In this document: piece after piece, positions 1 to 15,932 of the stretch | How positions within the stretch are numbered: position 1 is the stretch's first letter | Layout: the number at the start of each line of letters is the position of its first letter | Virus genome (UHGV): UHGV-0132370 | Direction: 5' to 3' (one strand) | Source: a virus | Length of the DNA stretch: 15,932 bases | The notes under the pieces: model-generated | The model's database searches: none | What the model saw: the letters and a program-made list of their open reading frames with translations, nothing else | Told to the model about the DNA's origin: nothing | Made by a program: the position numbers and the translations under genes

Positions 1-162
1 CGCGCCATGCTCAACGAACGTTACCAGGACTATGACGCCACGGCATCCGGTGCGAAGCGAGGCGAGGAACTGGCGGAAGCAAGCGGTGATTTATGGCGTG
101 ACGCCCGCTGGGCCATCAGCCGGGTGCAGGATGCGCCGCACTGCACAGTGGAGCTTATCTGA
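1..162 (+). CDS. 3' end of upstream head gene, probably capsid completion protein (P2 gpL-like); partial, start lies outside window
   Basis: Open frame from position 1 to TGA at 160-162, overlapping the ATG of the next gene (TGATG). Position immediately upstream of X matches P2 order L-X. Assignment rests on synteny, not on recognised motifs. Confidence 0.45.
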   Translation, partial: RAMLNERYQDYDATASGAKRGEELAEASGDLWRDARWAISRVQDAPHCTVELI

Positions 163-365
163 TGAAAGTGCGTGCGCATCAGTATGACACGGTGGACGCG
201 CTTTGCTGGCGTCATTACGGGCGCACGCAGGGTGTCACGGAGCAGGTACTGAAGGCAAATCCGGGGCTTGCCGAATACGGCCCCTTTTTACCTCACGGGC
301 TGCAGGTGGAGCTGCCGGACATTCCGACAACCACCACCGTGCAGACCGTCCAGCTATGGGACTGA
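162..365 (+). CDS. X: Tail protein X (P2 gpX-like, 67 aa)
   Basis: 67-aa ORF, same length and position as P2 gpX (between L and the holin); ATG overlaps the upstream stop. Confidence 0.75.
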   Translation: MKVRAHQYDTVDALCWRHYGRTQGVTEQVLKANPGLAEYGPFLPHGLQVELPDIPTTTTVQTVQLWD

Positions 366-368
366 ATT

Positions 369-584
369 ATGACGCTTGAGCGAATCAGCGCCTTTATCAC
401 GTATTGCATCGCCGTCGTGCTAGCCTGGCTGGGCGATTTGTCCATCAAGGATGCCTCAACGCTGGGCGGCCTGATGATCGGTGTGCTGATGCTGGCTATC
501 AACTGGTACTACAAACACAAAGCCTACCAGCTTCTGCGCGACGGGCAGATCTCGCGGGAGGACTATGAATCCATCAATCGTTAA
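369..584 (+). CDS. Holin (71 aa, two predicted transmembrane segments, charged C-terminus)
   Basis: Two hydrophobic stretches (ISAFITYCIAVVLAWLG and LGGLMIGVLMLAINWYY) followed by a charged tail (KHKAYQLLRDGQISREDYE); sits immediately upstream of and overlapping the endolysin gene. Confidence 0.7.
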   Translation: MTLERISAFITYCIAVVLAWLGDLSIKDASTLGGLMIGVLMLAINWYYKHKAYQLLRDGQISREDYESINR

Positions 585-1077
585 ACGCTGCCTTGTCGGG
601 GTTGTGCTGGCTATTGCTGCCACGCTGCCGGGTTTTCAGCAGCTTCACACCTCCGTGGAGGGACTGAAACTGATCGCCGATTACGAAGGCTGTCGTCTGC
701 AGCCGTATCAGTGCAGCGCGGGCGTCTGGACCGACGGCATTGGTAATACGTCGGGCGTCATTCCCGGCAAAACCATTACGGAACGACAGGCAGCAGAAGG
801 GCTTATCTCCAACGTGCTGCGTGTGGAGCGGTCACTGGAAAGGTGTGTGAAGCAACAGCCACCGCAGAAAGTGTATGACGCGGTGGTGTCATTTGCCTTC
901 AACGTGGGGACAGGCAATGCCTGCAGCTCCACGCTGGTGAAATTGCTCAATCAGCGGCGCTGGGCGGATGCGTGCCGACAGTTGCCGCGCTGGGTTTATG
1001 TGAAAGGTGTTTTTAATCAGGGGCTGGATAACCGCCGTGCGCGGGAGATGGCCTGGTGCTTACAGGGAGCAAACTGA
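565..1077 (+). CDS. K: Endolysin, T4-lysozyme-type (GH24-like) with hydrophobic Gly/Ala-rich N-terminal segment (possible SAR endolysin)
   Basis: 170-aa ORF with lysozyme-like motifs (ADYEGCRLQPYQCSAGVWTDGIGNT, VVSFAFNVGTGN); N-terminus KRCLVGVVLAIAATLPGF is weakly hydrophobic; position after the holin as in P2 Y-K. Confidence 0.8.
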   Translation: MNPSIVKRCLVGVVLAIAATLPGFQQLHTSVEGLKLIADYEGCRLQPYQCSAGVWTDGIGNTSGVIPGKTITERQAAEGLISNVLRVERSLERCVKQQPPQKVYDAVVSFAFNVGTGNACSSTLVKLLNQRRWADACRQLPRWVYVKGVFNQGLDNRRAREMAWCLQGAN

Positions 1078-1078
1078 A

Positions 1079-1456
1079 ATGAAAAAGAAATTAATCAGCG
1101 GACTGTTTCTGATGTTATGGATGGCGCTGTTAATCGCAGCAATGGTGTATCCGCAGGGGATCTTTCCGGTACTGGCAGCGTCCGGCGTTTGGGTAGCCTG
1201 TTTGCTGACATGGGCGGTAATTCCGGTAGCACTGGCTGCGTTAATTCAGAATGGCCCGCTCTGGCAGGAGTTGAGGGCATCTTTGCTGAAGAGCATTACC
1301 CGAAAAGAAAACGTATTTATCAGCTGGGTTATGCGATTGCTGATTGTCGTAAGTCTCGCCTGGACGGGGTGGGCTATTACCCTGGTCTTTTATCTGCTGA
1401 CCGTTATTGTCTTCTGGATCACCCGTAACCAGATGGCGCAACAGGTAGCAGCATGA
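1079..1456 (+). CDS. lysA: Lysis accessory membrane protein LysA-like (about 4 predicted TM segments)
   Basis: ATG at 1079 directly after the endolysin stop (1075-1077); product MKKKLISGLFLMLWMALLIAAMVY... is strongly hydrophobic throughout; the track ORF 1007..1456 contains this internal Met as the likely true start. Confidence 0.7.
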   Translation: MKKKLISGLFLMLWMALLIAAMVYPQGIFPVLAASGVWVACLLTWAVIPVALAALIQNGPLWQELRASLLKSITRKENVFISWVMRLLIVVSLAWTGWAITLVFYLLTVIVFWITRNQMAQQVAA

Positions 1457-1881
1457 ACCGGTTGCTGCTGGTTGTGCTGGCGTTATTACTGGCGTCGCTG
1501 GGCTGGCAGACGTGGCGGCTGGCTGATGCCAGCCAGACCATCAGCACGCAGGCAGACGAGCTGCAGAGCAAAAGCCAGGCGCTGGCAAAGAGCAACAACC
1601 AGCTTATCAGCCTGTCCATTCTGACTGAAACTAACAACCGGGAGCAGGCGCGGCTCTATGCCGAAGCAGAACAGACCAGTGCACTGCTGAGACAACGACA
1701 ACGCCGGATTGAGGAACTGAAACGTGAGAACGAGGATTTACGCCGCTGGGCTGATACTCCTTTGCCTGCTGACATTATCCGGCTGCGGGAACGTCCGGCA
1801 CTCACCGGAGGTGCAGCTTACCGTCAGTGGTTGTCCGCGAGTGACGCCGTGTCAGCTGGATCAGGCAGCGCCACACAATAA
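1453..1881 (+). CDS. lysB: Inner-membrane spanin, LysB/Rz-like
   Basis: N-terminal TM segment (LLLVVLALLLASLGW) followed by a charged coiled-coil-like region (QRQRRIEELKRENEDLRRW); ATGA overlap with lysA stop. Confidence 0.8.
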   Translation: MNRLLLVVLALLLASLGWQTWRLADASQTISTQADELQSKSQALAKSNNQLISLSILTETNNREQARLYAEAEQTSALLRQRQRRIEELKRENEDLRRWADTPLPADIIRLRERPALTGGAAYRQWLSASDAVSAGSGSATQ

Positions 1882-2014
1882 CGGTGATCTGAACGCATTG
1901 CTGGATGAAACGGAGGCCGCCTGGGCGGTCTGTGCAGACAAAGTGGACATGATTATTGCGTGTCAGGAGCGAAACAGTGAACAAACCACAATCCCTGCGC
2001 CACGCCCTCAATAA
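1724..2014 (+). CDS. lysC: Outer-membrane lipoprotein spanin, LysC/Rz1-like, in +1 frame overlapping lysB 3' end and R 5' end
   Basis: GTG start at 1724 preceded by GAGGA (1711-1715); lipoprotein signal with lipobox LTLSGC; Pro-rich mature part; embedded/overlapping arrangement typical of Rz/Rz1 and P2 lysB/lysC. Confidence 0.75.
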   Translation: MRTRIYAAGLILLCLLTLSGCGNVRHSPEVQLTVSGCPRVTPCQLDQAAPHNNGDLNALLDETEAAWAVCADKVDMIIACQERNSEQTTIPAPRPQ

Positions 2015-2408
2015 AGCAGTGCCTTATGTCCGTAATAACCCGGACAAACTGCATCTGTTTGTGGATAACGGTTCGCTGGTTGCCACTGGGGCCAGCTCCA
2101 TGTCATGGGAGTACCGCTACACCCTGAACGTGGTAATTGAAGATTTCAGCGGCGACCAGAATCTGCTGATGGCCCCGGTTTTGCTGTGGCTGCGGGATAA
2201 CCAGTCTGATGCCATCAATAACCCGACGTTACGGGAAAAGCTATTCACCTTTGAGGTGGATATTCTGCGCAACGATGTCTGTGATATCAGCCTGAACCTG
2301 CAGCTGACGGAGCGTGTGCTGGTCAGCACTGACGGAAGTGTGTCGAGCGTTGAAGCGATAACGGAACCCGATGAACCTGAAGAAATGTGGACGGTGAAAC
2401 GTGGCTGA
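1977..2408 (+). CDS. R: Tail completion protein R (P2 gpR-like)
   Basis: ORF following the lysis cassette as in P2; likely GTG start at 1977 preceded by AGGAG (1964-1968); the track ORF begins at an upstream TTG (1956). Start is uncertain. Confidence 0.75.
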   Translation: MNKPQSLRHALNKAVPYVRNNPDKLHLFVDNGSLVATGASSMSWEYRYTLNVVIEDFSGDQNLLMAPVLLWLRDNQSDAINNPTLREKLFTFEVDILRNDVCDISLNLQLTERVLVSTDGSVSSVEAITEPDEPEEMWTVKRG

Positions 2409-2847
2409 ACTGCAGAAAGTGGACGACTGGCTGAGTGCCTTGCTGGCGAATCTGGAGCCAGCCGCAAGAAGCCGCATGATGCGCCAGCTGGCGCAGGAAC
2501 TACGCCGGACACAGCAGCAAAATATCAGAATGCAGCGCAATCCAGATGGCAGCAGTTATGAACCGCGACGGGTAACAGCACGCAGTAAAAAAGGCCGTAT
2601 CAAACGTCAGATGTTTGCAAAGCTGCGCACCACAAAATACCTGAAAACTTCCGCCAGCGCCGACTCTGCCAGCGTGCAGTTTGAAGGCAAGGTACAGCGC
2701 ATTGCCCGTGTTCATCACTACGGCTTACGTGATCGCGTCAGCCGCAAAGGACCGGAGGTCCGTTACGCAGAGCGTCGCCTTCTGGGTGTAAATGATGATG
2801 TTGAGGCAATGACCCGCGACATGATTCTGCAATGGCTGGCGGGGTGA
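2401..2847 (+). CDS. S: Tail completion protein S (P2 gpS-like)
   Basis: 148-aa ORF, position and size as P2 gpS; GTG at 2401 overlaps the R stop (2406-2408). Confidence 0.75.
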   Translation: MAELQKVDDWLSALLANLEPAARSRMMRQLAQELRRTQQQNIRMQRNPDGSSYEPRRVTARSKKGRIKRQMFAKLRTTKYLKTSASADSASVQFEGKVQRIARVHHYGLRDRVSRKGPEVRYAERRLLGVNDDVEAMTRDMILQWLAG

Positions 2848-2851
2848 TTTT

Positions 2852-2869
2852 TGTATCAGCACTGATACA
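2852..2869 (+). promoter_or_regulatory. TGT-N12-ACA dyad (tgtatcagcactgataca), candidate Ogr/Delta-type late activator site of the promoter preceding V
   Basis: Perfect 8+8 inverted repeat tgtatcag/ctgataca in the only sizeable intergenic gap (2848..2915) between S and V, where P2 carries its late promoter for the V operon. Confidence 0.6.
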
Positions 2870-2915
2870 AGTTGCAGCACTGCCGCCTTTCTTCCCCTGA
2901 TGGCAACCTTTCCCT

Positions 2916-3494
2916 ATGAACGCACAATTAACCGAAATCATGCGCCTTATCACCAACCTGATCCGCACTGGGGTAGTCACCGAAGTGGACAGGACAAACT
3001 GGCTTTGCCGGGTGAAAACGGGCGACCTTGAAACCAACTGGATCAGCTGGCTGACGCTGCGTGCCGGGAATGCCCGGACATGGTGGCGACCATCGGAAGG
3101 TGAGCAGGTGGTGCTGCTGAGTATGGGCGGTAATCTGGAAACAGCTTTTGCGCTGCCCGCCATCTATTCGAATCAGTTCGCACCACCGTCGACGTCGGCG
3201 GACGCCTGCGTGACAGAACATCCTGACGGTGGCTGGTTTGAATACGAACCTGCCACCGGGCGCTGGTATGTCAGGGGCATCAAATCCATGGTCATTGAGG
3301 CTGCCGATAACATCACCCTGAAAACCAGTGAGTTTGTGCTGGAGGCTGAGTGCACGCGTATTAACAGCGAAGTGGTGGTCAATGGTGGCGTTACTCAGGG
3401 CGGCGGAGCGATGAGTTCTAACGGGATCGTGGTTGATGCACATCAGCATACTGGCGTCCTGAAAGGCGGCGATACAACCGGAGGCCCGGTATGA
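2916..3494 (+). CDS. V: Baseplate central spike protein V (P2 gpV-like)
   Basis: 192-aa ORF at the gpV position; Gly-rich C-terminal region (VNGGVTQGGGAMSSNGIVVDAHQHTGVLKGGDTTGGPV) typical of spike tips; an alternative start at ATG 2940 is possible. Confidence 0.8.
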   Translation: MNAQLTEIMRLITNLIRTGVVTEVDRTNWLCRVKTGDLETNWISWLTLRAGNARTWWRPSEGEQVVLLSMGGNLETAFALPAIYSNQFAPPSTSADACVTEHPDGGWFEYEPATGRWYVRGIKSMVIEAADNITLKTSEFVLEAECTRINSEVVVNGGVTQGGGAMSSNGIVVDAHQHTGVLKGGDTTGGPV

Positions 3495-3850
3495 CGCTTT
3501 ATAGCGGGATGAACAATACCAGCGGTAAAGCCATTACTGATATTGACCATCTGCGCCAGTCGGTGCGGGACATTTTGCTGACGCCGCAGGGTAGCCGCAT
3601 TGCCCGTCGGGAATATGGTTCCCTGCTGTCGGCACTGATAGACCAGCCACAAAATCCGGCATTACGCCTGCAGGTCATGTCGGCAGTGTATGTGGCGCTG
3701 AGTCGCTGGGAGCCACGGCTGACGCTGGATTCCATCACCATTAACAGCAATTTTGACGGTTCAATGGTGGTGGAGCTGACCGGGCGGCGTAATAACGGTG
3801 TGCCTGTTTCCCTTTCCGTATCAACAGGAGCAGAGAATGGCAGTGATTGA
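3491..3850 (+). CDS. W: Baseplate wedge protein W (gp25-like)
   Basis: 119-aa ORF, ATGA overlap with V stop; size and position as P2 gpW. Confidence 0.8.
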   Translation: MTLYSGMNNTSGKAITDIDHLRQSVRDILLTPQGSRIARREYGSLLSALIDQPQNPALRLQVMSAVYVALSRWEPRLTLDSITINSNFDGSMVVELTGRRNNGVPVSLSVSTGAENGSD

Positions 3851-4745
3851 CCTTTCGCAGTTGCCTGCGCCGCAGATTGTGGATGTGCCGGACTTTGAGA
3901 CGCTGCTTGCCGAACGCAAGGCCGAATTTGTTGCGCTTCATCCGAAAGATGAGCAGGAAGCAGTGATCCGCACGCTGGAACTGGAATCTGAACCCGTCAC
4001 CAAATTGCTTCAGGAGAACGCTTACCGTGAGTTGCTTCTGCGCCAGCGCATTAACGAAGCCGCGCATGCTGTGATGGTGGCTTACGCGATGGGCGGCGAT
4101 CTTGACCAGCTCGCTGCCAACTACAACGTGAAACGCCTGACGGTGACGCCTGCTGATAATGACGCTGTGCCACCCGTTGCGGCTGTGATGGAAAGCGATG
4201 AAGCGTTACGCCTGCGTGTGCCTGCGGCTTTTGAAGGGCTTTCGGTTGCGGGGCCAACCGCAGCTTATGAATTTCATGCCCGAAGCGCCGACGGTCGGGT
4301 GGCGGATGCCAGTGCAACCAGCCCGGCACCTGCAGAGGTGGTGCTTACGGTCCTAAGCCGTGAAGGCGACGGAACAGCAGAAAAAGACCTGCTGGACGTG
4401 GTGGAAAAAGCTCTGAACAGTGAGAACGTTCGCCCGGTGGCTGACCGTCTGACGGTTCGCAGCGCAGAAATCATCCCGTATCGCGTGGAAGCCACCATTT
4501 TTCTCTATCCGGGGCCGGAAGCAGAGCCGGTAATGGCAGCGGCAAAAGCCAGCCTGCAGAAATACATCGCCAGTCAGACGCGGCTTGGTAGGGATATTCG
4601 CCGTAGCGCCATCTTTGCCGCCCTGCATGTTGAGGGTGTACAGCGTGTGGAGCTGGCTTCGCCGCTGGCGGATGTGGTTTTGAACAAAACGCAGGCGGCA
4701 TCATGTACGGAGTGGAGCGTGACCAACGGGGGAACGGATGAATAG
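3837..4745 (+). CDS. J: Baseplate assembly protein J
   Basis: ATG at 3837 preceded by CAGGAG (3824-3829), 302 aa like P2 gpJ; the track ORF starting at 3798 includes an unlikely upstream extension. Confidence 0.85.
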   Translation: MAVIDLSQLPAPQIVDVPDFETLLAERKAEFVALHPKDEQEAVIRTLELESEPVTKLLQENAYRELLLRQRINEAAHAVMVAYAMGGDLDQLAANYNVKRLTVTPADNDAVPPVAAVMESDEALRLRVPAAFEGLSVAGPTAAYEFHARSADGRVADASATSPAPAEVVLTVLSREGDGTAEKDLLDVVEKALNSENVRPVADRLTVRSAEIIPYRVEATIFLYPGPEAEPVMAAAKASLQKYIASQTRLGRDIRRSAIFAALHVEGVQRVELASPLADVVLNKTQAASCTEWSVTNGGTDE

Positions 4746-5343
4746 TCTGCTGCCATCGGGGTCAACTTCACTGGAGCGCCGACTGGCGCAAACGTGCAGC
4801 GGGATTTCTGATCTGCAGGTGCCGCTGCGTGACTTGTGGAATCCGGCTACCTGCCCGGTCAGCTTCCTGCCTTATCTCGCCTGGGCGTTCTCTGTGGATC
4901 GCTGGGACGAAGGCTGGACAGAAAGCGTCAAGCGCCAGGTGGTGAAGGATGCTTTTTATATTCATCAGCATAAAGGGACCACCAGTGCCGTGCGGCGGGT
5001 GGTGGAGCCGTTCGGCTTTCTGATCCGCATTATTGAGTGGTGGCAAACCGGAGAGGCACCGGGCACGTTTCGCCTGGATATCGGCGTGCAGGACCAGGGC
5101 ATCACTGAAGATACCTATCTGGAACTTGAGCGACTGATAAGCGATGCCAAACCATGTAGCCGCCACATGATCGGCATGTCCATCAATCTGCAGACCAGCG
5201 GCCCGTATTGGGTGGGAGCCGCCAGCTATCTTGGCGAAGAAATCACGATCTATCCGTATATCAACGAAACGATTATTTCCGGTGGCACCGCGCATGAAGG
5301 CGGGGCGGTCCATGTTATTGACACAATGAGAGTGAATCCATGA
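4738..5343 (+). CDS. I: Baseplate/tail protein I
   Basis: 201-aa ORF overlapping J stop and H start; position as P2 gpI. Confidence 0.8.
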   Translation: MNSLLPSGSTSLERRLAQTCSGISDLQVPLRDLWNPATCPVSFLPYLAWAFSVDRWDEGWTESVKRQVVKDAFYIHQHKGTTSAVRRVVEPFGFLIRIIEWWQTGEAPGTFRLDIGVQDQGITEDTYLELERLISDAKPCSRHMIGMSINLQTSGPYWVGAASYLGEEITIYPYINETIISGGTAHEGGAVHVIDTMRVNP

Positions 5344-6746
5344 GCACAAAATTTTATACCCTGCTGACGGATATTGGCGCGGCGAAACTTGCCAGCGCCG
5401 CCGCGCTCGGTGTGCCGCTAAAAATTACCCATATGGCGGTGGGCGATGGCGGCGGAGTATTGCCAACGCCGGACGCAAAGCAGACGGCACTGGTAAATGA
5501 GAAACGCCGGGCTGCGCTGAATATGCTCTATATCGACCCGCAGAACAGCAGCCAGATTATTGCTGAACAGGTGATCCCTGAAAACGAGGGCGGTTGGTGG
5601 ATACGTGAAGTGGGCCTGTTTGATGAGTCCGGGGCATTGATTGCCGTGGGCAACTGCCCGGAAAGCTATAAGCCGCAACTGGCTGAAGGCAGCGGGCGTA
5701 CCCAGACCGTGCGTATGGTGTTGATTACCAGCAGCACGGACAATATCACCCTGAAAATCGACCCTGCCGTAGTGCTGGCAACCCGCAAGTATGTGGATGA
5801 TAAGGTACTGGAGCTGAAGGTGTACGCGGATGATCAGATGGCAAAACATCTTGCCGCACCGGACCCGCATTCACAGTATGCACAGAAAGAAAGTCCTACG
5901 TTTACCGGGACACCCAAAGCGCCAACGCCAGCGGCGGGGAATAACACCACGCAGGTTGCGACCACCGCGTTTGTTCAGGAGGCACTGACGGCTCTTATTA
6001 ATGGTGCGCCAGCCACGCTGGACACGCTGAAAGAAATAGCCGTAGCCATTAACAATGATCCGAAATTCAGTACCACCATTAACAATGCGCTGGCACTGAA
6101 AGCGCCGCTGTCGAGTCCGGCACTCACCGGAACGCCAACAGCCCCCACGGCGGCGCAGTCGGTCAACAATACACAGATTGCCACCACGGCTTTTGTGAAA
6201 TCGGCGATTGCGGCAATGGTGGGTTCTGCACCTGCGGCACTGGATACACTGAACGAACTGGCGGCGGCGCTGGGGAATGACCCGAACTTTGCCACGACAA
6301 TGCTTAATGCACTGGCAGGTAAACAACCGCTGGACAATACGCTGACTAATTTGAGTGGAAAGGATGTTGCTGGTCTTCTCGCATACCTTGGTTTGGGAGA
6401 AGCGGCGAAAAGGGATGTGGGCACAGGAGATAATCAGATACCGGATATGGGAGCATTCGCTTCTGGTTCGGGATGGTTCAGGCTACCAGGTGGATATATT
6501 GTTCAGTTTGGCACTTTTTCAGGAAACACGACCCGCTTTATCAGTGGACACTTCCCTATACCATTCCCTAATCAGCCGATGGTTTCAGTCAGTGTTATGT
6601 CTGATGCCGTTCAGTCAGACCCGTCGATTCCTGCCCCGCAGGTTTTGTCTGTAAATTTTGAACGTATCAGTAATTCAGCGTGGCGTGTGGCAACCAGTGA
6701 TATCTCACAGCAATACAGATTCAGTTATATTTCGATAGGACGGTAG
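5340..6746 (+). CDS. H: Tail fibre protein H (constant N-terminal part 5340..6389 plus currently expressed variable C-terminal domain 6390..6746)
   Basis: 468-aa ORF with N-terminus MSTKFYTLLTDIGAAKLA..., internal tandem ~73-aa tail-fibre repeats, and a compositionally distinct (AT-richer) 3' end that begins at the left crossover site. Confidence 0.9.
   Translation: MSTKFYTLLTDIGAAKLASAAALGVPLKITHMAVGDGGGVLPTPDAKQTALVNEKRRAALNMLYIDPQNSSQIIAEQVIPENEGGWWIREVGLFDESGALIAVGNCPESYKPQLAEGSGRTQTVRMVLITSSTDNITLKIDPAVVLATRKYVDDKVLELKVYADDQMAKHLAAPDPHSQYAQKESPTFTGTPKAPTPAAGNNTTQVATTAFVQEALTALINGAPATLDTLKEIAVAINNDPKFSTTINNALALKAPLSSPALTGTPTAPTAAQSVNNTQIATTAFVKSAIAAMVGSAPAALDTLNELAAALGNDPNFATTMLNALAGKQPLDNTLTNLSGKDVAGLLAYLGLGEAAKRDVGTGDNQIPDMGAFASGSGWFRLPGGYIVQFGTFSGNTTRFISGHFPIPFPNQPMVSVSVMSDAVQSDPSIPAPQVLSVNFERISNSAWRVATSDISQQYRFSYISIGR
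6376..6401. repeat. Left crossover-like site (26 bp, ttctcgcatacc-tt-ggtttgggagaa) inside H; 6388..6401 is a 14-bp perfect inverted repeat of 8255..8268
   Basis: 12-2-12 dyad resembling gix/hix/cix invertase crossover sites; the reverse complement of 6388..6401 (ttctcccaaaccaa) is identical to 8255..8268. Confidence 0.75.
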
Positions 6747-6748
6747 AA

Positions 6749-7189
6749 ATGCAGAAATATATTTTCAGTGCCGATAAAAATGCGTTTTTCCCTGTGGAGC
6801 TTAAAATCGCTTATCAGGAATCCGGCGAATGGCCCGATGATGGAATCGAAATTGACGACACTGTTGCTGCCGAATTTATGAAGGAAGCACCAGAAGGAAA
6901 ATACAGAGGTGTCATCGACGGAATGCCTGCATGGATTGATATTCCACCGCCAACTCATGAGGAACAAATTGCCGCAGCCGAACTGAAAAAGCAGCAATTG
7001 ATTAATCAGGTCAACGAATACATAAACAGTAAGCAATGGCCTGGTAAAGCGGCGATTGGTCGCCTGAAAGGTGAGGAACTGGTGCAATATAATTTGTGGC
7101 TGGATTATCTGGACGCACTGGAACTGGTCGATACTTCCGGTGCGCCAGATATTGAATGGCCTACGCCTCCGGCAGTTCAGGCCAGATGA
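6749..7189 (+). CDS. G: Tail fibre assembly chaperone (P2 gpG-like / Tfa), partner of the current H C-terminus
   Basis: 146-aa ORF 3 bp after H stop; C-terminal motif LVDTSGAPDIEWPTPPA shared with the convergent - strand paralogue. Confidence 0.8.
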   Translation: MQKYIFSADKNAFFPVELKIAYQESGEWPDDGIEIDDTVAAEFMKEAPEGKYRGVIDGMPAWIDIPPPTHEEQIAAAELKKQQLINQVNEYINSKQWPGKAAIGRLKGEELVQYNLWLDYLDALELVDTSGAPDIEWPTPPAVQAR

Positions 7190-7763
7190 CATCAGGCGCG
7201 GTGCTGGTATCTGTTGCCGTCACCGCGTCAATATAATCCAGCACAGCGTTAAGTCGGGTTGTTTCTGCCTGCGTCAGCTTCCGTCCGGCCTGTAATTTCA
7301 GTTGAATCAGACTGATGGAAGACATTGCTGCATCAATCAGTGACTGGCGCTGTGCTTCTGCCGCTTCTACTGCGGCGCTATGCTGTGCCTCAGTATCCGT
7401 CACCCATTTCTCACCATCCCATTTATCATATGGCGTTAACGGGGCGATAGTGGTTGTATTTTCAGGGTAATCACCCAGAGATGTGATTTCTTTCGATTCT
7501 CCTGTTTCGGTGCTATAGATGATTTCACCGCGATGGTCTGGCACATATTCCCATGAGTTAAAATCTGCAGAGCGGCAGATTGCATAACCGGCTTTATGTG
7601 TACCTGGTGCATCTAAGCATGAATACGCCGGAATACCGACACCCACAGCAAGGTATTCGGTTGATGTGGAAAGATATTCCTTCGTCTCAGCATCAAAATT
7701 ATAAACGGTAATGTTTCCTGCCTTTGTAGTAATGAGTTCGCTATTTAATACGGCTTTATTCAT
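7161..7763 (-). CDS. Alternative tail fibre assembly chaperone (tfa'), partner of the silent fibre cassette
   Basis: 200-aa ORF on - strand, convergent with G (3' ends overlap 7161..7189); C-terminus DTSTAPDVIWPELPEA parallels the G C-terminus; start ATG overlaps the stop of the upstream - strand cassette (TGATG). Confidence 0.75.
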   Translation of the reverse strand: MNKAVLNSELITTKAGNITVYNFDAETKEYLSTSTEYLAVGVGIPAYSCLDAPGTHKAGYAICRSADFNSWEYVPDHRGEIIYSTETGESKEITSLGDYPENTTTIAPLTPYDKWDGEKWVTDTEAQHSAAVEAAEAQRQSLIDAAMSSISLIQLKLQAGRKLTQAETTRLNAVLDYIDAVTATDTSTAPDVIWPELPEA

Positions 7764-8268
7764 CAGGCTGCCCTCACGATATAGTTAAATGCGACGTTGC
7801 GCGGGTAACCTTCTTGGTTTCCAAAGGTGGGGCTCTGCGTAGTCACAGAAGTAGCAGAGTTGTTGTTTGTCCCGCCGCTGCCGCCAAGTGATCGGATAAC
7901 GCCGCCGTCGCCTGCTGTCGCTGCTGGCCCTAACTCCCTACCGTTCTGCGATGGTACAGTTGTACTAGTTGGGATGCTGCCGCTAGCCGATGTCCAAATT
8001 TCCAAGCCGTGGACGTGCGATCCTGGAGACCATCCCTGGCTAGACCCTATCGAACGCCCTGGATCAACCCCTCGCCCATCATCCCATCCACGAATAAATT
8101 CACCGCGCAGGTCTGGCAGCAAAAGACCGGGGTAAGCGAGAGCAAGCTTCGGATATTGGGAGGCGATAAATGGCGCACCGTTGCATTTCAACCAGCCTGT
8201 TGGCGGAGTTGCTAAAGGCCACGGAACAGGGACACCAACAGGTAATGCAGAGCCTTCTCCCAAACCAA
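7763..8268 (-). CDS. Alternative tail-fibre C-terminal cassette (H'), 167 codons, lacks own promoter and start; in frame with H constant part after inversion
   Basis: - strand frame reads GLGEGSALPVGVPVPWPLATPPTGWLKCNGAPF... starting inside the right crossover site; the GLGE codons (ggtttgggagaa) are the same as the GLGE codons of H at the left site. Confidence 0.7.
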
Positions 8269-8280
8269 CGTTTAAGAAAA
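8255..8280. repeat. Right crossover-like site (26 bp, ttctcccaaacc-aa-cgtttaagaaaa), inverted relative to the left site
   Basis: 12-2-12 organisation; 8255..8268 is the exact reverse complement of 6388..6401; lies about 55 bp upstream of the invertase start. Confidence 0.75.
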
Positions 8281-8335
8281 TGCAGAGGTAACAGCTAACT
8301 GGCATCATCTCCGGTTTTTATTCAGGGGGATGATC

Positions 8336-8902
8336 ATGCTTATTGGCTATGTACGCGTGTCAACAAATGACCAGAACACCGATTTGCAACGTAATGCACT
8401 GAACTGCGCGGGATGTGAGCGGATTTTTGAGGACAAAATCAGTGGCACTAAGTCCGACAGACCGGGGCTGAAAAAACTACTCAGGACACTATCGGCAGGA
8501 GACACGCTGGTTGTCTGGAAGCTGGACAGGTTGGGGCGCAGTATGCGGCATCTTGTTACGCTGATAGAAGAGTTGCGCCAGCGTGGTGTGAATTTCAGAA
8601 GCCTGACTGACAGTATTGATACCAGTACCCCAATGGGCCGTTTCTTTTTTCATGTCATGGGTGCCCTAGCTGAAATGGAACGCGAACTGATAGTTGAACG
8701 TACCAGGGCGGGGCTGGCTGCAGCTCGTGATAAAGGCAGAGTAGGTGGACGCCGTCCTAAGTTGACCACCGAACAGTGGGCACAGATTGGACGCTTACTC
8801 GAGGCCGGAGAATCAAGACAGCGTATTGCACTGATTTTTGATGTGGGTGTTTCCACAATTTATAGAAAATTTCCGGCAAATAAGAGTAATGAATCCCCCT
8901 GA
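8336..8902 (+). CDS. Serine DNA invertase, Gin/Hin/Cin/Pin family
   Basis: N-terminus MLIGYVRVSTNDQNTDLQRNAL... with the catalytic serine in YVRVSTNDQ, plus VVWKLDRLGRSMRHL and SLTDSIDTSTPMGRFFFHVMGALAEMERELIVERT, and a C-terminal HTH-like tail; ATG 8336 has better spacing to GGGGGA (8325-8330) than the in-frame ATG 8330. Confidence 0.9.
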   Translation: MLIGYVRVSTNDQNTDLQRNALNCAGCERIFEDKISGTKSDRPGLKKLLRTLSAGDTLVVWKLDRLGRSMRHLVTLIEELRQRGVNFRSLTDSIDTSTPMGRFFFHVMGALAEMERELIVERTRAGLAAARDKGRVGGRRPKLTTEQWAQIGRLLEAGESRQRIALIFDVGVSTIYRKFPANKSNESP

Positions 8903-8950
8903 ATCAGCATTATGTTGATTATCCCTGCAAGCAGACAAATACCGTTATTT

Positions 8951-8968
8951 TGTGTGAATAACGACACA
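8951..8968 (+). promoter_or_regulatory. TGT-N12-ACA dyad (tgtgtgaataacgacaca), candidate late activator site of the promoter preceding FI
   Basis: Dyad about 85 bp upstream of the FI ATG in the 142-bp gap after the invertase; spacing leaves roughly a 30-nt leader containing CAGGAGG (9029-9035). Confidence 0.55.
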
Positions 8969-9044
8969 ACTGCGCTTAGCTGTTTGTCAGGCACAATCAC
9001 TTCAACATAGGGCGAAGCCTAATCCAATCAGGAGGTTCGCCACT

Positions 9045-10217
9045 ATGGCTCAGGATTACCACCACGGGGTGCGCGTTGTTGAAGTCAACGAAGGCACCCG
9101 ATCTATTACCACGGTGAGCACCGCCATCGTGGGTATGGTCTGCACGGGCGATGATGCCGATGCAAAAATGTTTCCTCTTAATAAACCCGTGCTGATCACT
9201 GATGTGCTGACTGCCAGCGGTAAAGCGGGTGAGTCCGGTACTCTGGCCCGTTCGCTGGATGCCATCGCTGACCAGGCAAAACCCGTGACCATTGTTGTGC
9301 GTGTGCCGCAGGGTGAAACGGAAGACGAAACCACGACCAATATCATCGGCGCAGTGACTGCTGAAGGTAAAAAAACAGGTATGAAAGCCCTGTTATCTGC
9401 CCAGTCACAGCTCGGCGTTAAACCGCGCATTCTCGGCGTGCCAGGCCACGACACCAAGGCGGTAGCTACTGAGTTGCTGAGCGTGGCGCAAAGCCTGCGT
9501 GGATTTGCTTACCTGTCAGCGTATGGCTGCAAGACAGTGCAGGAGGCGATCACTTACCGCGAAAACTTCAGCCAGCGCGAAGGGATGCTGATCTGGCCTG
9601 ACTTTACTGGCTGGGACACGGTGCTGAATGCCGAAGCAACGGCATATGCCACCGCCCGTGCGCTTGGTCTGCGCGCCAAAATTGACGAGCAGACCGGATG
9701 GCACAAAAGCCTGTCCAATGTGGGCGTGAACGGTGTCACCGGAATTTCTGCAGATGTGTTCTGGGATCTGCAGGACCCGGCAACCGATGCAGGTCTGCTG
9801 AACCAGAACGACGTCACCACGCTTGTGCGTAAAGACGGTTTCCGCTTCTGGGGGTCCCGCTGCCTGAGTGATGACCCGCTCTTTGCCTTCGAAAACTACA
9901 CCCGCACGGCGCAGGTGCTGACGGACACGATGGCAGAAGCACACATGTGGGCGGTGGATAAACCGCTTAACCCGTCGCTGGCCCGCGACATTATCGAAGG
10001 TATCCGCGCCAAAATGCGCAGACTGGTCAGTCAGGGCTATCTCATTGGTGGTGATTGCTGGCTGGATGAGTCGGTGAACGACAAAGACACGCTGAAAGCC
10101 GGAAAACTCACCATCGACTACGACTACACGCCAGTGCCGCCACTTGAAAACCTGATGCTGCGTCAGCGCATCACCGATCAGTACCTGGTGAATTTCGCCA
10201 GCCAGGTCAGCGCGTAA
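9045..10217 (+). CDS. FI: Contractile tail sheath protein FI
   Basis: 390-aa ORF beginning [19 protein letters not shown]..., closely matching my recollection of P2 FI throughout (e.g. [31 protein letters not shown]); strong RBS. Confidence 0.92.
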
Positions 10218-10226
10218 GGGGACAAC

Positions 10227-10742
10227 ATGGCTTTACCACGCAAATTAAAACACCTGAACCTGTTTAACGACGGGAACAACTGGCAGGGGATCGTTGAGTC
10301 GCTGACGCTGCCGAAATTTACCCGCAAATATGAGAAGTATCGCGGCGGCGGAATGCCGGGTGCGGTGGATGTGGATCTGGGGCTTGATGACAGTGCGCTG
10401 GACACAGAATTTTCCATTGGTGGTACTGAATTGCTGCTGTTTAAACAGATGGGTAAAGCCACGGTGGATGGCATCCAGCTGCGCTTTACCGGCTCTATTC
10501 AGCGTGACGATACCGGGGAAGTGCAGGCCGTGGAGCTTGTCGTGCGTGGACGTCACAAAGAAGTGGATTCCGGCGAGTGGAAGACGGGCGAAAGCAACAC
10601 CACCAAAGTGACCAGTACCAACAGCTACGCGAAGCTGACCATCAATGGTGAGGTGCTCTATGAAGTGGACCTTATCAACATGGTGGAAATTGTGGACGGT
10701 GTGGACCTGATGGAAGCGCACCGCAACGCCCTCGGCCTCTGA
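10227..10742 (+). CDS. FII: Tail tube protein FII
   Basis: 171-aa ORF 9 bp after FI; size and position as P2 FII. Confidence 0.88.
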   Translation: MALPRKLKHLNLFNDGNNWQGIVESLTLPKFTRKYEKYRGGGMPGAVDVDLGLDDSALDTEFSIGGTELLLFKQMGKATVDGIQLRFTGSIQRDDTGEVQAVELVVRGRHKEVDSGEWKTGESNTTKVTSTNSYAKLTINGEVLYEVDLINMVEIVDGVDLMEAHRNALGL

Positions 10743-10753
10743 TATATCTGAAC

Positions 10754-10771
10754 GGCGCGGGATACCGCGCC
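10754..10771 (+). other. GC-rich stem-loop (ggcgcgg-gata-ccgcgcc) in the FII-E intergenic gap; not followed by a U-tract
   Basis: 7-bp perfect stem with 4-nt loop seen directly; the downstream sequence agaacccaattgac is not T-rich, so this is not a canonical intrinsic terminator. Confidence 0.35.
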
Positions 10772-10796
10772 AGAACCCAATTGACAGGACAGCAAA

Positions 10797-11099
10797 ATGA
10801 GCGATAAGCAGACTGAAAAGACCATTCAACTGGATACCCCCATCAAGCGCGGTAAAACAGAAATCACCGAAATTGTGCTGCGTAAACCGCAGTCCGGTGC
10901 GCTGCGCGGTACACGCCTGCAGGCCATTATGGATATGGATGTAAACGCGATGATGACCGTGATCCCCCGCATCTCCAGTCCGGCACTGACTGCACAGGAA
11001 ATTGCAGAGATGGACCCGGCAGATCTCACTGCCATGTCGGTTGAGGTTGTCACTTTTTTGTTGAAGAAGTCGGTGCTTGCCGGTTTACCGACAGCCTGA
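10797..11099 (+). CDS. E: Tail assembly chaperone E (0-frame product)
   Basis: 100-aa ORF at the gpE position between FII and T; contains the slippery heptamer near its 3' end. Confidence 0.85.
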   Translation: MSDKQTEKTIQLDTPIKRGKTEITEIVLRKPQSGALRGTRLQAIMDMDVNAMMTVIPRISSPALTAQEIAEMDPADLTAMSVEVVTFLLKKSVLAGLPTA

Positions 11100-11233
11100 C
11101 GGTTGACGATCTGGTGGCAGATATCGCCACCATTTTTCACTGGCCGCCATCCGTTACTGACGTTATGCCGCTGACCGAAGTGCTGGAATGGCGGTATAAA
11201 GCGATTCAGAGAAGCGGGGCCAACGATGAGTGA
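10797..11233 (+). CDS. E': Tail assembly chaperone E+E' (-1 programmed frameshift product; frame changes at 11054..11060, stop at 11231..11233)
   Basis: Heptamer T_TTT_TTG (11054..11060) in the E frame; the -1 frame is open from there to TGA at 11231-11233, overlapping the T start at 11226. Confidence 0.7.
11054..11060 (+). other. Slippery heptamer T_TTT_TTG for -1 ribosomal frameshift (E to E')
   Basis: X_XXY_YYZ pattern in the zero frame of E (codons act-ttt-ttg), with the -1 frame open downstream. Confidence 0.7.
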
Positions 11234-14200
11234 TAACAACCTGCGTCTGCAGGTCATTCTTAATGCGGTTGACAAGCTCACCCGCCCATTTCGATCTGCG
11301 CAGGCCAGTTCAAGAGAACTGGCTGCTGCTGTCAAAAAATCCCGCGATGCAATAAAGCAGCTTGATCAGGCCGGGAGCAGTCTGGACAGCTTCCGAAAGC
11401 TGCAGGCAGAAAATCAGAAATTAGGCGACAGGCTGAACTATGCCCGCCAGCGTGCAAATTTGCTCAGTCAGGAACTGGGAGCGATGGGGCCGCCTTCGCA
11501 ACGTCAGGTTGTTGCTCTGGGCCGTCAACGGCTGGCTGTTCAGCGCCTGGAAGAACGCCAGAAAAAGCTGCAGCAGCAGACGGCGCTTGTGCGTGCTGAA
11601 CTGTACCGGGCGGGAATTTCTGCGAAAGACGATGCGGGAGCAACTGCCCGTTTAGCCCGTGAAACATCACGTTATAACCAGGAACTTTCGAAACAGGAGG
11701 CGCGGCTGAAGCGACTGGGGGAAGCTCAGCGCAGGATGAATGCAGCGCGTGCCAGTTATGCCCGTTCGCTGGAGGTGCGTGATCGTATTGCAGGTGCCGG
11801 AGCCACCACCACGGCTGCAGGGCTGGCAATGGGTGCGCCAGTGATGGCGGCAGTAAAAAGCTATACCAGCATGGAAGATGCCATGAAAGGTGTGGCAAAG
11901 CAGGTCAATGGTCTGCGTGACGATAATGGCAACCGCACTGCACGTTTTTATGAAATGCAGGATGCCATCAAGGCTGCCAGCGAACAGTTGCCGATGGAAA
12001 ACGGTGCGGTGGACTTCGCTGCACTGGTTGAAGGTGGTGCGCGCATGAACGTCGCAAACCCTGACGACAGCTGGGAAGATCAGAAACGTGACCTGCTGGC
12101 CTTCGCCAGTACGGCAGCAAAGGCGGCAACAGCCTTTGAGCTGCCAGCGGATGAACTGTCAGAAAGTCTGGGGAAAATCGCCCAGCTCTACAAAATCCCC
12201 ACCCGCAATATTGAACAGCTCGGTGATGCGCTGAACTATCTGGATGATAACGCCATGTCGAAAGGGGCAGACATCATTGATGTGATGCAACGTCTGGGCG
12301 GTGTGGCTGACCGTCTGGATTATCGTAAAGCGGCGGCGCTGGGTTCCACCTTCCTGACACTGGGCGCTGCGCCAGAGGTTGCAGCCAGTGCAGCAAACGC
12401 GATGGTGCGTGAATTGTCCATTGCCACCATGCAAAGCAAGAGTTTCTTTGAAGGGATGAATCTGCTGAAACTCAATCCTGAAGTGATTGAAAAGCAGATG
12501 ACGAAGGATGCGATGGGAACCATCCAGCGCGTGCTGGAGAAGGTAAACGCGCTGCCGCAGGACAAGCGCCTGTCTGCCATGACTATGTTGTTTGGTAAAG
12601 AGTTTGGCGATGACGCGGCGAAACTGGCAAACAACCTGCCGGAACTGCAGCGTCAGTTAAAACTGACAGCGGGCAATGATGCGCTCGGCTCCATGCAGAA
12701 AGAATCCGACATTAACAAGGATTCACTTTCTGCGCAGTGGTTGCTGGTCAAAACCGGAGCGCAGAACACCTTCAGCAGCCTGGGCGAAACGCTGCGCCAG
12801 CCGCTGATGGATATTCTGTACACGGTGAAAAGCGTCACGGGGGCGTTGCGTCGCTGGGTGGAAGCTAACCCGGAACTGACAGGCACACTGATGAAAGCAT
12901 CGGCTGTTGTGGCTGCGGTTACCGTCGGCCTCGGCACCTTAGCGGTGGCGCTGGCTGCAGTGCTGGGGCCGCTGGCAGTGATCCGTCTGGGATTCTCTGT
13001 GTTGGGTATCAAAACGTTATCTTCCGTTACGGCAGCAGTAACTCGAACCAGCAGCGCGTTGTCCTGGCTGGCTGGCGCACCACTGGCACTGCTGCGACGC
13101 GGGCTTGCTTCATCGGGCAACGCCGCAGGTTTACTTACTGCGCTGTTGTCGTCTTTGCGCCGCACGGCATCACTGACGGGAAATGTCCTGAAAACTGTAG
13201 CAGGTGCGCCAGTTGCACTTTTGCGGTCTGGATTATCCGGTTTACGTGCTGTTGCTGTGATGTTTATGAATCCTCTGGCGGTACTGCGCGGTGGACTGGC
13301 AGCCGCAGGCGCGTTGCTGCGAGTGCTTGCATCTGGTCCGCTGGCGATGCTGCGCGTTGCCCTGTATGCCATATCTGGTCTGTTAGGTGCTCTGCTTAGT
13401 CCGATAGGTCTTGTGGTTACTGCACTGGCGGGTGTGGCGCTGGTTGTCTGGAAATACTGGCAACCCATCACCGCATTTCTCGGTGGCGTGGTGGAAGGAT
13501 TCAAAGCGGCGGCAGGTCCCATCAGTGCAGCGTTTGAACCACTTAAGCCCGTGTTCCAGTGGATTGGCGACAAAGTGCAGGCGCTGTGGGGCTGGTTTAC
13601 TGATCTGCTGACGCCTGTTAAGTCGACCTCTGCCGAACTGCAGAGCGCAGCGGCAATGGGGCGACGATTCGGGGAGGCACTGGCGGAAGGGCTGAATATG
13701 GTCATGCATCCGCTGGACTCCCTGAAATCCGGCGTTTCCTGGTTGCTGGATAAACTCGGCATTGTCAGTAAAGAGGCTGCAAAGGCGAAACTGCCGGAAA
13801 GCGTGACGCGTCAGCAACCTGCGACGGTGAATGCAGACGGTAAAGTGATGATGCCATCGGGTGGTTTTCCGTCATGGGGATATGGCTTTGCGGGGATGTA
13901 TGACAGCGGCGGCTATATCCCGCGCGGGCAGTTTGGCATCGTCGGTGAAAACGGGCCGGAAATTGTCAACGGCCCGGCAAACGTGACCAGCCGGAGAAAT
14001 ACCGCTGCACTGGCTGCGGTTGTTGCCGGAATGATGGGCGTTGCTGCCGCGCCTACAGAGCTTCCATCGTTACATCCTTTGGCACTTCCCGCGAAAGGCG
14101 GCGAAGCGATGGTGAGTCGTGCAGCCACTGTGCCGCCCGTTCAACGGATTGAGGCACCGACGCAGATCATCATTCAGACGCAGCCAGGACAAAGTGCGCA

Positions 14201-14303
14201 GGATATTGCGCGGGAGGTGGCCCGCCAGCTTGATGAACGTGAACGCAGGCTGAAGGCAAAAGCTAGGAGTAACTACAGCGATCAGGGGGGATACGACGCA
14301 TGA
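11226..14303 (+). CDS. T: Tail tape measure protein T (1025 aa)
   Basis: Long ORF after E/E'; coiled-coil-prone N-terminal third, central and C-terminal Ala/Leu/Gly-rich hydrophobic repeats; position as P2 gpT. Confidence 0.9.
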   Translation: MSDNNLRLQVILNAVDKLTRPFRSAQASSRELAAAVKKSRDAIKQLDQAGSSLDSFRKLQAENQKLGDRLNYARQRANLLSQELGAMGPPSQRQVVALGRQRLAVQRLEERQKKLQQQTALVRAELYRAGISAKDDAGATARLARETSRYNQELSKQEARLKRLGEAQRRMNAARASYARSLEVRDRIAGAGATTTAAGLAMGAPVMAAVKSYTSMEDAMKGVAKQVNGLRDDNGNRTARFYEMQDAIKAASEQLPMENGAVDFAALVEGGARMNVANPDDSWEDQKRDLLAFASTAAKAATAFELPADELSESLGKIAQLYKIPTRNIEQLGDALNYLDDNAMSKGADIIDVMQRLGGVADRLDYRKAAALGSTFLTLGAAPEVAASAANAMVRELSIATMQSKSFFEGMNLLKLNPEVIEKQMTKDAMGTIQRVLEKVNALPQDKRLSAMTMLFGKEFGDDAAKLANNLPELQRQLKLTAGNDALGSMQKESDINKDSLSAQWLLVKTGAQNTFSSLGETLRQPLMDILYTVKSVTGALRRWVEANPELTGTLMKASAVVAAVTVGLGTLAVALAAVLGPLAVIRLGFSVLGIKTLSSVTAAVTRTSSALSWLAGAPLALLRRGLASSGNAAGLLTALLSSLRRTASLTGNVLKTVAGAPVALLRSGLSGLRAVAVMFMNPLAVLRGGLAAAGALLRVLASGPLAMLRVALYAISGLLGALLSPIGLVVTALAGVALVVWKYWQPITAFLGGVVEGFKAAAGPISAAFEPLKPVFQWIGDKVQALWGWFTDLLTPVKSTSAELQSAAAMGRRFGEALAEGLNMVMHPLDSLKSGVSWLLDKLGIVSKEAAKAKLPESVTRQQPATVNADGKVMMPSGGFPSWGYGFAGMYDSGGYIPRGQFGIVGENGPEIVNGPANVTSRRNTAALAAVVAGMMGVAAAPTELPSLHPLALPAKGGEAMVSRAATVPPVQRIEAPTQIIIQTQPGQSAQDIAREVARQLDERERRLKAKARSNYSDQGGYDA

Positions 14304-14785
14304 TGATGGTGCTGGGATTGTACGTGTTTATGCTGCGCACCGTGCCGTATCAGGAGCTGCAGTATCAACGCAGCTGGCGACATGCGGCAAACAGCCGGGT
14401 AAACCGACGTCCGTCCACGCAGTTTCTGGGACCGGACAACGACATGCTGACGCTTTCCGGTGTTCTTATGCCGGAGATAACAGGTGGCAGGATGTCGTTG
14501 CTGGCACTGGAGCAGATGGCAGAACAGGGGAAAGCATGGCCCCTGATTGAAGGCAGCGGCACGATTTATGGCATGTATGTGATTGAGGGACTGAATCAGA
14601 CTAAAACGGAGTTTTTCCGCGATGGTATGCCGCGCCGGATTGAGTTTACCCTGTCGCTCAAACGGGTGGATGAATCCCTGTCCGATATGTTCGGTGATCT
14701 CAGTACGCAGCTGAATAATTTGCAGGATACGGCAACGTCTGCCTTAAGCGATATCAGTAAAACGGTGGGAGGGCTGCTGTCGTGA
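14300..14785 (+). CDS. U: Tail protein U
   Basis: 161-aa ORF, ATGA overlap with T stop; size and position as P2 gpU. Confidence 0.85.
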   Translation: MMMVLGLYVFMLRTVPYQELQYQRSWRHAANSRVNRRPSTQFLGPDNDMLTLSGVLMPEITGGRMSLLALEQMAEQGKAWPLIEGSGTIYGMYVIEGLNQTKTEFFRDGMPRRIEFTLSLKRVDESLSDMFGDLSTQLNNLQDTATSALSDISKTVGGLLS

Positions 14786-15882
14786 ATTTCAGCTCTGAAC
14801 TGCTTAACAAAGGCAACAAAACTCCCGCATTCAGCATCAGTATTGAGGGGAAGGATATCACCACTGTGCTGGATAACCGCCTGATGAGTCTGACGTTGAC
14901 GGACAATCGGGGCTTTGAAGCAGACCAGCTTGATCTGGAGCTGGACGACGCCGACGGAAAAATCGTGCTGCCGCGCCGTGGTGCGGTCATCACGCTGGCG
15001 CTGGGCTGGAAGGGGCAGCCGCTTTTCCCGAAAGGGGCATTCACGGTGGACGAGATTGAACACACCGGCGCACCGGATCGCCTGACTATCCGGGCGCGAA
15101 GTGCTGATTTTAGGGAAACGCTGAATACCCGCCGTGAAAAATCGTGGCACAAGACCACTGTCGGGGAAGTGGTGAAGGAAATAGCCGCGCGTCATAAGCT
15201 GAAGATGGCACTGGGTAAAGACCTGTCGGATAAGCCCGTGGAGCATATAGACCAGACTAATGAGAGTGACGGCAGTTTTCTGATGCGGCTGGCGCGCCAG
15301 TACGGTGCCATCGCGTCGGTGAAAAATGGCAATCTGTTATTCATCCGGCAGGGACAGGGCAAAAGCGCCAGCGGTAAACCACTGCCGGTGATCTCAATCA
15401 CACGTAAGGACGGCGACAGTCACCGCTTTACCCTGGCAGATCGCGGAGCCTACACGGGCGTAATTGCCAGTTGGTTGCATACCCGCGAACCCGCGAAGAA
15501 AGAAAGCACCACGGTGAAGCGTAAGCGCAGGACTAAGAAGCAGAAGAAAGAGCCGGAAGCGAAGCAGGGCGATTACCTGGTGGGTACGGATGAAAACGTG
15601 CTGGTACTTAATCGCACTTATGCCAACCGGAGCAACGCCGAACGGGCAGCGAAAATGCAGTGGGAACGCCTGCAACGCGGCGTTGCATCATTCTCGCTAC
15701 AACTGGCGGAAGGGCGGGCAGATCTCTACACAGAAATGCCTGTGAAGGTCAGTGGCTTTAAACAGCCGATAGATGATGCGGAATGGACCATTACGACTCT
15801 GACGCATACCGTCAGCCCCGATAACGGTTTTACAACCAGTCTGGAGCTTGAAGTGAGGATTGATGATTTCGAAATGGAATGA
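14782..15882 (+). CDS. D: Tail protein D (late gene D)
   Basis: 366-aa ORF, GTG start overlapping U stop (GTGA); size and position as P2 gpD. Confidence 0.85.
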   Translation: MNFSSELLNKGNKTPAFSISIEGKDITTVLDNRLMSLTLTDNRGFEADQLDLELDDADGKIVLPRRGAVITLALGWKGQPLFPKGAFTVDEIEHTGAPDRLTIRARSADFRETLNTRREKSWHKTTVGEVVKEIAARHKLKMALGKDLSDKPVEHIDQTNESDGSFLMRLARQYGAIASVKNGNLLFIRQGQGKSASGKPLPVISITRKDGDSHRFTLADRGAYTGVIASWLHTREPAKKESTTVKRKRRTKKQKKEPEAKQGDYLVGTDENVLVLNRTYANRSNAERAAKMQWERLQRGVASFSLQLAEGRADLYTEMPVKVSGFKQPIDDAEWTITTLTHTVSPDNGFTTSLELEVRIDDFEME

Positions 15883-15932
15883 TTCTTCGCAATGGAGAAC
15901 TTTTAAGTTTGCAAAATGGAATAATGCGGTAT

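Follow-up and report, generated by a model that had tools for sequence, protein, structure and literature searches.

Does the lysis cassette of UHGV virus genome UHGV-0132370 act through a large-hole holin and a soluble endolysin, as in the Y/K pair of phage P2, or through a pinholin and a signal-anchor-release (SAR) endolysin? The question is raised by a prediction, made from the letters of positions 369 to 1,077 of the 15,932-nucleotide stretch of DNA analysed here (the window), that a small holin with two transmembrane domains (TMDs) stands beside an endolysin with a SAR-like N-terminus, and that the lysis trigger differs from that of canonical holin/soluble-endolysin systems. Tests at the level of sequence favour such a difference in trigger, as they point to an endolysin of the phage P1 Lyz type accompanied by a two-TMD class II holin. 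The cassette probably uses the pinholin/SAR-endolysin route rather than the large-hole holin and soluble endolysin of P2, the assignment of the endolysin being the firmer part of this reading and that of the holin the less certain one.

Gene order and hydropathy of the lysis proteins

At its left end the window carries a P2-type late operon with the gene order X-hol-lys-lysA-lysB-lysC-R-S, followed by gpV and further genes. It includes a gpX-like tail protein (162..365, + strand, as are all features described here), which matches PF05489 at E 2e-34 and is 61% identical to P2 X and 93% identical to Fels-2 X. The class II holin of 71 aa (369..584), beginning MTLERISAF and ending ESINR, follows, and its ORF overlaps by 20 nt (565..584) that of the endolysin, a GH24 (T4-lysozyme-type) muramidase of 170 aa (565..1077) whose ATG lies 2 nt downstream of a Shine-Dalgarno-like GGGAGGA (556..562, identified from sequence context). 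Both are genuine genes and not chance ORFs, as Pfam and PHROGs families are matched in each case, the PHROGs hits being at 1.9e-26 for the holin (phrog_20) and 2.8e-67 for the endolysin. Downstream lie a LysA-like protein of 125 aa with four hydrophobic segments (1079..1456; NF038378 at 2e-35, phrog_162), which occupies the position of P2 lysA, the LysB i-spanin with one N-terminal TMD (1453..1881; TIGR03495 at 1e-51), and the LysC o-spanin with lipobox LSGC (1724..2014; NF038368 at 1e-35, PF23793), whose gene overlaps both lysB and R. The proteins X, LysB, LysC, R and S have homologs in P2 at 34-61% identity, whereas direct protein comparison of the holin and endolysin with P2 Y and K gave no meaningful similarity. 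Judged by these similarities, the holin/endolysin pair is a module swap relative to P2 in which the neighbours X, LysB, LysC, R and S have been kept, and the cassette represents the usual lysis module of Fels-2-type prophages (Peduoviridae, P2-like).

Hydropathy was compared by a Kyte-Doolittle (KD) scan with control proteins at a threshold of KD 1.4, which is conservative, since the weak TMD1 of the phage 21 pinholin S21 fell below it in the same scan. Two hydrophobic segments were found in the holin of the window (residues 6-22 and about 29-48) and three in P2 Y (93 aa); the endolysin has one, at its N-terminus, and P2 K has none, while the LysA-like protein has four and LysB one. The holin is therefore, as had been predicted, a protein of exactly 71 aa (ORF 369..584) with two TM segments and is unlike the three-TM Y protein of P2, and the combination that would have spoken against the prediction, a three-TM holin with an endolysin whose N-terminus is not membrane-like, is not what the scan returned.

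The holin and its relatives

The holin passes the threshold of PF16080 (Phage_holin_2_3, HP1 holin; 36.7 bits, cut-off 28.8) and is named 'HP1 family phage holin' by NCBI/PGAP, while its score for PF04971 (P21 holin S) is 23.2 bits, below the cut-off of 26. By BLASTP the holin has hardly any similarity to HP1 Hol (21% identity, E 0.19), and the same comparison with S21 gave no alignment. With a profile of 27 members of the holin family, 186-like variants included, as the hhalign query and single sequences as targets, S21 was matched at a probability of 89.8% (E 1.8e-6) with both TMDs covered, and the controls HP1 Hol and P2 Y at 6.9% and 2.6%, respectively. The relationship to S21 is visible through the family profile only and not by pairwise BLASTP; the alignment with S21 that had been proposed as a check thus yields nothing pairwise and a distant match by profile.

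The first TMD (residues 6-22, ISAFITYCIAVVLAWLG, 384..434) consists of 17 uncharged residues between the flanking R5 and D23 and is short yet strongly hydrophobic (KD 2.12, 35% small residues). It aligns to TMD1 of S21 but without the six-residue SAGSAG segment, and it is not the weakly hydrophobic SAR TMD1 that characterises S21. The second TMD (residues 29-48, ASTLGGLMIGVLMLAINWYY, 453..512) contains G34xxxG38 and aligns to TMD2 of S21 as LG[GS]L..G.L....N.Y.K. The C-terminal tail, KHKAYQLLRDGQISREDYESINR, is highly charged, which together with the small size and the two TMDs makes the protein a class II holin. No dual-start motif was found in the holin, which has a single Met and for which the in-frame upstream codon is the stop codon of gpX. 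In five P2-like phages inspected for the pairing of this holin type with an endolysin (Fels-2, YenM06.16-2, EtG, RCIP0057 and MDG94-186), the adjacent endolysin had a KRC-hydrophobic N-terminus and the motif EGC...C in every case (5/5). The likeness to the pinholin/SAR-endolysin pairing of phage 21 that had been proposed is thus borne out for the two-TMD class II architecture, with a distant relationship to S21 suggested by the family profile, and it does not extend to a SAR TMD1 or a dual start.

We suggest that the holin is a pinholin, because of its distant homology to S21, its Pfam family and its constant pairing with anchored EGC...C endolysins, and this label is less certain than the SAR label of the endolysin. 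The main competing reading accepts a SAR endolysin and takes the holin for a canonical large-hole class II holin, in which case lysis would still be triggered by depolarisation. In support of it, TMD1 has the hydrophobicity of an ordinary TMD (at the KD value and small-residue content given above) and no weakly hydrophobic insertion of the S21 kind, a dual start is absent, canonical holins can serve SAR endolysins, as P1 LydA does (PMC6116005; PMC9025707), and KP12.peg.320, the cognate holin of phage KP12, was modelled as a heptamer with low confidence (PMC9902359). We nevertheless regard a large-hole holin as unlikely, given that the profile match to the S21 pinholin spans both TMDs, that the threshold of the HP1-holin family is passed and HP1 Hol is pinholin-like in experiments (PMC7312051), and that the holin type stands invariably beside anchored endolysins in the P2-like phages inspected.

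The LysA-like protein

The LysA-like protein shows marginal similarity to P2 LysA (E 0.011), and it is possible that it acts as a regulator of lysis timing. A more specific scheme, in which the Fels-2/186-type holin would derive from an S21-like ancestor as a compact form without the TMD1 insertion and the dual-start antiholin, and in which the LysA-like protein would set lysis timing as a dedicated antiholin acting on a pinholin, is speculative and in our judgement improbable. PHROG and RefSeq label this membrane protein 'endolysin'. Programmed frameshifting is unlikely to lie behind the endolysin-LysA fusion ORFs, whose junctions differ between entries.

Catalytic site and cysteines of the endolysin

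The endolysin matches PF00959 at E 4e-40, and its best sequence match in the PDB is phage P1 Lyz (1XJT, E 2.2e-26), with two more anchored endolysins of known structure, the phage 21 endolysin R21 and DLP12 RrrD, further down the list; the proposed comparison with P1 Lyz and R21 thus singles out P1 Lyz as the best solved relative (E 2e-26). The P1 Lyz and S21 reference sequences were checked and are 100% identical to the phage records. The residues E41, C43, C50 and T56 of the endolysin align residue for residue with E42, C44, C51 and T57 of P1 Lyz, in the motif E41-G-C43-x6-C50-x5-T56 (685..732), which holds the triad Glu41-8x-Cys50-5x-Thr56 at exact spacing. The Glu-8x-Asp/Cys-5x-Thr triad has been defined for GH24 SAR endolysins (PMC3556154; PMC9239132), and the triad Cys of P1 Lyz is locked in a disulfide until activation (PMC3556154). 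Each of the two proteins also has one Cys in its N-terminal hydrophobic segment, C9 (codon at 589-591, within the predicted SAR domain) in the endolysin and C13 in P1 Lyz. The endolysin therefore keeps the complete set of three cysteines that regulate P1 Lyz, C9/C43/C50 corresponding to C13/C44/C51. The protein contains both peptides quoted in the original prediction, KRCLVGVVLAIAATLPGF at residues 7-24 and YEGCRLQPYQCSAG at residues 40-53, and the cysteines it placed in the N-terminal segment and by the catalytic region are these same C9, C43 and C50. They are conserved in close homologs, with one exception, P0069, where position 43 is Gly.

The control of P1 Lyz is by disulfide isomerisation and not by caging of the Lyz103 kind. 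In P1 Lyz, Cys44 and Cys51 are reportedly bonded while the enzyme is tethered, and Cys13 is said to attack after release; in Lyz103, the caging reportedly depends on cysteines that flank the catalytic Glu (C-E-G-C), with Asp kept in the triad. The endolysin of the window has a Cys in the predicted SAR domain, a Cys at Glu+2 and the catalytic Cys at Glu+9, which is the P1 Lyz pattern. It differs from Lyz103 (DCEGC...YKD) in that E41 is preceded by Y40 and position 50 is occupied by Cys instead of Asp, and from R21, which has EGVSYIPYKD and a Cys-free anchor, in having Cys at all three positions. By these residues the endolysin is specifically of the P1 Lyz type, because R21 has Val and Asp at the corresponding positions and an anchor free of Cys, and Lyz103 has Cys on both sides of Glu and keeps Asp. 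The claim of a disulfide-caged regulation as in phage 21 and P1 accordingly needs to be narrowed: the cysteine pattern of P1 Lyz is present, the parallel with phage 21 falls, as R21 has Val, Asp and no SAR Cys, and caging is the wrong term.

The N-terminal segment of the endolysin

The N-terminus of a SAR endolysin has been described as two or three basic residues followed by a charge-free TMD (PMC9239132), and the endolysin shows this arrangement. After K7 and R8 comes an uncharged stretch of 23 residues, C9-V31 (KD 2.09-2.24), with the hydrophobic core C9-F24, and we predict that this region (583..657) is a SAR domain. The core includes two Gly, four Ala and one Thr, which amounts to 44% small residues, against 39% over the 23-residue stretch; counted by hand, the SAR domains of P1 Lyz, R21 and Lyz103 contain about 54-62% small residues and the LysB anchor about 27%. 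The N-terminus that had been described as hydrophobic and rich in Gly and Ala is thus hydrophobic as stated, and its content of small residues is lower than that of the three characterised domains. Because the anchor is more hydrophobic and poorer in Gly/Ala than these, its release, whether spontaneous or dependent on the proton-motive force, is not guaranteed, and the kinetics of release are not predictable from it.

The N-terminus is conserved as M-N-x-x-x-V-K-R-C in homologs down to about 55% identity. For an analysis of covariation, homologs were collected by an exhaustive HMMER search and reduced to representatives of 50%-identity clusters that were less than 75% identical to the query, the key positions being mapped by BLAST. 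Among the enzymes with an N-terminal hydrophobic segment, a Cys was found in the segment in 18 of 20 with EGC...C and in none of five with Asp or Pro at the triad position (Fisher's exact p about 4e-4, hand calculation). This covariation of the segment Cys with the active-site Cys pair argues that the N-terminal segment stays on the mature endolysin and takes part in thiol chemistry, and it favours a SAR domain over a cleaved signal peptide. As 26 diverged homologs without an N-terminal hydrophobic segment carry EGC...C as well, the motif was rejected as a SAR marker on its own.

An AlphaFold (AF2) model of the endolysin, built from an alignment of 59 diverse sequences, reached a pLDDT of 94.6, with residues 11-26 modelled as helices at pLDDT 96-97; with a shallow alignment, restricted to sequences of 79% identity or more to the query, the pLDDT was 44.1 and the model was discarded. 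In a Foldseek search of the PDB, the top match was 1XJT, the active, SAR-containing form of P1 Lyz (TM 0.86/0.82, rmsd 2.9 A over 173 columns), a match that is not independent evidence, as the training set of AF2 included the PDB with 1XJT. RrrD and full-length R21 ranked after it, and 1XJU, the secreted inactive form of P1 Lyz, was matched at a TM of only 0.57. The model agrees with a published AlphaFold model of KP12.peg.319, for which TM-align gave 0.83 against 1XJT (PMC9902359). The basic residues and uncharged hydrophobic stretch, the alignment with P1 Lyz, the cysteine covariation and the fold match all point in the direction of the predicted SAR-like N-terminus, and an anchored endolysin of the P1 Lyz type is well supported by sequence and model together.

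The same features bear on the possibility that the segment is a cleavable Sec signal peptide, in which case the lysozyme would be soluble in the periplasm and subject to a different control. In favour of this, the segment is fairly hydrophobic and has an AxA-like motif at A16-I17-A18, and a signal peptide was predicted by SignalP in HP1 Lys, a relative of the endolysin (PMC7312051). This motif is, however, preceded by merely about seven hydrophobic residues, the closest characterised homologs are unprocessed (PMC6116005), residues 11-26 are confident helices in a fold that is closest to full-length active P1 Lyz, and a covariation of Cys9 with the active-site Cys pair (18/20 against 0/5) would be senseless for a segment that is discarded, so that cleavage appears very improbable. 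A start of the endolysin at GTG 604, which would give a protein of roughly 157 aa without K7, R8 and C9 that is perhaps not targeted to the membrane, can practically be dismissed, for although ON470620 gives the shorter ORF, as does the Fels-2 record NC_010463 at the corresponding codon, ATG 565 is preceded by the strong GGGAGGA while GTG 604 has no Shine-Dalgarno of comparable strength, RefSeq PGAP and most records give the long form of 169-171 aa, and the 13 residues upstream of the GTG are kept at the protein level (IVKRC) in Fels-2 and in 186-like homologs at about 55% identity, a conservation in diverged homologs from which it follows that the long form is real.

Proposed lysis mechanism

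For a pinholin acting with an uncleaved SAR endolysin, we infer the following course of export, tethering, disulfide chemistry, hole formation at the size expected and the possible role of LysA. The endolysin made from ATG 565 would keep its N-terminus in the cytoplasm by means of K7-R8, with C9-F24 serving as an uncleaved type II signal anchor, and Sec would export the lysozyme domain while the tether to the inner membrane is retained. The tethered enzyme would be inactive, its catalytic Cys50 being held in a disulfide with Cys43 as in P1 Lyz. Meanwhile, the two-TMD holin would build up in the inner membrane until, at a critical level, it causes depolarisation, probably through small holes, and with the loss of the proton-motive force the anchor of the endolysin would leave the bilayer. 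The thiol of Cys9, now periplasmic, would then attack the Cys43-Cys50 disulfide and free Cys50, and the N-terminal helix would pack on the catalytic domain to give an active muramidase. A further idea, which is speculative and in our judgement improbable, is that the regulatory Cys of K-R-C, placed at the cytoplasmic edge of the anchor, would couple this disulfide isomerisation to the complete extraction of the helix. The LysB/LysC spanin would subsequently disrupt the outer membrane, with the LysA-like membrane protein possibly adjusting when lysis occurs.

Distribution and implications

The DNA of positions 162..2014 is 96-97% identical to that of Escherichia phages 500465-1 and vB_EcoM-813R9 and Klebsiella phages KP12 and 4LV2017, and the holin and endolysin are 80% and 91% identical, respectively, to the Fels-2 proteins. 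The holin-endolysin DNA is present in 1031 of 5426 complete E. coli genomes (about 19%), where PGAP gives the names 'HP1 family phage holin' and 'lysozyme'. The pairing of a pinholin with a SAR endolysin in P2-like phages is already known, annotated and published: the GenBank record of Fels-2 carries '2 transmembrane domains; putative holin' and 'similarity to Lyz of P1', the homolog in Klebsiella phage RCIP0057 is annotated 'SAR-endolysin', and KP12.peg.319, which is 98% identical to the endolysin of the window, has been described as P1-Lyz-like with a SAR domain (PMC9902359).

If the reading given here is correct, many P2-like prophages of Enterobacteriaceae would lyse by the pinholin/SAR-endolysin route and not by that of P2 Y/K. 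The analysis is also of value for annotation, since in some public records the annotated start of the endolysin lies too far downstream, which removes the basic residues and Cys9 of the anchor. In the cloning of enzybiotics, toxicity of the full-length lysozyme and an activity that depends on redox conditions would have to be expected.

Comparison with known systems

The same cassette is found in Fels-2, RE-2010, SEN8, Klebsiella phages 4LV2017 and KP12 and Escherichia phages 500465-1 and Cartapus, from which that of the window differs in nothing substantive. P2 Y and K occupy the same position in the late operon, but Y has three hydrophobic segments and K lacks a hydrophobic N-terminus, and the window pair is not the canonical P2 combination of a three-TMD class I holin with a soluble lambda-R-like endolysin. 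In phage 21, S21 resembles the holin of the window in its 71 aa, two TMDs and charged C-terminus, and differs in its dual-start antiholin and the SAGSAG of TMD1, both absent here; R21 shares the fold and the N-terminal anchor of the endolysin, but its triad contains Asp and it lacks regulatory cysteines, and its activation chemistry would therefore differ.

P1 Lyz, the first SAR endolysin to be established, shares with the endolysin the GH24 fold, the Glu-8x-Cys-5x-Thr triad, the basic residues followed by an uncharged segment that bears a Cys, and the Cys at Glu+2. The identity is just 36-37%, however, and an insertion of P1 Lyz around residues 118-130 is absent from the endolysin, whose anchor is poorer in Gly/Ala and has its Cys at the cytoplasmic edge after KR, whereas the Cys of P1 Lyz is in the middle of the helix. 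The genes are also arranged differently, as the endolysin of the window adjoins its holin in a P2-type cassette and P1 lyz is unlinked from lydA/lydB.

The parallel in genomic arrangement is provided by the Haemophilus phage HP1, likewise a P2-like myovirus, in which a small holin without a dual start is encoded by a gene that overlaps the gene of a P1-Lyz-like EGC...C endolysin and is followed by a LysB-like spanin gene. HP1 Lys is 34% identical to the endolysin of the window (E 2e-27), and HP1 Hol, of 78 aa, differs from the holin in its weakly hydrophobic TMD1 and can barely be aligned with it directly. HP1 Lys has been shown to lyse E. coli independently of a holin, and the release of HP1 is sensitive to azide (PMC7312051). 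HP1 Hol kills without lysis or leakage of beta-galactosidase and is needed for lysis in the native host (PMC7312051). The authors of that work concluded that HP1, with no dual start and no antiholin identified, lyses its host by means of a pinholin and a Sec-dependent SAR endolysin (PMC7312051).

Start codons in the lysis cassette

The endolysin gene (window 565..1077, +) begins upstream of the start codon given for its counterpart in two public records, ON470620 (1943) and Fels-2, NC_010463 (2030), in both of which an internal GTG is annotated as the start. The stretch concerned corresponds to window 565..603, and initiation at the GTG deprives the predicted membrane anchor of its basic residues and of the conserved Cys. 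In Fels-2, too, an in-frame ATG lies upstream of the annotated GTG, together with the conserved peptide MNPSIVKRC.

In 186-like phages (Eganvirus and relatives), the holins start with MGL(K/S/T)MEK (positions 1795..2016 in the four records compared, L006-L009), the two Met codons being four residues apart and overlapping the gpX stop. This two-Met start may be a dual-start holin/antiholin motif. The sequence ATGGGACTGA is kept in the window (355..364), but out of frame with the holin (369..584, +), which therefore has a single start available.

Catalytic cysteine in GH24 homologs

Among the diverged homologs of the window endolysin, in which the Cys residues were counted, a Cys at the triad position, nine residues after the catalytic Glu (E+9), is very common in GH24 endolysins without an N-terminal hydrophobic segment, either alone (33 homologs) or with the extra Cys at E+2 (26 homologs). 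Possession of the "catalytic Cys" is thus not confined to SAR enzymes. N-terminally truncated gene calls may account for some of the homologs devoid of the hydrophobic segment.

Gene fusions on both sides of the endolysin

In-frame holin-endolysin fusions of 196-197 aa occur in a few database entries (P0018, P0037, and P0094). A 9-nt direct repeat, GCTGGCTAT, is present in the second transmembrane domain of the holin (window 491..499) and in the endolysin anchor (606..614), and the fusion joint falls exactly at this repeat (GVLMLAI/AATLPGF), which fits the loss of 115 nt between the two copies.

On the other side, the lysA frame is open for 72 nt 5' of its ATG and overlaps the C-terminal codons of the endolysin (window 1007..1081). 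Many database proteins, 96-99% identical to the endolysin, are endolysin-LysA fusions of 276-296 aa (Pfam PF00959 and PF28015); one of them is present on 30 contigs, and several originate in complete NCBI genomes. The junctions result from frameshifts at several different positions within the last ~20 endolysin codons, e.g., RAREMA/CVYREQTEMKKK and RAR/RWPGAYREQTEMKKK, and this variation suggests that the frameshifts are not programmed but stem from independent indels or from errors in sequencing.

Tail-fibre region

The tail-fibre region (window 5340..8902) looks like a candidate invertible host-range switch. Tail fibre H (5340..6746, +) and a tail-fibre assembly protein (6749..7189, +) are followed by another tail-fibre assembly protein (7161..7763, -), a tail-collar-domain fragment (7763..8308, -) and, finally, a serine recombinase of the Resolvase and HTH_7 type (8330..8902).

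Annotation of the LysA-like protein

The LysA-like protein (window 1079..1456, +) contains four hydrophobic segments and lacks an enzymatic domain. The "endolysin" label that its family carries in PHROGs (phrog_162) and in the P2 RefSeq record looks like a propagated misannotation. Compared with P2 LysA itself, the window protein displays only marginal similarity (E 0.011).

Follow-up and report, generated by a model that had tools for sequence, protein, structure and literature searches.

The DNA analysed here, referred to as the window, is a stretch of 15,932 nucleotides from virus genome UHGV-0132370. Its Pfam families follow one another in P2 order, namely Phage_tail_X, holin, lysozyme, GpR, Phage_tail_S, Phage_base_V, GPW_gp25, Baseplate_J, Tail_P2_I, Phage_tail_fib, sheath, tube FII, TAC_7, PhageMin_Tail, GpU and GPD, and Peduoviridae records match 88-94% of the window at 95-97.5% identity. 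Both results support the preliminary description of the locus as a P2-type tail module into which a tail-fibre switch has been inserted. The genes and sites of this switch are listed in Table 1. Its downstream limit is marked by a TGT-N12-ACA element, a motif that is the P2 late-promoter consensus; the pF activator site annotated for P2 begins 97 nt upstream of FI. The window shares with P2 (NC_001895) the gene order X-Y-K-lysA-lysB-R-S-V-W-J-I-H-G … FI-FII-E-T-U-D, and the rest of the window keeps this order, leaving the switch as the only break in P2 synteny, as had been proposed. In the interval from G to pF, P2 has fun(Z), encoded on the minus strand, and lacks both an invertase and a second cassette, which agrees with the earlier statement that P2 itself has no such switch. 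The switch lies in the known Z/fun cargo hotspot of P2, and in P2-like phages a DNA invertase is often encoded at the fun(Z) hotspot (preprint 10.1101/2024.10.15.618418).

Table 1. Genes and sites of the tail-fibre switch, in window coordinates
Feature	Position	Strand	Remarks
Constant N-terminal fibre part, P2 H-like	5340..6389	+	PF12571 Phage_tail_fib 5.9e-65, aa 1-150; ends at crossover dinucleotide
Left 26-bp site, pix/cix/gix-like	6376..6401	+	Central TT 6388-6389; within fibre frame (…LAYLGLGE…)
Sv-like C-terminal cassette, expressed orientation	6390..6746	+	PF21882 Gp53-like_C 8.7e-08, aa 381-468 of 468-aa fibre
Assembly chaperone of expressed cassette (P2 G / Mu U analogue)	6749..7189	+	PF02413 Caudo_TAP 9.3e-34
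Assembly chaperone of silent cassette, TfaE-like, 200 aa	7161..7763	-	PF02413 Caudo_TAP 1.6e-32
Silent StfE-like C-terminal cassette, tail-collar	7763..8266	-	PF07484 Collar 1.3e-12; joins 5340-6389 in frame after inversion
Right 26-bp site, inverted relative to left	8255..8280	-	Central TT on minus strand, 8267-8268
Serine DNA invertase, Din-family, 188 aa	8336..8902	+	Pfam Resolvase and HTH_7; Gin 3uj3; PinE/Cin/Gin identity
Candidate enhancer stretch inside invertase gene (inferred)	8354..8425	+	Aligns with annotated Cin recombinational enhancer
TGT-N12-ACA element, downstream limit of insertion	8951..8968	+	94 nt upstream of sheath gene; position of P2 pF activator site

Crossover Sites

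The segment is bordered by an inverted repeat, the arms of which (6376-6402 and 8254-8280) are 27 nt long, 81% complementary and 1851 nt apart. Both sites have the form …ACC/ACG TT GGTTTGGGAGAA; they are imperfect palindromes, inverted with respect to each other and sharing the same central dinucleotide, and the distance from one central dinucleotide to the other gives a segment length of 1,879 bp. Gap-free alignment of both sites to pixL/R, cixL/R and gixL/R was obtained. Compared with e14, the left site differs from pixL at 3 of 26 positions and the right site from pixR at 1 of 26; the inner half-site GGTTTGGGAGAA and the central TT are identical to e14. The outer half-sites differ at 4 of 12 positions. 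The repeat and the alignment thus confirmed the inverted 26-bp crossover-like sites that had been noticed at the segment borders.

When the whole window was searched for the core TTGGTTTGGGAGAAG with up to three mismatches allowed, only the exact copies at 6388-6402 (plus strand) and 8254-8268 (minus strand) were found. The count at three mismatches is not rare per se, with at least two matches in 17 of 200 shuffles. A chance inverted repeat was excluded because both cores are exact, inverted and the same as the crossover sequence published for e14 (PMC12529663), the exact 15-mer occurring at the two predicted places only. The same search, again with three mismatches allowed, revealed no third site within the window of the kind that makes a multi-isomer shufflon of one EPEC P2-like prophage, which has three inverted repeats and four isomers compared with the two sites here.

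The DNA Invertase

The invertase contains a PF00239 Resolvase domain (Pfam, 7.2e-53) and a C-terminal PF02796 HTH_7 domain (1.5e-15). Gin (PDB 3uj3) matches residues 1-184 with E=3e-93, whereas gamma-delta resolvase gives a distant match only (E=1.6e-33). The protein is 84.8% identical to PinE of e14, 76.9% to Cin of P1 and 73.9% to Gin of Mu; at its cut-off, NCBIfam gave no equivalog for the invertase or the fibre proteins. The domain pair and the 74-85% identity to the functionally interchangeable invertases Gin, Cin and PinE are in line with the Gin/Hin/Cin/Pin-like invertase first proposed at this position. The longest open reading frame begins at 8330, and alignment to Gin, Pin and Cin sets the start at 8336, in agreement with the earlier choice. 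The serine in YVRVSTNDQ, for which closer alignment had been advised as a check on catalytic function, is the catalytic Ser9 and is intact; KLDRLGRS is conserved as well, and Met114 is the wild-type residue. The open reading frame is intact and 100% identical to the KP12_3 invertase.

The Cin recombinational enhancer annotated in NC_005856 (cin nt 19-90) served as the reference for the candidate enhancer. The corresponding stretch is identical at 56 of 72 positions, a conservation no higher than that of the rest of the invertase gene, and a Fis-like G-N13-C motif at nt 22-36 of the gene, common to gin and pinE, is inseparable from coding conservation. Calling of Fis sites by a G-N13-C scan and comparison with the Cin enhancer gave nothing above coding conservation. 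A consensus scan of 6300-9100 revealed no sigma-70-like promoter ahead of the invertase gene, and expression of the invertase is therefore assumed.

Tail-Fibre Cassettes and Chaperones

In its present form, the fibre gene encodes an open 468-aa protein. Flipping the segment in silico yielded an uninterrupted 518-aa fibre, with …GLGE… read in the same frame at both junctions. The constant part can be joined to either cassette because the left site sits within the fibre reading frame. With positions 6140-6639 as the query, related phages match until 6401-6402 and diverge beyond, and the expressed cassette is 98% identical to part of a side tail fibre gene in Escherichia phage SKA5, in a match that begins at the site. 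The chaperone genes at 6749-7189 (plus) and 7161-7763 (minus) are convergent and overlap by 29 nt; both belong to Caudo_TAP, as expected for the two convergent tail-fibre assembly genes recognised initially.

The minus-strand cassette had been described as lacking a start codon and a promoter of its own. The former holds inside the segment, where no start codon for this cassette was found, and requires correction outside it: an ORF finder extends the frame to ATGs at 8308/8305 (181 aa), which are located in the interval separating the right site from the invertase gene and directly abut a GGAG. With regard to the latter, the promoter-like matches in 6300-9100 are not above shuffle expectation (4 found compared with 3.6 expected), and no match has a position suited to driving the invertase or the silent cassette. 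PGAP labels a homologue of the silent cassette 'phage tail protein'; the minus-strand ORF of this name at 7763-8308 is an alternative C-terminal cassette and no free-standing gene. With a site in frame and two cassettes, each with its own chaperone, the locus has the architecture of the Mu G, P1 C and e14 P segments to which it was likened at the outset.

Both Orientations in Public Records

Contig KP12_3 of Klebsiella phage KP12 (OM835953) carries the same element with the segment inverted exactly at the two sites: positions 3888-6402 (97.2%) and 8254-10771 (99.9%) match on the minus strand, and positions 6385-8271 (99.6%) match on the plus strand. The junction flipped in silico is 100% covered by this record at 99.4% identity, and the whole flipped fibre gene matches it at 99.36%. 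The fibre copy of KP12 has a 1-nt deletion within a G run, so that this record alone is no proof of a functional flipped fibre. The junction in window orientation is present at full length in 43 E. coli genomes. As the KP12_3 segment is inverted exactly at the sites, both orientations exist in nature, as established by comparison between records and not within one isolate. A 22-nt exact site pattern scanned over genome contigs returned one species, Escherichia sp. MOD1-EC7003, the pattern being too specific for orientation statistics.

Discussion

The anatomy of the locus, the compatibility of the reading frames and the family membership of enzyme and sites are established here. We consider it very probable that the locus is a functional Din-family (Gin/Cin/Pin/Hin-type) inversion switch located at the end of the late operon (V-W-J-I-H-G) in a P2-like prophage of the Peduoviridae. 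The 188-aa invertase would bind both inverted 26-bp sites and cut the central TT, and subunit rotation would invert the 1,879-bp segment, probably with a requirement for Fis and for an enhancer within the 5' portion of the invertase gene. The 350-aa constant N-terminal part, which attaches to the baseplate, would be joined to one of two receptor-binding C-terminal cassettes, i.e., the Gp53-like_C cassette (6390-6746) in the window orientation and the StfE-like collar cassette (7763-8266) in the inverted one, and inversion would put the matching chaperone gene into the late transcript behind each cassette. Given two cassette choices, one lysogen population would therefore be expected to release two kinds of virion with differing receptor specificity, and this would be bet-hedging on host range of the kind found in Mu, P1 and e14. 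We infer that the switch is active in this isolate and dependent on Fis, and the same applies to the receptors that its two products would recognise. The prophage fibre is best described as two forms, and users of such prophages or of P2-derived particles should regard the receptor specificity of a lysate as that of a mixture.

A fossil switch, with the layout inherited but inversion lost through a silent invertase or unproductive sites and the fibre fixed as Gp53-like_C, would fit the absence of a promoter-like site upstream of the invertase in our scan and the outer half-sites differing at 4 of 12 positions, and the relative CP019275, with its frameshifted invertase, indicates that decay occurs in the group. 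We nevertheless regard such a loss as very improbable here: the invertase frame is intact and matches at 100% identity its counterpart in KP12_3, where the segment has the opposite orientation; the reading frames of the two cassettes and the two chaperones are open; and the sites, 3/26 and 1/26 off pixL and pixR, have inner half-sites and a central TT identical to those of e14, the segment of which inverts experimentally (PMC12529663).

A working inversion switch could in addition serve the lysogen. The inverted e14 fusion StfE2 is reported to block adsorption of phage T2 (PMC12529663), and by analogy a StfE-like cassette expressed from the prophage, either in the inverted state or with a start at the ATGs 8308/8305 just outside the segment, could alter the susceptibility of the host to other phages. 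Such a role seems very improbable to us; if true, the P2-type switch would combine its host-range function with phase-variable defence.

It is extremely improbable that the sites are mere hotspots for fibre-module swaps between phages, with the second cassette a by-product: identity to relatives does break off at the sites or close to them (that to Cartapus resumes at 8254, the KP12 segment borders are 6385 and 8271, and the matches of SKA5 and MET_P1_103_31 begin at 6377 and 6385, respectively), but Din systems are known to give rise to module exchange, which is compatible with inversion, and the adjacent intact invertase, the inverted sites, the frame compatibility and the flipped record of the same element would be left unexplained by exchange alone.

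Among known inversion switches, the P segment of e14, a cryptic prophage of E. coli K-12, with its invertase PinE is the closest overall to the switch described here. The gene order (stfP-tfaP / tfaE-stfE / pinE) is the same, the convergent overlap of tfaP and tfaE is also 29 nt, and nucleotide identity to e14 is 88% over 7034-7804 (3' end of tfaP, tfaE and 3' end of stfE) and 79% over 8049-8797 (5' part of stfE through pinE). The segment length of 1,879 bp compares with 1,797 bp in e14 (PMC12529663). In contrast to e14, which is lambdoid and defective and in which the StfP constant part is short, the window has a P2 H-type fibre and an apparently complete P2-type tail module, and the expressed Gp53-like_C cassette is unrelated in DNA to the StfP C terminus (no blastn match for 6402-7033). 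The Mu G/Gin and P1 C/Cin systems share with the window a constant fibre part, a site in the open reading frame, the arrangement Sv-U / U'-Sv' with the invertase next to it, an invertase 74-77% identical, the site consensus and the mechanism. They differ in that their segments are 3.0 and 4.2 kb long, their cassettes are larger and unrelated, and the phages are not P2-like; the central dinucleotide of gix is TC compared with TT here. Invertible tail-fibre loci are also known from P2-like prophages and phages, which belong to the same phage family, namely the P2-like prophages of EPEC E2348/69, the P2-like prophage Fels-2 with Fin, the Escherichia phages Cartapus, 500465-1 and pro483, and the Klebsiella Kp48xx prophages. 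All have the same insertion point, between the fibre chaperone gene and the pF/sheath operon, with the invertase and flanks 95-97% identical, and the difference is confined to the particular cassette pair.

The novelty suggested by the preliminary description did not hold, as inversion in two EPEC P2-like prophages has already been demonstrated by PCR and whole-genome sequencing (PMC4272514), and the Fels-2 prophage encodes a characterised invertase, Fin. A Gin/Pin-type switch that swaps the tail-fibre tip is thus real but ordinary, already known, described and tested before, and of little significance beyond correct annotation. The window can be used as a clean positive control in scans for invertible segments. 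Nor is the switch rare in P2 modules, as had been implied: of 5,426 complete E. coli genomes, 674 (approximately one in eight) contain the junction that links the invertase through the late promoter to the sheath gene, as do many named Peduoviridae, and the same insertion is already annotated in such phages as Cartapus, 500465-1, pro483 and those of the Kp48xx series.

Segment Architecture and the Predicted Fibre Exchange

A preliminary description of this region had proposed a tail-fibre inversion switch, and all the elements that it listed, i.e., the invertase, the inverted sites, the convergent assembly genes and the minus-strand fibre frame, were recovered by a repeat finder, ORF analysis and Pfam at the positions it had given. 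The left site lies within the fibre ORF (…AGLLAYLGLGE|AAKRDVG…), and the right site, read as its reverse complement (…FLNVGLGE|GSALPVG…), is in the same phase. As found, the fibre has 468 aa and a Gp53-like_C end; flipping the segment in silico, which joins 5340-6389 to the reverse complement of 7763-8266, gives an open fibre of 518 aa with the collar domain at its new C-terminus. Behind each cassette, on the same strand as that cassette, comes a chaperone gene; the two chaperone genes have 29 nt in common, the very overlap seen between tfaP and tfaE of e14.

Coordinates of the switch components, site halves (written with the constant side at left: outer half, centre, inner half) and alignment to the KP12_3 locus (OM835953.1, 945-7826)
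Feature	Position	Strand	Details
Caudo_TAP gene	6749-7189	+	Pfam; convergent with 7161-7763
Caudo_TAP gene	7161-7763	-	Pfam; convergent with 6749-7189
Tail-collar-domain frame	7763-8266	-	ORF finder extends it to ATGs 8308/8305, outside the segment
Invertase ORF	8336-8902		Resolvase (7e-53) and HTH_7 (1.5e-15) domains, Pfam
Window left site	6376-6401		TTCTCGCATACC, TT, GGTTTGGGAGAA
Window right site	8255-8280		TTTTCTTAAACG, TT, GGTTTGGGAGAA
e14 pixL			CTCTCGAAAACC, TT, GGTTTGGGAGAA
e14 pixR			TTTTCATAAACG, TT, GGTTTGGGAGAA
P1 cixL			CAATCCTAAACC, TT, GGTTTAAGAGAA
P1 cixR			TTATCCAATACC, TT, GGTTTAAGAGAA
Mu gix			TTATCCAAAACC, TC, GGTTTACAGGAA
KP12_3 piece	3888-6402	minus in KP12_3	97.2% identity
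KP12_3 piece	6385-8271	plus in KP12_3	99.6% identity
KP12_3 piece	8254-10771	minus in KP12_3	99.9% identity

Two further repeats lie inside the segment. An 18-nt inverted repeat (7099-7116/7225-7242, 89% complementary) is found on either side of the chaperone gene convergence because similar Tfa C-termini (…LDYLDA… and …LDYIDA…) are encoded on opposite strands. The copies of a 25-nt direct repeat (7519-7543/8094-8118, 84%) are read on the minus strand as VPDHRGEII, which belongs to the N-terminal extension of the TfaE-like chaperone, and as LPDLRGEFI, which belongs to the fibre cassette and lies directly downstream of its Pfam collar-domain match; the additional N-terminal 77 aa of this chaperone may therefore include a fibre-derived fragment.

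Recombination Sites and Invertase

The longest inverted pair reported by the repeat finder in 5500-9500 has arms of 27 nt (6376-6402/8254-8280, 81% complementary, 1851 nt apart). Its exact core, TTGGTTTGGGAGAAG, occurs in the whole window only at 6388-6402 (+) and 8254-8268 (-), with up to three mismatches allowed. Inversion needs identical central dinucleotides in both sites, and those of the window are the same once one site is inverted; aligned to gix, cix and pix, they have the TT centre of pix and cix. The e14 P segment inverts experimentally at TTGGTTTGGGAGAAGG and CCTTCTCCCAAACCAA (PMC12529663, 2025), and 15 of the 16 bases of these crossover sites are common to the window, at either site.

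Using fetched references (e14 in MG1655, NC_000913; P1, NC_005856; Mu, NC_000929), we found the invertase to be 84.8% identical to PinE, 76.9% to Cin and 73.9% to Gin, and the solved Gin structure aligns with its residues 1-184 (E=3e-93). The active-site motif YVRVSTNDQ, with the catalytic Ser already read as intact, is indeed so, and residue 114 is the wild-type Met, whereas crystallised Gin carries Val. A putative Fis enhancer is located at 8354-8425, where the gene aligns with the enhancer annotated in cin (nt 19-90); the two are identical at 56 of 72 positions, a conservation not above that of the remainder of the invertase gene. Consensus scanning found no invertase promoter. A perfect 12-nt inverted repeat, ATTCAGGGGGAT/ATCCCCCTGAAT (8320-8331/8893-8904), flanks the gene almost exactly, from ribosome-binding site to stop codon, and could be due to chance or a remnant of the acquisition of the invertase gene.

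Both Orientations in Public Records

In a local blastn of the window, GenBank OM835953 (Klebsiella phage KP12, contig KP12_3) carries the same element in three pieces, whose overlap is confined to the 18 bases common to the sites. The left junction flipped in silico (500 nt) is 100% covered in KP12_3 at 99.4% identity, and for the flipped fibre gene as a whole the identity is 99.36%, the KP12_3 copy having a 1-nt deletion within a GGGG run. The junction in the window orientation is present at full length, with 97-99% identity, in 43 complete E. coli genomes. Since KP12_3 carries the flipped form and these genomes the window form, comparison between isolates indicates that either orientation of the segment occurs within the same flanks and that the breakpoints coincide with the predicted sites.

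The deletion in KP12_3 splits the annotation of the flipped fibre into 'tail fiber protein' and 'hypothetical protein'. OM835953 is labelled as Vequintavirinae; as KP12_3 is P2-like and 97-99.9% identical to window 3888-10771, this contig probably stems from a host prophage whose DNA was assembled together with that of the lytic phage. The draft assembly available for Escherichia sp. MOD1-EC7003 includes a 1,860-bp contig (NZ_PTRE01000296.1) that bears at both ends inverted copies, at least 64 nt long, of window 6339-6402, which comprises the last part of the fibre constant region and the site. Such a contig break is expected of an invertible segment, with inverted repeats here much longer than 26 bp.

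The invertase of the relative CP019275 is frameshifted, which might suggest that the switch is a fossil in the present element too; this is unlikely, as the ORFs of its switch are intact, its sites are pix-like and the flipped KP12_3 copy carries an identical invertase. Enzyme, sites, frames and the two orientations between records confirm the observation and bear out the proposed mechanism, a tail-fibre inversion switch, with orientation judged by comparing isolates. Cassettes are also exchanged at the sites, as shown by identity to relatives ending at or near them; this was rejected as an alternative to inversion and counts as a known side-effect of such systems.

From the site onward, the expressed cassette (6377-6639) shares 98% identity with a portion of a 'side tail fiber protein' from Escherichia phage SKA5 (OR670062, 37.6 kb) and 99% with Salmonella phage MET_P1_103_31. 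These matches show one cassette in circulation across different phages, bounded by the site.

A Widespread Feature of P2-like Prophages

The window covers a P2-type late region, and its Pfam families follow the order of P2: tail protein X, holin, lysozyme, two ORFs at the lysA/lysB position (no Pfam matches), GpR, the S morphogenesis protein, baseplate V/W/J/I and a Phage_tail_fib-type fibre upstream of the switch, and sheath FI, tube FII, chaperone E, tape measure, GpU and GpD downstream. Megablast matches Peduoviridae records (Escherichia phage 500465-1, Klebsiella Kp48xx prophages, E. coli p13P477T-2) over 88-94% of the window at 95-97.5% identity. P2 itself lacks the switch, as stated in the preliminary description: it encodes no invertase, and the gene found between G and its pF activator site is fun(Z), on the minus strand. 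The same insertion is found in Escherichia phages Cartapus (invertase annotated 'Mu phage Gin invertase homolog'), 500465-1, pro483 and 'P2' from O157:H43 T22, and in about two dozen Klebsiella prophages. In the intergenic region between invertase and sheath genes, a TGT-N12-ACA element precedes FI by 94 nt. We used a 601-nt query spanning the invertase 3' end, this region and the sheath gene start, counted at 80% coverage or more. Among 5,426 complete E. coli genomes, 674 carry it, and the annotation there reads 'recombinase family protein | phage tail sheath protein'.

Fels-2 of Salmonella is another P2-like prophage. Its Fin invertase is described, in papers citing Kutsukake (2006), as sufficiently active to invert the flagellar H segment. 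In EPEC E2348/69, phase variation by inversion was reported for two P2-like prophages, one having three inverted repeats and four isomers, and the authors linked all of these to alternative tail-fibre ends (Goldberg et al., 2014, PMC4272514). The Z/fun hotspot of P2-like phages is noted to encode a DNA invertase often, together with inversion of neighbouring genes (2024 preprint on hyper-variability hotspots, 10.1101/2024.10.15.618418). Altogether, the element is an ordinary, widespread and previously described feature of P2-like prophages.

Elsewhere in the late region, a 369-aa minus-strand ORF (12653-13762) within the tape-measure ORF matches no Pfam family and is probably spurious. The tape-measure ORF itself (11226-14303) encodes 1,025 aa, versus ~815 aa (2,448 nt) in P2. 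The S-V gap is only 68 nt (2847-2916). In a close E. coli relative (NZ_CM151387.1; locus L004, 1-1202, a stretch ending before gene S), a PcfJ-domain gene and another encoding a hypothetical protein lie immediately upstream of V, and the S-V interval looks like a further cargo hotspot of P2-like prophages, unoccupied in the window.

Follow-up and report, generated by a model that had tools for sequence, protein, structure and literature searches.

A P2-like tail-fibre gene with two alternative in-frame C-terminal ends and a highly probable Pin/Gin-type inversion switch

We analysed a stretch of 15,932 nucleotides from the virus genome UHGV-0132370 (the window), in which a tail-fibre gene of the P2 H type is followed by two chaperone genes of opposite orientation and by a gene for a serine DNA invertase. 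The locus contains the following features, from left to right:

4738-5343: P2 gene I (Pfam Tail_P2_I).
5340-6746, + strand: open reading frame (ORF) of tail-fibre gene H in its current state, 468 amino acids (aa), P2 H-type.
5340-6389, + strand: constant part of H, codons 1-350, common to both orientations (Pfam Phage_tail_fib, E=5.9e-65, residues 1-150).
6376-6401: predicted left crossover site of the pix/gix type, 12+2+12 bp, centre TT at 6388-6389, inside the H reading frame.
6390-8266: invertible segment, 1877 bp, reversed or collinear in near-identical relatives.
6390-6746, + strand: variable fibre C-terminus in current use, 118 codons (Gp53-like_C, PF21882, E=8.7e-08, H residues 381-468).
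6749-7189, + strand: assembly chaperone of the current C-terminus, 146 aa (Caudo_TAP, E=9.3e-34; 58% identity to e14 TfaP).
7161-7763, - strand: alternative chaperone of the TfaE type, 200 aa (Caudo_TAP, E=1.6e-32; 90% identity to e14 TfaE).
7763-8266, - strand: alternative, silent fibre C-terminus, 167 codons plus stop (Collar, PF07484, E=1.1e-12; 57% identity to the variable part of e14 StfE).
8255-8280: predicted right crossover site, centre AA at 8267-8268.
8336-8902, + strand: serine DNA invertase of the Pin/Gin/Cin/Hin family, 188 aa (Pfam Resolvase, E=7e-53; HTH_7, E=1.5e-15).
8358-8420: putative Fis-dependent recombinational enhancer with two Fis-like 15-bp cores, inside the 5' end of the invertase gene.
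9045-10217: tail sheath gene.

The setting is a P2-like late tail operon, which we recognized by the gene order ...V-W-J-I-H-(G)-FI-FII-E/E'-T... together with protein families of the P2 type: the Tail_P2_I gene precedes an H gene with the corresponding N-terminal domain, and the sheath gene lies downstream. Annotated relatives that are collinear with the window carry baseplate V/W/J/I, sheath, tube and GpE genes, and the megablast matches include P2-type records of Escherichia phages, pro483 and a Felsduovirus; the nearest records are a contig labelled as a Klebsiella phage and prophages of E. coli. TGT-N12-ACA dyads, which we take to be the motif of P2 late promoters activated by Ogr/Delta, are located at 8951-8968, upstream of the sheath gene, and at 2852-2869, upstream of a baseplate V-like gene that starts at 2916. 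The positions of these dyads suggest that the invertase gene is placed between two late operons. Further to the right, a TTTTTTG heptamer (11054-11060) near the end of a 100-aa ORF (10797-11099), upstream of a 1025-aa ORF of tape-measure size, presumably marks the position of the -1 programmed frameshift of P2 E/E'; relatives annotate a 'GpE family' protein right after the 100-aa ORF.

Within this operon, the cassette consists of the constant part of H, a variable end with its chaperone, an inverted chaperone with the alternative end, and then the resolvase-family invertase. It has the makeup of the Mu G, P1 C and e14 P cassettes: a crossover point in the fibre ORF, a constant N-terminus, two in-frame C-termini and a chaperone after each of them. 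Apart from their GLGE start, the two variable ends show no relationship. The current end leads into its chaperone gene through TAG-AA-ATG and the silent end through TGATG, in which the ATG of the chaperone overlaps the stop codon; each variable end is thus predicted to be translationally coupled to its own chaperone. The silent end has no start codon of its own in any sensible place, and its chaperone gene acquires the same orientation as H only once the segment is inverted. The ORF finder lists a 181-aa ORF on the - strand (7763-8308) whose ATG, at 8308, lies beyond the right site. This ORF is the promoterless alternative C-terminal cassette with a spurious 5' extension into the region upstream of the invertase. 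Its equivalent is annotated as a separate 'phage tail protein' in a RefSeq relative (L002, 6174-6725) and as the pseudogene stfE in K-12. The two chaperone genes converge, and their 3' ends overlap by 29 bp (7161-7189). An 18-nt inverted repeat of 89% identity (7099-7116 and 7225-7242) flanks this overlap and represents the same conserved C-terminal motif, LDYLDA or LDYIDA, encoded on opposite strands.

The left site reads TTCTCGCATACC TT GGTTTGGGAGAA and the right site TTCTCCCAAACC AA CGTTTAAGAAAA. In each, two 12-bp halves flank a 2-bp centre with imperfect dyad symmetry (20/26 and 16/26 positions, respectively). Compared in inverted orientation, the sites match at 21 of 26 positions and have an exact 15-bp core in common (6388-6402 and 8254-8268). 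Inverted 26-bp sites with matching, non-palindromic cores are what characterizes the Din family. Allowing up to two mismatches, the 15-mer core is present at only these two places in the 15.9-kb window, against 0.03 occurrences expected from shuffles. A degenerate 26-bp consensus, which was built in part from the window's own two sites, also identifies only these two places at up to three mismatches (0.01 expected from shuffles). The inverted repeat is far above chance, and every related locus with a complete cassette that we fetched contains exactly two sites in inverted orientation.

A third candidate site, at 7638-7663 on the - strand (CAACCGAATACC TT GCTGTGGGTGTC), lies in frame within the TfaE-type chaperone gene. 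It matches the left site at 15 of 18 positions and encodes EYLAVG, to be compared with AYLGLG in H. We rejected this candidate: it differs from the site consensus by more than three mismatches, and e14 TfaE encodes the same peptide, EYLAVGVGI, with other synonymous bases, so that the resemblance is not conserved at the DNA level and appears to be due to chance. With this candidate rejected, and with exactly two sites in the relatives as well, a multi-site system similar to Min or the shufflons is ruled out. In one E. coli relative (L002, 4787-4812 and 6672-6697), both inner half-sites carry the same synonymous change, from GGTTTGGGAGAA to GGTTTAGGAGAA (Leu TTG to TTA), and the two arms therefore co-vary. 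In another relative, L019, this change is found in one arm only.

An earlier note on this DNA had proposed that the crossover site lies inside the H reading frame and that inversion would exchange the fibre C-terminus exactly in frame. Its reading of the anatomy and of the fusion is correct. The left site is spanned by the codons tac-ctt-ggt-ttg-gga-gaa (YLGLGE), which we confirmed as codons 349-354 of the 5340-6746 ORF, and codon 350 of H ends at 6389. The central dinucleotide provides codon positions 2-3 of the leucine in YLGLGE, as it does in NLGLGE of e14 and NLGLQE of Mu. Reverse-complementing 6390-8266 in silico produced one uninterrupted ORF from 5340, with no frame break at the junction. 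The product has 517 aa compared with 468 aa now, exactly the 350 + 167 codons that had been predicted. The junction of the inverted state reads ...AYLGLGE followed by GSALPVGVPVPW (over a longer stretch, ...AYLGLGE followed by GSALPVGVPVPWPLATPPTGW); the junction peptides of the two fibre states are ...AYLGLGEAAK and ...AYLGLGEGSALPVGVPVPWPLATPPTGWLK. The same xLGLGE or xLGLQE motif is found in the same phase in e14 StfP and Mu S, in agreement with the idea that inner arms encoding GLGE keep both orientations translatable. On the - strand of the right site, the earlier note had read NVGLGE. The GLGE half of this reading stands and the 'NV' half does not: those codons belong to the outer half, which is never joined to the fibre, and form part of the untranslated spacer that precedes the invertase gene.

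The swapped state constructed in silico is also present in near-identical natural sequences. A 600-nt query representing the recombinant left junction matched Klebsiella phage KP12 (OM835953.1) end to end at 99.5%. At base level, window positions 1590-6402 are collinear with KP12, positions 6388-8271 are reversed at 99.7% identity, and positions 8254-11190 are again collinear at 99.9%. An IMG/VR contig, L024, shows the same arrangement: flanks of 99.0% and 99.9% identity to the window enclose positions 6385-8271, which are reversed at 99.7%. Its fibre ORF is intact at 517 aa and differs from the in-silico product at three residues (514/517 identical). In both flipped relatives, the segment is reversed at 99.6-99.7% between collinear flanks of 98.6-99.9%, and the breakpoints relative to the window fall inside the 15-bp core. 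A second IMG/VR contig, L016, has the arrangement of the window throughout 4738-10217, at 99.5% identity. Both states exist in nature in essentially the same phage, with L016 arranged as the window and L024 and KP12 flipped, at more than 99% identity; the window itself contains one orientation only. In KP12, the loss of one nucleotide from a G-run at codon 416 divides the fused fibre into coding sequences of 422 aa and 80 aa. This deletion is probably a sequencing error, but it could be real decay; we have dropped KP12 as proof of an expressed fused fibre and use L024 as the intact example.

The two junctions are also found more widely. In IMG/VR, a pattern scan detected one or the other junction in 23 contigs, 18 of which carry the collar-type end on the constant part, three the window type and two other ends. 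Among complete E. coli genomes that cover at least 80% of the 600-nt queries, 31 have the window-type junction and 181 the collar-type junction. An exact-pattern scan of the GTDB species-representative genomes for either junction gave no match.

The invertase aligns with the Mu Gin sequences of known crystal structure (3UJ3 and 4M6F; E=3e-93 for 3UJ3, residues 1-184) and is 86% identical to e14 PinE and 75% identical to Mu Gin. Its MLIGYVRVSTNDQ motif aligns with Ser9 of Gin, the nucleophile of Gin-type invertases (PMC3575834); the catalytic serine is conserved, and R42 is present as well. Invertases that depend on Fis and an enhancer are distinguished by uniquely conserved basic residues at Hin positions 47, 48 and 51 in helix B and by Gln151, Arg154 and Leu155 in helix 1 of the DNA-binding domain (McLean et al., PMC3798978). 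The equivalent residues are found in the window's invertase: K46, K47 and R50 (Hin numbering minus 1), and a QIGRLL stretch that aligns with QISRLL of Hin. A perfect 12-nt inverted repeat (ATTCAGGGGGAT at 8320-8331 and ATCCCCCTGAAT at 8893-8904) brackets the invertase ORF almost exactly; the 3.7-kb region that was scanned should contain roughly 0.4 pairs of this kind by chance, and the repeat may mean nothing.

Under a loose consensus that gives six matches in 220 positions, the 5' end of the invertase gene contains two Fis-like cores, at 8358 (TGTCAACAAATGACC) and 8406 (GCGCGGGATGTGAGC), with a distance of exactly 48 bp between them. A spacing of 48 bp between the two Fis sites of the enhancer was reportedly described by Johnson, Glasgow and Simon in 1987. 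Measured between centres, the first core is about 98 bp away from the right site. In the Hin system, the proximal Fis site is located about 100 bp from hixL (PMC3798978), and the title of Kahmann et al. 1985, as cited in PMC3798978, places the stimulatory site of Gin within the invertase gene. At the DNA level, 8358-8420 is conserved with the 5' ends of both pinE and gin, a conservation that is confounded by the conserved N-terminus encoded there. These features are consistent with, but not proof of, a recombinational enhancer.

The closest relative of the switch is the P segment of e14, which we compared directly in the E. coli K-12 sequence. Gene order and orientation are identical (stfP-tfaP-tfaE-stfE-pinE), and both systems place the crossover in an xLGLGE motif, with no difference in codon phase. 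The e14 sites read CTCTCGAAAACC TT GGTTTGGGAGAA and TTTTCATAAACG TT GGTTTGGGAGAA: the inner half and the core are identical to those of the window, and the right outer half-site is one base apart. The two systems differ in their surroundings, since e14 is a lambdoid defective element, whereas the window carries a P2-like myovirus tail operon (I, H, then sheath FI). They also differ in the fibre itself: the constant part in the window is a 350-residue N-terminus of the P2 H type, unlike that of e14, and the current C-terminus, a member of the Gp53-like_C family, shares only 33% identity with the end of e14 StfP. The Mu G segment with Gin (S-U / U'-S') resembles the window in having a constant fibre N-terminus, two convergent variable ends with cognate chaperones, and the invertase gene immediately downstream. 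The sites of the window can be aligned with the gix sites of Mu, which share their 26-bp architecture and their codon phase (NLGLQE in Mu S). In contrast, the G segment is about 3 kb long, with 34-bp perfect repeats and a TC/GA core, compared with 1.9 kb, a 15-bp exact repeat and a TT/AA core in the window, and the variable ends of Mu are unrelated in sequence to those described here.

The C segment of P1 also switches tail-fibre ends, and its sites are located at the ends of inverted repeats of about 0.6 kb. Such a layout with long repeats is absent from the window but is seen in two IMG/VR relatives. In L010 (1051-1076 and 2919-2944) and L023 (10083-10108 and 11769-11794), the second site repeats the left site perfectly in inverse orientation and lies within a long inverted copy (several hundred bp, 73-82% identity to the window) of the last part of the H constant region; within the fetched DNA, no invertase match adjoins this second site. 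P1 Cin and Salmonella Hin belong to the same Fis/enhancer-dependent subclass of invertases as the window's enzyme and act on 26-bp sites (PMC3798978). Hin differs from the window in flipping a promoter rather than a coding end. The P2-like prophages of EPEC E2348/69 are comparable in layout: there, an invertase and inverted repeats switch the C-termini of tail fibres, and whole-genome sequencing revealed coexisting orientations (Goldberg et al. 2014, PMC4272514). One of the EPEC loci is a simple two-variant system, which resembles that of the window; another has three repeats and four variants (PMC4272514), as opposed to the two sites found here. Inversion has been shown experimentally for e14 and the EPEC P2-like prophages (PMC4272514) and for Mu (PMC3575834). 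Numerous annotated phage records have the same arrangement as the window, for example Cartapus, 500465-1, pro483 and P2-type phages from O157:H43.

Taken together, the data make it very probable that the late tail operon of this P2-like phage or prophage contains a Pin/Gin-type inversion switch, with 6376-6401 as one of its two crossover sites. By analogy with Mu, e14 and Hin, the invertase would bind the sites at 6376-6401 and 8255-8280 as dimers and would bring them into synapsis, most likely on the Fis-bound enhancer in the 5' end of its own gene. Staggered 2-bp cuts at the central TT/AA, a 180-degree rotation of one subunit pair and religation would then invert 6390-8266, and the present copy is expected to be active. 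With the left site located within H, and with G-L-G-E encoded by the two inner arms in a common phase, either end can be joined in frame to the N-terminal 350 residues. In the current state, H(1-350) would be produced with the 118-residue Gp53-like end (468 aa) and the 146-aa chaperone; in the flipped state, with the 167-residue Collar end (517 aa) and the 200-aa TfaE-type chaperone. Each variable end would bring its own downstream chaperone gene into the transcribed orientation, with the late operon reading through H. A population of lysogens could thereby release particles with two alternative receptor-binding tips, a form of host-range bet-hedging. That the two tips differ in receptor specificity is suggested by their different C-terminal domain families.

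An alternative that we consider unlikely is that the architecture derives from a switch but is now frozen in this copy, through a defective prophage, a silent invertase or a lost enhancer, so that the alternative end is a dead cassette. The single orientation in the window would fit such a relic, as would the frameshifted flipped fibre of KP12 and the state of e14 in K-12, a defective prophage in which stfE is annotated as a pseudogene. Yet even the defective e14 still inverts (PMC4272514). In the window, the invertase ORF is intact and has all catalytic and Fis-contact residues, and the ORFs of the two variable ends and the two chaperones are likewise intact and strongly matched to their families. 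Furthermore, both 26-bp sites are identical in relatives of more than 99% identity that represent both orientations, which points to recent flipping.

Even less probable is that both orientations were generated without the invertase, by rare homologous exchange (through RecA or a phage recombinase) or by horizontal replacement of the cassette. Tail-fibre regions are mosaic, and many IMG/VR contigs have the same 36-bp junction followed by a divergent distal C-terminus. KP12 itself is a mosaic with respect to the window: its left flank is 96.3% identical over 1590-6402 (98.6% over 4738-6402 alone), compared with 99.7-99.9% for the segment and everything to the right of it, a pattern that may reflect a recombination boundary in the tail genes or upstream of them. 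A replacement of the cassette is nevertheless difficult to reconcile with flipped relatives that retain the whole 1.9-kb segment at 99.6-99.7%, as would result from simple reversal. Homologous recombination is an unlikely cause of the flips because the core common to the two sites is only 15 bp long, too short for efficient exchange; the breakpoints lie in this core, exactly at a canonical 12+2+12 site, and a dedicated invertase adjoins the segment. A chance inverted repeat or an assembly artefact with a coincidental fusion has only the general 1-in-3 odds of frame compatibility on its side and can be dismissed, given that 0.01-0.03 occurrences are expected, that the fusion ORF is intact in an independent contig (L024) and that conservation of the sites, and of their codon phase, extends to e14 and Mu.

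The Pin/Gin-type reading places the locus among the classical tail-fibre inversion switches of the Gin/Cin/Pin/Hin family, the mechanism of which has been known since the work on the Mu G segment in the 1980s. P2-like prophages with such a switch are already documented, and the locus opens no new question. It does affect annotation: the true products are fibres of 468 aa and 517 aa with residues 1-350 in common, and the - strand ORF at 7763-8308 is not a separate gene. The phage probably has two adsorption specificities, only one of which is visible in a single assembly, a point of relevance to phage biology and therapy.

It is conceivable, although we lean against it, that pix-type sites also form the boundaries of a portable cassette that moves among lambdoid elements such as e14, Mu-like phages and P2-like phages. 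This reading is based on the identity of the cassette and right flank to KP12 (99.7-99.9%, compared with about 96% for the upstream tail genes), on the 90% identity of the TfaE-type chaperone to that of e14, and on the nearly identical e14 sites. If true, trans-activation by resident invertases of other prophages would be possible. The idea has been discussed in the older literature on tail-fibre mosaicism, and the present locus would add little to it. The KP12 record used in these comparisons (OM835953.1, clone KP12_3) is classified under Vequintavirinae, yet the contig is a P2-like genome.

Follow-up and report, generated by a model that had tools for sequence, protein, structure and literature searches.

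A probable Din-family invertible tail-fibre segment of the e14 P type in a P2-like prophage

The region described here is very probably an invertible tail-fibre segment of the Din family (Pin/Gin/Cin/Hin type), of the e14 P-segment kind, carried by a P2-like (Peduoviridae) prophage that is apparently intact. It lies in the window, the whole 15,932-nucleotide stretch of viral DNA that was analysed, and comprises two oppositely oriented pairs of fibre tip and Tfa chaperone between inverted crossover sites, next to a serine invertase gene (Table 1). This reading is carried by the sites, the reading frames, the homologies, a strict pairing of tips with Tfa proteins, and the two orientations seen among natural relatives. 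Invertible fibre segments with paired chaperones have been textbook knowledge since Mu G, P1 C and e14 P were studied, and the device is an ordinary, already known one and not a new kind of system. Its discovery value is small: GenBank already contains the cassette at 99.6% identity (Klebsiella phage KP12), and many E. coli prophages have it annotated.

Table 1. Features of the fibre module and neighbouring candidate promoter sites, in window coordinates
Feature	Position	Strand	Basis or remark
TGT-N12-ACA dyad upstream of the V-W-J-I-H operon	2852..2869	+	Pattern search; 47 nt upstream of V-like ORF 2916-3494
Constant N-terminal fibre part (P2 gpH-like), 350 codons, ending ...LLAYL at the crossover	5340..6389	+	Pfam Phage_tail_fib N-terminal domain, E=6e-65
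Left 26-bp crossover site (pix-like)	6376..6401		Core TT 6388-6389; inverted repeat I1
Expressed variable tip Sv, 118 aa, Gp53-like / R-pyocin 'foot' type RBD	6390..6746	+	Pfam Gp53-like_C, E=9e-8
Tfa1, 146 aa, chaperone cognate to the Gp53-like tip	6749..7189	+	Pfam Caudo_TAP, E=9e-34
Tfa2, 200 aa, TfaE-type chaperone cognate to the collar tip, silent here	7161..7763	-	Pfam Caudo_TAP, E=2e-32
Silent alternative tip Sv', 167 aa	7763..8266	-	Pfam Collar, E=1e-12
Right 26-bp crossover site (pix-like)	8255..8280		Core AA 8267-8268
Pin-type serine DNA invertase	8336..8902	+	Pfam Resolvase 7e-53, HTH_7 1.5e-15
TGT-N12-ACA dyad in the AT-rich spacer before the sheath gene	8951..8968	+	Pattern search

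Crossover sites, invertase and candidate promoters

The earlier note had singled out positions 6390-8268, which coincides base for base with the stretch bounded by the central dinucleotides of the two inverted sites; counted between the cores, the segment is 6390-8266. The 14-mer TTCTCCCAAACCAA occurs in exactly two copies in the window, inverted to each other, and 0 of 200 shuffles gave such a match. A Din-family site consists of two imperfect 12-bp half-sites flanking a 2-bp core that is the same in both sites, and here the inner half and the core are identical between left and right. The same 14 positions agree with e14 pix throughout (14/14); over the full length of the right site, 25 of 26 positions agree with its e14 counterpart. 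Compared with the published e14 inverted repeat, window positions 6388-6403 in the left site match at 15 of 16 positions and positions 8253-8268 in the right site are identical to CCTTCTCCCAAACCAA (PMC12529663). The e14 sites have been inverted experimentally by PinE and PinQ (PMC12529663; PMC4272514).

The adjoining gene has the features of a Din-family recombinase: a resolvase domain, a serine near position 9-10, a C-terminal helix-turn-helix and a neighbouring segment with inverted sites. Its open reading frame opens at 8330, and homologues begin at the ATG at 8336 (MLIGYVRVS, catalytic Ser9), with a length of 567 nt in RefSeq. The protein shares 86% identity with PinE and 75% with Gin, and it matches PHROG 125, DNA invertase (6e-101). 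Known Din members carry a recombinational enhancer of two Fis sites in cis, within the 5' part of the invertase gene, and inversion here would presumably depend on Fis and such an enhancer. A simple Fis-consensus scan found single matches at 8406 and 8513 and no pair with the expected 48-bp spacing. The first 225 nt of the gene share a mean column identity of 87% with pinE and gin, which says little about an enhancer because the region codes for protein.

Two dyads found by pattern search are candidate late promoter elements. The one upstream of the V-W-J-I-H genes may be a P2-type late promoter activator site driving the fibre operon, a reading that we take from general knowledge of P2 late promoters, and the one before the sheath gene may be the late promoter of the next operon. 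A scan for sigma-70 promoters and terminators across 6200-9100 gave chance-level counts, with none reading into the silent genes.

Two fibre tips and their chaperones

The fibre open reading frame (5340-6746) encodes 468 aa, terminating ...GTFSGNTTRFISGHFPIPFPNQPMVSVSV..., and joins the constant part to the expressed tip. The Gp53-like_C domain (PF21882) scores 33.0 bits on this tip against a gathering cut-off of 24.9. Searched against the PDB as a single sequence, the tip gave only a chance-level match (E=0.48); a profile of 20 tips was needed to reach 6CXB (R1 pyocin fibre, 3e-9), 4MTM (7e-9), 6CL5, 9ZD7 and 6CT8. Relatives at 98% identity occur in P2-like phages of Klebsiella, E. coli and Salmonella. 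NCBIfam holds no model for either the fibre tips or the Tfa proteins.

The silent tip lies within a minus-strand frame (7763-8308) that includes ...PVPWPLATPPTGWLKCNGAPFIASQYPKLALAYP.... The tip comprises a collar domain and a variable insert that carries a single HxH motif, and its conserved C-terminus is PRNVAFNYIVRAA. Collar (PF07484) scores 47.9 bits against a cut-off of 24, and PDB matches are the short tail fibre 9CUY (1e-14), T4 gp37 (2XGF, 3e-14) and T4 gp12 (1OCY, 7e-3). Among phage records the insert is found elsewhere only in KP12, and its best match in GTDB species-representative genomes is 58%. When the segment is inverted in silico, the constant part continues in frame and without a stop into a fibre of 517 aa, compared with 468 aa in the present form. 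The "phage tail protein" frame 7763-8308 is the silent alternative C-terminus of gene H and not a gene of its own, which is of practical value for annotation.

The two tips are unrelated. That they share nothing obvious beyond the GLGE junction, as the earlier note had put it, is borne out by a BLASTP comparison of tip with tip (E=28), by the domain searches, which place them in separate Pfam families, and by a profile-profile comparison in hhalign (probability 2.2%) in which only the 11-residue GLGE junction aligned. Their solved-structure relatives also differ. It is plausible from these sequences that the two tips recognise different receptors. The likening of the silent tip to the collar-type ends of Mu and P1 stands for the collar assignment and, for P1, applies to some Punavirus tips only; it falls for Mu. 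As a source or relative of the collar tip, Mu was rejected: neither S nor S' gives a BLASTP match at E<=0.01, and neither has a Collar or Gp53-like_C domain. The appropriate relatives are e14 StfE (52% identity), some alternative tips of P1-like Punavirus (~50%) and T4 gp37/gp12.

Each tip has its own Tfa-like chaperone, as had been suggested: both downstream genes match Caudo_TAP (PF02413), scoring 116.8 and 112.9 bits (cut-off 22.1), and each lies on the strand of its tip and directly downstream of it, with a 2-nt gap or a 1-nt overlap with the tip stop codon. Tfa1 is 56% identical to e14 TfaP and Tfa2 is 89.5% identical to e14 TfaE. Between themselves the two align only over the last 80 residues (35% identity, including DTSxAPD(I/V)xWP), in line with the description of a shared C-terminus and a differing N-terminus; single-sequence searches of both against PDB chains gave only chance-level matches, none significant. 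In a set of 106 non-redundant tip/Tfa pairs drawn from related loci, the Tfa1 N-domain class is found solely downstream of Gp53-like tips (59/59) and the Tfa2 class solely downstream of collar tips (47/47), an association (47/0 vs 0/59, Fisher p=3e-31) that is inflated by the shared ancestry of the loci. The Tfa proteins thus appear modular, with a tip-specific variable N-domain and a conserved C-domain, and the pairing fits the modular model of North et al. 2019 in the form summarised in PMC9608196. On sequence grounds, the N-domain class clearly seems to follow the fold family of the tip and not its hypervariable receptor-binding insert, a rule that helps when tips are to be swapped in engineered P2-type or tailocin fibres.

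Together these features suggest the following mechanism. Transcription of the late operon V-W-J-I-H would run into the segment from its left side. As the segment now lies, the 350 constant codons are joined at ...AYL|GLGE... to the Gp53-like, R-pyocin-foot-type tip, with the 146-aa Tfa1 co-transcribed. The serine invertase, from the neighbouring gene on the right, would bring the inverted 26-bp sites together, cut them at the central 2-bp core and rotate, so that 6390-8266 is inverted. After the flip, the constant part would stand in frame with the collar-type (T4 gp37/gp12-like, StfE-like) tip as the 517-aa fibre, and the 200-aa TfaE-type chaperone would occupy the co-transcribed slot. The variable N-terminal domain of each Tfa would bind its own tip fold, and the conserved C-terminal helical domain would promote fibre trimerisation. 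Since inversion swaps both tip and chaperone, we propose that one lysogen population would shed two virion types with unlike receptor specificities, a bet-hedging switch of host range.

Base composition, relatives and competing explanations

The description of the block as AT-richer than its flanks holds. The GC profile is not flat, with 0.495 in the segment vs 0.556 outside, and elsewhere, non-overlapping windows of 1877 bp average 0.560 (sd 0.010, minimum 0.534). GC3 in the segment is 0.41-0.54 vs 0.62 +/- 0.06 in the backbone; the constant fibre part is backbone-like (GC 0.554, GC3 0.59). Bulk GC was rejected as a uniform signature of the block, for it fails in the collar tip, where bulk GC is 0.563 and only GC3 is low (0.49 vs the same backbone value); the Gly/Pro/Ala-rich composition of that tip raises GC1 and GC2, and GC3 is the better measure. 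The highest GC3 within the module is found in the distal part of the collar tip (~7804-8057). To the right, the low-GC block extends past the segment and takes in the invertase gene (0.497) as well as the intergenic spacer after it (8903-9044, 0.437), and the dyad before the sheath gene marks its right end.

The segment of KP12 is 99.6% identical to that of the window and flipped. A megablast match of 99.7% limited to 6385-8268 might indicate exchange of the cassette by itself, a reading that was rejected because the KP12 flanks are also 97-99.9% identical; with the segment flipped, they merely align to the opposite strand. Seven differences between KP12 and the window include the first bases of the outer half-sites (6387 and 8269), which places the exchange inside the 2-bp core (6387/6388, 8268/8269). 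In KP12 each tip has a 1-nt deletion. Among 59 related loci, the expressed position is occupied by a Gp53-like tip in 24 and by a collar tip in 13. Judged from KP12 and these loci, both orientations occur in nature, and inversion is probable in the window's own strain, of which a single window displays one orientation. Assemblies of such prophages may come in either orientation, or be broken at a crossover site.

The earlier note had read the low GC as horizontal acquisition of the whole cassette. Horizontal exchange of tail-fibre cassettes in general is supported. Phages with 97-99% identical invertases differ widely in their cassettes (27 tip clusters, pooled over ~85 loci). This diversity and the contrasts in GC and GC3 would suit a narrower account, in which the whole cassette came to this phage recently and in a single piece, its donor being lower in GC, and the trough is the scar; we consider that unlikely. 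Of 59 related loci, 57 have an equal deficit (0.474 +/- 0.018 vs 0.548 +/- 0.025), e14 of E. coli K-12 among them, and it is therefore a property of the gene pool and no mark of recent acquisition by this phage. The trough also takes in the invertase and the spacer to 9044, and the near-identical KP12 has backbone and cassette both. In addition, the cassette is internally mosaic: in one E. coli prophage ~7804-8057 is replaced by unrelated sequence, while its neighbours are still 95-97% identical. For this phage and the cassette as a whole, the low GC is no sign of such an acquisition.

Whether the switch still works, and for whom, bears on the same data. Were it a fossil that formerly inverted and is now frozen, with the collar tip and Tfa2 as a silent, decaying spare, the single orientation in the window and the lack of an enhancer in the Fis-consensus scan would fit, and the deletions in the KP12 tips indicate that such copies are breakable, if they are not mis-sequenced. 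That the window's five ORFs are all intact, that the invertase is of full length with Ser9 in place and close to the active PinE, that the inner half-sites and core form perfect 14-bp inverted repeats and that the near-identical KP12 is flipped make this highly improbable. Another account starts from the 14-codon leader that begins ATGATG (8308, minus strand) and is kept in nearly all related loci. In e14, a chimera of the leader and the StfP tip (StfE2) is reported to block adsorption of T2 (PMC12529663), and the leader running leftwards with the tip that faces it might likewise form a free receptor-masking protein against other phages, the switch then serving the host and not the phage. We find this barely credible here, as the leader residues vary non-conservatively among loci (C/R, Y/N, L/R) and therefore give no sign of selection on the peptide, no promoter-like site is directed leftwards in 8310-8400, and the element is a complete phage tail module and not a cryptic remnant. 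It is also very unlikely that the module additionally acts in the lysogen as a recombinase-switched receptor mask that benefits the host, as claimed for e14 StfE2; if it did, the mask protein would be produced independently of the late operon and would keep unrelated phages from adsorbing. A less far-reaching idea, likewise improbable, is that the collar tip has in its rare, GC-richer insert (~7804-8057) the determinant for a receptor that no characterised fibre targets. A functioning tail-fibre switch of the phage itself is the reading that we prefer.

Comparison with known systems

The e14 P segment (stfP-tfaP / tfaE-stfE, pinE) has the gene order and strands of the window and the same Pfam pair, with a Gp53-like_C StfP accompanied by TfaP and a Collar StfE accompanied by TfaE, next to pinE; the LGLGE fusion junction is also shared. 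In contrast to e14, which is a defective lambdoid remnant, the switch of the window sits within a complete P2-like tail module. The tips differ as well: StfP has no BLAST-level similarity to the Gp53-like tip of the window, and StfE, only 52% identical to the collar tip, has a different central insert.

Close counterparts are also found in other P2-like prophages such as Escherichia phage 500465-1, Cartapus and Klebsiella phage KP12, which share the backbone (96-99.9%), the segment's place between gene I and the sheath gene, the invertase and the sites. The window's segment is unlike other P2-like invertible segments only in its particular tip alleles. In P2-like prophages inversion has been demonstrated by sequencing and PCR, and those of EPEC phase-vary (PMC4272514).

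Mu G (S/U, S'/U', gin) and P1 C (cin) follow the same principle of a constant N-terminus with two C-termini, each with its own Caudo_TAP chaperone, and in both a Din-family invertase adjoins the segment, as here. The tips of Mu belong to other families than those of the window (Gp34_trimer and Phage_fiber_2 in S, gp37_C in S'), the Mu segment is ~3 kb, and Mu gix is not matched by the pix-type 14-mer. One P1-like Punavirus has a collar tip (~50% identical) and a TfaE-type Tfa (88% identical) like those of the window. The Mu Tfa model (North et al. 2019, PDB 5YVQ), as far as it is set out in PMC9608196, has a variable N-terminal fibre-binding domain and a conserved C-terminal domain, the same pattern that distinguishes Tfa1 from Tfa2.

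At the level of single domains, the expressed tip resembles the R-pyocin foot and gp53 of Acinetobacter phage AP22 (6CXB, 6CL5, 6CT8, 4MTM) in profile searches (E 3e-9 to 1e-5), a distant kinship from which ligand specificity is not transferable. The silent tip shares with the T4 gp37 tip, gp12 (2XGF, 1OCY) and 9CUY the collar domain, the HxH that follows it and the C-terminal ...NIAFNYIVR(L/A)A strand. It is far shorter than the T4 proteins and has a single HxH in contrast to their needle repeats, and where T4 relies on the helpers gp38 and gp57A, the silent tip is instead partnered by a Tfa of the Caudo_TAP family.

An invertible segment in a P2-like tail module

The window, 15.9 kb long, corresponds to the lysis and tail genes of a P2-like prophage (Peduoviridae). 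Its backbone shares 96-97% identity with Escherichia phage 500465-1 (genus Wadgaonvirus) and with numerous Klebsiella phages derived from prophages. A recombinase gene and four additional reading frames separate the fibre gene from the sheath gene, and the plus-strand ORFs 3' of the sheath gene are consistent with the rest of the P2-type tail gene cluster. TGT-N12-ACA dyads, which we take to be the P2 late-promoter activator motif, lie 5' of a V-like gene (2852-2869) and of the sheath gene (8951-8968); their positions agree with P2 operon structure and would fit an invertase inserted between two late operons. A TTTTTTG slippery heptamer (11054-11060) sits close to the end of an E-like ORF (10797-11099), a placement like that of the programmed E/E' frameshift in the P2 tail chaperone. 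AT skew is strongly negative (to -0.32) at 13001-13600, within a 1025-aa plus-strand ORF (11226-14303) that, judged by position, is presumably the tape-measure gene. The skew is probably a compositional quirk of this ORF, and an antisense ORF of 369 aa (12653-13762) lies in the same region.

Features of the fibre switch and its neighbours, with third-position GC (GC3) of the module genes
Feature	Coordinates	Strand	Source or sequence	GC3
Tail protein I	4738-5343		Pfam	
Fibre with P2-type N-terminal domain	5340-6746		Pfam	
Left crossover site	6376-6401		TTCTCGCATACC-TT-GGTTTGGGAGAA	
Sv (expressed Gp53-like tip)	6390-6746	+		0.42
Tfa1 (146-aa chaperone 3' of Sv)				0.43
Tfa2 (200-aa chaperone 3' of Sv')				0.43
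Sv' (silent collar tip)	7763-8266	-		0.49
Right crossover site	8255-8280		TTCTCCCAAACC-AA-CGTTTAAGAAAA	
Invertase	8336-8902	+		0.48
Tail sheath	9045-10217		Pfam	

The earlier note's observation at 6390-8268 is confirmed: both peptides it quoted are found in reading frames of the window, and the coordinates delimit the stretch that separates the central dinucleotides of two 26-bp sites in inverted orientation. Within the window, TTCTCCCAAACCAA (inner half-site and core together) is present as exactly two inverted copies, a result matched by 0 of 200 shuffles. The right site is identical at 25 of 26 positions to the reference right site of e14, the cryptic prophage of E. coli K-12. For the e14 inverted repeats TTGGTTTGGGAGAAGG and CCTTCTCCCAAACCAA, inversion by PinE and PinQ is documented in vivo (PMC12529663; PMC4272514), and the published repeats match the window at 15 of 16 positions (6388-6403) and 16 of 16 (8253-8268). 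A 14-codon leader starting ATGATG (MMPVSCYLCIFLNV) lies on the minus strand at 8267-8308, 5' of the silent tip, and recurs in e14 and almost every related locus. Since its residues change non-conservatively between loci, what is conserved is probably the DNA itself, which includes the outer half-site and sequence just 5' of the invertase. In a 2025 paper, the e14 counterpart of this leader is claimed to yield a functional chimeric protein, StfE2 (PMC12529663).

The recombinase carries Resolvase and HTH_7 domains (Pfam) and is 86% identical to PinE of e14 and 75% to Mu Gin. Its ORF opens at 8330 (MIMLIGY...); in Pin, Gin and RefSeq homologues the start is instead the second ATG, at 8336 (MLIGYVRVS), putting the catalytic serine at position 9, and an AGGGGG stretch just 5' is better spaced for this ATG than for the 8330 start. 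When 6390-8266 is inverted in silico, ...LLAYL joins GLGEGSALPVG... in frame, giving an uninterrupted 517-aa fibre followed by Tfa2.

Klebsiella phage KP12 carries this segment in the opposite orientation at 99.6% identity, between flanks 97.2% (left) and 99.9% (right) identical to those of the window, with only seven differing positions across 6385-8271. Two of these, 6387 and 8269, are the first bases of the outer half-sites, which puts the exchange of strands inside the 2-bp core, in keeping with a serine invertase. Relative to the window, the KP12 record (L001 in our survey, OM835953.1) has two single-base deletions, at the equivalents of 6634 and 8068, one per tip; because of them, its fused fibre is split into a 'tail fiber protein' and a 'hypothetical protein', and the other tip is unannotated. 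The deletions could be sequencing errors or real inactivation of both tips.

For a wider survey, 80 viral contigs with invertases 85-99% identical to that of the window were combined with the window itself and with four references, namely e14, KP12, phage 500465-1 and an E. coli prophage. A recognisable site pair is present in 59 of these loci, with the Gp53-like tip expressed and the collar silent in 24 and the reverse in 13. Several draft contigs stop at, within or no more than ~50 nt from a crossover site, as assemblies usually do when a population is mixed for orientation; this looks like assembly breakage or chimeras due to mixed orientation in the sequenced population. Contigs ending inside a site or 25-50 nt from one are among the IMG/VR contigs L019, L025, L030, L036, L053 and L068, some of which have identical outer half-sites left and right, or a total of three to four sites. 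Related invertases also adjoin a 3.45-kb segment with divergent sites (L074, a 101-kb IMG/VR contig of P1-like size) and a 1.1-kb segment with only one Tfa (L017); cassette number and size therefore vary in the invertase family.

Unrelated fibre tips and their chaperones

The two fibre ends are, as the earlier note held, unrelated beyond the junction. BLASTP detects no similarity between Sv and Sv' (E=28), and the tips belong to different Pfam families, Gp53-like_C (E=9e-8) and Collar (E=1e-12), respectively. When profiles built from 20 (Gp53-like) and 16 (collar) diverse relatives are compared by hhalign, the probability is 2.2% and only 11 junction residues align (GLGEAAKRxVG versus GLGEGSALPVG). 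The Gp53-like profile matches the C-terminal domains of R1 and R2 pyocin fibres (6CXB, 3e-9; 6CL5; 6CT8), the short tail fibre 9ZD7 and the putative tail fibre protein 4MTM (7e-9), which we take to be Acinetobacter phage AP22 gp53. The collar tip matches T4 gp37 (2XGF, 3e-14), T4 gp12 (1OCY) and the short tail fibre 9CUY (1e-14), and has in common with gp37 an HxH motif and the C-terminal strand ...NIAFNYIVR(L/A)A. The silent end is thus of the collar type proposed for it, but the suggested likeness to Mu fails: Mu S and S' carry Gp34_trimer/Phage_fiber_2 and gp37_C domains, without Collar and without similarity to either tip.

Within the collar family, the first ~77 and last 13 residues are almost invariant, and the 55-110 residues between them are hypervariable. 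This insert lies at ~7804-8057 (minus strand) in the window, between the invariant collar and the C-terminal PRN(I/V)AFNYIVRAA; the HxH motif directly after the collar is kept in most insert variants. The variant of the window is rare, and its GC3 of 0.54 is the highest in the module. Among phage records only KP12 has this allele (97.7% identical; next best 51%), and in GTDB species-representative genomes no match exceeds 58%.

Tfa1 and Tfa2 are both Caudo_TAP proteins (E=9e-34 and 2e-32), alignable only in their last 80 residues (35% identity), which include the shared DTSxAPD(I/V)xWP motif that the earlier note had picked out. Its view of the chaperones as dedicated is upheld as a sequence association. 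With each Tfa in the surveyed loci paired with the fibre end immediately upstream and duplicates removed, the Tfa 3' of a collar tip belongs to one and the same N-domain cluster in all 47 cases (TfaE type, median 200 aa), and the Tfas 3' of the 59 Gp53-like tips are spread over four other clusters (131-210 aa; medians 128-152 aa), without exception (Fisher p=3e-31, a figure inflated by shared ancestry). The collar Tfa N-domain stays in one cluster despite the hypervariable insert, so the chaperone tracks the fold family of the tip rather than its receptor-binding insert. Such tracking fits the published modular model, in which the N-terminal domain varies and binds the fibre and the C-terminal domain is conserved and serves oligomerisation (North et al. 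2019, as relayed in PMC9608196). The tfa genes converge, their 3' ends overlapping by 29 nt (7161-7189), and the conserved C-terminal domains create an 18-nt inverted repeat (89% complementary; 7099-7116 and 7225-7242) inside the invertible segment, at which the two chaperone genes could undergo homologous recombination.

Composition of the switch

The earlier note also described an AT-richer block. The segment as a whole is indeed low, at a GC of 0.495 versus 0.556 in the rest of the window (equal-size non-overlapping windows: mean 0.560, sd 0.010, minimum 0.534), and GC3 is low throughout the module relative to the backbone (0.62 +/- 0.06). The description fits less well in detail: bulk GC in the collar tip (0.563) is not low, because the tip is Gly-, Pro- and Ala-rich, and the low-GC block is the whole switch, taking in the invertase and the spacer to 9044, beyond 6390-8268.

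The dip had been read as horizontal acquisition of the whole cassette. The deficit is family-wide, however: the segment is AT-richer than its flanks in 57 of the 59 loci, including e14 in E. coli K-12 (0.474 +/- 0.018 versus 0.548 +/- 0.025 across the 59; Wilcoxon p=3e-11). The dip is therefore the mark of a mobile gene pool that is shared and has a composition of its own, not of a recent acquisition by this phage. Exchange does occur, in pieces: at the collar-tip insert (~7804-8057), unrelated sequence is carried by an E. coli prophage whose identity on either side is 95-97%, and 27 tip clusters are present among the roughly 85 pooled loci. The earlier interpretation is thus largely correct, save for the Mu attribution and the reading of the GC dip.

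Relation to known fibre switches

The segment has these features of a Din-family invertible fibre segment: an invertase, its sites, in-frame alternative fusions and both orientations in nature. A cis enhancer of the Din-family type was not identified by a Fis-consensus scan or by comparison of the 5' part of the invertase gene with pinE and gin. As a whole, the arrangement follows that of the e14 P segment, which is credited to Plasterk & van de Putte 1985 in PMC4272514. The short-Tfa tip of e14, stfP (Gp53-like_C) with tfaP, corresponds to Sv with Tfa1 (56% to TfaP), and its long-Tfa tip, stfE (Collar) with tfaE, to Sv' (52% to StfE) with Tfa2 (89.5% to TfaE). A collar tip and TfaE-type chaperone are also carried by one P1-like Punavirus.

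That fibre segments of P2-like prophages phase-vary was shown in 2014 (PMC4272514), and in public records such genes already bear the names tail fibre, tail fibre assembly protein and DNA invertase. The query region has partial DNA matches in 3070 of 5426 complete E. coli genomes, and in 19 of them one match alone spans 80% or more of the region. As a kind of element it is not new; judged from sequence, the feature belongs to an already known type of phage host-range switch, for which a difference in host range is predicted, and its sole uncommon element is the collar-tip insert allele.

Follow-up and report, generated by a model that had tools for sequence, protein, structure and literature searches.

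A Gin-Family DNA Invertase Gene and a Probable Tail-Fibre Inversion Switch Upstream of the Sheath Operon of a P2-like Prophage

The analysed stretch of DNA (hereafter, the window) comprises 15,932 nucleotides of the UHGV virus genome UHGV-0132370 and represents the late region (tail genes) of an Elveevirus/Fels-2-type, P2-like prophage. The tail-fibre gene H (5340–6746, forward strand, 468 aa) includes a constant N-terminal part (5340–6375) with the Phage_tail_fib N-terminal domain, according to Pfam, and a variable C-terminus A, which is in the expressed position (6402–6746, forward strand) and contains the Gp53-like_C domain. It is followed by the gene of tail-fibre assembly chaperone A (6749–7189, forward strand; Pfam Caudo_TAP, E-value 9e-34). 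The reverse strand carries the gene of a second chaperone, B (7161–7763; Pfam Caudo_TAP, E-value 1.6e-32), silent in the present orientation, and a 181-aa ORF without its own start codon (7763–8254), which encodes an alternative fibre C-terminus B with the Pfam Collar domain. Further downstream are a DNA invertase gene (8336–8902, forward strand), the tail sheath gene FI (9045–10217, forward strand), which is the first gene of the F operon, and FII (10227–10742). The FI protein contains Pfam sheath domains and is 68% identical to P2 FI. An earlier note on this DNA had placed an invertase between the tail-fibre genes and FI on the strand of the late genes, in agreement with these positions.

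The gene at 8336–8902 encodes a Gin-family DNA invertase of 188 aa, a small serine recombinase of the Gin/Cin/Pin/Fin group. Its length is within the range of approximately 180–200 aa expected of Gin, Hin, Cin, and Pin invertases. A Pfam search revealed the Resolvase domain (PF00239, E-value 7e-53) and, at the C-terminus, the HTH_7 domain (PF02796, E-value 1.5e-15), located at residues 140–183 of the 190-aa translation that begins with the ATG at 8330, or residues 138–181 of the 188-aa protein. The level of identity with Mu Gin is about 75% over residues 1–184 (PDB 3uj3/4m6f, E-value 3e-93); by tblastn, the values are 75% for Gin and 79% for Cin. The catalytic serine is located within YVRVSTNDQ, corresponding to the family pattern YxRVSTxxQ, and MLIGYVRVSTNDQ of the invertase aligns with Gin residues 1–13. 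An NCBIfam search found no specific equivalog, and an Rfam search of 6000–9400 matched no family.

The upstream ATG (8330) is lost in many relatives, which carry GGGGATTGATCATG variants, and the homologues begin with M/V-L-I-G-Y (Gin, Cin, and pinE-type relatives) or M/V-Q-I-G-Y (Fin and three others). Thus, the true start of the invertase is the ATG at 8336. A Shine–Dalgarno sequence, GGGGGA (8325–8330, forward strand), can be read 5 nt before this codon, and its G-rich block is kept in relatives. A 12-bp perfect inverted repeat (8320–8331/8893–8904) brackets the invertase ORF. About 22 loci have it in perfect form and others in a version shortened to 6–9 bp; the Peduovirus-type, Mu, P1, and pinE lineages lack it. 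The repeat is probably fortuitous and lineage-specific, and we attribute no role to it.

Two 26-bp recombination sites, which are the arms of the inverted repeat I1, were found on either side of the two C-termini. The left site, TTCTCGCATACC-TT-GGTTTGGGAGAA (6376–6401, core TT at 6388–6389), is located inside H; the right site, TTCTCCCAAACC-AA-CGTTTAAGAAAA (8255–8280, core AA at 8267–8268), ends 55 bp before the invertase ORF. The sites are inverted relative to each other and are composed of 12-bp half-sites around the 2-bp core, the inner halves being identical. The 12-2-12 layout of the left site is that of the Mu site, and the right site aligns with Mu gixR. A third, partial copy (I3, 7642–7659) lies inside a chaperone gene and was judged to be a chance match.

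The two sites bracket a segment of 1.9 kb containing both alternative fibre C-termini and their chaperones, with the constant part of H outside it. When the segment is inverted in silico, C-terminus B fuses in frame to the constant part, forming a 517-aa H′ with the 200-aa chaperone B directly behind it. A Caudo_TAP chaperone is thus located behind the fibre gene in each orientation (468-aa H or 517-aa H′). In this predicted arrangement, a constant N-terminus outside the segment and two opposed C-terminus/chaperone pairs fusing in frame can be recognized, as in a switch of the Mu G-segment type.

A comparison of related genomes indicates that the segment between the sites is likely to invert. 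In the Klebsiella phage KP12, a 99.7% identical segment lies in the opposite orientation between identical flanks, and the breakpoints are at the site cores. In this phage, the recombination site joins C-terminus B to the constant part of H, although the reading frame is interrupted within B. In the Kp4845-2 group, the segment (94% identity) is flipped between collinear flanks, again with breakpoints at the cores. The 80 IMG/VR loci compared include the segment in either orientation and with numerous combinations of cassettes, next to an invertase that is 97–99% identical. The constant part of H is 94–99% conserved in the closest relatives and 72–74% in Peduovirus-type loci, while the C-terminus varies. 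The right site is kept upstream of the invertase in approximately 70 of about 76 distinct upstream sequences of relatives.

The 5′ end of the invertase gene contains a stretch (8354–8425) that is 72–83% identical to gin, cin, and fin and whose homologue in P1 cin (gene nt 19–90) is annotated as the recombinational enhancer. A Fis-like motif, GCGCGGGATGTGAGC (8406–8420), is common to the window, gin, and cin. This homology and the single motif suggest a putative Fis-dependent recombinational enhancer. Synonymous-site conservation in the stretch is slightly raised, an effect too marginal to be accepted as an enhancer footprint.

Upstream of FI, a TGT-N12-ACA dyad (TGTGTGAATAACGACACA, 8951–8968, forward strand) was found exactly where the earlier note had reported it, 94 nt before the FI ATG; it is taken to mark an activator-dependent late promoter, P_F. 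The full dyad is 6+6, TTGTGT-N8-ACACAA. The bare TGT-N12-ACA pattern occurs four times in the window versus 4.33 expected and is not rarer than chance, so that the case for the dyad is built on position and conservation. Two of the four matches are just upstream of the operon-starting genes V and FI, and the other two are inside coding sequence. The dyad upstream of V (TGTATCAGCACTGATACA, 2852–2869, forward strand; V ATG at 2916) served as an internal control for P_F. Its centre is 55.5 nt from the ATG, the same distance as in the annotated pV activator site of P2 (10239–10266, V ATG at 10308).

All 80 FI relatives have the dyad, 87–94 nt before the FI ATG; in P2, where both the pF activator site and the start are annotated, the distance is 91 nt. 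In the window's own lineage, 34 distinct intergenic sequences all show the 94-nt distance; L085, a more remote relative, shows 91 nt. Substitutions, among them a symmetric replacement of G..C by A..T, are confined to the inner bases, and TGT and ACA never change. Owing to this occurrence in every relative at P2-like spacing, the proposal of the earlier note that FI and FII keep their own activator-dependent promoter is well supported, and P_F is predicted to be an Ogr-type late promoter like those of P2, 186, and P4, in which the dyad lies at about −55. An Ogr-like gene follows D in Cartapus (96% identical) and Fels-2. The window ends in gene D, leaving the activator gene outside it, so that dependence on Ogr is deduced from the relatives. 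The strong ribosome-binding site announced for FI is AGGAGG (9030–9035, forward strand), as read from the sequence 9 nt before the ATG. A further idea, of low probability, is that the unit exchanged horizontally in these phages is bounded exactly by the left site (6401) and the FI start codon (9044); if so, P_F would travel with the switch.

The earlier note had further suggested that the invertase is transcribed independently from 8281–8335. Conservation in this region points to a candidate extended −10 element, TGGCATCAT (TG-n-CATCAT, 8300–8308, forward strand), with a predicted start at about 8315. TGGCAT(C/G)AT is retained unchanged by every close relative as well as by Mu gin, Fels-2 fin, and the pinE-type, L075, L085, and L088 lineages, while the adjacent positions have diverged. 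Across seven diverged lineages, the only sizeable invariant blocks from the recombination site to the ribosome-binding site are TGGCAT(C/G/T)A(T/A) and A.AATG; the remaining invariant bases are a TTT run and GG. In L085, the recombination site is not adjacent, yet the distance from the TGGCAT motif to the start codon is unchanged. A sigma-70 scan of 8281–8335 detected no consensus promoter and did not call TGGCATCAT, the −35 region being poor; for this reason, we infer the promoter of the invertase from conservation, which makes it plausible. A literature search for a gin or pinE promoter returned nothing usable. The region after the stop codon (8903–8950) shows no terminator-like structure (fold of −5.7 kcal/mol, z −0.84, no T-run).

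A hairpin at 8297–8316 was called by the scan and is a possible intrinsic terminator; however, such calls occur at chance level (3 versus 2.6 expected) and the predicted structure has little stability (−4.9 kcal/mol, z −1.1). Its counterparts in L075 and L085 are more stable, and Mu lacks it. A helix that would sequester the Shine–Dalgarno sequence (8304–8312/8326–8334, −13.4 kcal/mol, z −1.8) was rejected as a conserved structure: in 26 distinct relatives, it shows zero compensatory changes, and the pairing is no better than in shuffled sequences. It is conceivable, though improbable, that 8281–8335 is a conserved insulated promoter, with TGGCAT.AT in or beside a small hairpin that is followed by a T-run. 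Transcripts arriving from the segment in either direction would then be attenuated and those starting inside the element would escape, making the invertase dosage independent of both segment orientation and late transcription. In any case, the TGGCAT.AT block is a candidate promoter for an invertase family whose promoter is poorly documented.

Among the other explanations, the one that survives best is that the invertase lacks its own promoter and is expressed only when the late V-W-J-I-H-tfa transcript, or antisense transcripts across the segment, read through into it. The invertase shares its orientation with the late genes, a consensus promoter is lacking in 8281–8335, and no convincing terminator is present in 7189–8336; a terminator search found none strong between the late V-H-tfa transcript and the invertase, so read-through from this transcript could occur. 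We nevertheless consider this explanation unlikely. Mu has an identical gin layout, and gin is expressed in the Mu prophage. TGGCAT.AT persists even where the genes upstream differ considerably (Mu, e14-type, L085). Furthermore, inversion occurs in lysogens, where the late promoters are off: it was observed in P2-like prophages of EPEC cultures (PMC4272514), and Fin, whose gene adjoins the inverted fibre segment of Fels-2 (PMC7953296), is active in LT2 lysogens (PMC12529663).

The position of the invertase corresponds to the Z/fun slot of P2, where fun(Z) lies between G and FI on the opposite strand, and the earlier note had regarded it as an accessory-insertion hotspot occupied by a moron. 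The first part of this idea is right, since the slot content varies among close relatives. In 73 FI-anchored relatives with enough upstream sequence, the slot is empty or contains Acyl_transf_3, a DNA methylase, a membrane protein, a truncated invertase, or an invertase. Of the 40 loci whose FI is 97% identical or more, 28 carry the invertase, as do five of the 33 loci with an FI identity of 90–93%; it is absent from Kp4860-7. The G–FI slot is likewise described as a variability hotspot in the literature (bioRxiv 10.1101/2024.10.15.618418). In the window, it holds the alternative fibre cassette (7161–8254) besides the invertase.

The second part would make the gene an independent accessory one, unrelated to the late genes and with its own transcription unit. 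Patchy presence at a fixed slot, unrelated cargo in close relatives, the G+C content of the block (43–53% versus 54–59% in the flanks), and the candidate promoter are all consistent with this. On the other hand, the recombination site 55 bp from the gene has its partner in H, relatives carry the intervening segment flipped, and the site near the gene is retained in most distinct upstream sequences, as given above. Mu gin and Fels-2 fin are placed in the same way, and the invertase gene has no terminator downstream. Moreover, a moron has a function outside the structural and lytic programme of the phage, whereas this recombinase serves the phage's own tail fibre and not lysogenic conversion. 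A moron is therefore quite improbable here, and the invertase is better described as the recombinase of the adjacent switch. That the system is a frozen relic, with an inactive invertase or sites and orientation differences left by older events, is the least probable explanation: the basis for inversion of the present element is comparative and some relatives have truncated invertases and half-deleted sites (L029, L045, L140, L146), but here the ORF is intact with the catalytic serine motif and a full-length Gin match, neither 26-bp site is damaged and their cores match, the two fibre/chaperone pairs are complete and in frame, and the 99.7% identical segment is known in the other orientation.

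Taken together, the gene at 8336–8902 is very probably the Gin/Fin-type invertase of the neighbouring tail-fibre switch in a P2-like prophage. In the proposed mechanism, invertase dimers would bind the two inverted 26-bp sites, in H and upstream of the invertase, and, if the analogy with Gin, Hin, and Cin holds, would be assisted by a Fis-bound enhancer at the 5′ end of the gene that encodes them. Strand exchange at the 2-bp cores would then flip the 1.9-kb segment. In each orientation, the constant 5′ part of H would be joined to one of the two receptor-binding C-termini with the matching chaperone behind it, and with two orientations, a lysogen population would release phages of two host ranges. 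The switch and its invertase would share the variable fibre–FI slot, while the F operon (FI, FII, and onwards) would retain its own Ogr-type late promoter. The invertase is most likely produced at a low constitutive level from the weak extended −10 promoter, which would permit flipping in the lysogen, where the late promoters are silent.

Tail-fibre inversion switches are a common and already described arrangement in P2-like phages, and the significance of the present one beyond correct annotation is small. An appropriate annotation of the region would name a tail-fibre inversion switch of the Gin/Fin type and its recombination sites, describe the reverse ORF of 181 aa as an alternative fibre C-terminus without a start codon, and assign the FI promoter to the P2-type late promoters. 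The segment may appear in either orientation in assemblies. For users of the prophage or of a derived tailocin, one lysogen can yield particles with two receptor specificities.

When comparing the window with the G segment of Mu, a similar organization can be noted: the constant fibre N-terminus is outside, two C-termini with chaperones are inside (S-U-U′-S′-gin), and the invertase lies outside the right site and is transcribed away from the segment. The start codon lies 67 bp from the segment boundary in Mu and 68 bp from it in the window, the invertases are about 75% identical, and TGGCATGAT is conserved upstream. However, the Mu segment is 3 kb long versus 1.9 kb, com and mom are located downstream of gin instead of a sheath operon with an Ogr-type promoter, and the phage backbones are unrelated. 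The Cin protein of the P1 C segment belongs to the same invertase family (79%, tblastn), and its annotated enhancer has a homologous stretch in the window; unlike the invertase gene in the window, whose 5′ end faces the segment, cin points to the segment and its stop codon overlaps cixL. P2 shares the chromosomal slot immediately upstream of P_F, with content that varies in relatives. In P2, it contains fun(Z), a lysogenic-conversion gene of 1.6 kb on the reverse strand that has no relation to fibre function and is preceded by a V-operon terminator, whereas the slot in the window has no clear terminator and contains a fibre cassette and a forward-strand recombinase.

Fels-2 of Salmonella LT2 (STM2702–STM2706) is also a P2-like phage and has the gene order I-H-tfa-tfa′-H′-invertase (fin)-FI-FII, a TGT-N12-ACA dyad 90 nt before FI, and TGGCATGAT with a T-run upstream of the invertase. 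Inversion between LT2 and LT7 is documented, with Fin active in lysogens. It differs from the window in genus (Felsduovirus), in its fibre cassettes, in the invertase–FI spacer (102 bp versus 142 bp), and in the site core (GA versus AA). The order fibre-tfa-tfa′-fibre′-DNA invertase-sheath is also annotated in the Escherichia phages pro483 (Peduovirus) and Cartapus (Elveevirus). The pro483 invertase is longer (197 aa), its frame runs through the P2-type activator site, and the gap before FI is 59 bp, while Cartapus is 96–97% identical to the window across the region.

The window corresponds to the late region of a P2-like prophage. V starts at 2916 and is followed by W and J, and I starts at 4738. 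The H tail fibre gene (5340–6746) and a tail-fibre assembly gene (6749–7189) are followed by two fibre ORFs on the reverse strand (7161–7763 and 7763–8308) and by the forward-strand invertase ORF (8336 or 8330 to 8902; 188 or 190 aa). Then come the FI sheath gene (9045–10217), FII (10227–10742), E/E', T (11226–14303), U and D. The level of identity over the whole window is 95–97% with the Escherichia phages 500465-1 and Cartapus (Elveevirus) and with a group of Klebsiella prophages.

The invertase ORF matches the Pfam families Resolvase (E = 7e-53) and HTH_7 (E = 1.5e-15). Residues 1–184 of its product, including the catalytic YVRVSTNDQ motif, align with the crystallised Gin invertase of phage Mu (E = 3e-93, about 75% identity). 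The start codon is at 8336 rather than 8330, since the ATG at 8330 is missing from many relatives. A candidate recombinational enhancer in the gene is suggested by homology to the stretch annotated in P1 and by one Fis-like motif shared with gin and cin. No Rfam family match was found in 6000–9400. A perfect 12-bp inverted repeat, ATTCAGGGGGAT / ATCCCCCTGAAT at 8320–8331 and 8893–8904, flanks the ORF and overlaps its ribosome-binding site and stop codon. About 22 related loci, among them L057 with changes on both arms, have the repeat in perfect form; in other loci it is shortened to 6–9 bp, and the Peduovirus-type, Mu, P1 and pinE lineages lack it. It was set aside as confined to a lineage and only partly kept.

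The invertase is part of a tail-fibre inversion switch, a link that was absent from the earlier note, which had placed the gene correctly. In the region's longest inverted repeat, 6376–6402 pairs with 8254–8280. Read as 26-bp recombination sites, the left one, inside H (6376–6401), is TTCTCGCATACC-TT-GGTTTGGGAGAA, and the right one (8255–8280) is TTCTCCCAAACC-AA-CGTTTAAGAAAA; their inner halves are identical and their 2-bp cores match. The segment between them consists of two opposed pairs, each comprising a fibre C-terminus and a Caudo_TAP chaperone. The orientation present in the window encodes a 468-aa H with a 146-aa chaperone; flipping the segment in silico at the cores produces a 517-aa H' in frame, with a 200-aa chaperone directly behind it. 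Because this inversion fuses the segment in frame with H, the 181-aa reverse ORF is an alternative fibre C-terminus without a start. At the overlap of the convergent chaperone genes there is a strong hairpin (7180–7260, −29.8 kcal/mol, z −2.2) with an inverted repeat at 7099–7116 / 7225–7242 and without a T-run, which might act as a brake where transcription runs into the segment's silent half. The reverse-strand chaperone gene contains, at 7642–7659, a third and weaker copy of the site, which is 83% complementary to 6380–6397 and probably arose by chance. Three-site switches are known in P2-like phages (PMC4272514).

Comparison of related loci indicates that the segment has flipped in nature. 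The Klebsiella phage KP12 contains window positions 6385–8268 at 99.7% identity in the opposite orientation, as judged against the invertase, sheath and constant H flanks, and the inversion junctions fall exactly on the site cores. In the Kp4845-2 group, collinearity extends over the whole window, yet the segment is reversed. In 80 IMG/VR loci retrieved via the invertase, the segment occurs in either orientation and with many cassette combinations, next to an invertase that is 97–99% identical. Inversion has been shown in P2-like prophages in EPEC cultures (PMC4272514), fibre inversion adjoining fin has been described in Fels-2 (PMC7953296), and Fin is active in LT2 lysogens (PMC12529663). The KP12 record (OM835953.1, clone KP12_3) is filed under Vequintavirinae, yet the clone is a P2-like tail region that differs little from the window. 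A frameshift or a sequencing error breaks its alternative fibre C-terminus into two ORFs. Upstream of the invertase, two loci (L029 and L045) have unrelated sequence in place of the right site's inner half, and in a third (L055) the outer half of the right site is the left-site version (GGTATGCGAGAA). These changes look like footprints of aberrant recombination.

The slot that the earlier note regarded as a place of accessory gene insertion is indeed variable, since its contents differ among 73 FI-anchored loci with at least 1.2 kb of upstream sequence; the lack of variability that would have spoken against the note is thus not seen. The invertase was found in 28 of the 40 loci with an FI identity of 97% or more, and in 5 of the 33 where it is 90–93%. 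In the remaining loci, the slot is empty or contains Acyl_transf_3 genes on either strand, an N6_N4 DNA methylase, a membrane protein or a truncated invertase (kept in L140 and L146). The acyltransferase, methylase and membrane-protein genes lie about 0.8–2.1 kb upstream of FI in L097, L125, L128, L129, L156, L161, L165 and L170. Close relatives have four different Acyl_transf_3 membrane acyltransferases, in either direction; the methylase occurs alone or downstream of an invertase (L156), and the membrane protein (205–222 aa) has no Pfam match. The term "moron", however, is a misnomer for the invertase, because the enzyme serves the phage's own fibre, has the recombination site with it in about 70 of the 76 distinct sequences found upstream, and has no detectable terminator after its gene.

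In the comparison with the invertase-less Kp4860-7 (L005; Elveevirus 4LV2017), which has the order H-tfa-terminator-dyad-FI, nucleotide homology ends exactly at 6401, where the left site ends, and restarts at 9044, the base preceding the FI ATG (L005 positions 2193 and 3176). Thus, the exchanged unit is the variable fibre end together with the invertase and the spacer of P_F, the FI late promoter, and not the invertase alone. The G+C content of this block is 43–53% versus 54–59% in the flanks. A good left site is kept in H of Kp4860-7 at 2170–2195 (TTCTCGCATACC-TT-GGTTTAGGGGAA, encoding LLAYLGLGE) despite the missing invertase, so the left site may be a recombination hotspot for gaining new fibre ends.

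The proposal that the invertase has its own promoter in 8281–8335 found mixed support: a sigma-70 scan of this interval detected no promoter, but a conserved block makes it plausible. Seven diverged lineages were aligned (the window, pinE-type, L075, L085, L088, Mu gin and Fels-2 fin); the pinE-type upstream sequence lies beside pinE-annotated genes in 949 of 5,426 E. coli genomes. From the recombination site to the ribosome-binding site, the invariant blocks are A.AATG (8277–8282) and TGGCAT.A (8300–8307), and the only other invariant bases are a TTT run and GG. TG-G-CATCAT fits a candidate extended −10 element, with TG at −15/−14, A at −11 and T at −7, from which transcription would start near 8315, about 20 nt before the ATG at 8336. 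The second block appears tied to expression and not to recombination, since L085, without an adjacent site, keeps the same distance from it to the start codon. Read-through into the invertase is possible, as there is no convincing terminator between 7189 and 8336. Nevertheless, inversion occurs in lysogens while the late promoters are silent, which makes independent low-level transcription the most likely reading, and one we hold with reasonable confidence. A hairpin with a T-run at 8297–8316 was dropped as weak in the window, and a helix masking the ribosome-binding site was dropped for showing no covariation.

Both features cited earlier for an FI promoter were recovered: the dyad TGTGTGAATAACGACACA at 8951–8968 and a strong ribosome-binding site, AGGAGG, 9 nt ahead of the FI ATG. 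Bare TGT-N12-ACA occurs in the window at chance level (4 found, 4.33 expected), and two of the four copies lie a short way upstream of V and FI. That of V, TGTATCAGCACTGATACA at 2852–2869, is a near-perfect 8+8 palindrome centred 55.5 nt from the V ATG (2916), the same distance as the annotated pV activator site of P2, and is presumably the P_V of this phage. The FI dyad begins 94 nt upstream of the ATG, a distance fixed in 34 distinct intergenic sequences of the window's own lineage; in L085, which is more distant, it is 91 nt. The outer TGT and ACA are constant while the inner bases vary. When the L015 and L014 intergenic sequences are aligned with 8951–8968, some relatives show TGTATG...GATACA in place of TGTGTG...GACACA, a symmetric change in both arms that keeps the palindrome. 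The P_F spacers of the window and Kp4860-7 are unrelated, yet both contain TGTGT-N8-ACACA. A dyad lies 87–94 nt before FI in all 80 FI relatives, irrespective of the upstream content, and 90 nt before it in Fels-2. In P2, TGT-N12-CCA starts 91 nt before FI inside the annotated pF site, and the pF transcription start was mapped 25 nt upstream of the ATG. The predicted activator-dependent P_F is well supported by comparison, through the conserved dyad, its P2-like spacing and the Ogr-like gene found after D in Cartapus and Fels-2.

Taken together, this is a Gin/Fin-type invertase with an invertible tail-fibre segment in the P2-like Z/fun hotspot, followed by a conserved P2-type F-operon late promoter. 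The finding is real but ordinary: near-identical elements are already annotated in public phage genomes, and the phenomenon is in the literature, DNA invertases with adjacent inversions being frequent in the Z/fun hotspot (preprint, 10.1101/2024.10.15.618418). The earlier interpretation is partly supported, in that its slot, the retained dyad and a plausible promoter of the invertase's own all hold. The position assigned earlier agrees with P2, where fun(Z) lies on the reverse strand between G and FI, with a V-operon terminator on one side and the annotated pF activator site on the other. In pro483 and other Peduovirus-type relatives, a 197-aa invertase ORF runs through the P2-type site. The Mu site has the same 12-2-12 architecture and aligns with the right site of the window. 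The S-U-U'-S'-gin layout of Mu is also the same, with the invertase outside the right boundary, transcribed away from it and starting 67 bp from it (68 bp in the window), whereas cin of P1 is oriented the other way. The order in Fels-2, H-tfa-tfa'-H'-invertase-FI, is identical.
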